Shown here piece after piece: positions 1 to 64,000 of a stretch of DNA of 64,000 nucleotides (positions within the stretch are counted from its first letter, which is position 1; each line of letters begins with the position of its first letter). The stretch covers positions 9,796,001 to 9,860,000 of the forward strand of contig OX597814.1 of assembly GCA_951406725.2 (NCBI GenBank), written 5' to 3'. The translations under genes were made by a program, and so were the position numbers. The stretch comes from Octopus vulgaris. Taxonomy: Eukaryota. The notes beneath the pieces are model-generated. The model worked only from the letters and a program-made list of their open reading frames with translations, did not search any database and had not been told where the DNA came from.

Positions 1-155
1 TACCTCGGTGAGTGAAGAAATTAGGTTCGGGGCAAATGAAATAGTATTTAGAAAGGTGCTTCAATATTTGATCTGTAGCGAGAGCATGAAGGCTCGTATT
101 TAAAATAGAATGTAGATATTGACAGACCTATCATAGAACAGTGAGGAATTATATG

Positions 156-157
<2 letters not shown>

Positions 158-241
<84 letters not shown>
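158..241. repeat. (TA)n microsatellite, representative of dozens of (TA)n/(CA)n/(CATA)n arrays in the window
   Basis: Perfect TA dinucleotide run; such arrays produce the [16 protein letters not shown] ORFs. Confidence 0.98.
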
Positions 242-247
<6 letters not shown>

Positions 248-315
248 TGATAAAAATGGTAAGACAACAAAAGAATGAAAGAGACCTCGATATTATGTAA
301 AGAGATGAATTTATC

Positions 316-429
316 TGTAAATGTAATATGTGACAATTATTCGGTAGCCAAGATAAAACTCCGAGTTTCCACCTCGGCATCCGAAACTCGGAGTTTTATC
401 ATGGCTACCGAATAATTGTCACATATTAC

Positions 430-436
<7 letters not shown>
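316..436. repeat. Near-perfect inverted repeat (54-bp arms, 13-nt loop)
   Basis: 316-369 is the reverse complement of 383-436 with 1 mismatch; loop cacctcggcatcc. Confidence 0.95.
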
Positions 437-497
<61 letters not shown>

Positions 498-512
498 CCG
501 AGTTTGTATGAT

Positions 513-731
513 TACTCTTTACTCTTTTACTTGTTTCAGTCATTTGACTGTGGCCATGAGGAGCACCGACTTTAGTCGAGCAAATCAACCCTGGGACTTA
601 TTCTTTGTAAGCCCAGTACTTATTCTATCGCTCTCTTTTGCCGAACCGCTAGTTGACGGGGACATAAACACACCAGCATCGGTTGTCAAGCAACGCTAGG
701 GAGACAAACACACTCACAAAAACACACACAC

Positions 732-779
<48 letters not shown>

Positions 780-939
780 GACGGGCTTCTTTCAGTTTCC
801 GTCTACCAAATCCACTCACAAGGCTTTGGTCGGCCCGAGGTTATAGTAGAAGACACTTGCCCAAAGTGCCACGCAGTGGGACTGAACCCGGAACCATGTG
901 GTTGGTAAACAAGCTACTTACCACACAGCCACTTCTGCG
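513..939 (-). mobile_element. tRNA-derived SINE, family A (full length)
   Basis: Minus-strand head with A box TGGCTGTGTGG and B box GGTTCAGTCCC, internal (TA)/(CA) tract and (GAGTAAAA)n tail; about 13 copies in the window. Confidence 0.9.
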
Positions 940-1296
940 ATTGTGTATAGAATATATATTAATCAAAGAAATTCCAACTTATTCTGGTTTTCACGTTTTA
1001 TTATTTGCAATTTTACAATATTGATATAAAATAGTACATTAATGCGTTTAGCATCCATCACGTTTATGTAGTGACCTTTTGTGTTCCACAATCGACAACT
1101 GTCAGTTGTCAATTGTGAGACACGTTTGTCACTATATAAACCTGATGATTGCGTAACGCATGATTAAGGTGTACACACATATGTGGATACATAACCAGCT
1201 GTGACACAGTGAATCTGGTTACAAACTCACGACATCCCATCCTAGCGATGACCTCGTATCAATCGTCTATCTTTTATATTTTTTTGTATCATTTAT

Positions 1297-1372
1297 GTGT
1301 TTCAATCATTAGGGTGCAGCCATGCTGGGGCAACGACTTGAGGAATTTTAGTCCTCAAACACAGACTCAAAG

Positions 1373-1421
<49 letters not shown>

Positions 1422-1586
1422 ACACATTAGATATATGCCTATACAATAGGCTTTCTGTTTCCGTCAACCAATCCACTCAGAAGGCTATAGTTGGACACCT
1501 GCTCTGAAGGCGTCACACAGTGGGACTGAACCCGGAACCATGAGGCTGGAAAGCAAACTTCTTACCACACAACCACGTCTGCGCCT
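1297..1586 (-). mobile_element. SINE family A, diverged copy
   Basis: gtgggactgaacccggaaccatg...cttaccacac head and tgtttcaatcatt tail match family A. Confidence 0.75.
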
Positions 1587-2547
1587 ATAATTAACGTTTC
1601 CATGCTAGGAATCGAACCCAGAGGCCCGGATTTGATTCTAACTACAAGACTTTAAGCAGTTATTTTTTTTTAAAATAACACTTTCATTCAGACAGTCAAT
1701 GAAATTAAGATGCGATATCAGCTCCCCGCAACACAAATGACCACGTAATCTGCTGATGGAAAGGTATGATCTCTTCAGAAATCCAGACTGCAAAAGCGTC
1801 ATGGTTGATATATTGAAGAAAGATACATTCGTGATTCTTTCGTAACCAGAGTCTCTTTTGTCCATATATAGACAGACAATTGAAAAAGAAAGTCTAGCTT
1901 TGACTTCAATCACGCATTAGACTGGTAATTTGGAAATAGCCTTGAAAGATTTTCCGATTTGTGACCCAGGTAGAAAATCGTGCAGTAACCTCTATCGAAG
2001 AGGGTAGAGAAGAAATTTTGAATTCTGAAAGAAATCTGACCCTCGAAGCGCTTTTCTCATTCAGTTACACCTCATCAAGACGGTAGGTGTTTGCGCAGAG
2101 GGTCATTATTAAGCCAGTTAACTCGCCTTGTCAATAACAAACAGCAACAGATCCTTTAATACTACTGGAGATGCTTTATTCTCTGATTGCTGTGGTGCTA
2201 CTACACTGAGTGGACTTTAACAAGTCCACAAATCTTACTGTTATCCTGGCATTACAGGGTTGACATTTGGTTCGGGTACGAAACGTTACGAATTATGTGA
2301 ATGACATTCAACATCTTTAGATGCCATCTATGTCAAAAATTTAAAAAATCATCCATAACAAACACCAGTTCATTAGGTCCTTGCCTCCATTTGATTACTT
2401 AATTTCTATGGGTTCAATACCTTCATCGTCAAGTACTGAATATCTATCTACAGTTGCCGTTGGATATTTCGTTTTCTGCTTCTTTTCTCTTATCATATTT
2501 GATCACCAACTGACATATCCTGCTTGATTGCGTTATTTTCTATTTCT

Positions 2548-2967
2548 TATTTCTTTACTGCCCACAAGGGGCTACATACAGAGGAGACAAACAAGGACAG
2601 ACAAACGGATTAAGTCGATTATATCGACCCCAGTGCGTAACTTGTACTTATTTAATCGACCCCGAAAGGATGAAAGGCAAAGTTGACATCGGCGGAATTT
2701 GAACTCAGAACACAGCGGCAGACGAAATACCTATTTCTTTACTACCCACAAGGGGCTAAATACAGAGGGGACAAACAAGGACAGACAAACGGATTAAGTC
2801 GATTACATCGACCCCAGTGCGTAACTGGTACTTAATTTATCGACCCCGAAAGGATGAAAGGCAAAGTCGACCTCGGCGGAATTTGAACTCAGAACGTAGT
2901 GGCAGACGAAATACTGTTCAGCATTTCGCCCGGCGTGCTAACATTTCTGCCAGCTCGCCGCCTTTCA
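2548..2967 (-). mobile_element. tRNA-derived SINE family B, dimeric copy with 17-bp TSD
   Basis: Head ggcggcgagctggcagaa, B box GAGTTCAAATTCC, body repeated twice; flanked by direct repeat cgttattttctatttct at 2531-2547 and 2968-2984. Confidence 0.92.
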
Positions 2968-3620
2968 CGTTATTTTCTATTTCTGGTATGTCTGGGCATG
3001 TCCTCTCAGGTAGAAGAATCTCTTTCAAGTTTTCAGAAATTAAGTTTCTTTTGCCTGATAAATGTTTCCCGAATCCTTACCAGCTTGCCTGAAACCATCA
3101 GTGTGAGCATTATCTTGATATTGTTTGTGAAGATGTGGTATTAACTCTAGAATCGAAAAGGCTAATGCCATGCAGAAAACAGTCCAACCCAATCCGTTAC
3201 AAACGACGCGATCCTTATTTGGCATATTCAAATACTCAACAACTCATGAATGACTTTTTGCGCTTTTATTCTTCGAAAAACAGATTCTGGAGTGAACATA
3301 CCAACTTAGTCGATTTCTCCTGGAAAGAATTTTTAAATAAAGTCACTCTGTAATAAAAACAATAGTCCTTTAGCTACTGGAATAAAATCTCGAAAACATC
3401 TCCGTGGTTAGAAGATAGTAAAATAATCTGAGATTCCACACTGTCGACAAATTTTGATTCGAAATCTTTATGTCTCACATTTCTTTCACCTTTCTCCATC
3501 CACTCCTTTATACATGCATTTATTGTCTTATTCAAACTTTCTTGTATTTTCTATATATCTCTCTATTTCTTTATCTCTATATCTCTATGACTCTATCTGC
3601 ATATCTCTCTATCTGTCTGT

Positions 3621-3721
<101 letters not shown>

Positions 3722-3849
3722 GTTCCTGCTCTCTCTTTTTCTGTTCTATCTATGTCTTTATTTCTATTCCCACCCGTTCTACTTTCTCCTAGTGTATCCA
3801 GAAATGCTTTCTACCTCCCCCAATCATCACTCTCCGCCATTTAATTCAA

Positions 3850-3980
3850 CCGACCAATCGACCAACCAACCAACCAACCGACCAACCAACCAACCAACCA
3901 ACCTACCAACCAACCGACCAACCAACCAACCAACCAACCAACCAGCCAACCATCACGTCAACCGACCGACCAACCAACCA
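3850..3980. repeat. (CCAA)n microsatellite
   Basis: Imperfect ccaa/ccga run. Confidence 0.9.
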
Positions 3981-4320
3981 TCACAACCTACACAACCCTT
4001 ACACGTCGTAGCTCACATCTATAAAACTGTTCAATAAATCACAAAAACAATATGATTATTTCTTCAGCCACAAATTAGAAGTACAATATAGAGTTGAGCA
4101 GCAGATAGAGATACGGCATCTCATTGCAAATGATATTGCCTCTTTTCTCTAACTTATCAGTCAGACGTCAGAAGCTATCACAGATTGTAACCTTTTTAAT
4201 TAGATAAGTCTACAAGATCTTGTTACTTATATTTATAGGTTTGCCGAAATATAGTTTTAAAACTGTCACGCGTATAATATATAAATGTGCATATGTTATG
4301 TACATAAGTATGTATAGTGG

Positions 4321-4324
<4 letters not shown>

Positions 4325-4383
<59 letters not shown>

Positions 4384-4419
4384 GTACGCATGCATGTATG
4401 TATGTTTGTATGTATGTAC

Positions 4420-4454
<35 letters not shown>

Positions 4455-4483
4455 TGATGTATATATACATATAAATATGCATA

Positions 4484-4519
<36 letters not shown>

Positions 4520-4804
4520 TGTATGCATGTATGTATGTATATATATATATATATCACATGTTTGTGTGTGTATACATACATATATATATCCACATATGCT
4601 TGTGTATGTATTTATGTGTGTATATATTTATTATATACATAATTATATATATTGTATATATATATATATACATTATATATATTATATATAAATATATTTA
4701 TATATATTCATATATATATATATTATATAATATATATATATATACATATACACACATATATATAATATATATATTATATATATATTTATATATGATATAT
4801 ATAC

Positions 4805-4852
<48 letters not shown>

Positions 4853-5042
4853 ATACATATATGAATATATATATATAAGTACATATATATATAATATAGA
4901 TATATAAACATATATATAATATATATATATATATGAATATTTATATATATATAATATATATATATTTATATAATATATATATGAATATATATGAATACGT
5001 GTATATAACTGTATGAATAAATCATATATGTGGTTGGATTTT

Positions 5043-5089
<47 letters not shown>

Positions 5090-5090
5090 C
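4325..5090. repeat. Compound TA/TATG low-complexity tract
   Basis: Continuous degenerate TA-based repeats. Confidence 0.95.
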
Positions 5091-5507
5091 CATATAGATA
5101 TCTATACATAGCTATACGTATATCAGTATATAGATGTAATTAACTATATCTAAATATGTATATATGGTTAGATACATAAATACATACACATATATATAAT
5201 TTTTTCTTTTATATTGACTAAAATTTTTGTTTATTGTTCATGGTGATAAATGTGATTTATATAAAGATATTTATGTGCATATGGATTTCTACATACACAC
5301 CCTTATACACACACGCATACATACATATATACATACATGCATCTATACATAAATACATACATACATACATATATACATTTGTGATTTTAGTTGCAGTGTT
5401 GAATACAGAACCAGGCGTAGTGAGTAGAAGAACGAAATATTATCGATTCCTAGCATAAGATAATAATAAATATACTAGAAAAATATATGTTAAAAAGACC
5501 TACGTAC

Positions 5508-5600
<93 letters not shown>

Positions 5601-5601
5601 A

Positions 5602-5656
<55 letters not shown>

Positions 5657-5665
5657 ACTAACTAA

Positions 5666-5703
<38 letters not shown>

Positions 5704-5789
5704 GTCTGTATACTTGTTCTATATATATATAAATATATGCATACATACATACATACATACATACATGCATACATACATACATACATATG

Positions 5790-6005
5790 TACATACCTAC
5801 ATCTATATGTATATATACATGCATATATGAGTACAGGACACCCCCCAAAAACGTCGAACACAATGAAAAACGCAAATAAAAAACAAAAACATGGAAACGA
5901 ACTTTTTTTTCAAACAACGAAAACACAGAGTACAAGACATACAACACAACGAATATTCCCCTTCTTCAGTTGTCCCTGTTTCGTCTAATCTTCGTTTCGA
6001 AGGTA
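5790..6005 (-). mobile_element. Dispersed ~230-bp repeat family H carrying GAAAC...CTGANGA motifs (copy 1 of 4)
   Basis: Homologous to 27497-27720, 49880-50137 and 54465-54710 (shared cttcgaaac...ctga[a/t]gaagggg...gtcctgtac...tatatgcatgtatata). Confidence 0.75.
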
Positions 6006-6007
6006 TA

Positions 6008-6060
<53 letters not shown>

Positions 6061-6160
6061 TAATCCAAACAAGAAAACAAAAACAAAAAAAAAGCAACAA
6101 CGCAAGGACGTGGAACAAATAAAGTATTATTGGACGCTCAGGAAAGAAGGGAAGAAGGAG

Positions 6161-6196
6161 TGTTTGACTTTCGAGCGGAGCTCTTCGTCGGAAACA
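6161..6196 (-). ncRNA. Minimal type I hammerhead ribozyme-like motif (degenerate)
   Basis: Minus strand: TGTTT-CCGACGA-A-GAGC-tcc-GCTC-GAAA-GTC-AAACA; stem I 5 bp, stem II 4 bp, GUC site; U4>C change and stem III nearly absent. Confidence 0.6.
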
Positions 6197-6267
6197 TAGG
6201 AGAAGGAAAGATCCCGAGAAGAGAAGACAGGGGAAAACTCGCCAGTGATACAGACGAGGTCACATAC

Positions 6268-6306
<39 letters not shown>

Positions 6307-6390
6307 ATTTGGAGGGCAAGCTACTATGTGGTCGGCCGTATACTAGAAGTAGATCACCTACGATCAAACTATCTCCTTCATTATCTAAAT

Positions 6391-6458
<68 letters not shown>

Positions 6459-6488
6459 TGTTTGTCTATCTGTCTGTGTATTTAGTAC

Positions 6489-6544
<56 letters not shown>

Positions 6545-6739
6545 AAACACACATACACCACTTCTACACACCACTTTCCTTGGATAATGGAACTGCAACT
6601 ATAACATCTTTTATATGTTTTTATTTTTATTTCTACATGCATTCTCCTATTTCCCTATATCCTCCTTATTTCCTTCCTTTTCCAATATACCTCCTGATAT
6701 TGAACTTTACTATTTCCTTCTATTTAACCATCTCACATC

Positions 6740-6787
6740 GTCTCTGATGAAGGGGTGTCACTAGTATCCCCGAAACATCTATAAGAC
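6740..6787 (+). ncRNA. Minimal type I hammerhead ribozyme-like motif
   Basis: GTCT-CTGATGA-A-GGGG...CCCC-GAAAC-ATCT-ATA-AGAC; stem I gtct/agac, stem II gggg/cccc, intact CUGAUGA and GAAA. Confidence 0.65.
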
Positions 6788-7004
6788 TAACTTTCTCTTT
6801 ATAAATGTCCTGAAAATTCCACGCAACCTTGGCTTTGTTGTTTCATTTTAATTAACACACACACACAAACACACACACGTACATACATACATACATACAT
6901 ACATACATACATACATACATACATACATACATACATACATACATACACACACAAACATACACACACACACACACACACAGACACAGACACACACACACAC
7001 ACAC

Positions 7005-7058
<54 letters not shown>

Positions 7059-7251
7059 TAATACTAAGCAATTAAGGGTTTAGCAACGAATTGCCTTACC
7101 ACACACCGAATTTAGAAATAGCAGTCAAAGAGATTATAGCTATTTCTTCTACTAAAAGGGAGATCACAGTAAAGGCACAGCATTTGAAAGGCAAACACAA
7201 ACAGGTAAGAAAGAATGAATTAACGGCAATCTATCATACAGTTTTAAGTCA

Positions 7252-7343
7252 CCTACGGACGTACGTTTCGAGATCAAGTCTTAGGAAAGCATAAGAATTA
7301 GATAACTCTACCTTACCCAGACTTCTTCTTTCATCAGCGCAGG
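7252..7343 (-). ncRNA. Type I hammerhead ribozyme motif within a ~580-bp non-coding module (~7060-7640)
   Basis: Minus strand: CCTGCG-CTGATGA-AAGAAGAAGTCT...AGACTTGATCTC-GAAAC-GTAC-GTC-CGTAGG; 6-bp stem I, palindromic stem III ACGTACGT, GUC triplet. Confidence 0.75.
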
Positions 7344-7649
7344 ATACAAACAATCATGAATGATTGAATATTGAATTTTGAGATACTAGAAGGCACCAAC
7401 TCAACTCAGTATCAGAGCGAGCTAGAAGCCACAGCTAGTATCCCCAAATTCAAAGTATGAATGAAAGCTTGTGTCACCAGTCCCTTCCCACCCGCGTGTA
7501 GCCAAGACAAAGTGCTGTGGTCATTTACTGGAATGAATATGGTTATGAGTAACAATGAAGGGTGAAATTAATTAATTTGGAATAATTATCAATTACACCA
7601 AGTAGTCTTCGGCATGTAAAAGCCTAATTCGAGGAAAAAATATATATTT

Positions 7650-7805
7650 ACGATAGGCTTCTTTCAGTTTCTGTATACCAAATCCACTCACAAGGCCGAG
7701 GCTACAGTAGAAGAAGACACCTGCGCAAGGTGCCACGCAGCGGGACTGATCCTAGAACTATGTGTTTGGAAAAAAGCTTCTTACCATATGTCACGCGTGC
7801 ACCTG
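7650..7805 (-). mobile_element. SINE family A, 5' portion
   Basis: ggcttctttcagtttc...aaatccactcacaagg...aaggtgccacgcagcgggactga. Confidence 0.75.
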
Positions 7806-7982
7806 CATACATACATATATGCATATATGCATACATATATGCATATATATATGCATACATACATACATACATAATACATACATACATATATACATACATA
7901 CATAATACATACATACATACATACATACATACATACATACATACATACATACATACATACAGCCATAACATACATACATATA

Positions 7983-9244
7983 CACAAACACGCAGGAAGT
8001 AAATAGACACCTTTAATTTTTGAAAATTTCTGCTCTGAGTGTCTTAATATGTTTTCAGCAGTGTAGAATTTACAATGTAATTATTCTTTTTCCTTCCAGG
8101 TGCCATTATATCAAACATTTGCGAAGAGTAACCATGCCACGCACAAAAAATTCCGCAGAACTATCAGATTTTCAAAGAAGTCGTATTGTTGGGCAATCTG
8201 CATCTGGTCTTAGCCAGCGAAAAATTGCTGAAAATCTTCAAATTCTTCTCGCTACTGGTAACAGAATTATAGTGCAATTCAAAAGCCAAGGAAAAGAATC
8301 AACTGATGCTCGTCCCGGCCGACCTGGACCTTCGGAAAGGAAGCGTCGCTGTTTGAAGAGAATTGTGGAAAACGAACCCCTTTCGAAGGTTTCTGACATT
8401 ACAAAACAGCTAGAAGTTAGTCCCAAGAACATGTGTCACATATCTGCATAAGCTTGCGTATTACGGATGAGCAGCTAGAAGAAAACCTCTCCTTCAACCA
8501 ATTAATATCATGAACGCAAAGAAATGGGCTAAGGAGTTGTCAGAAAAATCCAGTTCATTTTGGGATAGAGTGATTTTCTCAGATGAATCCAGATTTGCAT
8601 TATTTTCAGACAGTGGACATATTTGGGTCTGGAGGCTTTCCAATCAAGAATTTGATTTGAAACGACTCCAACCAACTTTGAAACATGGCAGTATTTCTGT
8701 AATGGTATCTGGAGCTGTCACCAGCAATGGTCGTACTGAGTGATCGAATGTGGTGGAATCATAAACTCTGAAAAATACATCGAAATACTTAAGCAAGGAC
8801 TACTTCCAATGTATTCACACGATAACATGACAAAAAAATGAGTTTTTATTCATGGAAGCTGGGGCTCCATGCCACACAGCGAAAAGGAATCAACAATGGC
8901 TGGCTGAAAATGGGATCAAAAAGCTTCCTTGGCCGAGCCAATCTCCTGACATAAACCCAATTGAAAATCTTTGGAGCATACTAGATAGAGCTATACGAAA
9001 AACATCAACAGAAACCTAAATCTAAAGATGAATTGTTGCGTGAAAAATGGGCAGAAATCTCACAAGAGACAATCACAGAGATTATCAGTTAAATGTCAAA
9101 AAGAGTTTCTGAATTAAAAACTGCAAATGGAATGTCAAGTAAAGTATGTAGTCCTACTTATCGATTATATTTCAATTGTTCGCTTTGTGTATTGAATAAA
9201 AGATTTTGAAAATTAAAGGTGTCTATTTACTTCCTGCATGTCTG

Positions 9245-9246
<2 letters not shown>
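7983..9246 (+). mobile_element. Tc1-family DNA transposon, full length (1264 bp), inactive
   Basis: ~45-bp TIRs (gcaggaagtaaatagacacctttaatttt / aaaattaaaggtgtctatttacttcctgc), TA dinucleotides at 7981-7982 and 9247-9248, internal transposase remnant. Confidence 0.93.
8134..9149 (+). pseudogene. Tc1-like DD34E transposase pseudogene
   Basis: MPRTKNSAELSDFQRSRIVG HTH start, [29 protein letters not shown] motifs; broken by frameshifts and stops. Confidence 0.92.
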
Positions 9247-9296
<50 letters not shown>

Positions 9297-9361
9297 TACA
9301 CACACACACAGACGCACATATATATATATATATATATATACATATATACATATACATATAT

Positions 9362-9460
<99 letters not shown>

Positions 9461-9514
9461 TATAAGGTTGGCAACTAAGTTCCCGCCGTTGTTTTTTAAA
9501 TCTAAACGTTGGCT

Positions 9515-9676
9515 TACATCGACCCCAGTGTTTCACTGGTACGTAATTTATCTACCCTGAAAGAATAAAAGGCAAAGTCGACCTCGGCGAAATTTGAACT
9601 TAGAACGTATAGGCGGGCGAAATACCGCTATTCATTTCGTCCAGCGTGCTAACGAGTCTGCTAGTTCGCTGCCTTA
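9515..9676 (-). mobile_element. SINE family B copy
   Basis: tcgaccccagtg...aaaggcaaagtcgacctcggcgaaatttgaact...gctaacg. Confidence 0.82.
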
Positions 9677-10260
9677 AAGTCCTACGATATTATATCAACA
9701 CCAACCCTATTATGACCGCGACTGCCATCACTAGAGCCACCATCATCACCACAAACACTAGACCAAACACAATTGAATTCACAGCCACATCGATTGTCAG
9801 AGCAGTATCCGTAATTCAAGCAAAAGTACCCATCATAAACTACACGGTTGCACACACAAGTAATAAAGGATTAATATATCAACATATAAACATCACACTA
9901 CCCCGTCACATGCTAACTCATATTCAAATTCTAAAAACAAATCAGGAAACACACAACACACCGAGGACAAAATATCTCGAGGGAAAGGGAAGTTACCGAG
10001 GGACTACAAAGAAAAAGACTCTATGCAGCCTGGTTTTTACCCGTTCCACTCCTTCAATTTGGATTTCTATTTGCATTCATAGCAACGCTAGTTGCTAACC
10101 GTGGGCTGTACAATAATTTTCAGCTTATCGAATTCCCTCTTAACTTAGATATTATAAAAGTATGTAACCTTCGACCCTAATAAAATTAATCCTTTTGAAC
10201 GTACACTGTCCATACATACATACATACATACATACATACATACATACATACATACATACA

Positions 10261-10290
<30 letters not shown>

Positions 10291-10291
<1 letters not shown>

Positions 10292-11075
10292 GTAATCACA
10301 ATATTATCTACCGATGAGACATGATGTTGTAGCTAGGACACTCTACAGTAAAATCCGTCGGCAGGATAATCCCAGGGACAAAAAATAAGAATCTGCAATA
10401 TAGTAGAAGCCATAGCCACTCATGATAAAAAAAAGGGGTACTGGTAGAATGTACCAGTGAAGACCTCAATAAAATGTAAACACAACAGGCCTGACATAAT
10501 GATTTGGGATAGAGAAGAGAAACTGTGCACAGTTGTGGAAATTAAGCTTCTCAGCGGATGTTAACATAAGACTGAAAAAGAGAACATCTGTTGCTGAACT
10601 ATTGAGAAATCTGCAGTTACTCTATCCAGATTACAAGTTCAGGTTTATACCTGAAATTATTGGGGCCCTGGGATATGTAGCACACTGCCTAATACCAATC
10701 TTGAGAAATTAGGCTTCTCAAAACTAGAAAGGGGAAAGCTAATTCGAAGACTGCAGATCCAATCCATCACTGGAACTGTACAAATCTGTAGAATTTTCCA
10801 GAAGTTTATCATTTAAGTATATGTGAGAATGTCTAGATATGTAAGTATATGCATGAGAATACATACATAAAACATACAAATCTGCACGTACATTCATAAT
10901 ACATACATACATACATACATACATACATACATACATACATACATGCATGCATGCATGCATACATACATACATACATACATACATACATACATACATGCAT
11001 GCATGCATACATACATACATACATACATACATACATACATACGTACATACATACATGCATGCATGCATACATACA

Positions 11076-11109
<34 letters not shown>

Positions 11110-11230
11110 CATACATACAAAAATACCCTGTTGCTGATGTTGAAATTCCAATGAAGGAGACTTGGATCTAGGTTAGAAGCCGGCTCTTTCTCTATTGGCA
11201 AGAAATCTTGAAATAAACTGAATAATGACA
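10291..11230 (+). mobile_element. 5'-truncated RLE-type (R4/Dong-like) non-LTR retrotransposon 3' end embedded in (CATA)n
   Basis: Broken frame reads YYLPMRHDVVARTLY...HNRPDIMIWDREEKLCTVVEI...IIGALG (RHD and PD..(D/E) endonuclease motifs); (CATA)n upstream and within the 3' UTR. Confidence 0.75.
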
Positions 11231-11296
11231 TACATATATACATAGCAGTGCATGCATGCAAACACACACGTGTGTGTGTGTGTGTGTGTGTGAGTC

Positions 11297-11328
<32 letters not shown>

Positions 11329-11844
11329 CATAGATGTCACTAAGGTGATTGAGTGCTAGTCAACTCCAGCATTGCTGGAAATAATGCACAGGCGAACAGA
11401 AAGACGTATATTGAGTTCACAAACAGACGGAAAACAGACACAGAATTCTTCATCAGTTTCGCACCAGTGATATGATAAAACTGAGATGCTTCCCATGCTG
11501 GCGGCACTCGCGAAAGCTGCGGAGAATATTGGACTGAGAACAAACAATACGTAGATAACAGGTGATGCAGGAGTATCCTTTCGGGGTTGATAAAATAAGT
11601 ACCAATTGTGCGCTGGTGGCCAATGTAATTGACATATTCCCTGCTCCGAACTTGCTGACCTTGAAAAGAAATTTGAAATCAATATTACAGGTACCAGAAA
11701 CTAATGTCACATATGTAACTCAAACATGATGAAAACACAAAAAGTTACGTTCCTTCAAGGTCAAATGCCTGTCTAGACATTGGATTGAACTCTTTTTCTC
11801 GTTGATTAAAGTCATAATTTCCTTTCCTCTATTTCAGATAATCC

Positions 11845-12240
11845 ATGGATGAACAAGACGTTAAAGACGGTCATATTCAACATTGCATGCTGCACGAATT
11901 TCAAAAAGGCAACAATGCAACAGTTGTAACGAAAAACATAGGCAATGTTTATCCAAGATGGAGGAAGTGTGCAAGAATATCAGAGATGATTTTCAAAATT
12001 TAAGAAAGGCAATTTTGATTTTGACCTTTCTGATGGGCATCGATCAGGAAGGCTTATTGTTCTAGATGATGACACCTTGAAAGCTGAATTTGTAGAATAT
12101 CCTCGTCAAAACATCAAATTGTTCCAGAGACTTAATATACATTGTTCCATCATACAAGAACATCTTCAGAAACTTAGAATAAAGAAGGGATTTGGGTGCC
12201 TCATGAACTGTCACCAGACAATAAGGCTTTGCATTTAACA
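11845..12240 (+). pseudogene. Mariner transposase N-terminal fragment
   Basis: MDEQDVKDGHIQHCMLHEFQKGNNAT start and the diagnostic WVPHEL motif (tgggtgcctcatgaactg ~12193); frameshifted. Confidence 0.8.
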
Positions 12241-12271
12241 ATTTGCAAGGTTGCTGATCAGGAATGTATAC

Positions 12272-12402
12272 TGGCAGTGTCGTAAGAAGTATCTTTTCCA
12301 GCCGCATGAATCCGGGTTCAGTACCATTGAGTAAACACCTTGGGTGAGCGTGTTGTATTATAGCCCCGGGAAGACCCAAGCTTTGTTAGTGGATTTGTTA
12401 GA
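12272..12402 (+). mobile_element. SINE family A head, diverged
   Basis: tggcagtgtcgtaagaag...ccgggttcagtacc...ccttggg...gtggatttg. Confidence 0.65.
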
Positions 12403-12548
12403 TGTGTGTATGATATGTGTATGCATGCATATATGTATGTAAACATATATACATATATTTATACATACATATATGTATACGCATACACACATATATACTC
12501 GAATACACACAGAGACGTATCTATGTGTATATATATATATGTGTGTGA

Positions 12549-12604
<56 letters not shown>

Positions 12605-12605
12605 T

Positions 12606-12937
12606 GAGACCCCCTTCGGTCATGACTGACAGTGGGATTGCACCTAGAAAGTTACCCTCCCAGGCATAAGTCCGGGCAAGTTTGTTTATGGAAGACTGGC
12701 AGTCGCCCATGCATACCGGCCTCCCCTCTCCATGACACCAGTGCTATCCAAGGGAAAAGCAACAGCAGATGCAGCTTGGTACCTGTGACGTCACAACTCA
12801 TTTCTACAGCTGAGTGAACTGGAGCAACGTGAAATAAAGTGTCATTCTCAAGGACACAACACGCAGCCCGGTCCGGGATTCGAACACACAACTTCTCGAT
12901 CGTAAGCTCGACACTCTAACCACTGAGCCATGGGACT
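12606..12937 (-). mobile_element. tRNA-derived SINE family D (CORE-like central segment)
   Basis: Minus head tggctcagtggttagag...gttcgaatccc, then ccttgagaatgacactttatttcacgttgctccagttcactcagctgtagaaatgag; homologue at 17368-17630. Confidence 0.82.
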
Positions 12938-12982
12938 TCACACACATATACACACACACACATACATACACACACACACACA

Positions 12983-13031
<49 letters not shown>

Positions 13032-13122
13032 GTACACACACATATGTGTAGATGTATATAGACGTTTTACCTTTTACTAGCTTCAGCTCAACAAATAGGA
13101 CCAAAGAGAGAGAGGCAGTGAG

Positions 13123-13177
<55 letters not shown>

Positions 13178-13526
13178 AGACTGATACAAATTGTTAGATC
13201 ATGCAGATAGAGATAGATATATGAAAAAACCGAAAACTACTTACATATTACATACAATCGTACTCACACACACGATACACATACACACACACATACACAC
13301 ACACACACACATACACACACAGACGTACACGTCGGTGGTGTGCACGTTTCTGTGTGAACTTGCTCATTCTACTTGAAACAATGTTTCCTGAACTTCAGCA
13401 ATTATGGCGCTTCATCTAGCATCCCCGCTTCATCTTACGCCCATCTCATCTTTCTCCTTCCCCCCTTTTATTCCTCTTTCTTTCTTCACCTTCAAAGCGG
13501 GAGACTTCTAGTGATTTTCATTGGTC

Positions 13527-14060
<534 letters not shown>

Positions 14061-14544
14061 ATGCATAAAGAAATCATTAGAAACATAATATGATAGCAAT
14101 GAACAAGGCAAATAAAGAAAACCAGGATCATGGTTAGACAAATATTTAAGATAAAATAAATTAAAAGTCATGCGAAATATGTAATATAATATAATAATAA
14201 AACATAATATGATATAAATACCCAGAGGAAAAATTATTTGAAAAGAAGTTCATCGGCTACAACAAATGAAGAGATATTTAATAATGTAATTGTGTTTTGT
14301 TTTCTTTTCATATCATGTTGATATAAATATATTCTTATATATTCTTATATATTCTTATAAATATATTCTTAGATATTTTTTATAAATATATGCTTACTCT
14401 TCCTTTTAAGAAATGACTCCTCCTCTGAACAGTGATTCTTGGGAAAATGTATTTGCTTGCATGCTTCCTTTTGTGTAATGTATGAGTTTGTGTACATATA
14501 CAAAACATATACACGTAATGTTTATATGCACACACACACACACA

Positions 14545-14576
<32 letters not shown>

Positions 14577-14729
14577 TACACACACACACACACACAAAAG
14601 CACACGCACATATGTGCATATAAGCATTACGTGTATATGTTATATATATGTATATGTTACGTGCATATATACATATATATATACATGCATATATATACAT
14701 GCATATATATATATGTGTGTGTGTATGTA

Positions 14730-14761
<32 letters not shown>

Positions 14762-14763
14762 GG

Positions 14764-14810
<47 letters not shown>

Positions 14811-14988
14811 ATATATCTTTATATATACTTATGTAAACGTACCTATACATTCCTATATATATGTGTGTGTGTATATATATATATATACATATATCGATAT
14901 ATATCTATATATGAATATATATACGTATATATATATATATATGTGTATATATATACACATGCATATAGAAATACAGATAGACGTACTC

Positions 14989-15054
<66 letters not shown>

Positions 15055-15151
15055 GTAAATATATTTGTAGTGATATATGTGTATATATACGTATATCTTT
15101 ATATATAAATATATTTCATTGTTGCTGTCCCACTTGATCTTGTTCATCTTC

Positions 15152-15182
<31 letters not shown>

Positions 15183-15951
15183 GCTTAACAAAATCAGAAA
15201 GTGAAAAAATAAATAAATAAATAAATAAATAAAATAAGAGAAATATTACGCCAATTGATATGAATATTCTAAGTCAAAAATCAAAATAGATATTTATTTC
15301 CCATATACAGTCGTTTAAACAGAACATAAAAATGAAACTATAATGGAGAAAGAAAAAAAAAAGCCCCAAAAGCCAGCCCACATCATTGCTAATCAAAGAA
15401 CAAGACAAGAATCTTAATATACAATAACAACATCAATATACACATACTAACACTAACAATTAAACAACTTTCACGACGCCCTGAAGTCACTGCATGGAAA
15501 AAATATAACACCAAAAGGAATTAAACAAAAAAACTATACTATTAAAGAAAGGCAAATAACATGAGCTTTATAAATGTGTGTTTGTGCGTTTGTGTGTATT
15601 TGTAAACTTAAAAGAATATATAGAAGAGCTTATCCAATAAGTGAAGATAATAGAAAGTTTAAGAAAAGACAAAAAACAAAATGGTGGAAAAGAAACTAAC
15701 TTAACAAAAGCGTGTAAAAGCACAAGCATAACACAGAACTGAAGAACATATATAAAGAAAAAAAAAATTGGTAGAGAGGATTGACGAATTGAAGGCAAAT
15801 TGCTAATTTACGGGGAGACTGCGTCTAAAATGTGATCATGCGGTAAACTGAGAAATATTGTGTGAGTTATTGCAATAAAGATCTCACTTTTGATACATAC
15901 ATATATATTTATGTGTGTGTGTGTATATGTATGTGTATATACATACATCCA

Positions 15952-16073
<122 letters not shown>

Positions 16074-16575
16074 TCTGTTCTTTGTTGTTCTGTTGCTTTT
16101 TTTTTTCTTTTTGTTTTCAACGATCCTTTAAGAAGGGAATGGAACCATTTTTCGTCGCCAGTGAATGTCTCTGACGCCAGGGAAAGACTGTGTCGGGAAA
16201 CAAGAGAGAGAAGAAGAGAGGGGAAGGAAAAAGAGGGAAAGAAATAGAGAGAGAAAGAGGAGAGAGAGGAGGATATTTGCATAAATTGATAGGCAGATAG
16301 ATATGCATATTACAAAATATCAAACAAACAAGTTTTTAAATAAGTAAATAAGTAAATATTCCAATGTAATATATCTATCAGTCGTGCATTTTATTATCGA
16401 TATATATACTTGCATGCATGCTTGTTTACGTTTAAGAACTACGTGTATGTGTGTGCGTTACAGAGCTGTATGTCATTCGTATGCACGTATCTATTTCTCT
16501 GTGTTTCTCTCATTCTCTCTCTCTCTCTCTCTCTCATCTCATGTATGTGTGTATTTGTGTGTGTATGTATGTATG

Positions 16576-16609
<34 letters not shown>

Positions 16610-16644
16610 TCTATCCATCCATCCATCCATCCATCCATCCAACC

Positions 16645-16700
<56 letters not shown>

Positions 16701-16713
16701 GTATGAGAGTTGA

Positions 16714-16870
16714 CGTGGCAGTGTGGTAAGAAGTTTATTTTCCAGCCACATGGTTCCTGCTTCAGTCCCAGTGCGTGACACCTGGGGCACGTGTCTTCTG
16801 CTAGAGCCTCAGACTTACTAAAGCTGTCTGAGCAGATTTGGTTGATGGAAACAGAAAGAAGCCTGTCGTG
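16714..16870 (+). mobile_element. SINE family A 5' half
   Basis: gtggcagtgtggtaag...ttcagtcccag...gatttggttgatggaaacagaaagaagcctgtcg. Confidence 0.78.
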
Positions 16871-16876
16871 TGAGTA

Positions 16877-16962
<86 letters not shown>

Positions 16963-17367
16963 TATATACATATATATATATACATATATATTTATATATA
17001 CATGCGTGTATATATATATTAGAGGGTATATTAACCTCGTGAAGGGATGGTGGCATCCAAGGAATTACTGGTTCAATACCTAGTATTCTGGGGAATGAAA
17101 TTCCCTTAAAATAATGAGTATATATTAAGCATATAGTTTATATCCATTTAAAAGAAGAAAAGAAAATGGTCATAAAGCAGTTAATAATTGTTTATTATTG
17201 GCAAATTTGTCATCTTCGTTTCTTACAACCGTTTCAATAAATACTCAATAATTTAATTATAAATTTGTACATTAAATTTACATTTATGTGACATGAGTAT
17301 AACTTCATCAGAGAAAAAAAAGCGATGTACCTTTGGATGGTGTATGTGGACCTATCAATTCATTTCA

Positions 17368-17630
17368 GCAGACTCAGAGTGGTCAGAGTGTCGGGTTCAC
17401 AATCACGAGGTTGTAGTAGTTCCCTCAGCTGTAGAAGTGAGTTGCAACGGCTGTATCGGCCTTTGTCTTTTATTTGGGTGACATCGGTGGCACGATGAGG
17501 GGGAAGCTGGTATGCAAGGGCAACTGCTGGTCTTTCATAAACCACCTTGAGCGGACTCATACCTCGGAGGGTAATTTTCTAGGTGCGGTCCTATGGTGAT
17601 TCATGACCAAAGGGGGGAGGGTTTTACCCT
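17368..17630 (+). mobile_element. SINE family D, internally deleted copy
   Basis: ctcagctgtagaagtgagttgc...ggagggtaattttctaggtgc...tcatgacc shared with 12606-12937. Confidence 0.75.
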
Positions 17631-17945
17631 ATATATACATGTATGTGTATGTCATGGTTGTATGTATGCGTATGTCTGTTTATTTGAGGCCATGGTTCGT
17701 TTTCTACATTTTAGCAAAATGTTTTCTGTTTCCTTATAAGTTGCGTTTGTATTTCATTTAATCCTCAATCGATTATCAAACTATCTAATCCTTCGTAGTC
17801 TCATCATAATGTTGAGGTTATTTTGGCTTTTGTTGGTATTTTTTTTTATGAAACGGGTAATGCGATTGATCATTTTAATAATTAATAATTTCACTTAAGC
17901 CACAACTGCATTAGAAATTGATAAATTGCCTAACAATAAAAGTAA

Positions 17946-18150
17946 TATTGGTTTCAAATTTTGCTACGAGGCCGGCATTTTCGAGGGAATAGGTAAATCG
18001 ATTACATCAACTGATACTTATTTTATCGACTCCGAAAGGATGAAAGGCAAAGCCAACCTCGGAGGGATTTAAAGTAAGAACGTAAAAACGGACGGAATGC
18101 CAATAAGCATTTTGTCCGGCATGCTAACGATTCTGACAGCTCGCTGCCTT
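17946..18150 (-). mobile_element. SINE family B, alternative-tail variant
   Basis: cgaaaggatgaaaggcaaag...gctaacgattctgacagctcgctgcc with ggtttcaaattttg tail. Confidence 0.78.
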
Positions 18151-18184
18151 ACTGTGCAGCTGATATTGAACTTCAGTTACCTTC

Positions 18185-18791
18185 ATTACCGTCGCCAAAG
18201 AAGGAGATTATGTTTACATCGACGTTGGTTTGTCGTCTCTGTGCATAATAACTCAAAAAGTTGTTAACGGTAGTTGATGAAACTTGCAGGAAAAGTTGGT
18301 AATGACACAAGGAACAGACGATGACATTTTGGTGGTGATCCGGGAATTTTTATGGATTTGTGAAGGATTTTTCATTTGCTATATTTACTTTACATGAAAT
18401 ATTACAATGTTACGTTCTTTGATTATCTCCCTTGAAAACACGTTCATCGTTTCCACATAACCTATGGTGGCGTTGCTGTTTCCAAAGTTTATTTTCCTTT
18501 CTCTATTAGTAATTTTACTCGCATATCTATCTTAAAATGAGTTGCTTGGCGGAGATTCGCGGAGCTTGCTGTTGTCATTGATGTATTATAACTGCTTCAG
18601 ATGATTCCTGTTTTCAAAGGTTTTTTTTTTTCTTAAAAATCATATGGTTGTGTTATTTTTTTATCCCCGCCAAGGAGGTTAAGTTTTTGCTGGCGTTGGT
18701 TTGGGAAATTGGGCGATTTTCAGCATGGGTGTATATGGGTGGAAATGAGCTGCTTGGCGCAGGTCTGCACTCTCCGAGTGTTTTTCTAGTT
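18185..18791 (+). mobile_element. Helentron-associated (HINE/DINE-like) non-autonomous element, two nested or adjacent units
   Basis: Subterminal IRs c(c/t)cgccaa / cttggcg(g/c)ag occurring twice, gtttgtc tract, 3' hairpin gcactctccgagtgt followed by tttctagttt. Confidence 0.6.
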
Positions 18792-19889
18792 TACTTTGTG
18801 TCGTGTCATTACAGAAGTCTACCGTAGTTCTGATCTATAGTCTGTATACACAGATAGCTCTAAAAATTGCTCCTAAAATTAATATTGTTTTATATCTTGT
18901 GTTTATTGAGATTATCAACAATATTTTCAATATAATAGAAATTCCAAAACATCAAAGATAATCAAATATGCCACCCGTTCTTTGATATATAAATATGTTG
19001 GAGAATTGGAATAGAATAGTTCAATTCGTTCAATTTGAATAGGGTATATGAATTAAAGACCAATTTAAGGTCATGACTTATTAACATTTCTTGAAAACTA
19101 TTTGACCTTTTTGGTTTGCGACAAAATTTTCCCCTTTACAAGAACTGATCGGGATGAATTGACTAAATTACATAAAATGAAATCAATTTTCTCAGTATTA
19201 AAGAATGGATAGAATGAATTTAAGGTAAACTGACAGGAAGTCAATTCGAAATTTGTATACCTATACGTATGTACGTATTTATGTGTTTGCATATGTACGT
19301 GTTTATGTATTTGTGTATGTATGTATATATGTATGTATGTTTATATGAGAGTTAAGTTCTTATTTAGTGAATTCAAGACGCTCACGAACAATAATAAAAA
19401 GGCTTCTCTGAGAAAAGACAGTTCCGGAATATATGGCTGAGCGAATGTGTGCATATGTGTACGTGTAGGCATAGATATACATTTACTCAAGTAATGGGTG
19501 CACTCATTTCTTTAATACACGAATTATTTTTTTCAGCATCTGTGTGTATATCTTAAAAGTAAATATGAGATTGTATATAAATGTTCTGTTTAAGAAACTC
19601 AAATGGAGAGACTTTGGAATGTTTTACAAATCTTCACTACCGTTAATCGAATGGATTTAGAAGATTGGAATTAGTTTGCTTTGTTCCTTCTTGGGAAATC
19701 CCAGATTTTACTTTCACGATGTTATGTAAATCTCTTGTTACACCTCACAGTGCATGTATGATTTGTAGGTAGAAACAAAAGTCTGTAGCCAGGATACAAG
19801 AGGCGTTATCATTTCACTTAACATATTTTCCTTTGCCACCACCAATTTCAGGCCAGGGATTTGTAACAGCTAGACAGCTGGTCTCTACA

Positions 19890-20182
19890 ACAGTGCGTAA
19901 CATTCGTTATATACATATATTAGTATTATTTACTCTTTTCATTTCAAGCTTTGTTGTCAATCCTGGAATCTTGCATGCGTAGAAAGCTTACTGATTGAAG
20001 CTTACGGTGCCATACTATCTGTTCTTTTCAACTGCCCAATACTTCCCTGATTATTCTGGCCGTGCCAAGAAGGCAAGTCTTTTGTAACAGTTCTACTGGG
20101 TAGTCTACTCCGATTTCTTTCATATTCCTCTTGATGTCTTCTGTTACTTCCCCGAGGACCCAACAATAATTGACACAATTAC
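19890..20182 (-). mobile_element. RLE-type (Dong-like) LINE extreme 3' fragment next to (TAA)n
   Basis: Minus frame VIVSIIVG...ELLQKTCLLGTARIIREVLGS* resembles the C-terminus of 53180-53554; abuts the (TTA)n array 20183-20235. Confidence 0.7.
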
Positions 20183-20235
<53 letters not shown>

Positions 20236-20236
20236 T

Positions 20237-20473
20237 AGGCGGCGAACTGGCAGAACCGTTAGCACGCCGGGCGAAATGCGTTGCCGTATTTCGTCTGCCG
20301 TTATGTTCTGAGTTCAAATTCCGCCGAGGTAGACTTTAGACTTTGCCTTTCATCCTTTCGGGGTCAATAAATTAAGTACCAGTGACGCACTGGGGTCGAT
20401 GTAATCGACTTAATCCGTTTGTCTGTCCTTGTTTGTCCTATCTATGTTTAGCCCCTTGTGGGTAATACAGAAA
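20237..20473 (+). mobile_element. SINE family B monomer
   Basis: ggcggcgaactggcagaacc head through gccccttgtgggtaatacagaaa tail. Confidence 0.9.
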
Positions 20474-20560
20474 CACATTTACAAAAAATGTACATATATT
20501 ACATAGAAAAAGGTCCGTCTTACACCTCACCCCCTTTAATTCTTGATATCATTTCTATTC

Positions 20561-20795
20561 ATATTTCTTTATTACCCACAGGGGGCTAAACATAGAGGGG
20601 ACAAACAAGGACAGACATAGGTATTAAGTCGATTAAATCGACCCCAGTGCGTAACTGGTACTTAATTTATCGACCCCGAAAGGATGAAAGGCAAAGTCGA
20701 TCTTGGCGGAATTTGAACCCAGAACGTAACGGCAGACGAAATACGACTACGCATTTCGCCCGGCGTGCTAACAGTTCTGCCAGCTCGCCGCCCTA
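20561..20795 (-). mobile_element. SINE family B monomer with 17-bp TSD
   Basis: Direct repeat tgatatcatttctattc at 20544-20560 and 20796-20812. Confidence 0.92.
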
Positions 20796-20982
20796 TGATA
20801 TCATTTCTATTCCGTGTAAGTCGGACCTTTTTATATGCAAAATATGTATATTTTTTTGCTTTAAATATATTTTATATTTTTTGCCTAACTTGCTTGTCCT
20901 TACATTTACTACTCTGCCTGGTCAAGTTCAATTCTCTTCAATACCACAAAGTGCATTCTATACAGAGAATACCTGTCTCTAG

Positions 20983-21048
<66 letters not shown>

Positions 21049-21075
21049 AATCTATCTATCTATCTATCTATCTAT

Positions 21076-21275
21076 CTCTTTATTTGTTTCAGTCATTTGA
21101 CTGAAGCCATGCTGAAGCACCGCCTTTAGTCGAGCAAATCGACCCCAGGACTTATTCTTTGTAAGCCTAGTACTTATTCTATCGGTCTCTTTTGCCGAAA
21201 CGCTAAGTTACGGGGACGTAAACACACCAGCACCGGTTGTCAAGTGATGTTGGGGCGACAAACGCAGACACACAA

Positions 21276-21338
<63 letters not shown>

Positions 21339-21491
21339 ACGGGCTTCCTTCAGTTTCCGTCTACCAAATCCACTCACAGGTCTTTGGTCGCCTCGAGGCT
21401 ATGGTAGAAGACACTTGCTCAAGGTGCCACGCAGTGGGACTGAACCCGGAACCATGTGGTTGGTAAGCAAGCTACTTACCACACAGCCACT
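21076..21491 (-). mobile_element. SINE family A full length
   Basis: Colinear with 513-939. Confidence 0.9.
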
Positions 21492-21836
21492 ATCTATAGA
21501 TAGTTATAAATATATATACATACTCACTCACACACATGCACACACACACGCACATACACATCCACGCACACACACACACATACATACATACATACATGTA
21601 TACATACATACATACATACATACATACATACATACATGCATGCATACATACATACATACTTACACTTATATACACACCATGCACGCACGCTCGCACACAC
21701 AAACAAATGAGAACACACGCACACATATTCATATGTATACATTTGTACATAAATATGAATACATTCTGCTTTACGTGTGTATGAGTGTGTGTGTGCGCGC
21801 TCGTGTATGTGTGTGCATGCGCATGCATGCTTGTAA

Positions 21837-21868
<32 letters not shown>

Positions 21869-22169
21869 CACTGCCAACGCCGACAGCATGAACTCTTTAT
21901 CGCCATATCGTTTATCATCACCATCATTACAAAAACACCATTTTGCCACCATTACTGCAAGACTACCGCCAGAACACCACCCGCCGCCATCTCCACCACC
22001 ATCACCACCACCACCACCACAACCACCACAACCACCACTAGTTTCCGCAATTAACCCCATCTCTATCGCCAATACACTTGCTTGACCAATTTTAATAAAC
22101 TTAATGAAAGGCGTGTGCCGGTGTGTCGCTTGATATCTATTAATGCTGGTTTGTGTACGTGTGTGCGCA

Positions 22170-22246
<77 letters not shown>

Positions 22247-22326
22247 ATATATATATACATACATATATATATATATATATACACACAAATATTTATATAA
22301 ATATGTATGTATGCATATATATATAT

Positions 22327-22448
<122 letters not shown>

Positions 22449-23276
22449 TGATGCACTCCTCCCACACTCACACACATTCATAAACAACTACATATATACA
22501 TATGGGTCTTTGTGTGCGTATGTGCACGCATGCGTGATGCATGCAACTTATTGCCTGTCGCCCAACTTCCAAATCTGCGATGAGTACCGTCTGTTATTTA
22601 CATTTCGGCGAGTGAACGTCGCTTGCTTCCACCACTCGAATATTATTCGGTTATGTTTGTTGCCCGACGCACCACGTGTGCTTTGATACACCCATTTCTC
22701 GGGTCGGTAGCGGCGGTCAGGTGTGGTGGCGTTCGTCCTTGCACACGTTACGGCGGCTAATGAACTGTTGTTTTCTTTTGTTGCAGTGGACTCCTGGTGG
22801 TGATGGTAGCGGCGGCGGTGGTGATATGAATCCATTTGATTAAGCTAGTGAAGGTAGTGGTAGTGGTGGTGGTGGTGCTGGTGTCTTGGCGGAAGAATAT
22901 GGATCTAGAATGATCTTTTCATGCAAGAAGAGTTAGTGGTGGTGGTGGTGGTGGTAGTGATTATCTTTCAATTAAACCTTTGATTGTGCTAAAGTCGTTA
23001 CGGTTAAATCTACCGCTGCCACTGCTTTTGCTAGTGTAACATTTGTGTTGCTCTTGTCGTTTAACCCCTAATTTTTGTTCTAAGCGTGTAGAATTATGAT
23101 AAAAGAAAGGTTGGCCATGACCATCCAGTCTTTTCGAGATATGTAAATCAGAGTTCATTATCTGATATGTTCTTTATATTGGTCATACTAAAAGACGGCA
23201 GAATAGAATTTGGCTGTTATTTTTAACAGGTTGAGCGACTACATGAAGCTTATTCCTTGGCTTAAGGTACAATAGT

Positions 23277-23585
23277 GGAGGCGCCGGAATGTCCCAGTGG
23301 TTAGGGCAGCGGACTCGCGGTCGGAGGATCGCGGTTTCGATTCCCGGACCGGGCGTTGTGTGTGTGTGTTTATTGAGCGAAAACACCTAAAAGCTCCACG
23401 AGGCTCCGGCAGGGGGTGGTGGTGACCCCTGTTGTACTCTTTTGCCCCAACTTTATCTCACTCTCTCTTCCTGTTTCTTGAGTAACGCTGCGATGGACTG
23501 GCGTCCCGTCCAGCTGGGACCATACGCTACAGAAACCGGGAAATTGAGCCCTTGAGCCTGGCTAGGCTTGAAAAAGGCGCATAAA
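23277..23585 (+). mobile_element. tRNA-derived SINE family C with a V-domain-like segment
   Basis: Head cccagtggttagggcagcggactc...ggtttcgattccc; ctgcgatggactggcgtcccgtccag resembles the V-SINE conserved domain (recalled consensus). Confidence 0.8.
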
Positions 23586-23968
23586 TCTCTCTATATATAA
23601 ACGGCAGTTTGTCTGTGCGTTTTCTGTGTGTCTGTTTTCTCGTACCCTCACTCTGACCACGGCTTTCAACCGATTCTGATGAAACTTGACACACACATAG
23701 CCCAATGTCATAATTCAAAACTAACGCAGCGAAAATTTTGAAAAGTTCCCCCAGTTCTGAAAAAAATCGATAAATTCGACATGGGGTCGAGAATCAGAAA
23801 CCCAAACCACAGACCGTCTAGGGGACGCAACTCCACCTTTTTTAACTCTCAAAAAAATTTACCATCATTTTTTTTCCATTTTTTTGCTATTTTTTGGCTA
23901 TAACTCTCTAAAAATGCTTTATAGTTATTTCCCTTACAAACCTGAGCAACGCCGGGCGATACTGCTAG
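23586..23968 (+). mobile_element. Non-autonomous Helitron
   Basis: 5' TC start (a|tctctctatatataaa), 3' CTAG end (ctag|t), subterminal hairpin cctgagcaacgccggg, inserted between A and T with no TSD. Confidence 0.82.
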
Positions 23969-24414
23969 TAAATAATAAGGTACAATAAGTGTGTGTGCGT
24001 GTGTGTGTATGCCCTCACTCGTGTAAGTACTGAGTATATTTCAGATAGGAACTGTTGTTTAGATCCAGGTTATTAGTTAAGGGGCCATTATTGACAGTAG
24101 ATAACGCATTGGATTAAAAAGTAAAATTCGGAAGGAATCAAGTTTAGTAAGTAACTCACAAAAGAAACTAATAGATTAGCGAGAAGACTTGTCGGTAGGA
24201 CATAGTGTCTGACAAATTCCCTTGAGCAGTTATTTATTGTTTAACACTCACAGCATTGTTAAAGATGAGGGTGGTAAAGCAATTTGGATACAAGTGTGAG
24301 AAGCTAGCCGTAGTCGAAAATCCGAGATAATGTTTTTTCTAGGACAGGACAATGCGCACTATCAAAGTAGATGGATATTGTCTGCCAGCGGCACGTAACT
24401 GAAGTATTTGGTAT

Positions 24415-25650
24415 AGTTCAAATTCCGCCGAGGTCGACTTTGTCTTTTATCCTTGGGGCTCGATAAAATAAGTGCCAATCAAGCACTGAGGACAACTTAC
24501 TTGAAATCATTAATATTATTATTAGGGCAGCGAGCTAGCGAAATTGTTACCTCACCGGACAAAATGCTGGACAGCATTTCGTCTACTTTTATGCTCTAGG
24601 TTCAAATTACGCTGAGGTTAACTTTGATTTTCATCCTTTCGGGGTCGATAAATTAAGTCGATGTAATCCATTTTCTCTCCTTCAATATTTCAGGCCTTCT
24701 GCTTATAGTGGAAAGTAGAAAGGATTGCTTTAATTATGAAAGTGGCGATAAATTAAATACCAGTTGCATACTGGGGTCGATCTAATTGATTGCCCCCCCC
24801 CCCTCACCCAAAATTTCGGGCCTTGTGCCTAGAGTAGAAAAGATTATTATGAAGGTGGCGAGCTGGCAGAGTCGTTAGCACGCTGGGCGAAATGCTTAGC
24901 CGTATTTCGTCTGCCGCTACGTTCTGAGTTCAAATTCCGCCGAGGTCGACTTTGCCTTTCATCCTTTCGGGGGTCGATTAAATAAGTACCAGCTATGCAC
25001 TGGGGTCAATGTAATCGACTTAATCCGTTTGACTGTCCTTGTTTGTCCCCTGTGTGTTTAGCCCCTTGTGGGTAGCAAAGAAATATGTATTTCGTCTGCT
25101 GCCACATTCTCAGTTCAAATTCCGCCGAGGTCGACTTTGCTTTTCATCCTTCCGGGGTCGATTAAATAAGTACCTGTTACGCACTGGGGTCGATATAATC
25201 GACTTAACCCGTTTGTCTGTCCTTGTTTGTCCTCTCCGTGTTTAGCCCGTTGTGGGTAGTAAAGAAATAGGTATTTCGTCTGCTGCCACATTCTGAGTTC
25301 AAATTCCGCCGAGGTCGACTTTGCCTTTCATCGTTTCGGGGTCGATAAAATAAGTATCAGTCGAGCACTGGGTCGAGGTTATCGACTTACACCCTCCCAA
25401 ATGTTGCTGGCTTCGTGTTAAAATATGAAACCATTACTATTAAGGTGGCGAAATGGCAGAATCGTTCGCACGCCGGACATGATGCTTAGCATTTCGGCTG
25501 GCTTTACTTTCTGAGTTCAAATATCGCCGAGGTCAAATTTGCTTTTTCATCCTTTTGCAGTGATGAAATAAATATCAGTCAATTATGGAGACTATGCCAT
25601 CGACTAACTCTCTAACTCAAAATTGTTGGCCCTCTACCTAAACCAGAAGC
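24415..25650 (+). mobile_element. Cluster of about 6-7 SINE family B units, including a head-to-tail trimer (24855-25435)
   Basis: Repeated gttcaaattccgccgaggtcgactttg; units restart at gtatttcgtctg at 24902, 25087 and 25271. Confidence 0.9.
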
Positions 25651-25809
25651 ATCATTGTTGTTGTTGTTATACACACACGCACATATGTAAGATGCTAGAA
25701 ACCATACATACAGGTATGTGTATGTGTGTGTGTATGTATCTATATACACATATATAGTATATATGTGTATGCATGTATGTATGTTTGGGTGTTTGTGTCT
25801 ATCTATCTA

Positions 25810-25856
<47 letters not shown>

Positions 25857-25857
25857 G

Positions 25858-25954
25858 TTTAAGCCTAGTACTTATTCTATCGATCTCTTTTGCCGAACTG
25901 CTAACTTACTACGACGTAAACACACCAGCATTGGTCGTCAACCGATAATGAGGT

Positions 25955-26028
<74 letters not shown>

Positions 26029-26153
26029 GGACGGACTTCTTTCAGTTTCCGTCTACTAAATCCATTCACAAGTCTTTCGTCAGTCGGAGGCTATAGCAAA
26101 AGACTCTCGTTAAATGTGCCATGTGGTTGGGAAGCAAGCTTCTTACTACACAG
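25858..26153 (-). mobile_element. SINE family A, diverged
   Basis: aagcctagtacttattctatcg...ttcagtttccgtctac...ccatgtggttgg. Confidence 0.8.
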
Positions 26154-26177
26154 CTTCTCTTTCTCTCTCACCCTCTC

Positions 26178-26220
<43 letters not shown>

Positions 26221-26625
26221 CGTATATATATATGTATAGCTTCTACCACATGCTTCAGGCAATACATTTGAAACGAGGGAACAACTGTTTACACCAGCCT
26301 CAGCACTTAGCTGGTACTTTTATTATTTAATACCGATTTGAGAAAGATGAAAAGCAAAGTGAACCTCGACAGAATTTGACTGAATTTGAACAGAAGCCCA
26401 ATAAATAAATAAATAAATAAATAAATAACTACTGCAAGGCATTTTGTTAATCGCTCTCCTGATTCTGCACTTGCACCACCCTTTATTATTTCTAATATTA
26501 CAATTAATTTCCTATTACAAAGTAGATGGTTTTTTCTAATGGCCGTTGCACCATTGTCGGCTGCAATGCACCCGTGTCGCCATCTGTCGATGTTCGTGAA
26601 ATTGATCAGTTTCAGTCAACTGACC

Positions 26626-26677
<52 letters not shown>

Positions 26678-26915
26678 GTATTTCGTTGGCCTTTTTTTCT
26701 TTTTAATTCGTTACTGTTTGTGTGGGCTCCATTTCAATGACCAAATAGGCAAACGTTAAAAGTTTGTAAGTGTGGAAGTAGGTGAGTTTAAGTGTATGTG
26801 AGTGTATATGTGCGTGCGTGTGTGTGTTTGTATGTGTTGTGTGAGGTAGTGTTGTCAAAAGTTAACATTGATCCCCCTGTTATATACGCCAGTATATATA
26901 CATACATATACATAC

Positions 26916-26977
<62 letters not shown>

Positions 26978-27002
26978 GCACACACACACACATATATACA
27001 TA

Positions 27003-27400
27003 TTTTATTCTTTTACTTGTTTCAGTCATTTGACTGTGGCCATGCTGGAGCACCATCTTTTGTCGAACAAATCAACCCCAGAACATATTTTTTGTAAGCC
27101 TAGTACTTATTCTATCAGTCTCTTTGCCGAACCTCTAAGTTACGGGAACGTAAAAACACCAGCATCGGTTGTCATGCGATGGTGGTGGTGATGGTGGTGG
27201 TGGGGCAAACACAGACACACAAACATACACACACACACATACACACATATATACACATATATACATATATACGACGGGCTTCTTTTAGTTTCTGTCAACC
27301 AAATCCACTCACAAGGCTTTGGTTGGCCCGAGCCTAAAAGAGAAGACACATGTCAAAGGTGCCACGCAGTGGGATTGAGCCCGGAACCATGTGGTTGGTA
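27003..27400 (-). mobile_element. SINE family A
   Basis: Colinear with 513-939, lacking the first ~30 nt of the head. Confidence 0.87.
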
Positions 27401-27496
27401 GATAGATAAGATTTACTTGGAAATGGATGCGTGGCGTTCGATCATATAATAATATAAATAGTTTATATATATGCATATACACACATAGCCCCTACA

Positions 27497-27720
27497 TTCG
27501 GAACGCGGTGTAGATAAAACAGGGGACAGCTAATGAAGGGAATGTTCTTTATGTTGCCTGTCAGATTTCTCTATTTGTTTCTTTCGTTGGTTTTCCATGC
27601 TTTTGTTTTTTATATTCTTGTTTCTCAATTTGTTCGCGTTCTTTTGACGTCCTGTACCCATATATGCATGTATATATACATATATATGTAGGCATGTACA
27701 TGTATGTGTGTATATATGCA
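27497..27720 (+). mobile_element. Repeat family H copy 2
   Basis: ttcggaacgcgg...agggg acagctaatgaaggga...gtcctgtacccatatatgcatg. Confidence 0.7.
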
Positions 27721-27783
27721 TATATATATATAATGATAAATCTCAGAGCGAGTTATAAACAGTAGCGGCAACACATCGTGACT

Positions 27784-28025
27784 TATATTTGCCATTTGAA
27801 TTTTTTTAGTCATCCTTCCCGTCTTAGTCATCCTTCCCGATGATAGGTCAATACCTTGAAACTCGAGTCCGTGTGTATCATAAGTTGAAGACGGGAAGGA
27901 TGACTTCCCTTCACAAATACTGATAGGGCACAGAAAGTGTGTCTATACCCAGCTGGAGGAGGTGTCTTCCTGGGGCTACAAACTACAGTAGCATCCACCC
28001 TTAGGGGTTAGCCATATTCAAATGG

Positions 28026-28033
<8 letters not shown>
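27784..28033. mobile_element. Nested inverted-repeat module with a hammerhead-like core
   Basis: Outer 18-bp IR 27784-27801/28016-28033; inner 18-bp IR 27808-27825/27888-27905; CCGATGA-T-AGG..CCT-T-GAAACTCGAGTC at 27837-27869. Confidence 0.65.
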
Positions 28034-28068
<35 letters not shown>

Positions 28069-28717
28069 GCGGGCAGTACCATGTAAACACTGATGTGTGC
28101 GGATCTATATCTACGTCCGAGCGTGGATGTATCTAAACGTATATGTACGAGTGTGTGTATGTGTATGTATGTGTGTGCGTGTGTACGCGCGCGTGTGTGT
28201 GTGTATATGTGCATATGTGCACGAGTGATATGTTTTGGACTAGAATACGTTGCCATATTCGCGGGCACTGTATGCGTATACGTGCAGGTACACATACATA
28301 CATACATACATACATACACACACACACAGACACACACACACACACATATATATATGCATGCAGACAGAATTCACACACGCACACACACATACACACACAT
28401 ATATAGTTTACTTTCCGTACTCCATCAAGTGAGAGATAAATATTATTTTATGCACACAGTATACAGTTAATAGCTAATAATAGGTTCATGCGTTGGAGAT
28501 GTAGTCTCGACAAGTTGTAATAACACACCTTGTGAATACAGGCTCTAAATGCATGGCTTATACAATTCAAAAATACATATAAACATATATGTGTGTGTAT
28601 GTATGTATGCATGTATGTATGTTTGTATGCACGCGCATATTTGAATGTTACTAAATAATTATATATCCCAAGCGTTTTCCCACCATGTCTGCAGTCCAAT
28701 GACTGAAACAAGTTAAA

Positions 28718-28771
<54 letters not shown>

Positions 28772-28812
28772 TTATAAATAGATATGTGTGTGTGTGTATG
28801 TACGTATGTATG

Positions 28813-28851
<39 letters not shown>

Positions 28852-28853
28852 TA

Positions 28854-28914
<61 letters not shown>

Positions 28915-29296
28915 GTGTGCATGTGTGTGTGTTTGTATTTATCCACATGTACACATATATTTGAAGGTTAATTACGTGACTTGATGTTCTGAGTTCAGAC
29001 CTTACCGAAACCAACTATGGCTCACAGCCTTTTGCGGTCGACCAAATAGCGAACCTTTTAAATATCGGAGGTCTATTTAATCGGCTACATCCTTCTCCCA
29101 AATTGCTGGATGTGCTTGTGTACAAGACTGTGGCGAGTTTCTACGTCATCATTAGGTGTATGCACCTCCGTATTCCCGATGTGTTTGCAACATTGTCCTT
29201 TTCTGTGGTATAAATATACCACTCATTAGTTTTACTTTGTTAAGGGATTTACTTTGGTGTTTCTTTGTTTCTTGTATTGTTTTAGCAATTTCTTAG

Positions 29297-29692
29297 AGCT
29301 GCGAGCTGGCAGGATCGCTAGCACACCGGGAGAAATGATTAACGGTATTTCGTCTGCCGCTACGTTCTGAGTTCAAATTCCGCTGAGGTCGACTTTCTCT
29401 TTCATCCTTTCGGGGTCGATTAAATAAGTACCAGTTACACTCTGGGGTCGATATAATCGACTTAATCCGTTTGTCTGTCCTTGTTTGTCCTCTCTGTGTT
29501 TAGCCCCTTATGGGTAGTAAAGAAATAGGTATTTCGTCTGCCGCTATGTTCTGAGTTCAAATTCCGCCGAGGTCGACTTTGACTTTCGTCTTTTCGGGCT
29601 CGATAAATTAAGTACCATTTGAGTGGTGGGGTCAATGTAATCCACTATCCCCACCGCTCCAAATTTCAAACCTTGTGCCTATAATACAAAGG
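29297..29692 (+). mobile_element. SINE family B dimer
   Basis: Units restart at gtatttcgtctg at 29345 and 29529. Confidence 0.88.
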
Positions 29693-30813
29693 TTTGTTTT
29701 CGTAATTTCTTTTGTGTAGCTTATATTCGATGTGAGTTTTGATATTTTACAAATGTTTATGGTTCTCATGTTTGATTCTATACACCTATAGATGGTAAAA
29801 GATGGTGATTATGTGGAGCGCTGGTTGTCAACAAGTTTTTGCCTATAGAAATCCTTTGATTCCTATCTTACTCGGACGGAGGCCCCTAGCCATTCGAAGT
29901 TTTAAAAAATCCTATTATAATTTTATACTTAAACATTATAAAGAATTATAAAAAAATAATTATTAAAATATTTTGTGTATTGTAGATGTGTGAATAATTT
30001 ATTGAATATACATTTTAACAACAAAATCTTATATGGAACTCGGATGAGAGTCACTGATGTAGAGTTTGTGTCGTGATGGTTTGTGTAATATTAATGGGTT
30101 GCAGCTGTGTAGAATACGATTTATATGAGTTGTTGATGCTGCAGTGTCAGGTCTCGGTTGTGTGCGTACACTGTTATTTAATTGGGTGCTGATTGTGTAA
30201 TGAATATATAGTGTGGGTTATGTTAATTCATTAGGCAATTATTGTATAGGGTATGTATTGTATTTTGTGCAGTAAGGGTATTATATGAATTGTTCTGTTG
30301 AGTTGAGAGTGCTTGACATCTGTTTTGGGTCAGTGACGCTTGAGGTAGCCCTAGAATTTGCATGAGCCCCACTTCACGCCACTGGCAAACAGCTTATACA
30401 AGCTTGTATAGTAGACCCAAAAGCGCTGCCCACATAAAAGCGTCGCTCGGGATGGACCGCCCCTCGCCTACCAGCTAAGCTACAGCTGTGGGCTGAGCCA
30501 AACAGAGCTATGTTTTGGACTGTGTGTTTGTATGTTGTTATATATATATATTTTACCATACCCAACGTTGTAGTTATTGATACTGTTTTTTCTTTCATAG
30601 TCAATATTTTGTTCAAAAGGTATCAGTGTGCAGGTATTTTCCTATCAGTCCTTGATTATAATAGGATGAAACTGTTTAAAGATGATATATAAGCTGCTCA
30701 GAATTTGAAAAAAATATTAATAAAATAACCATTATAAAAAAAAAAGAAGACAAATTTTGAAGGCAAGAATAAAAGGCGAGAATAAAAAGGCAAAAATAAA
30801 AAGGCAAGAATTA

Positions 30814-31180
30814 AGGCGGCGAGCTGACAGAAACGTCTACTGCTACGTTCTGAGTTCAAATTCTGCCGAGGTCGACTTTGCCTTTCATCCTTCCGAGGTC
30901 GATAAATTAAGTAACAGTTACGCACTAGTGTTAACGACTTAATCCGTTTGTCTGTCCTTGTTTGTCCCCTCCGTGTTTAGCCCCTTGTGGGTAGTAAAGA
31001 AAAAGGTATTTCGTCTGCCGTTACGTTCTGAGTTCAAAATCCGCCGAGGTTGACTTTGCCTTTCATCGTTTCGAGGTCGATAAATTCAGTACCAGTTACG
31101 CACTGGAGTCGATGTAATCGACTTAATGTCTTTGTTTGTCCCCTCTATGTTTAGCCCTTTGTGGGCAATAAAGAAATAAG
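30814..31180 (+). mobile_element. SINE family B dimer
   Basis: Head ggcggcgagctgacag, internal junction gtaaagaaaaaggtatttcgtc; probable TSD aagaataaaaggc. Confidence 0.88.
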
Positions 31181-31633
31181 AATAAAAGGCTAACCAGTGT
31201 TATTTTTTGCCACTTTTGTTGGTAAGAATTTAATAGTTGAAAACATCCTGTATATCACACGGATATATTCGACCTTCTCTCATCCACTGTTACAGAGGAT
31301 CGACATAGAATTAAGGAAATTCTGAAGTATCGTGCTGTATTGTTTGTAAAATATACTATAAGGAGACAATTAAGCCAGTTTAATTAATTTTAGTAATCAC
31401 AGATATTAATTATACTGAAAGAAAACTGAAACATGCTGAAGTTACAGAAATTGGTGGAAGCAAAGTTGGAATGGTCCAAAAGTCCTTCTAAAAATTACTT
31501 CACTGAATTTTATTATTATAGGCACAAGCGTGGCTGTGTGGTTGAGAAGCTTGTTTCACAACCGCGGGTTCTTGGGTTTAGTCCCAACCCAACCAACCAA
31601 CGCTTATATAAAACGAATACTATTACATAGAAT

Positions 31634-31721
31634 TTCTTCTTCTTCTTCTTCTTCTTCTTCTTCTTCTTCTTCTTCTTCTTCTTCTTCTTCTTCTTCTTCT
31701 TCTTCTTCTTCTTCTTCTTCT
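31634..31721. repeat. (TTC)n microsatellite
   Basis: Perfect run. Confidence 0.97.
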
Positions 31722-31979
31722 TGCTTAGTGGTTAGGGTGCTGCACTCAGGATCTAGTGACTGTCAGTTTAATTCCTAGACCGGCTAGTGCGTTATGTTCT
31801 TGAGCAAAACACTTCATCTCATGCTGCTCTGACCCGTGGTACAATGTGCCACTCTTCAGCCAACGTCGTTGAGGGAGAGGGTGAACTAATGTGCGGCACT
31901 ATAAAAAAATAGTCTGTGCTGATCGTTCGGCAAAAGTTGAACGTTCATATGTCGTCTTCCACGAGAGAGTCCATCACTG

Positions 31980-32026
<47 letters not shown>

Positions 32027-32602
32027 GAATGAGAGTACAGCGCATACCATCAAAGTGACACTGGGGTAGAAATATACGAAACCTAATATAATGTCCATCA
32101 TGACTACCCGTCTGATATGGGTACACCAGGCAAATGCATCAAAGCCATATATACACGACATAGTAATCTCTTATCAAGATAAACAAGTCATGATCTTGAA
32201 GATGGGGGCTCAGTTAGAATTTTCTTCAAGTTGAGTCGCCCATCCTGCTCAAAAGGTCCTTGAATAATATTTATTTAAGGATGTTGAACGAAACACCCAT
32301 GTTTCCAGAGACGTATTATTCAAATCCGTAAAAATTCACCTCGGCACATAGCTATCATGCTCCTCCACTACCTCTGCTCGTGATCAGAGATGCACATATC
32401 GTCAGCTACTAAGTGACATTGTCGACAGGTTAAGGTCAAGCAAATGACCAGCAAATCTATGGTACTGAGCAAAATATTTGCTGTAGTCAATCCTTTACAA
32501 CAAGACAAAGCATGTTCATGATAACACTTCCAGTCAGTTCTTCCAGTCAAGATAACACTTTCAGAAGCTGTGAGAGCCACTGTCTGGTTTTGCATCAGGG
32601 CA
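32027..32602. mobile_element. TAA-embedded ~555-bp non-coding element, diverged copy
   Basis: Colinear with 32770-33324 and 42111-42665; (TTA)n on both sides. Confidence 0.85.
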
Positions 32603-32734
32603 TTAATTATTATTATCATTATTATTATTATTAACAGTGAAGACGAAGAGCGCAATTCGATAGTCAGATATTTTATTAGTTGAACGATATTTCAACAGTA
32701 CGTCTGTGTTTGTCAAGTTCAAAATAAGAAATTA

Positions 32735-32769
<35 letters not shown>

Positions 32770-33322
32770 GAGTGAGAGAGCAGTTCATGCCATCAAAGTG
32801 ACACTGGGGTAAAATATACGAAGCCCAATATACCCATCATGACTACCCGTCTGATAAGGGTACACTAGGCACATGCATCACAACCATATGTGCGCGACAT
32901 GGTGATCTCATATCAAGATAAACAGCACATGACCTTGCAGGTGGGGCCCAGTTAGAATTTTCTTCAGGCTGAGTAGCCCATCCCGCTCAAAAGGTCCCTG
33001 AATAAGGGTTGTTTAAGGATGTTGAAAGAACCACCCATGTTTCTAGAGGTGAACTATTCAAACCCCAAATAATCCTTCTCAATACATGGCTATGATGCTC
33101 CCCCACTACTTCTGCTCGTGATCAGAGATGCACATATCGTCACCCACTAAAGGACATGCTCAAATGGTTAAGGTCAAACAACTGACAAGCAAATCTGTGG
33201 TATTGAGCAGAATATTTGCTGTAGCCAATCTTTTATACCAAGACAAAACAATGTACATGATAACACTTCCAATCAGTTAAGATCAGAAGTCATGAGAGCC
33301 ACTGCCTGGTACTGCATCAGGG

Positions 33323-33324
<2 letters not shown>
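32770..33324. mobile_element. TAA-embedded 555-bp non-coding element
   Basis: gagtgagagagcagttcatgcc...gtactgcatcagggca between two (TTA)n arrays. Confidence 0.9.
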
Positions 33325-33380
<56 letters not shown>

Positions 33381-33382
<2 letters not shown>

Positions 33383-33970
33383 GATCTTTCAATTCTGTTT
33401 CCTTTTCTTGCCGAGTGTCTTCCTGACACTTAGGGCAGAGAAATGCTTTGTATACATTAGTAGACAATTAATATAAACACCAGATTATTCTTTTACAAAG
33501 TCATGTGATAGAGAAGAAGGGAGAGAAAGACAGAGAGAGAAATGAAAAATAAAAAAAGTAAATCAAGAAAACAAAGGGTTAAAAACAAAAAATTCACAGT
33601 GACACTGCGCTTCTCTACGTGTGACGTACCAGTTAAGACAATCTTTTGTGCTTCTTGCATGGGTGGTAAGATAGGGATTATTCCTATCTTCAGTTCCTTT
33701 TTTGATCATTCCAAGTACTCCTACAATCACTGGTAGTGTAACCATCTTGAGATGCCACATCTTTTCGATTTCGATTAGCAAATCTTTGTATATTCTTTTG
33801 CCGAGTCATAGGGTATGCTCATGTCAATCAATAAACAGACTTTATTGTTTTGGTCTTTCACAACAATATCTGGTTTATTTGCTTTGACGGTCTGGTCTGC
33901 ATACACACTGGAAAGTCTCAAAGAATAGTTACATTTTCTCCCTCAGTTACAGACTCAGGGTGGTGCTTGT
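33381..33970 (-). mobile_element. Degenerate RLE-type (Dong-like) LINE 3' end
   Basis: Minus frames KANKPDIVVKD...LLIDMSIP...YKDLLIEIEKMWHLK..PVIVGVLG..KIVLTGT; 3' end abuts (TAA)n. Confidence 0.8.
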
Positions 33971-34964
33971 TGAAACAGGCACCTATATATCTGTGGCTTT
34001 CGGTTGTCTAAAATTACCTCAAATTTGCAAAATCTAAACGCTATTAACTCCTTATTTATTAATTTATGGCAAAAATGAATTTCATGTCAATAATCGTCAT
34101 ACAAAACTACATTAATACACCAAATATAAAATCAATTGGAACAAAATTGAAGAAATTGAAAAGTGGCAGCCGAACAGAAAAGATCCGAGGAAGAAAAGAA
34201 GGCAGAGGAAAATTTGTAAGTTATAAAAGAGGTGAAAGTGAAGGCGAGAAGGAGGTGAGGATAAAGAAGGTAGGAGCGTGTAGATGAAAGAAGACGTAGA
34301 CGAAGATATGAAGATGGAGAAAGTGGTTGAGGAAATTATGAAAATGGAAGCACAAAGTAAAGTTGGAGGAAGAAATGAAGGCAAATGTAGAGGAAATGGT
34401 GAAAGAAGAGACGGAAGCGGAGGAGGTGACTGTAGGTGAAGGGACAGTTAAAGGTGATGGTAGATGTGAAAGTGAAAGTAGAGGAGGAAGTGGAGTTGAA
34501 AGAATGAGTGAAAACAGAGGAAGCAGTGGAGTTGGAGGAAGAAGTGAATGCGGAAATGGGGAGTAACAGATGAAGTTGGGAAACGTAGAGATAAAAGGTA
34601 GAGGTAAAAGGTGAACATGGAGGAAAAAGGTGAACGTGAACGCGGAGGAAAAAGAACTAGTGAACGTGGAGGAATAGGTGAATGTGGAGGAAGGTGCAGA
34701 TTTGGCGGAAAGAGGCAAAGTTGTAAGCGAAGGCAGTGTCGTTGGACGGAGAAACAAAGGTGCGGAAGAGGAAGTGGGTGGAAGAAAAGTTGTTGGCGTA
34801 GGGAAATGGTGGAAACAATAAATAAAGGCAAAGAATAACGCAAAAAGAAAAGAAAAGAAGCTATGAAAATTAGAAAAAAATGAATAAAAAATGTTAACTA
34901 AATGAACAACAACAACAACAACAATTACATTAGAATAGTGTGTTTGTGTGTGTGCAAAATAATA

Positions 34965-35655
<691 letters not shown>

Positions 35656-36179
35656 AGTGCAACAAAGAGGAAGATAAAAACGCCAAAGTAAATTAAATTT
35701 AATCCCTAGCAGCTTTAGATGGTCCAACTGCTAACTGTTATATATACGGTCACAGACCATTAACTATGAAAACAAAAGCGGGCAACTGACATCGTGTCCC
35801 TGTTTGCAGCTCTATTAGACTCTTCGTCTCCCGGCATTAGAATTCAATTTGATATGCCTCATCACATTTTCGTCGTGAGGACGCGGTGGAGGATGGGATG
35901 GGGGAAGGTTCGATAGTAGGGGAGAAGATGAAGATGTTGTTGGCTGACGATGACGATGATGATGATGATGATGAGAGTGAAAAGAAAGCGAGGAGTAAGG
36001 AGAGCGAGTGAGTGAGTGAGTGAATGTGTGTCGGACTGTTAGGTAACGGAGTGTTTGTTAGTATTGGTTTTGTTAGATACTGGTGGCGATGTTGTTGGTT
36101 GGTTGCTTTTTAGTTGTTTTACTTGGTGTTTGTATTGCTTGTAGCATCATTGATGGTTTGGTGGCTTTGGCGGTGATGT

Positions 36180-37480
36180 CGACGATGGTAGTATTGGTGG
36201 CGGCGGTGGTGGTGGCGGCGGCGGCGGCGGCGGTGGTGGTGGCGGCGGCGGCGGCGGTGGTGGTGTTGGTGTTGGTGGTGGTGGTGGTGGTGGTGGTGGT
36301 GGTGGTGGTGGTGGTGGTGGCGGTGGTGGTGGTGGTGGTGGTGGTATTTGTAGTATTATCGGTGGAGTGGATTGGGCTGGGTTCGGTGGTTATGATGATG
36401 CTACGGTGGCGTTGGTGATTGGAGGAAGCGAGTGATGGTAGCGATGATGGTATTGTTGTTGGTGGTGGTGGCGGTGATAGAACTGGTGGTGATGGAGGTA
36501 TTGATGGTGGTGGTGGTGGAGGTGGTGGTGTTCTTTATAAGATCGGTGGTATACGTTTGGTGGTAGTGATAATGATGATGGTGGTGACGGAAGTATTAGT
36601 AGTTGTGGTGGTGGTGGTGGTAGTGGTGGTAGTTGTGGTGGTGGTGGTGGTTGTGGCAGTGGTGGTGGTGGTGGCAGTGGTGGTAGTTGTGGTGGTGTTT
36701 GTGGCAGTGGTGGTAGTTGTGGTGGTGGTGGTTGTGGCAGTGGTGGTGGTGGTGGCAGTGGTGGTAGTTGTGGTGGTGTTTGTGGCAGTGGTGGTAGTTG
36801 TGGTGGTGGTGGTTGTGGCAGTGGTGGTGGTGGTGGCAGTGGTGGTAGTTGTGGTCGTGGTCGTGGCAGTGGTGGTAGTCGTGGTGGTGGTCGTGGTGGC
36901 AGTGGTGGTCGTGGTGGCAGTGGTGGTGGTCGTGGTGGTGGTGTAGTTCTTTATAGAACTGAGGGAGTGAATATGTTGTGGTAGCGATAATGGTGGTGGA
37001 TGGTGATGTCAGTTGTGTTAGACGCATTGTTAGTGGTTGTGGTGGTGGTGGTGGTGGTGGCGTTAGTGTTGCTCGTAGTAATGGCCTTACTGTTGGTGGT
37101 GATGGTAGTAGTGGTGGTAGCGGTGATATTGAAAGAGGAGGAAAAGGTGGGCGATGATGGTAGCGGTGGTATAGTTTGAAGTATTGGTTGAGTGACTGAT
37201 GGTAGCGATAATGTTGATGGTGGTGGTGATGATAGCGCTTATGGCGATGAGATACACTAGCGATGTATTGGTGGTCGTGTTGTTCGTAGTATTGGTGGGG
37301 TGATGGTGGAGGTATCGTCTGTAGTAATGGTGAAGTGAGTGGTATTGGTGTAGCATTGGTGACGTAGGTAGTGGTGATGTCGATGGCGGTGTTGGGTAAG
37401 AAGGCAGAGGTGATGGTAGAGTGGGGGATGGTGTCGATATTGATGAAGATGATGGCGGTATCACTGGATTAGAGAACTAG
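36180..37480. repeat. (GGT)n/(GGC)n array and degenerate GGT-rich tract
   Basis: Direct inspection; ~63-bp higher-order unit around 36630-36850. Confidence 0.9.
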
Positions 37481-38018
37481 AAGTTGTTGGCCATGGCAAG
37501 AATTGTGGTTACGACTGTAATATTACTGTTGTCCCCGGTCGATCAGAGGCAATCAGGACATGATCATCCTATGTTTTTCTTACGTACAAAAGACACTGGA
37601 CTTCATTATCCAATGTGTCCTCTTCGAAGACGATGTGGCGTGACTTGAACGTGATTTGAACGAGATTTGGACATTACTTGCAACAGGTCGAACGACAAGA
37701 ATTTCACTCGTTTGCTTATAAGATGTCGATGTAGATGAAGATGGTTGTGATGAAGGCAGTATTACTAGTTTGGTGAAATTGGTGATTGTGTCCATGGTGA
37801 TTAGTAACAGTAATATTAATTGTTTGATGGTGGTGATAGTGACCAAGATGGCGGTAATAGTAGGAGGATAAGTAGCTTTATAGAGTGGATGATGACGGAA
37901 ATGGTGAAAGTGGTGATAGTGGTGTTGGTGGCATTAATTCCTTACTGAATTGGACGATGGTCAGTCGTACTGGCAGTAGTAAGGATGAAAATGTTAATCG
38001 TACTTATTAATGGCGGGC

Positions 38019-38073
<55 letters not shown>

Positions 38074-38523
38074 AGAGAGAGAGAGAGAAGCGGTCATAAC
38101 AGGAATTGGAAGTGGCGATACTATTGATGAAGGTAATGGCTGTGTTGTAGAAATGGCGGCTGGTATGTTTGCTGGTGATGGAAATGTGATGGCGGTGTTG
38201 TGGGATTGTGAGCTATTAACAAGAGAGGTACACAACTGTCAAACGGTCTCTTTCTCTGTCTTTATATGATTATTCTCCCTTTTATTTGCTAGGTTTTCAT
38301 TCTGGTTTTCTTTTTTCTTTCGTTCTTTATCTCTTTCGCTCCATAAATACCTCCATCCCCCCTTTTGTGTGGGGGTTTGTGTGTGAGTATATACACATAC
38401 TTGTCAGAGTATTAGAATAAAAGAGATACAGTAGTCAATACGTTGTATATTTATACCTTTAAATCTCTTTCATTCTTTCTTTCATATTGTTTCTTTCTTT
38501 TCCTCTCTCTCACCCTCCATGCG

Positions 38524-38639
<116 letters not shown>

Positions 38640-38692
38640 AATAAGCCTATATATGTATAAATAAGCAAGCTACTTATCATACAGCCACTTCT

Positions 38693-39075
38693 GCGCAGAA
38701 GTGGCTGTGTGATAAGTAGCTTGCTTACCAAACACATGGTTCCTGGTTCAGTCCCACTGAATTGCACCTTGGGCAAGTGTCTTCTTCTGTAGCCTAAGGC
38801 CGACTAAAGTCTTGTGAGTGGATTTGGTAGACGGAAACTGAAAGAAGCCCGTCGCATATATGTATGTAAGAGTATATGTTTGTGTGTTTGTGCTTGTCGC
38901 CCCACCATCGCTTGACAACCGATGTTGGTGTGTTTAGGTCACCCGTAACCTAGCAGTTCGGCGAAAGAGACCTATAGAAGAAGTACTTACAAAGAATAAG
39001 TCCTGGGGTCCATTTTTTCGACTAAAGGCTCCCCGCTTGGCTGAAGTCTAATGACTGAAACAAACAAAAGAAAAT
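38693..39075 (+). mobile_element. SINE family A with a fold-back duplicated head
   Basis: Full colinear copy; 38662-38727 is a palindrome of its first 33 nt. Confidence 0.88.
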
Positions 39076-39106
39076 ATAAAAGAATATACAAATATATATA
39101 TAGTGA

Positions 39107-39154
<48 letters not shown>

Positions 39155-39155
39155 G

Positions 39156-39186
<31 letters not shown>

Positions 39187-39221
39187 GTCTGTCTGCTTGT
39201 TTGTCTGTCTATCGATCTATG

Positions 39222-39303
<82 letters not shown>

Positions 39304-39944
39304 CCCGTCCAACCATTTATCTCTCATTTTCTCTCCACCACTTCACATGACCATTTCTTGTGCATCATTTGTTGTCATTGTAAAAGAACAGCCAAAGTTA
39401 GCCACAGAAGAAAAGGTAGAAAGTAAGAAAGAAAGAAAAACAAGAAAGAAAGAAAAGTATGGAAGAAATATATAAAAAAAAGTTAGGAAGGGAAGATATT
39501 ATAAAAGAAGGGGAAAACGGAATTAAAGAAAGAGAAATAACAGAAAAATAGACGAAGAAAGGACTCTAAAAGAAAGGATACATAGAAAGACAAACAGAAA
39601 AAGAAAGAAAGAAATATAGGATAGAAAGAGGAAAGAAGAAAGTCATGAAAGAAGAAAGGAAAGAAAGAGAAAAAGAAAAGAAATAAAATATCTTCCACTT
39701 TACATCATTCTCACCCAGACACAATGATTTCCTTGGAAAACATCGAAATTGAGAGTTTTACCATGGGGCCTGCTCCTCGACCTTCTTAACCTCCACTCAC
39801 CACAAAACTTATGGGATGTCAATAATAATAAGTTTTATCGATCGAGCGGTGTCAGGAAAAGGAGCGTATCGTCTTCTGTTAGGTCCGATATGTGATAAAC
39901 AACATCACGGACAGTGATGGACCAAAGTTTGGTGTGTGCCTGAA

Positions 39945-40830
39945 TGTGTGTGCGTGTTTGTGAGTGAGTGTGTGTGTGTGTGTGTGTGTGAGTGTATGTA
40001 TTGTGTGTGTGTGTGTTTGTGTGTGTTCGTGTTCATGTGTGTTTGTGGGTATGTGTGTTCGTATGTATTTGTGTTTGTGTGTATACTCGTGTGAGTGTGT
40101 GTGTGTATTATGTGTGTATGTATTATGTGTGTGTGTATTATGTGTGTATGTATTATGTGTGTGTGTATTATGTGTGTGTGTGTGTGTGAGCGTATATATT
40201 GTGCTTGTTTGTATTTGTGTGTGAATATGTGTACCTGTGTGTGTGTGCATGTGTGTTTGTGGGTATGTGTGTTTGTGTGTATGTGTGTTTGTGTGTATGC
40301 TCGTGTGAATGTTTGTGTGTGTGTATTATGTGTGTGTGTGTGTGTGTATGAATGTATATATTGAGCGTGTGTTTGTGTTTGTGTGTGAATATGTGTACCT
40401 GTGTGTATTTGTGTGCATGTGTGTTTGTGGGTATGAGTGTTTGTGGGTATGTGTGTTTGTGGGTATGTGTGTTTGTGGGTATGTGTGTTTGTGTGTATGT
40501 GTGTTTGTGTGCATGCTCGTGTGAATGTTTGTGTGTGTGTATTATGTGTGTGTGTGTGTGTGTATGAATGTATATATTGAGCGTGTGTTTGTGTGTGTAT
40601 TATGTGTGTGTGTGTATGTGTGCGTGTGTAAAGTATTTTTTTATCATTTGTTTTTACTAACAAGCGAGTTTGAGGGTTTGCATATGTCTCTTTATGTATG
40701 TTTGTATGTGTGTATACATATATGTGTATGCATGAATGTGTGTATGTATATATATATATATGTGTGTGTGTATGTGTGTGTTGTGTGTGTGTATGTGTGT
40801 GTGTGTATGTGTGTGTTTGTGTGTATGTAT
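39945..40830. repeat. GT-rich compound minisatellite with higher-order duplications
   Basis: Blocks such as gtgtatgaatgtatatattgagcgtgtgtttgtg and gtgggtatgtgtgttt recur. Confidence 0.9.
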
Positions 40831-41122
40831 ATGTATGGATGGTCAGTTATATAAAAAATATATGTATACACACAATAGGATATATGTCTATGTTTACATA
40901 TACTTCTGTCTTTCTTTCTCTCCCTATCTGTCTGTCTGTCTGTCTATCTGTCTGTCTGTCACACACACTTCACACTCGCATACACAAATGCACACAAATG
41001 CACACACAGACGCACACATACACATTTGCATGCAAGGATATATAATACTCGTATTAGGTGTATATATAAAGGAGAGAACAGTACAAAGATACATGGAAAG
41101 ATAAGAGAGAGAGAGAGAGAAA

Positions 41123-41160
<38 letters not shown>

Positions 41161-41577
41161 CAGAGCAAATGAGTGTGTGAAGGAAGGAATGTATGTATAT
41201 GTCAAACACCTAAGTAGTAAAACACCGAGGCTGTTATAGGATTTCCAGAATGTTCCCAGATGGAACAGTTAATATGGTAAGTTCCAGTTACAACACAAGA
41301 ATCAGATTGTATCTATTATATCACAGACGTATCCTTAGTTTTTTTTTACTTCTTTTCCTTCCCTTATGTTTTTCTGAATCCTTTTTACCCCCCCCCCCCC
41401 ACATTTTGCTTCTTCCCCTACACATATTTTAACTCTCTCTGTCAGTCTGTCTGTCTGTTGCTGACCCTTTCCCTACATAACTATCTGTATATTTTTATCA
41501 GACCTTTTTTATTTCTGACAAAGCAATCTCCTTGTTTCTATCTCTCCGTCTCTCTCTATCTCTCACGTTACCAAGTG

Positions 41578-41650
<73 letters not shown>

Positions 41651-42050
41651 CGTCTGTCAGTCTGTCTGTCTGTCTGTCTGCCTATTCATCCATCTCTTTC
41701 TGTATGTCTTTCTCTCTACCTCCTCCTCTCTCCCCTCCTCTCTCTATGTCCTTTTTCATTATGTTTCTTTTTTGTCTTCCAAGTATCTTCTGCCTCACCT
41801 CTTTTTTTCTCTATTCTTTCATCATTTCATTCCTTCAGTTTCTCTTCGTTTCATTCTGTCATTTTTCTTCTTTTATGTTATTTCTTCATTTCACCTAATT
41901 CTTTATTATATGCCGGAAAAATGAACGCAAGAATATGATCCATCTGATGTTCATGGATACTAAAGACTGTACTGTAATCATCTGGAATACGGACTATGAT
42001 CTTAAGAAACACCTGATTTGTGGAAACGCGCGTATGAATTCCATCTATAG

Positions 42051-42110
<60 letters not shown>

Positions 42111-42664
42111 GAGTGAGAGAACAGTTCATGCCATCAAAGTGACACTGGGGTAAAATATACGAAGCCCAATATACCCATCATGACTACCCGTCTGATAAAG
42201 GTACACCAGGCACATGCATCACAACCATATGTGCGCGCCATGGTGATCTCATATCAAGATAAACAGCACATGACCTTGCAGGTGGGGCCCAGTTAGAATT
42301 TTTTTCAGGTTGAGTAGCCCATCCCGCTCAAACGGTCCCTGAATAAGGGTTGTTTAAGGATGTTGAAAAAACCACCCATGTTTCCAGAGGTGAATTATCC
42401 AAACCCCAAAGAATCCCTCTCAACACATGGCTATGATGCTCCCCCACTACTTCTGCTCGTGATCAGAGATGCACATATCGTCACCCACTAAAGGACATGC
42501 TCAACTGGTTAAGGTCAAACAACTGACAAGCAAATCTGTGGTATTGAGCAGAATATTTGCTGTAGGCCATCTTTTATACCAAGACAAAACAATGTACATG
42601 ATGACACTTCCAATCAGTTAAGATCAGAAGCCATGAGAGCCACTGCCTGGTACTGCATCAGGGC

Positions 42665-42665
<1 letters not shown>
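42111..42665. mobile_element. TAA-embedded 555-bp non-coding element
   Basis: Highly similar to 32770-33324, same termini and length, (TTA)n on both sides. Confidence 0.9.
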
Positions 42666-42736
<71 letters not shown>

Positions 42737-42873
42737 CCTACATTGTATAGGCACAACTCGGTGTAACCTCAGAAAACTGTTATTTTCAGTCGGTATCATT
42801 AGGTTCTAACCGGCATAATAAAATTGGAGCTTTTGAATGCATATTCAAAACATTTATTCTAAACGAACTTAAA

Positions 42874-42948
<75 letters not shown>

Positions 42949-43021
42949 TACATACATAAATATATGTGTGTGTGTACGTGTATGTTGTGTCTGTGTGTTT
43001 GTATATATATGTGTGTACATG

Positions 43022-43112
<91 letters not shown>

Positions 43113-43819
43113 GTATGAGAGGGATGATCACTATGTGGACAACCCTTATACTAGAAGTAGATCCGCTATGGTCTTACCACTAAGAAATGTTCTCAAGAAA
43201 AATTTAGCAAACATCAGAAACGTAATCGAGCAAGACAAAAGAAAAGCAATAAAATATGGATTATTCACACGTAAATGTCCGTAGATCTTCGGTGTGACCG
43301 TCCAAATAAATACAATTTGCAGAACTATGTACTAGGACGTCCGCACAAAGTCGGATTTGTATATAGTTCTACCTTTTACACTCGTGGTTACTATTCAAAT
43401 GTCTTCGTTTTGGCACGCTAAATTACCGGAAAAATAATTTATTGAAAAGGAATGTGATAATCACCTAAAATTGCGATGTGCCTTGTTATTATTGGATAGT
43501 AAAAATGACTGAGATTGATCGTCTTACTGAGTTAGATAATCCTAAGGAGCGAGTAAACCTAATGACAAAACTCACATATATTAATATATACAGTCCCATC
43601 TTTAACTCATAGTTTTCAAAGAAGAATTTTTAGACTATAAACAAATAAAGGAATCTTCGAGTATGTGACTCCATACTCGAGCAATCGCATTGTTTGATAG
43701 TTCTGATTCTGTCACTATCATTGAACTGTATTGATAGCCAAGACACATAACTCACAATAATCAAATACAGTTACCGCCATTTATGTATTACTCGGCTCGA
43801 TACCAAAGTTCATCCTGAA

Positions 43820-44078
43820 GGCCGTCGATGCTAAATCGGTGCCCATGTGATCCTTGGGTCCATATAAGGCTTTGTTGTTAAAGCTTATGTGCAATAAATT
43901 ACTTACACTTCTACAATACATAAAATATTTTAATTTTTTAAATACAATTTCTAATAATATTTAATTATAAAAATATAATAGGATATATTTTTAAACAACG
44001 AATGGCTATGGGGATCTCTTAGGGTAAAATAGTGATCAAAGGAGTCCATAGGACAAAAACGGTTGAGAAACATTACTG
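43820..44078. mobile_element. Degenerate hAT-like MITE
   Basis: Right end gtccataggacaaaaacggttgagaaacattactg resembles CAGTGGTTCTCAACC-type termini; gtccat subterminal motifs at both ends; left TIR decayed. Confidence 0.4.
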
Positions 44079-44463
44079 AAAGAAGAGGTGTGCTTAAGTC
44101 ATTTCCATTATATTTTACACAGGTAAAAGCAATATTTTTCTTGTCAGCGATAACCAACAATCATACTTAGACAGGAATAAAAAAAACTCCACTACCACAA
44201 ACAGCAAACCAAGCATCTTGATTGAGAGTTTCCAGGTAGGTTTTGAGAAGAAAGTTTCCCTCAAAATTCTACCGTCTTGGCCTTAATGGATAATGTATTT
44301 TGAGGTATACTGTTCCTGATAAAAATAACAAGATACCTACGGCTTTTCTTTTGGTTGTAAGCCTGTTATATTAGAGTGAACTCAAGCTTAAGTAACAACA
44401 ACTCTCTTTCTCTCGCCCCCCCCTCTCTCTCTCTCTGCTCCTCTCACTTAGCTAACAAAATTG

Positions 44464-44535
<72 letters not shown>

Positions 44536-45817
44536 GCTTGCTAGCTAGCTAGGTAGTTGGCTGTCTATTTTTATGTATTTTCTCCTCTGTATTTGTATAC
44601 GCGCACGTGCACACACTCGCATACACACGCACACAAGAAAAGACACACACATACATATACACACATATGCATAGATAAATGCTTATATATTGACACAGAG
44701 ACGTACATTGGAGTGAATGTTTATGTTTATGCGAAAAAGGAAAAGAGAGAAGAGACGGGCCAACACAGTGCGTGTATATGTGTGTGCGTTTATACGTATC
44801 TATGTATGTGTGTCTGCATATCCGTACGTGTGTGTGTGTGTCTGCTATTGTGATAATATAGGAATGAGTTAAATGTAAGTTTACTATTTATCCTAATTCC
44901 ACTTATTTGAGAATTTACGATCTATTACTACACTTGCTTCGATCCACATTGCTCAGCTATATCTGACCAAAACGACAACCCCTGGCTTCTCCAATTTTCT
45001 GGCAGCAAAACAACTCTTGTGGGAAATAACAAACAATTTTGGCAGATTATAGTTCTTGGAAACGAGAAGTGTGTGACCATTACTGGCAGACTGAGCTAGT
45101 GATATATCGGTACAACTTTCAAATGGAGAAGCCATTTAAATGTTTTAGCTACAATACACTTAATACGAAGTATAGCATCAAAGAAAGAAAAGAGCGGAAA
45201 GAGAGGAGAGAGAGGGGGAGAATGAGAGAGAGAGTGGGAGAGAGAGTAAATGTGGGAGAGAGGAGGAGTAAAGGATTGATAAATACATAGAAGATAGAAG
45301 ATTCAGATCAACAGAGAATAAAATACAATAAAAGTGGTTGGTAATAGAAAATACTTCAAAAGTTGTGAATTTTGGAGAAATGGAATATACAAGTTGATAT
45401 TGCGGAGTAACTCCTGTGAAGCATGATCGAGTAAATCTATGATAAAAGCATTCCGGTCATGAACAACTCGTCGTTTTAGGCACATTTCTAAGAACAGGTT
45501 ATTCAATGTGCCTTTTCTTTACGAATGTGAGGGTGCGATTTAACATGGTTTTTACGTTCTTTCTGTCTTTCTGTTTGGCTGCTTGCTTCTCCCCTCTCAT
45601 TCTTTCGCTCTCTCTCTCTCTCTCTCTCTCTCTATACATGCAGGGAAGTATATATGTATACATGCATACGTATACATACATACATACATACATATATACA
45701 TACATATATACATACATATATATACATATATATATATATACATACATATACATATATATACATATACATTTATATATATATATATATACACATACATATA
45801 CATACATACATACATGC

Positions 45818-45946
<129 letters not shown>

Positions 45947-45975
45947 GAGAGAGAGAGAGAGAGAGAGAGATACGT

Positions 45976-46350
45976 GGAGGCGCAATGGCCCAGTAGTCAG
46001 GGCAGTGGACTCGCGGTCGTGGGAACGCGGTTTTCGATTCCCAGACCGGGCGCTGTGAGTGTTTATTGAGCGAAAGCACCTAAAGCTTCATGAGGCTCTA
46101 GCAGGGGTTGGTGGTGAACCCTGCTGTATTCTTTCACCACAATTTTCTCTCACTCTTTCTTCCTGTTTCTCTTGTACCTGTATTTTGAAAGGGCCAGCCT
46201 TGTCACACTCGCTGAATCTCCCCGAGAACTACGTTAAGGGTACATGTATCTGTGGAGTGCTCAGCCACTTGCTCGTTAATTTCCCGAGCAGGCTGTTCCG
46301 TTGATCCGATCAACTGGAACCCCCGTCTTCGTAACCGACGGGGTGCCACA
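45976..46350 (+). mobile_element. SINE family C with an alternative 3' module
   Basis: First ~190 bp colinear with 23277-23475, then a different tail ending gtaaccgacggggtgccaca. Confidence 0.85.
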
Positions 46351-46374
46351 ATATACATAAACATACATGCATAA

Positions 46375-46431
<57 letters not shown>

Positions 46432-46432
<1 letters not shown>

Positions 46433-47617
46433 CAGGTCATCCCATAAATTCTGTTCAAATTTTGAATAAAGAAAACAAGTGATGAAATGTTATATGTAAT
46501 TGAAATTTAATTATCACTGTATTTTCTCTGATTATCTAAGACTTCCTTCCATCTATCTACAAGCTTTTTTATCCTGGCTTGCGAAAGTTATGTCCCCCAA
46601 ATGGTTTTGTAAACTACGAAACAAATGGTAGTCTGAAGGAGCATGGTCGGGAAAATAAGGCGGATGAGGAATTTTTTCCAAGCCAAGCTCTTCGATCTTC
46701 TGTGATGTGATCTTTGCATTGTGGGGGCGCGCATTGTCCTGGTGAAACATCACTTTTCGATTCACTAAAGCAGGTCTTTTTTTCTTCAAGGCTTGGTTCA
46801 AACGCTCTAATTGTTGACTTGAGCATTGATTGTTGCATTAGTTGGTAACAATTCAAGGTGAATTACTCCTTTGCAATCCCACCAGATACAGAGAAGAACC
46901 TTTTTCCCATGAAGTTCCCTTCTCGGTTGTGAGTGAGCTATTTCCTTTTTACCAAGCCACTGTTTACGACGTTTAACATTTCGATAGAAGATTTATTTTT
47001 CGTCACCAGTCACAAGTCTATCCAAAAAGGGTGTAATGAGTTCGCGAGAATGGAGAGGAGAGGGTTTGCGGTTACTTTCGGACAATTCACAAGGCACCCA
47101 TTTTCCAAGTTTAGGAACCTTTCCAAGTTCTTGAAGATGAAGATGAACAGTTGTATGGTTTAAACTAAGCTTTATTGCCAAATCTTCAACTGATAATGCA
47201 GGATTTTCTTCAAGTAATGCCTCGAAGAGCTTATCATCAAACTCAACTGTACGTCCTGTTCAAAGCTGAAATCTCCACTTCTGAATTTTGCAAACCATCT
47301 TCTGCAAGTTCTTTCATTCAAGCATACTTTCCCATAAATTGAGTGTATGTTTCGAGTCGCTTCGGCTGCAGTGTTTCCTTTTTTGTACTCATAAAACATT
47401 ATGTGCCTTAAATGCTCTTTGGATACTTTCATGTTAGAAAGGGCTTTAATCAAAGAAATTTTAATTCTATTATTCTGTAAAATTGTATTTAATTAGTTTA
47501 GATGTACACAAATTCATAAAAATAATTTTAATTCCATTAGACATTCTAAAATACTATTAAATTTCATTCAATTTAAAAAAAAAGGTAAAATCAGACAGAA
47601 CTTATGGGATGACTTGA
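46432..47617 (-). mobile_element. Mariner DNA transposon (1186 bp), inactive
   Basis: TIRs tcaggtcatcccataaattctgt / acagaacttatgggatgacttga, TA at 46430-46431 and 47618-47619. Confidence 0.93.
46530..47432 (-). pseudogene. Mariner DD34D transposase pseudogene
   Basis: MKVSKEHLRHIMFYEYKKG, WVPCEL, LVTGDEK, HQDNARPH, PYFPDHAPSDYHLF motifs split over several frames. Confidence 0.93.
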
Positions 47618-47649
47618 TATATGTATGTATATATGTATATTTATGTACC

Positions 47650-48745
47650 AGATGGTTGTGGCGTCTTTTTCTACTTTAATTTCTTTCGGGATAATATTGA
47701 AAAGAGCGGGACCATTTGCAGTGAAAATATTGTGTTGCAATGTTCTTATGCGATATGATCTCGACCTTTGTAGGGGACGCATTGAACGGGGTCCTAGTCT
47801 TGGGTAAATTGTAAACATAATACTGATATCATTTGGATAATATTGGTGGAATATTTTCTACATGATGCAAATAATGTATCGCTTACGGCGGCGTTGTAGA
47901 GAATAGAGTTTCAGCTGTTTAAGTCGAGCCCAATAATCAAGTCCTGTCATGCCATTTATTTTTTTAGTGATTGATCTTTGTGGCGCTTCGATCCTCATTA
48001 TGTCTTGTTTTTTTTTTTTGTAGGAGGACCACAGTGGGCAGTAGTATTCGAGGTGAAGCCTAGCGAATGTGGAGAAGAGAAAGATGATGATTTCATGATC
48101 CCTAGATTGAAAAGTTCTGAGGATCCATGAGAACATTCTGCGGCCAACATCAACTTTTTTTTTTTGATGCGCACACTTCAGCTAAGGTTGCTGTCGAAAG
48201 TTACACCTAAGTCTCTGATATTATCCGACAGTGCAAGTAGGTCTCCCAACAGTAGTGTAATGCTTGTTTGAGTGTACCCTCTTTTCCAAAGTGGATGAGC
48301 TCAATTTTTCTTTTGGTTCAGCTGCATATGGTTTTTTTTTTTTGTTTTTTTTTTGTGTGTCCACTAGGTTACTGCACATGGGTCCGATTGAAGCATCTTA
48401 CGATCATATTCTCCTTTAATGAATTTCTGAAGCTTAGAGTCATCTGCAAATATTTTGATGGTTTTATGTTCAATGGAATCTGCAATGTCGTTGATATAGA
48501 CAATAAAAAAAAGTGGAGTCAGCACAGTAACCTGCGGGGACTCCGCTGATGACTTTAGCTGGACTTTTGAGTGGATGCCATCAACCACAACATGCTGGGT
48601 CCTGTTTGTTAGGAAATACTTAATCCATTGAAGTAGCTTTCCACCGACTCCAGCGTTGGATAGTTTCCTTAACAATATATTGTGATCGACTCTGTCAAAG
48701 AACTTTCTAAAATCACGGTGTATGACATCGGCGTTGGACCCCCTT
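47650..48745 (-). mobile_element. CR1-clade LINE reverse transcriptase 3' fragment (pseudogene)
   Basis: FDRVDH..LRKL..GVGGKLLQWIKYFLTNRTQHVVVDG, PQ.TVL.PLFFIVYINDI, FADDSK, LEY.CPLWS, LKLYSLQRRR. Confidence 0.9.
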
Positions 48746-48748
48746 TAG

Positions 48749-49403
48749 AAATCTGTTTCTAAAGGGTTGCATTCCCCCGCGTTCAGTGTCGTGTATATTT
48801 ATTAAAGTAGTTTGACTTTAGAGTCCCATTACAGCGTGAGGCGTTTACTTGTAGTAATGGCCCTTAATATAATGAATGTATTTATATTTAAAGGAAAAAT
48901 TGTATACTTTGTATGAATTTTTTTCTAAACTTCTTTTTTCACGCTGACTACTTGATAAATTATTACATAGATGTTATCCTTATATTTTATTAAAAATTAA
49001 ACCAGAATAGATTCAGTGCTAAATTATTCCGACTATAAACGTGTACCGAGATGTAATTTGAGAAGCCCGTCTTTTACATGGATATATAAGTGCGAGGATT
49101 TATGTATGTTATGTTGGATACGTTTGCTGTTCACTTGGTTTGTACAAATGCTCATATTTATGTGTTCTGGTTATGTTTGCACTGAAGATTGGAGAGAGTA
49201 TTTTACACGTTGACCATGAAATCATTAATGGTATGCGACTAAATCTGTTTCTAAAGGGTAGTTTCCATGTTGCATTCCTTCGCTTTTGGTGCCGTGTATA
49301 TTTATTGAAGTAGTTTGACTTTAGAGTCCCATTACATCGTGAGGCGTTTACTTATAGTAATAGCCCTTAATATAATGAGTGTATTTATATTTAAAGGAAA
49401 ATT
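48749..49403. repeat. ~155-bp direct duplication (48749-48903 and 49241-49403)
   Basis: aaatctgtttctaaagggt...agtagtttgactttagagtcccattaca...ttaaaggaaaa occurs twice. Confidence 0.9.
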
Positions 49404-49759
49404 GTTGAGTATATAAACAGTTTGGCTGCTTGTTTTTCAGTCTGCGGAGAAATAGCTAAAATTTGTACTGTTCATAATTATGCCATATATTACATATTTA
49501 TTATATCATACCTTGATACTGTGTGGACTAAGATCCCCGTTGACAGGCCACTGGTATGAGTGTTAAACACTTTCGGTATGCAAATTAGGTATTCCTTCAT
49601 AGAATAACTGCTGCATTTTTAGAGTATATAAACAGAATGATGTAGACGCCTCTGATGAGAACTCAATAAGGTTCAAAAATCGATTAGGATTGTTCATAAT
49701 TTTTTTTCAGTCTGTGGAGAAATAGCTAAAATTTGTCCTGTCTATGATTATACCATATG

Positions 49760-49801
<42 letters not shown>

Positions 49802-49879
49802 AGTACTTGGAGAAGAACGAAAAGAAACGAACGAATCGAATCGAATCGACGGGTGGGCGCTCAGTCATACAATAGTGTA

Positions 49880-50137
49880 ATAAATAAAATATATGCATAC
49901 ATACATACATATATGTACGTACCTACATCTACATGTGTATATACATGCATATATAAATATATATACGTGAATACAGGACACCACAAGTAGACGTAGAACT
50001 CAACGAGAAACGAAAACGGAAAAACAAGCGTGGAACAGACCATTTTTTTACAACGAAAAACAGAGTACAAGACAAACTACACAAGGAAAAATCCCCTTCA
50101 TCAGCTGTCCCTAGTTCAACTCCAGCGTGTTTCGAAC
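49880..50137 (-). mobile_element. Repeat family H copy 3
   Basis: Minus strand ttcgaaacacgc...agggacagctgatgaaggggattttt...gtgtcctgta. Confidence 0.75.
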
Positions 50138-50924
50138 ACCCAAATGCAAATCAATATATGTGTACTTGAGTGTGTTTTTCCGCACAGATATAACAACAAT
50201 AATGAACAACAACAAAAAATTATTCAAGTCGATGGCAAAATATTCGGTTATACAAGAGGGGGAAAAATAAATGTTTTCTTTCTACTAAACAAAATGCTTT
50301 TAATTTGGGTTACAGAAGGGAACAGAACGTCCTAATAAAGTTCCATAAAAACTCTCTCAATTGGTTGAATCAGGGCTACAGCAGGTGCCGCGCATTAGAA
50401 CTGAACTGGCTACTACATGAATGCAAGCGAGCTTCTTAATCACACACTCATGGCAGAAACTATGTGTTTTTCTGATATATTTGTAATAGTTAAGTTAAAG
50501 TAACAATTATATATCTCACTATTTCATCGGTCAGTTTATTGTCATTTTGTATTTGGATACATCAGAATCATTTTGGGACTAACAACACACCCGATACTTA
50601 TTTACATATAAATGTGTCCATATACATGCATACCTATCTACTCTTTAATACAGTCAATAAATATCTAACTACATTCATTCTTTCATTGAAAAGACTTCAA
50701 ACTTTTCGACGGCTATGTTATCAATCTTAAGAAACACGAAAGCCAAATTACCGATCAACAGATTCAATTACATTACATCCACAGACACGCGTGATAACGT
50801 GACAAAATGAGTAAGGTATTTAAATGAGATATAATGGCAAGTATTTCACGAGGCAATTTACTTATATCGGTACAAATAACTAAACTGTCGACTGCAAGGA
50901 ATGCTTTAATAGATATTTAGACCT

Positions 50925-51260
50925 AATAATGGTTTCAAATTTTGGTACAGTTTTAGGGTAATCCATGTGCTCCTATTTTATCGACCTCCTTCAAAACTTC
51001 CATGCTTCCTGAGATTCGCCAACACTACATCTGATTTTCTCCCCTCCATACACACGCAAGCATGTATCTGACTCATACACTTTCACTTTCCAGACATTTG
51101 TACATTACTGCATATGCTTTATACACACTTTTGACATATTGTGGTGCACCTGAGCACTGTATACAATAATATCATTATTATTAAAGTCGACATCGGCGGA
51201 ATTCGAACTCAGGGCGTGACCAGTCGGAAGATATACTGCTAAGCATTTTATCCGACGGTA
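50925..51260 (-). mobile_element. SINE family B interrupted by a ~195-bp insertion (50986-51183) resembling an L2/CR1 3' UTR
   Basis: tttatcgacc and aaagtcgacatcggcgg are separated by an insert ending gtgcacctgagcactgtatacaataat(att)n. Confidence 0.55.
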
Positions 51261-51609
51261 AGCATCTTGTAATCATGAATTCTAACATTGGTGCCAGGTC
51301 ACCAGATCTTAGAGGAGAGAGTTACTGTTGATTAGGTCGACCCAAGGATTTCAGCTGTTATTTAAGGATGAAAAAAAAAATTCAACTAGCAACAGGTTTT
51401 GAACTGAAAAAGTTTAAAGAAGCATTACCTAATACCCAAACGATTTTGTTTAGCTCTCTGCCAATTTCATTATCTAGCAAACATATTTCCATCGAAATAA
51501 TATAAATACAGATTATCTATTTGAGAAAATAATATCAAAACTCTGGATTTGATCATACGATGTCCAGACTTGGAATATCATTACACATATACATACATAC
51601 ATACATACA

Positions 51610-51640
<31 letters not shown>

Positions 51641-51651
51641 CTATCTATCTA

Positions 51652-51697
<46 letters not shown>

Positions 51698-52563
51698 TAT
51701 TTGTATGTGTGTGTATATATAGATATATGCAGGTATGAATGAGTATATATATATATAGACTCTATATTATTTACGTTTTGTTATAGTTGTTGCTGCTTTT
51801 ATTTAGTCCCAGCTCGACTATGACTGGAAAAACCTGAAAAACCTATGATAAAAGATATTCCAAACGTGGCCAACATACCTGTCACAGTATATCCAGGAAC
51901 ACATTTCTAATGTAGCCTCTTATATGATGTTAAGATATTACTGACTTAAAAAAGATTTGGCTACCCATATTTGAAGACTGAGCTATGAAACTAGTTGAAT
52001 AATGTTTCATTAATTGCGTACATCGTTTGCTAGCAAAAGTAAACGTAAAAATTCTATCATATAACTATTGCGGGGATATGTCTTACGCAAACTTTTCTTC
52101 TGTACAACATTTCTCAGCATTAAACCTGATCACAAACTCCTTTGTGTAGATAAGATTATCTTTAAACATGAGTATCAGTCGAGTCCTATCTATGATTCAC
52201 CGAAACTTATAAACGTTTACAACACTTTGTTAGGAATATGGAAAGCACTGGTGAAGCAAGAAACTTCAGTACTTAAACCACGAGCATCCAAATATTTGTA
52301 CTTGTGTGTCTTTGAACAAAACTAAGTATTCGGGTTACTGATGAAGATGCATTCATTCGTTCCCAGCAATTAGACAGCTTTTAAAAAAAATTTTATAGCA
52401 AATTTATCCTCTAACTTCCCTCTGATCTAGCATTTTCCAGTTCTAGTTCTTTGTTAACGTAAAGCAGATGCTCTTGAACTCCATACTTCTTTCTAGTTCG
52501 AACTATCTATCACTTTTTTTTAACATATAAAAGTTCGTAGATAAAAATCAACTGTCTGAGATC

Positions 52564-52564
<1 letters not shown>

Positions 52565-52631
<67 letters not shown>

Positions 52632-52662
52632 ATTATTATAATTATTATTATTATTATTATTA

Positions 52663-52700
<38 letters not shown>

Positions 52701-52710
52701 ATTATTATTA

Positions 52711-52769
<59 letters not shown>

Positions 52770-52777
52770 ATTATTAC

Positions 52778-52810
<33 letters not shown>

Positions 52811-52827
52811 CATCATCATCATCATCA

Positions 52828-52871
<44 letters not shown>

Positions 52872-52920
52872 ATTATTATTATTATTGTTATCATTATTAT
52901 TATTATTATTATTATTATTC
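52565..52920. repeat. (TTA)n array
   Basis: ~355 bp trinucleotide run. Confidence 0.97.
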
Positions 52921-53552
52921 TATGTTAGACTTTTGCTTTATGTCTGTACAAGTTGGCTCCAAGTCTCACCCAGAGACCTCAAGAGACAACAGGTTGGAAG
53001 TTCTGTGCCATATATTTTTTTTTTTTTTTTGGTGTTGTACTAGTGAATGTCTAATACATAAAAATAAAAAATAAATAAATAAATTAAAAAAAACAAATAA
53101 AAAGATAAAGAATTAAAAAAATTAAAATAAAAAATAAACAAAAATAAATAGACAAAAATGTTTGTTTTAAACCTTGGGATTACATAGAGAGTATTTTGCG
53201 TAGGATATGAGCAGTTCCCATGAGCACTATCTTTTGAATTTCTGCCATTTTGGGGTTTCCTGGTATCTGAGTTAGGTAGCAATCAGTCCCTTTCGCTATC
53301 ATTCCTAGGGCACCTATGACAACAGGTATTGTTTTAGTCTTCAGCTTCCACATTTTGCTGATTTCTATTTCAAGATCTTTATATTTGCTCAGTTTTTGGT
53401 AGGTCTTGACAGATACGTTTATATCGATTGGGACAGTCATATCAATGAGGAGGCATGTTCTTTGTCTGAAGTCTTTCAATATAATGTCTGGCCTATTTGC
53501 ATCTATCTTCCTGTCAGTTTGAATGGTGAAGTTCCAGAGGAGTGAGATGTGG

Positions 53553-53554
<2 letters not shown>
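52921..53554 (-). mobile_element. 5'-truncated Dong/R4-like RLE retrotransposon inserted in (TAA)n
   Basis: Open frame LLWNFTIQTDRKIDANRPDIILKD...LLIDMTVP...KLSKYKDL...PVVIGALG...IVLMGTAHILRKILSM* (PD..D..K endonuclease), 3' UTR, TAA arrays at both ends. Confidence 0.9.
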
Positions 53555-53620
<66 letters not shown>

Positions 53621-54464
53621 TATGAACTGCTATGGATTAATTTTTGTTCATATAGATCACCGCCATTTTCCTAAGATTCTGGACCTTACCTGAGCATACT
53701 GACAATTTCTGCTTCATCAGCTGACAAGCCAAGAAAAGTTTTAAAATATTCAAATTATGCAAATTGAATAGGCTCTCAATACCATTAAAAATATTAGTAT
53801 TTAAAAAAATTCGGTGGTGAGTGGCGGGTAAATATTAAGATATGATGTGTGGTGTTCGACAGCAATAAATTTGATAGTGTGATGTTCGTAAATGCAATAT
53901 CCGTAACCGAAATAGTTTAATAGATTTAAGAACATTTTTCAAAACACTAATACAGATATTCAAGTTAAAGGACCTCACCGAGACAGACAAAAACAAAGTA
54001 AATACATTAATAAAAAACTAGATAAATTCATCAGATCGATCACGTGCAAATCCTAGAAATTTCATAGGAGTACAAGTAAAAAGAATGGACAGATGTGTGT
54101 TATAAACATACTGTAAAGCAAAAGGAAAGCTACCGGTTAGGGTAAGTAAATGTGAATCAATTATGGGAAGCTGTTCATAGTTACCTGGTCTGCTAGAGAT
54201 AATAACGAAATCTCCCAAAAATTAAGTCTTTCGTTTTTTACCAAGTTCTCTCGCGCGAAACAGATAGCTATATGTTACGAATCATTAAATTTAATAAATA
54301 AATATCTATTCGGGGCATTTTATTTACTATCTTGAATACTTTATTGGATAGAGGTCGTTAGATTTCATTTGTAAGCTTTCATACACACATATAAGTACAC
54401 ACACACACACACATATATATAGTTATAAATATACACACATATATATATACATATATATATATAT

Positions 54465-54708
54465 CCTTCGAAACGTTTAGTAGATGAAACCTTAGCGACT
54501 GAAGAAGGGGATTTTTCGTTGTGCTTATTGTCTTGTATCTCTCTTTTTTTTGCTTGTTTTGTCCCTTGGTTTGTGTCTATGTTTTTCGTCTCTCTATGTG
54601 TTCGACGTCTTTTTGGTGTCCTGTACACATATATGCGTGTATATGTACATGTAGAGGTAGGTACGTACATATATGTTTATATATATGCATATGTTCTATT
54701 TTATTAAC

Positions 54709-54710
<2 letters not shown>
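54465..54710 (+). mobile_element. Repeat family H copy 4
   Basis: ccttcgaaacg...ctgaagaaggggattttt...ggtgtcctgtacac...gtaggtacgtacat. Confidence 0.75.
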
Positions 54711-54766
<56 letters not shown>

Positions 54767-54947
54767 ATGTGTATGCATCTATGTGTATATATACGTGTGT
54801 GTATAAACGTGTGTGTGCGTATGTGCGTATGTATGTATATATATGCACATATACATATATAAATTTATATACACGCGTATATCTATATGTAACTAGATAT
54901 GCACACACACACGCACACACGCCTGCGCACACACACATATAGTTGTA

Positions 54948-55340
54948 TACTCTTTTACTCTTTTACTTGTTTCAGCCATTTGACTGCGGCCATGCTGGAA
55001 AACCGCCTTTAATCGAGCAACTCGACCCTGGGACTTATTCTTTTGTAAGCCCAGTACTTATTCTATCGGTCTCTTTTGCCGAACCGCTAAGTAACGGGGA
55101 CACAAACACACCAGCATCGGTTGTCAAGCAATGCTAGGGGGACAAACACAGACACACAAACACGCATATATATATATACTTATATACGACAGGCCTCTTT
55201 CAGCTTCCGTCTACCAAATCCACCCACAAGGCCCTGGTCAGCCCGAGGCCATAGCAGAAGACACTTGCCCAAGGTGCCACTGAACCCGGAACCATGTGGT
55301 TGGCAAACAAGCTACTTACCACACGGCCACTCCTGCGCCT
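54948..55340 (-). mobile_element. SINE family A
   Basis: Colinear with 513-939. Confidence 0.9.
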
Positions 55341-55474
55341 ATATATATATATATATATACATACATACACATTTATATTATATCCATTTATATATACTTG
55401 TAAATGTATGTGCGCATAATCTTATGTATTTATTTATGCATGTTAGTATCTATTTATCTATTTATTTATTTATT

Positions 55475-55528
<54 letters not shown>

Positions 55529-55544
55529 ACAATATGTATATACA

Positions 55545-55801
55545 TCTTTTACTTGCTTCAGACATCTGACGGTGGCCATGCTGGAGCACCGCCTTTTGTC
55601 GTACAAATCGACTCCAGGACTTATTCTTTGTAAGCCAAGTACTTATTCTATCTGTCTATTTTGCCGAACCTCTCGTTACGGGGATGTAAACACACCAACA
55701 TCGGTGTCAAGTGATGGTAGGGGGACAAATACAGACACCCAAATATACACCTACACATATACACGCACACATCCCATCGTATATATATATATATATATAT
55801 G

Positions 55802-55888
<87 letters not shown>

Positions 55889-56053
55889 GTATATATATGT
55901 ACACGACGGGCTTCTTTCAGTTTCTGTTTACCAAATCCACTCACAAGTCTTTGGTTGGCCCGTGATTATAGTAGAAGTCTCTCGCCCAGGGTGCCACGCA
56001 GTGGTACTGAACCCGGAACTATTAACTAACCTTCTTACCACACGACCACTCCT
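55545..56053 (-). mobile_element. SINE family A with expanded internal (TA)n
   Basis: Colinear with 513-939. Confidence 0.85.
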
Positions 56054-56126
56054 ATATATATATAGGTGTATATATATATGTGTGTGTGCGTGTGTGTGTA
56101 TGTGTGTGTGTGTATACATATAGTTA

Positions 56127-56172
<46 letters not shown>

Positions 56173-56837
56173 CGTATGTATGTATGAATGTACATTTATA
56201 TGTATGTATTCGTTTATGTTTTTTCACGGGCCTATTAACTAGCGTTTAAGCATGTATGTGTGCTTATGCAAATGTCGGTATAGCTGCATGAAATCATTGG
56301 AATACATGTATGTCAGTTGTGTAGATAGAGAGTTGAAATTTTGTCGTATACTATCCTCAATGTTAGAAGAGTTCACATAGTGAGGGGAAATAATCATTGG
56401 CTTAATTCATTGATACGTAATCAAACGAAGCGTTAAGTTGGACTCCCGCAGAGACAGGAACCTATGTGAGTTGTTAGAATAATAGCAGTCATAGACATGA
56501 CGTGATGCCAGAACAGGAGTAGTAGTAGTAGTAACAGTAGCAGCAGTAGTAGTGGTAGTAGTCGTGGTAGTAGTAGTAGTTGTTGTTGTTGTTGTTGTTC
56601 TTATGTTGGTGCGTGTGGCGGTGTTAGAGTGAGATGATAAAACTATGCTCATATGAGTAAACTAGTAAAAGCTTCTTTGACGGTCCATTTCGAAATATTC
56701 CAGTGAAGCGTACGGAATTTATGTCTATATAATGTAATATGGAAGTGACTGGCAATATCTTCAGCTTGAAAGCCAGTAGTAATGGAGTACGTTGTGTTAA
56801 ACGGTTGCAAGGTTGCATGCTTATTTATGGTTGTATC

Positions 56838-56871
<34 letters not shown>

Positions 56872-57116
56872 GTGTGTGTGTGTTTGTTTGTGTGTGTGTG
56901 TGTGTGTGTGTACATGTATATGTATATATATATATGTATATATATGTGTGTGTGTGTATATATATATATATGTGTGTGTGTATATAAATATATATACGTG
57001 TGTATATATATGTATATGTATATTTATATATATATACACATACGTATGCATATATATACACACACGCATACATATATATGTATATATACATGTGTATATA
57101 TGTATATGTATGTGTG

Positions 57117-57152
<36 letters not shown>

Positions 57153-57226
57153 TATATGTATATATATACATATATATATATACATATATACATATATACA
57201 TATATATACATATATATATATATATA

Positions 57227-57300
<74 letters not shown>

Positions 57301-57892
57301 TATATATATGCATATATTTGTACATTCATAGACGTATACAGGCTACAGAAAAGAAGACTCAGTTCATAGCGTAGAGTATATATGCTTATAAATGAACTGC
57401 TGATGATTCGTTCTCTCAGTTACTCAGAGATTCATTCACACATGAAGTACATTGACGGATCATTCAGATGCCTCTCGAGAATGGAGGTACGGCAACAGTT
57501 GGCTGTTGAAGTCCTTCGTTATTGGTCGCTTATAAGCTGGGTTTTTATTAGTCAGGGTACGTCATGTGATCAGCATTGTTTCAAGTAACTTGAACTGCTG
57601 TAGAAGGGAAACAAAGAACAACTTGAAGAGATTTGCAGTTGCACAGCTATTTAAGAGGGGAATATGAATGATATTCCACTCTTTCAATCACACATATAGA
57701 CATACACACATACACCCACACATAATAACACGAATATACATATACATGTACACACACACTTTTCTTTCTTTCTCTCTTTCTTTCTCTATTTGTCTATCTA
57801 TCTCTATATTTCTCTCTCTATATGTGTACGTGTGTTTTGTGGAGAGAGAAAGAGAGAAAGTGTAGTATTTATGCATATATGAGTGTGTGTGT

Positions 57893-57933
<41 letters not shown>

Positions 57934-57963
57934 CATCAGGGAATAAAGCCCTGTACGTATTCC

Positions 57964-57999
57964 CTGATGAGAGGTAAACAAGCCATGAAACGGCCAGTT
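57964..57999 (+). ncRNA. Degenerate hammerhead-like motif
   Basis: CTGATGA-GAGG-taaacaag-CCAT-GAAAC-GGCCA-GTT; stems imperfect; preceded by a 12-bp IR (57934-57945/57958-57969). Confidence 0.4.
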
Positions 58000-58578
58000 A
58001 GTAGACTCCCTCACGTTTTCAGTACATCAATGTGCAATGGCATAGAGAGAATGTGTTTACATTTGTATTTCCTCCACAGCGAGGCTTGTTTTTGTTGTTG
58101 TTGTTGTTATTGTTATGTGTGTCTCTGTGTTTGTGTGTGTGTGTACGTGTGTGTGACTCTCCTGTCGTAGACGACAAATGAAGATGCCACAATCCTATGC
58201 TGAATAACTGCCACAGATGATTTGTTTTAAAGTAATCGAATGTTTAAGCTGTACATTAGCTCACTCCCTCCATCAGATCGACGTTACCTGAACAGGTGCT
58301 CAGTGCATCTCACGTCAGGTAACGAAGTGATCACAGAGCAACGCGAGATGAAGTGTTTTGCTCAAGAATTCACGATCTCGTCAATGTAAGTGCAGAACCC
58401 TAACCACTAAATATAGATAAATATGAGCTGGGGCTCATCTAAGTGTGGTATGTAATTAGTGAGAGTGCAAAAGTTTTCAGTAGCTAGTCGGTAATAGGGC
58501 TTGAAATTTTAATAAAATAAAAAAATGTCCCCAGAAAGGCCAGGTTTCAAATGTACTACACATAGAAAATATAGAATA

Positions 58579-58966
58579 CTAGCAGTATCGCCCGGCTCGG
58601 GTTTGTTCCGACCCTTTAGAATTGGAATTTTTGAAAAGTAAAAATTTTGAATTATGTATTTTGTTATTCTCTTTAAGTGAACATTTTTTCTGGTTGAAAT
58701 ACACCGAAAAATGGCGACACAGCAGTCAAAAAATCGTAAGAAATAGGGATTTTCATAGAAAAAAAGCATCTTTCTGATGTAAATAAGTTTAGGTGTTAAC
58801 ATGGTCCAATTTGAATTTTTTCTTCTACGGAATGAAGATCAAGCCTTCTTCTATCATACTCTCAATTTTGGTCAACTTGCGCCGCAGGGTCTCGGAGGAG
58901 ATAGTGTTAGTTGAAGGCTACCAAACCTGCCATACAAAGACAACTTCAGCTTTATATATAGAGAGA
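58579..58966 (-). mobile_element. Non-autonomous Helitron
   Basis: Minus strand starts a|tctctctatatataaa and ends ccgggcgatactgctag|t; same termini as 23586-23968. Confidence 0.82.
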
Positions 58967-59833
58967 TTTATCACAATATGCAACGTTTACCAAAAGGTGC
59001 GTCAAGACGTTTATGCGAATGTTCTCCTTTACAACTGCAAATATAAGATAAATATAACATGAAAGGTGTTTAAGATACTAGAAGTAATAGTTACTCAGTA
59101 TCCTATTCAATATATAGATGTTAATATCACGACTGGGTCGTATATGCCTCGATTTGGAACAGAAAAATGAAGGATGGAGTCATTCCATATATTAATGAGA
59201 AAGTTAGTGAAATATTTCTTTAGATTTCGCTAATGAAGAATATATTAAATTGGGGCACGTAAAGATAGACGCACAGCAACCTAAGCACTATGAATTCAGG
59301 TCATCTAAGGGAAGTATTTAAAGACTGAAAGCGCACGTTGGCTCAAAAGGTAATATCTGTAAAAAATTTTAAATAGCAAGAAGAATAAATAACAAATGTC
59401 ACACAAGGAAATACTGATGAATTATTACGCCCAGTACAGTAATCGTGGCGATGTGGAAAAGAAGGTAGTTTCACAATCAGCAGTTCGACTCCACGGTACG
59501 ATGCATTGGTGACGAGTTTCGTCAACCAACGGAAGGAGTCTGGGCGGAAGTCAGTCGTTTAAGTAAATCAAAGAGCCTCGTTGTGTGTACCGGTATATAC
59601 TGGTGTGAATTGTAAGTATAGTGTGATAATAATTAGGCCTGTAGAGGGCAGGTAAATCTCTAAAGGAACGTAACGTTGTTAAATTTACCGTTCGAAATAG
59701 ATGGAGAAAATATCAAACAGACTAGTACTAAGATAGATATAATTACCTTAAAGCAGTCGAAGATTATGCTCCAAAATGGCAGCAGCTCAATGACGGTAAC
59801 GAGCAAAAGGACAAAAAATTCACAGAAAGAGAA

Positions 59834-59886
<53 letters not shown>

Positions 59887-60039
59887 TCTACATATACACT
59901 AAAATTTTTCTACGCCAATACTATGTTCGTCTGTGACACATACATACACATGCATACTCACAAATATATTTGACAAAACGTTAAAGGTGAACGAAATAAG
60001 AATATGAACAAATTCTTTGTATAGTTTTTGCTATCTGGT

Positions 60040-60096
<57 letters not shown>

Positions 60097-60306
60097 AAAG
60101 TCCCCTAAAGGACCGATTTGCAGTTTGCTAGCCTATCCTCAGAAAATACTACCTGGCTTTCTCATCTCCGCTCTGAAACTAGCATAAAACAGCTACTATA
60201 GAATGCAATCATAAATTAAGCTAGTACCGTGGTGGATAGGCTAATTTGCATGTGTCTCTATGATTTCCTTTTCCTTGCGCACTATATAAATGCATATTTT
60301 ATACAT

Positions 60307-60360
<54 letters not shown>

Positions 60361-60463
60361 ACTTATACATCATGTATACGCTAAAAGAGATATATACAGA
60401 AAAATATTCACTGGAATTTAAATTTGTCTCTATGATTATATCTATATACACATACACACATCT

Positions 60464-60856
60464 GAGTGTCAGTGTGGTAAGTAGCCTACTTACCAACCAC
60501 ATGGTTCAGGCTTCAGTCACACTACGTGGCACCTTGGGCAGGTGTCTTCTACTATAGCCTCGGGCCGACCAAAGCCTTGTGAGTGGATTTGGTAAACGGA
60601 AACTGAAAGAGCCTGCCGTATATATGTATATGTATATATATGTGTGTGTGTGTTTGTGTGTGTTTGTCCCCACCAACATCGCTTGACAACCGATGCTGGT
60701 ATGTTTACGTCCCCGTAAATTAGCGGTTCGGCAAAAGAGACCGATAGAATAAGTACTAGGCTTACAAAGAATAAGTCCTGGGGTCGATTTGCTCGACTAA
60801 AGGCGGTGCTCCAGCATGGCCACAGTCAAATGACTGAAACAAGTAAAAGAGTAAAA
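60464..60856 (+). mobile_element. SINE family A
   Basis: Head through aagtaaaagagtaaaa tail. Confidence 0.9.
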
Positions 60857-60900
60857 AAAATGAGATATAACTGTATTCCTGTACAAATAGGTACAGACAT

Positions 60901-61318
60901 TACTCTTTTTTACTCTTTTACTTGTTTCAGTCATTTGACTGAGGCCATGCTGGAGCACCGCCTTTAATCGAGCAACTCGACCCCGGGACTTATTCTTTTT
61001 GTAAGCCCAGTACTTATTCTATCGGTCTCTTTTGCCGAACCGCTAGGTAACGGGGATATAAACACACCAGCATCGGTTGTCAAGCAATGCTAGAGGGACA
61101 AACACAGACACACAAACACGCACGCATATATATATATATATATATACATATATACGACAGGCTTCTTTCAGTTTCCGTCTACCAAATCCACTCACAAGGC
61201 TTTGGTCGGCTCGAGGCTATTGTAGAAGACACTTGCCCAAGGTGCCACGCAGTGGGACTGAAGCCGGAACCATGTGGCTGGTAGACAAGATACTTACCAC
61301 ACAGCCACTCCTGCGCCT
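60901..61318 (-). mobile_element. SINE family A
   Basis: Full-length copy, tail-to-tail with 60464-60856. Confidence 0.92.
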
Positions 61319-61349
61319 ATATATATATATATATGCACATCCGTCCCCA

Positions 61350-61394
<45 letters not shown>

Positions 61395-61399
61395 GTCTG

Positions 61400-61584
61400 T
61401 TTTTTTTTTTCCTCCCCCCTTTTTTTTAACCCCCCTTTTTTTTGTCCTCTTTCTCTCCTTTTACGATCCCTTTTGATCGAAACTCCCCCTTCCCTTTTTT
61501 TTTTTTTTTAAACCTTCAAAAGAAAAGCTCTACCTTGTAATTTGTTCTATCTGTGTGCAGCCCTGTGTGGCTAATAAAGAAACA

Positions 61585-61586
<2 letters not shown>
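61400..61586 (+). mobile_element. LINE-like 3' UTR fragment inserted in (TATC)n, sharing its tail with SINE B
   Basis: Pyrimidine-rich segment then ccttgtaatttgttctatctgtgtgcagccctgtgtggctaataaagaaac; (TATC)n on both sides. Confidence 0.55.
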
Positions 61587-61651
<65 letters not shown>

Positions 61652-61770
61652 ATCTACCTGCATTTCGTCCACAAACACTTAGATGCTAAAATACAAATAG
61701 GCACTCATAGAAATATATCTCATATAGTCATACCCAAATGTAAAAAAATTATACACACACACACACACAC

Positions 61771-61837
<67 letters not shown>

Positions 61838-62560
61838 GATATATATATTCGTTTAACACACAAGTAAATATGCGTATACGTACACACACACTCTTTGCCT
61901 CTCTCTCATGCAGACACACATACAGGCGCGCGCGCGCATAATCCATTTACCGCGACTTAGTCACTCTGTCAAATGTTTTGTTATTTATAGTTGATACTTT
62001 AGATCTAATATTGTATGCATTTTTTCTTCTGTCGGGTTATTTAAGAGGAAACGCTTTAACTATGTAATACGGTGGTGTTTGGCGTGTATTGTCTCAGCTT
62101 TCGAAATCTCTTTCTATAACGCCATCTTTCTTAAATATAATACGTTACAGCAGCCATCTTGTATTTGTCTGTTTTTTATATTGATATTGTAAAAGAAGCG
62201 GAGAAAAACGAAACTCAAATTGATAAGAATAGTGAGAATCTTGATACGGCAAGGCACCCTCCCCCTCTCTCTCTCTCTCCCTCTCTCTCTCCACACACAC
62301 ATACACATATATGCATACGAACGCACTCAGCTACGCATATGTATGTATGTATGTATTTGAGTGCATGCATATACGTATGTATATATGAATGTAAACGTAT
62401 GTATGTACATATCTATGTAGTTATATATGTATGAACGGATGGATAAATGAATAAATGGATAGATCTACGTATGTATATATACATATGTATATTCATGTAT
62501 ATATATGTGTGTGTGTCTATGTGCGTGAGTGTGTGTGTGTATGTACGTACTATACATATA

Positions 62561-62613
<53 letters not shown>

Positions 62614-62735
62614 GCATATGTATATTTTATTTATGTATAGATATAAGAATATATGTAATAATATATATATAATAATATATATATATATATATATAGTTAT
62701 AATTATATATATATAATTAGATATATTTACATACA

Positions 62736-62777
<42 letters not shown>

Positions 62778-63274
62778 TATGTTTAAAAGTACACATGCAC
62801 ACAGATACACACACATATGCAGATATGACATATATTTGTTTGTGTGCATGTGTGTGTGTGTATTTGTTCACAATTACGCATGTGTATTCCTGTGAATTCA
62901 CACATATATATTACTTACAAGACATATACACAAACATAAATGTGTATTTTCACCCTACATGCCAACACACAAGCAAGCTGAGGCTAATATACAAAGAAGT
63001 GTATAGTAATGCTTTCATAAATACTTCCCAAAACATATTACACGCACTCACACATATATCTGCATACATACACGTCTACACACACACACACATGTATGTG
63101 TGTATGTGTGTGTGGATGTTTGCATATTTGTATGCATATTTGTACGTGTGTGTGTGTGAGTGTGTGTGTATGAGCGTGTGTGTGTAAACTCTAACCTCGT
63201 TTATATACATTTTCGCGACTTCACACCTAAAGTACACACATTTATCTACATAAGTATTGATCTTATTTGACAAA

Positions 63275-63342
<68 letters not shown>

Positions 63343-63352
63343 TGTATGTATG

Positions 63353-63431
<79 letters not shown>

Positions 63432-64000
63432 ATGTATATGTAGCACTTTATCGAAATATATATTAAAAATAAGTCCTATAGACAGCGTTGCGAATTAGAC
63501 AGAATTAAGTTTTTTTTTTCACTTCTTTTCCATCTTATATATTAAGAGAGAGGAAGAAAAAAATTGGATGAAAAAAATTCAGTCAGATGAAAAAATTCTG
63601 ACTATACAAAACAAATGAAGAGAGAAAGTAGTGAAAAATATTCAAAACCCATCCCATCCCTCAGGAAAAAAAGAAAAACGAATTTGAATAAAAAGAAAGA
63701 AAAGACAACGTAAATATCTAATGATAAACGAACGAAGCAGGAAACAAAAAGCAAAGACTGTAACATCGACAACAGATCGTTGAAAACAACACTAGTTATA
63801 ATATGAGTTTTTTTTTTTTTTTTTCCTAAGACACTCAGTAGATTAAAGTTGATGAGCTCTTTTCACATCTTCTGCATCTCTCTTTATTTTTGTCATTGTT
63901 TCTCTACTTGTGTATTTTAAAATATGGCTGCTGTTTTTGTTTTGGGGTTGTTCTTTTCTTTTTGTTTCTCATTCCAGTTCGTATTTTGTGTTCAGTATTT

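Follow-up and report, generated by a model that had tools for sequence, protein, structure and literature searches.

Stacked retroelement ends in octopus microsatellite and a predicted five-helix, non-circularly permuted hammerhead ribozyme in one of their families

At positions 5790–7640 of the window, by which we mean the whole 64-kb stretch of Octopus vulgaris DNA under study, there are four repeat modules (M1–M4), each bounded by microsatellite and each bearing core boxes of the hammerhead ribozyme. Do these modules constitute a single ribozyme-based system, as an earlier note on this DNA had it, or are they a set of unrelated insertions, and what kind of hammerhead does each of them encode? 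The core boxes and the microsatellite edges described in that note are all present, and the modules are indeed mutually unrelated, with no sequence similarity between any of them. The motifs are also much denser than in dinucleotide-shuffled sequence: a strict scanner for type I hammerheads recovers two in the cluster as against a mean of 0.005 in 1,000 shuffles, and three in the whole window as against 0.16, while missing the one in M4 because its stem II begins with an A–C. A search of Rfam (E≤1) gave no hammerhead family among the best 150 of 346 matches. Of the hammerheads claimed for all four modules, those of M2, M3 and M4 stand as type I folds (Table 1), whereas the boxes of M1 (5958–6003) allow none of the type I, II or III folds because in it GAAAC precedes CUGAAGA and there is no cleavage strand.

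Table 1. Positions of the repeat modules, their hammerhead parts and the adjoining microsatellite in the window
Feature	Positions	Strand	Description
M1	5725..6005	-	5'-truncated F1 copy; 3' boundary approximate
M1 block C	5958..5976	-	GGGACAA (strand of stem I), CUGAAGA (core), AGGGG (strand of helix IV)
M1 block G	5990..6003	-	stem II 3' strand CCUUC, GAAA, stem III strand ACGAA (ACGCG in most of the subfamily)
(TA)n array	6004..6056	.	between M1 5' end and M2 3' end
M2	6057..6270	-	5'-truncated repeat end
M2 minimal type I hammerhead	6161..6196	-	core CCGACGA (U4C), stem II GAGC/GCUC; predicted cut 6166/6165
M3	6545..6855	+	3' end of old Penelope-like element
M3 type I hammerhead	6740..6787	+	predicted cut 6783/6784
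(CA)n/(TACA)n and (TA)n arrays	6855..7056	.	take M3 and M4 3' ends, tail to tail
M4	7052..7638	-	one 586-bp monomer of young non-coding tandem family
M4 type I hammerhead	7252..7343	-	long stem II, palindromic stem III ACGUACGU; predicted cut 7258/7257
Second F1 copy	50081..50136	-	another subfamily, likewise truncated at block G
Third F1 copy	54463..54522	+	young subfamily, likewise truncated at block G

The behavior of the modules elsewhere in the genome bears directly on the first part of the question. Each has about 1,800–2,500 first-look candidates in the genome, 40 of which were scored; among 108 other sites, 99 hold a single module, eight hold two and one holds three. That M1–M4 are one composite, co-mobilized ribozyme system is hence highly improbable: they do lie within 1.9 kb with only microsatellite between them, but the full set recurs at none of these 108 sites, and the modules differ in age and strand without any shared sequence (the identity between copies is 97–99% for M4, 94–96% for M2, 87–91% for M1 and 85–90% for M3). 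In the cluster, the ends of four unrelated repeats came to be stacked by chance at a common microsatellite target; the window, on contig C1, is rich in microsatellite. An 80-bp non-repetitive island (6309–6390) sits between two TA arrays within the cluster. Both the cluster and three of its four ribozymes (M2–M4) are known biology.

M2 and M3 show no difference of kind from the minimal hammerheads of Penelope pseudo-LTRs, so far as these are described in the available part of PMC4209133: they have a base bulged before stem II, a short palindromic stem III that would need a dimer, and are found for the most part as truncated single copies. In M2, 30/30 copies have their 3' end in (TA)n, 24 of them with an intact hammerhead; the stem III of the family is the palindrome ACGU, with the window copy lacking its C. 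In M3, the stem III of the family, ACAGCUGU, has become ACAUCUAU in the window copy through two changes that damage the palindrome, and the hammerhead is fully intact in 15/30 copies. A linkage to GIY-YIG ORFs, for which the earlier note proposed a test, is probable for M3, where 5/30 copies reach a broken C-terminal GIY-YIG-like endonuclease frame 1.2–1.5 kb upstream, but no ORF was found for M2 within the ~0.8 kb of upstream sequence shared by its longer copies. The endonuclease-like frame of M3 aligns with that of an element in L034 (E 1e-11), whose own Pfam GIY-YIG match is below the cut-off; the RT region is not reached. Because its long copies run into this GIY-YIG remnant, M3 is, judging by its sequence, probably a 5'-truncated autonomous Penelope-like element. 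The modules are non-coding within the window, although M3 would represent the 3' end of an element that codes for protein; and the proposed mobilization in trans holds for the non-autonomous M4 but would not for M3. The broader idea of many ribozyme-bearing elements favoring (TA)n is borne out, with the genome harboring many Penelope-type repeats that bear a hammerhead and terminate in (TA)n.

M4 is a non-LTR retrozyme in terms of the sequence definition of such elements in metazoans (PMC7229834; Li, Clavereau and Pollet 2026, 10.64898/2026.07.22.740005; both as far as their available text extends), i.e., tandem non-coding units with a complete type I hammerhead each. It has no stop-free frame longer than 72 codons, is non-autonomous and must be copied in trans. 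Its best copies are 97–99% identical, and after merging eight overlapping ones among 30 loci we counted 22 distinct sites, of which three are monomers, 18 have head-to-tail units and 10 an inversion. Arrays of at least two whole units occur at 3/22 sites, with five units at one of them, and the outer ends at the 22 sites fall at two fixed points. Among 39 whole hammerheads, eight have a G10.1–C11.1 pair and 31, including the window copy, an A–C at these positions; the window hammerhead has a folding-energy z of -2.3. M4 resembles the metazoan non-LTR retrozymes of these two papers in having a non-coding tandem unit with one type I hammerhead each, and in occurring both as dispersed monomers and arrays; it differs from those quoted there in its unit of 586 bp, as against 150–450 bp, and in its long stem II. 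The footprint of Penelope-like elements set out in the part of PMC8557442 at hand, namely partial tandems, inverted 5' copies, a tail and a microsatellite target, is present in M4 and also in the family of M1.

The further motifs of the earlier note fared unevenly. The one at 27837 belongs to a young type I hammerhead family (27837–27960; 98–99% identity; 1,710 candidates; core CCGAUGA; stem I CACACG/CGUGUG), but an inversion joint truncates the window copy at its core. Those at 49652 (49580–49760) and 57964 (57945–58090) derive from old type I-like families with broken cores, the former having lost G12 in most copies and the latter having five matches only. The one at 383 (320–430) is, by eye, just the GAAAC half of the boxes in a near-perfect fold-back of two inverted 3' ends of the element that is whole in L034. 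Beyond these, the window contains what looks like the start of a Tc1/mariner transposase (fragment at 8017–8451, +), a mariner-like piece (47172–47492, -), a LINE RT-like fragment (47858–48744, -) and a restriction-like endonuclease-like fragment (53180–53629, -). The 184-bp tandem units of a common short repeat at 2548–2914 and 24902–25394 are presumably an octopus SINE. A long perfect hairpin at 60781–60982, with a chance Rfam MIR841 match below the gathering score, is probably an inverted repeat joint.

This leaves M1, which the earlier note placed among the minimal type I hammerheads whose stem III is palindromic; instead, it appears to be the remnant of a differently wired ribozyme. It is a copy of a family, here termed F1, and begins only 7 nt downstream of where cleavage is predicted, so that the blocks X and S are missing; being truncated, it cannot fold. 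Longer copies contain a stem III strand, a NUH triplet and a stem I strand upstream of the GAAA block, with the GAAA block in turn being upstream of CUGANGA. The whole unit has the block order X, S, G, C: block X comprises a helix IV strand (CCCCU), a hairpin V and a stem II strand (GAAGG); block S a stem III strand, the NUH cleavage triplet and a stem I strand; block G CCUUC, GAAA and a stem III strand; and block C a stem I strand, CUGANGA and AGGGG. In the fold that we predict from these parts, each of stems I, II and III crosses the other two, and helices IV and V are inserted between A9 and G10.1 with joints devoid of unpaired bases. The F1 RNA is thereby predicted to form a hammerhead of five helices in a non-circularly permuted order, which would cleave the transcript at one site in every unit. 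Type I descriptors miss F1 because its ribozyme is not of type I.

F1 is an abundant family, with 4,437 exact pattern matches in the genome as against none in the reversed control; another exact pattern gave 3,108 as against none (some sites being counted twice) and a loose S-G-C pattern 11,233 as against 1,766. In the window, there are three stubs (5969, 50104 and 54499) where ~0.1 would be expected in 64 kb from 4,437 matches in 2.8 Gb, an excess that is overstated because the pattern was written to include those three. Units follow each other at about 785–900 nt overall (832–898 nt in 10/14 spacings; ~785–790 in the subfamily of M1), inverted copies are present, and copies of the young subfamily are 97–99% alike between sites. 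No ORF of its own was found in 160 locus-strands, overlapping ones included, 101 of them with 1.4 kb and 20 with 5 kb upstream. In organization, F1 is like the non-LTR retrozymes of PMC7229834 and of Li, Clavereau and Pollet 2026, but it is unlike them in that its ribozyme is not of type I. Assembled contigs of four RNA runs cover the F1 unit, though contigs cannot show ends, strand or circles.

Parallels to this layout occur in the Naiads, Penelope-like elements that have been reported as lacking canonical hammerheads and yet bearing unexplained 'HHR_core' and 'HHR_half_core' boxes, with eight half cores marked (PMC8557442, in the part available). We read by eye the last ~330 nt of 44 of the 54 consensus records of that source, without choosing them by motif. 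The four-block layout was apparent in Naiad_Aacu and Naiad_Anas from Acropora and in Naiad_Obim and Naiad_Ovul from Octopus, and stems I and III in the S-G-C order in Naiad-2_Movir (Morbakka) and Naiad_Esco (Euprymna). The nematode Naiads Nbra-1, -2, -3, Hcon, Hpol and Asuum show by eye another arrangement, type CSG, with three stems of 4–8 bp in all of which the letters differ between elements. Thus, 12/44 ends have either layout and 32/44 have neither in the last 330 nt. Bivalve and hemichordate Naiads, as given in the records seen from PMC8557442, have at their ends no hammerhead boxes but a different conserved motif in common, one that looks structured. The nematode ends are, by eye, like the type CSG of PMC10085705, in the accessible text of which Eckert et al. 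knew two such sequences.

The octopus Naiad end has the F1 layout, and its pattern has 498 exact matches in the genome as against one in the control. Repeats of the source genome match the published Naiad_Ovul end by eye, and it is on this match that the Naiad label of the Naiad-type copies rests; their block X comprises CCA, a hairpin and GACACC, again with joints devoid of unpaired bases. Upstream of two such copies (L309 and L332) is a frame that, going by its motifs, looks like an RT C-terminus; Pfam, pairwise BLAST and a protein search gave no match for it. The family is old because its copies are only 84–88% alike. F1 resembles the Naiads, as far as the part of PMC8557442 at hand describes them, in its (TA)n target, tails and inverted and tandem copies; it differs in having no ORF, and so none with the N-terminal GIY-YIG and C-terminal RT that mark a Naiad, and no detectable sequence similarity outside the fold. 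A third family with the four-block hammerhead layout comes from a different class of element, a non-LTR element of the restriction-like endonuclease (RLE) type (L257–L269 and L274) that has it in its 3' UTR. Here, stems I and III are present, CCCC occupies both sides of a would-be direct stem II, and the upstream strand pairs with both. Its ORF ends in a restriction-like endonuclease motif, though Pfam gave no match, and we take it to be of the HERO type; a diverged relative (L270) has kept the boxes while the stems have decayed. Hence, the four-block fold is not confined to Naiads. A literature search for a hammerhead in the RLE-type/HERO clade found none.

How well is the fold supported? In a structure-blind MAFFT alignment of 28 chosen F1 copies, the 27 pairs comprise 751 cells of which 96.3% are paired, as against 37–53% in slid controls. 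Eleven of the 27 pairs change on both sides (four in V, three in III and four in I), and the score is reached by 0/500 shuffles. Since related sequences can beat a shuffle control without any structure, it is the slid control and the comparison of the three families that carry weight. Stems I and III score at least 8/10 with their own partners in 62/70 copies, as against 139/1,902 with swapped partners and 70/3,500 when shuffled. Stems II and IV are invariant within F1, and their support comes from the three-family comparison only, with a putative stem IV of 3 bp in the Naiad-type. Scored together in a fitted manner, stems II, IV and V reach at least 12/14 in 55/71 F1, 9/13 RLE-type and 7/26 Naiad-type copies, copies with microsatellite upstream (11 F1, no RLE-type and four Naiad-type) being left out; the controls give 0/900 for between-family swaps and 10/1,100 for shuffles. 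The letters of stem II differ by family, being GAAGG/CCUUC, GGGGC/GCCCC and GACAC/GUGUC. On the core side, whole F1 copies have CUGANGA, GAAA, the A15.1–U16.1 pair (64/64 copies) and NUH flanked by stems I and III, while the window copy is without the cleavage strand. Variation is seen at N7 and H17, the tolerant positions of the hammerhead, and the invariance of the core within the genome is partly built into the search patterns. Energy folding of three copies, by a method that does not show pseudoknots, gave z of -0.5 to -1.2 and recovered hairpin V in 2/3. A kink-turn reading of the UGAUGA box was dropped, as there is by eye no opposing GA after strand IV' in any of the three families. Taken as a fold, the structure of F1 appears well supported; catalysis is predicted from it.

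The feature by which F1 departs from a hammerhead is the placement of stem II, which in the hammerhead stacks directly after A9 with no more than 1–2 inserted bases; in the best-supported fold of F1 it does not, and F1 alone allows a weak direct stem. We know of no hammerhead without a direct A9–G10.1 link, and the core may therefore not tolerate a junction there. This brings up the alternative that F1 is an ordinary three-block hammerhead of type SGC, whose stem II is formed by the GGGG after the core and the CUUC before GAAA, with block X being a separate or inhibitory structure. Indeed, we had first adopted this plain form as the best F1 fold. F1 can form such a stem (G–C, G–U, G–U, G–C with one bulged A; mean 2.9 of 4), and its S-to-G linker of ~3 nt after an extended stem I is as in Eckert et al. 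(PMC10085705, available part). However, the direct stem is impossible in the RLE-type family (mean 0.15 of 4), where CCCC faces CCCC, and weak in the Naiad-type (2.5), whereas the stem with block X scores 3.7, 3.5 and 3.4 of 4 in F1, the RLE-type and the Naiad-type, respectively; further, hairpin V covaries and abuts both strands exactly. We replaced the plain form because the RLE-type family cannot form its stem II, and it now seems unlikely to us.

The other alternative accepts the five-helix fold as real but no longer catalytic, kept as a recognition handle for the RT or as a block to decay; this too we regard as improbable. It would agree with the position of the fold 100–280 nt from the 3' end in every host and with the poor in vitro cleavage of Penelope minimal hammerheads (PMC4209133, in the part available). 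It does not account for the retention of CUGANGA, GAAA, the A15.1–U16.1 pair and the NUH triplet across unrelated hosts while all the stems change. The 5' ends of genomic copies speak to both sides. For 88 F1 copies, picked only by their sequence from the C block onward, we binned apparent 5' ends relative to the predicted cut, minus denoting 3' of it and plus upstream: there are nine at -30 to -15, 16 at -15 to -5, six at -5 to +5 and one at +5 to +15. Thus, 31/88 ends fall in -30 to +4 (28 after subtracting three internal deletions), whereas the adjoining 86 nt upstream (+5 to +90) contain 16, including several where the alignment merely stops in poly-T; and all three window copies have a 5' end of this near-cut kind. 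That pile-up fits templates beginning at the cut. It also fits RT stalling at the pseudoknot, as a non-catalytic fold would have it, because the peak sits 5–15 nt after the cut and short truncations are in any case the more frequent ones; but the near absence of ends from the 10 nt just upstream of the cut argues against a non-catalytic fold.

Returning to the catalytic five-helix fold, we advance the following mechanism for the movement of F1, with self-cleavage and the copying route being what we infer. Self-cleavage after H17 would furnish unit-length RNAs with their 5' end; (TA)n would then be nicked by a Penelope-like RT/GIY-YIG protein, which would copy the F1 RNA from its 3' end; and copying might often stop near the 5' end of the RNA, leaving stubs like the three in the window. 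The repeat ends of M1–M4 were likely inserted one by one by Penelope-like enzymes. A candidate partner exists in a very young autonomous Penelope-like family (L231, L233 and L237 on contigs C9, C2 and C10), with dozens of near-identical intact copies and two ORFs, of ~446 aa and then 784 aa, the latter combining an RT with a GIY-YIG at its C terminus. Its pseudo-LTR has its own type I hammerhead with a U3–A8 core in 11/12 fetched loci, i.e., the core variant of Penelope minimal hammerheads in the accessible part of PMC4209133 is present in an active element of the source genome. F1 is fused directly to the tail of this 784-aa element (L190) and, in L242, to a relative's cut 5' end, and these two junctions hint that F1 may be copied in trans by such enzymes. 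We considered F1 as the pseudo-LTR of this element and rejected it at 1/30, the F1 motif being absent within 1.5 kb from 29/30 copies. No sequence similarity was found between F1 units and any autonomous element tested. For the young F1 subfamilies, the enzymes now doing the copying are likely those of active elements with a C-terminal endonuclease, because the Naiads of the source genome are old. Overall, the locus is probably best explained as stacked repeat ends, three with type I folds and one a truncated F1 copy whose whole form has the five-helix hammerhead, copied in trans.

Within the published spectrum of hammerheads, as far as the available text of Eckert et al. 2023 (PMC10085705) extends, F1 is most like the type SGC: it has S, G and C in a non-circular order, crossing stems I–III, the full core and a short S-to-G linker. 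It is unlike the published examples of SGC in that stem II is drawn from a fourth block, which lies upstream and brings in two additional helices, and in that block C is interrupted, with CUGANGA not directly before a stem II strand; it is also unlike the published SGC and CSG ones in residing in an animal-genome repeat with thousands of copies. The helix 'I' of Eckert et al., which joins the outer sides of stems I and II, was not found in 69 F1 copies (3.9 bp as against 4.2 in shuffles). As for extra helices, hammerhead variants with such have been reported in the available part of PMC13725137, while that of PMC10162972 has nothing on them and that of PMC3088659 lists only small core insertions. 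In our searches of the literature on permuted and SGC hammerheads and retrotransposons, we found no report of the five-helix fold. As far as our searches reach, the wiring of F1 is the only part of these findings not already in print, and F1 would be the first case of a non-circularly permuted hammerhead from the genome of an animal.

These observations incline us, with somewhat better than even confidence, to the view that animal retrotransposons harbor a class of active scrambled hammerheads missed by standard searches, comprising the five-helix, four-block form of cephalopods, corals and an RLE-type non-LTR clade together with the type CSG of nematodes; that this class includes the missing ribozyme of the Naiads; and that the core of the hammerhead can accommodate a helical junction separating A9 from stem II. 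A scrambled predicted ribozyme likely explains why the Naiads were thought to lack one. If true, F1 would show the best-studied small ribozyme wired in a new way, with thousands of natural copies and rich covariation. The published absence of hammerheads from Naiads would also be contradicted, and dependence on self-cleavage would again be the rule for Penelope-like elements. Finally, the role of ribozymes in the life cycle of these elements would become testable, by means of a 150-nt transcript and the 5' ends of genomic copies.
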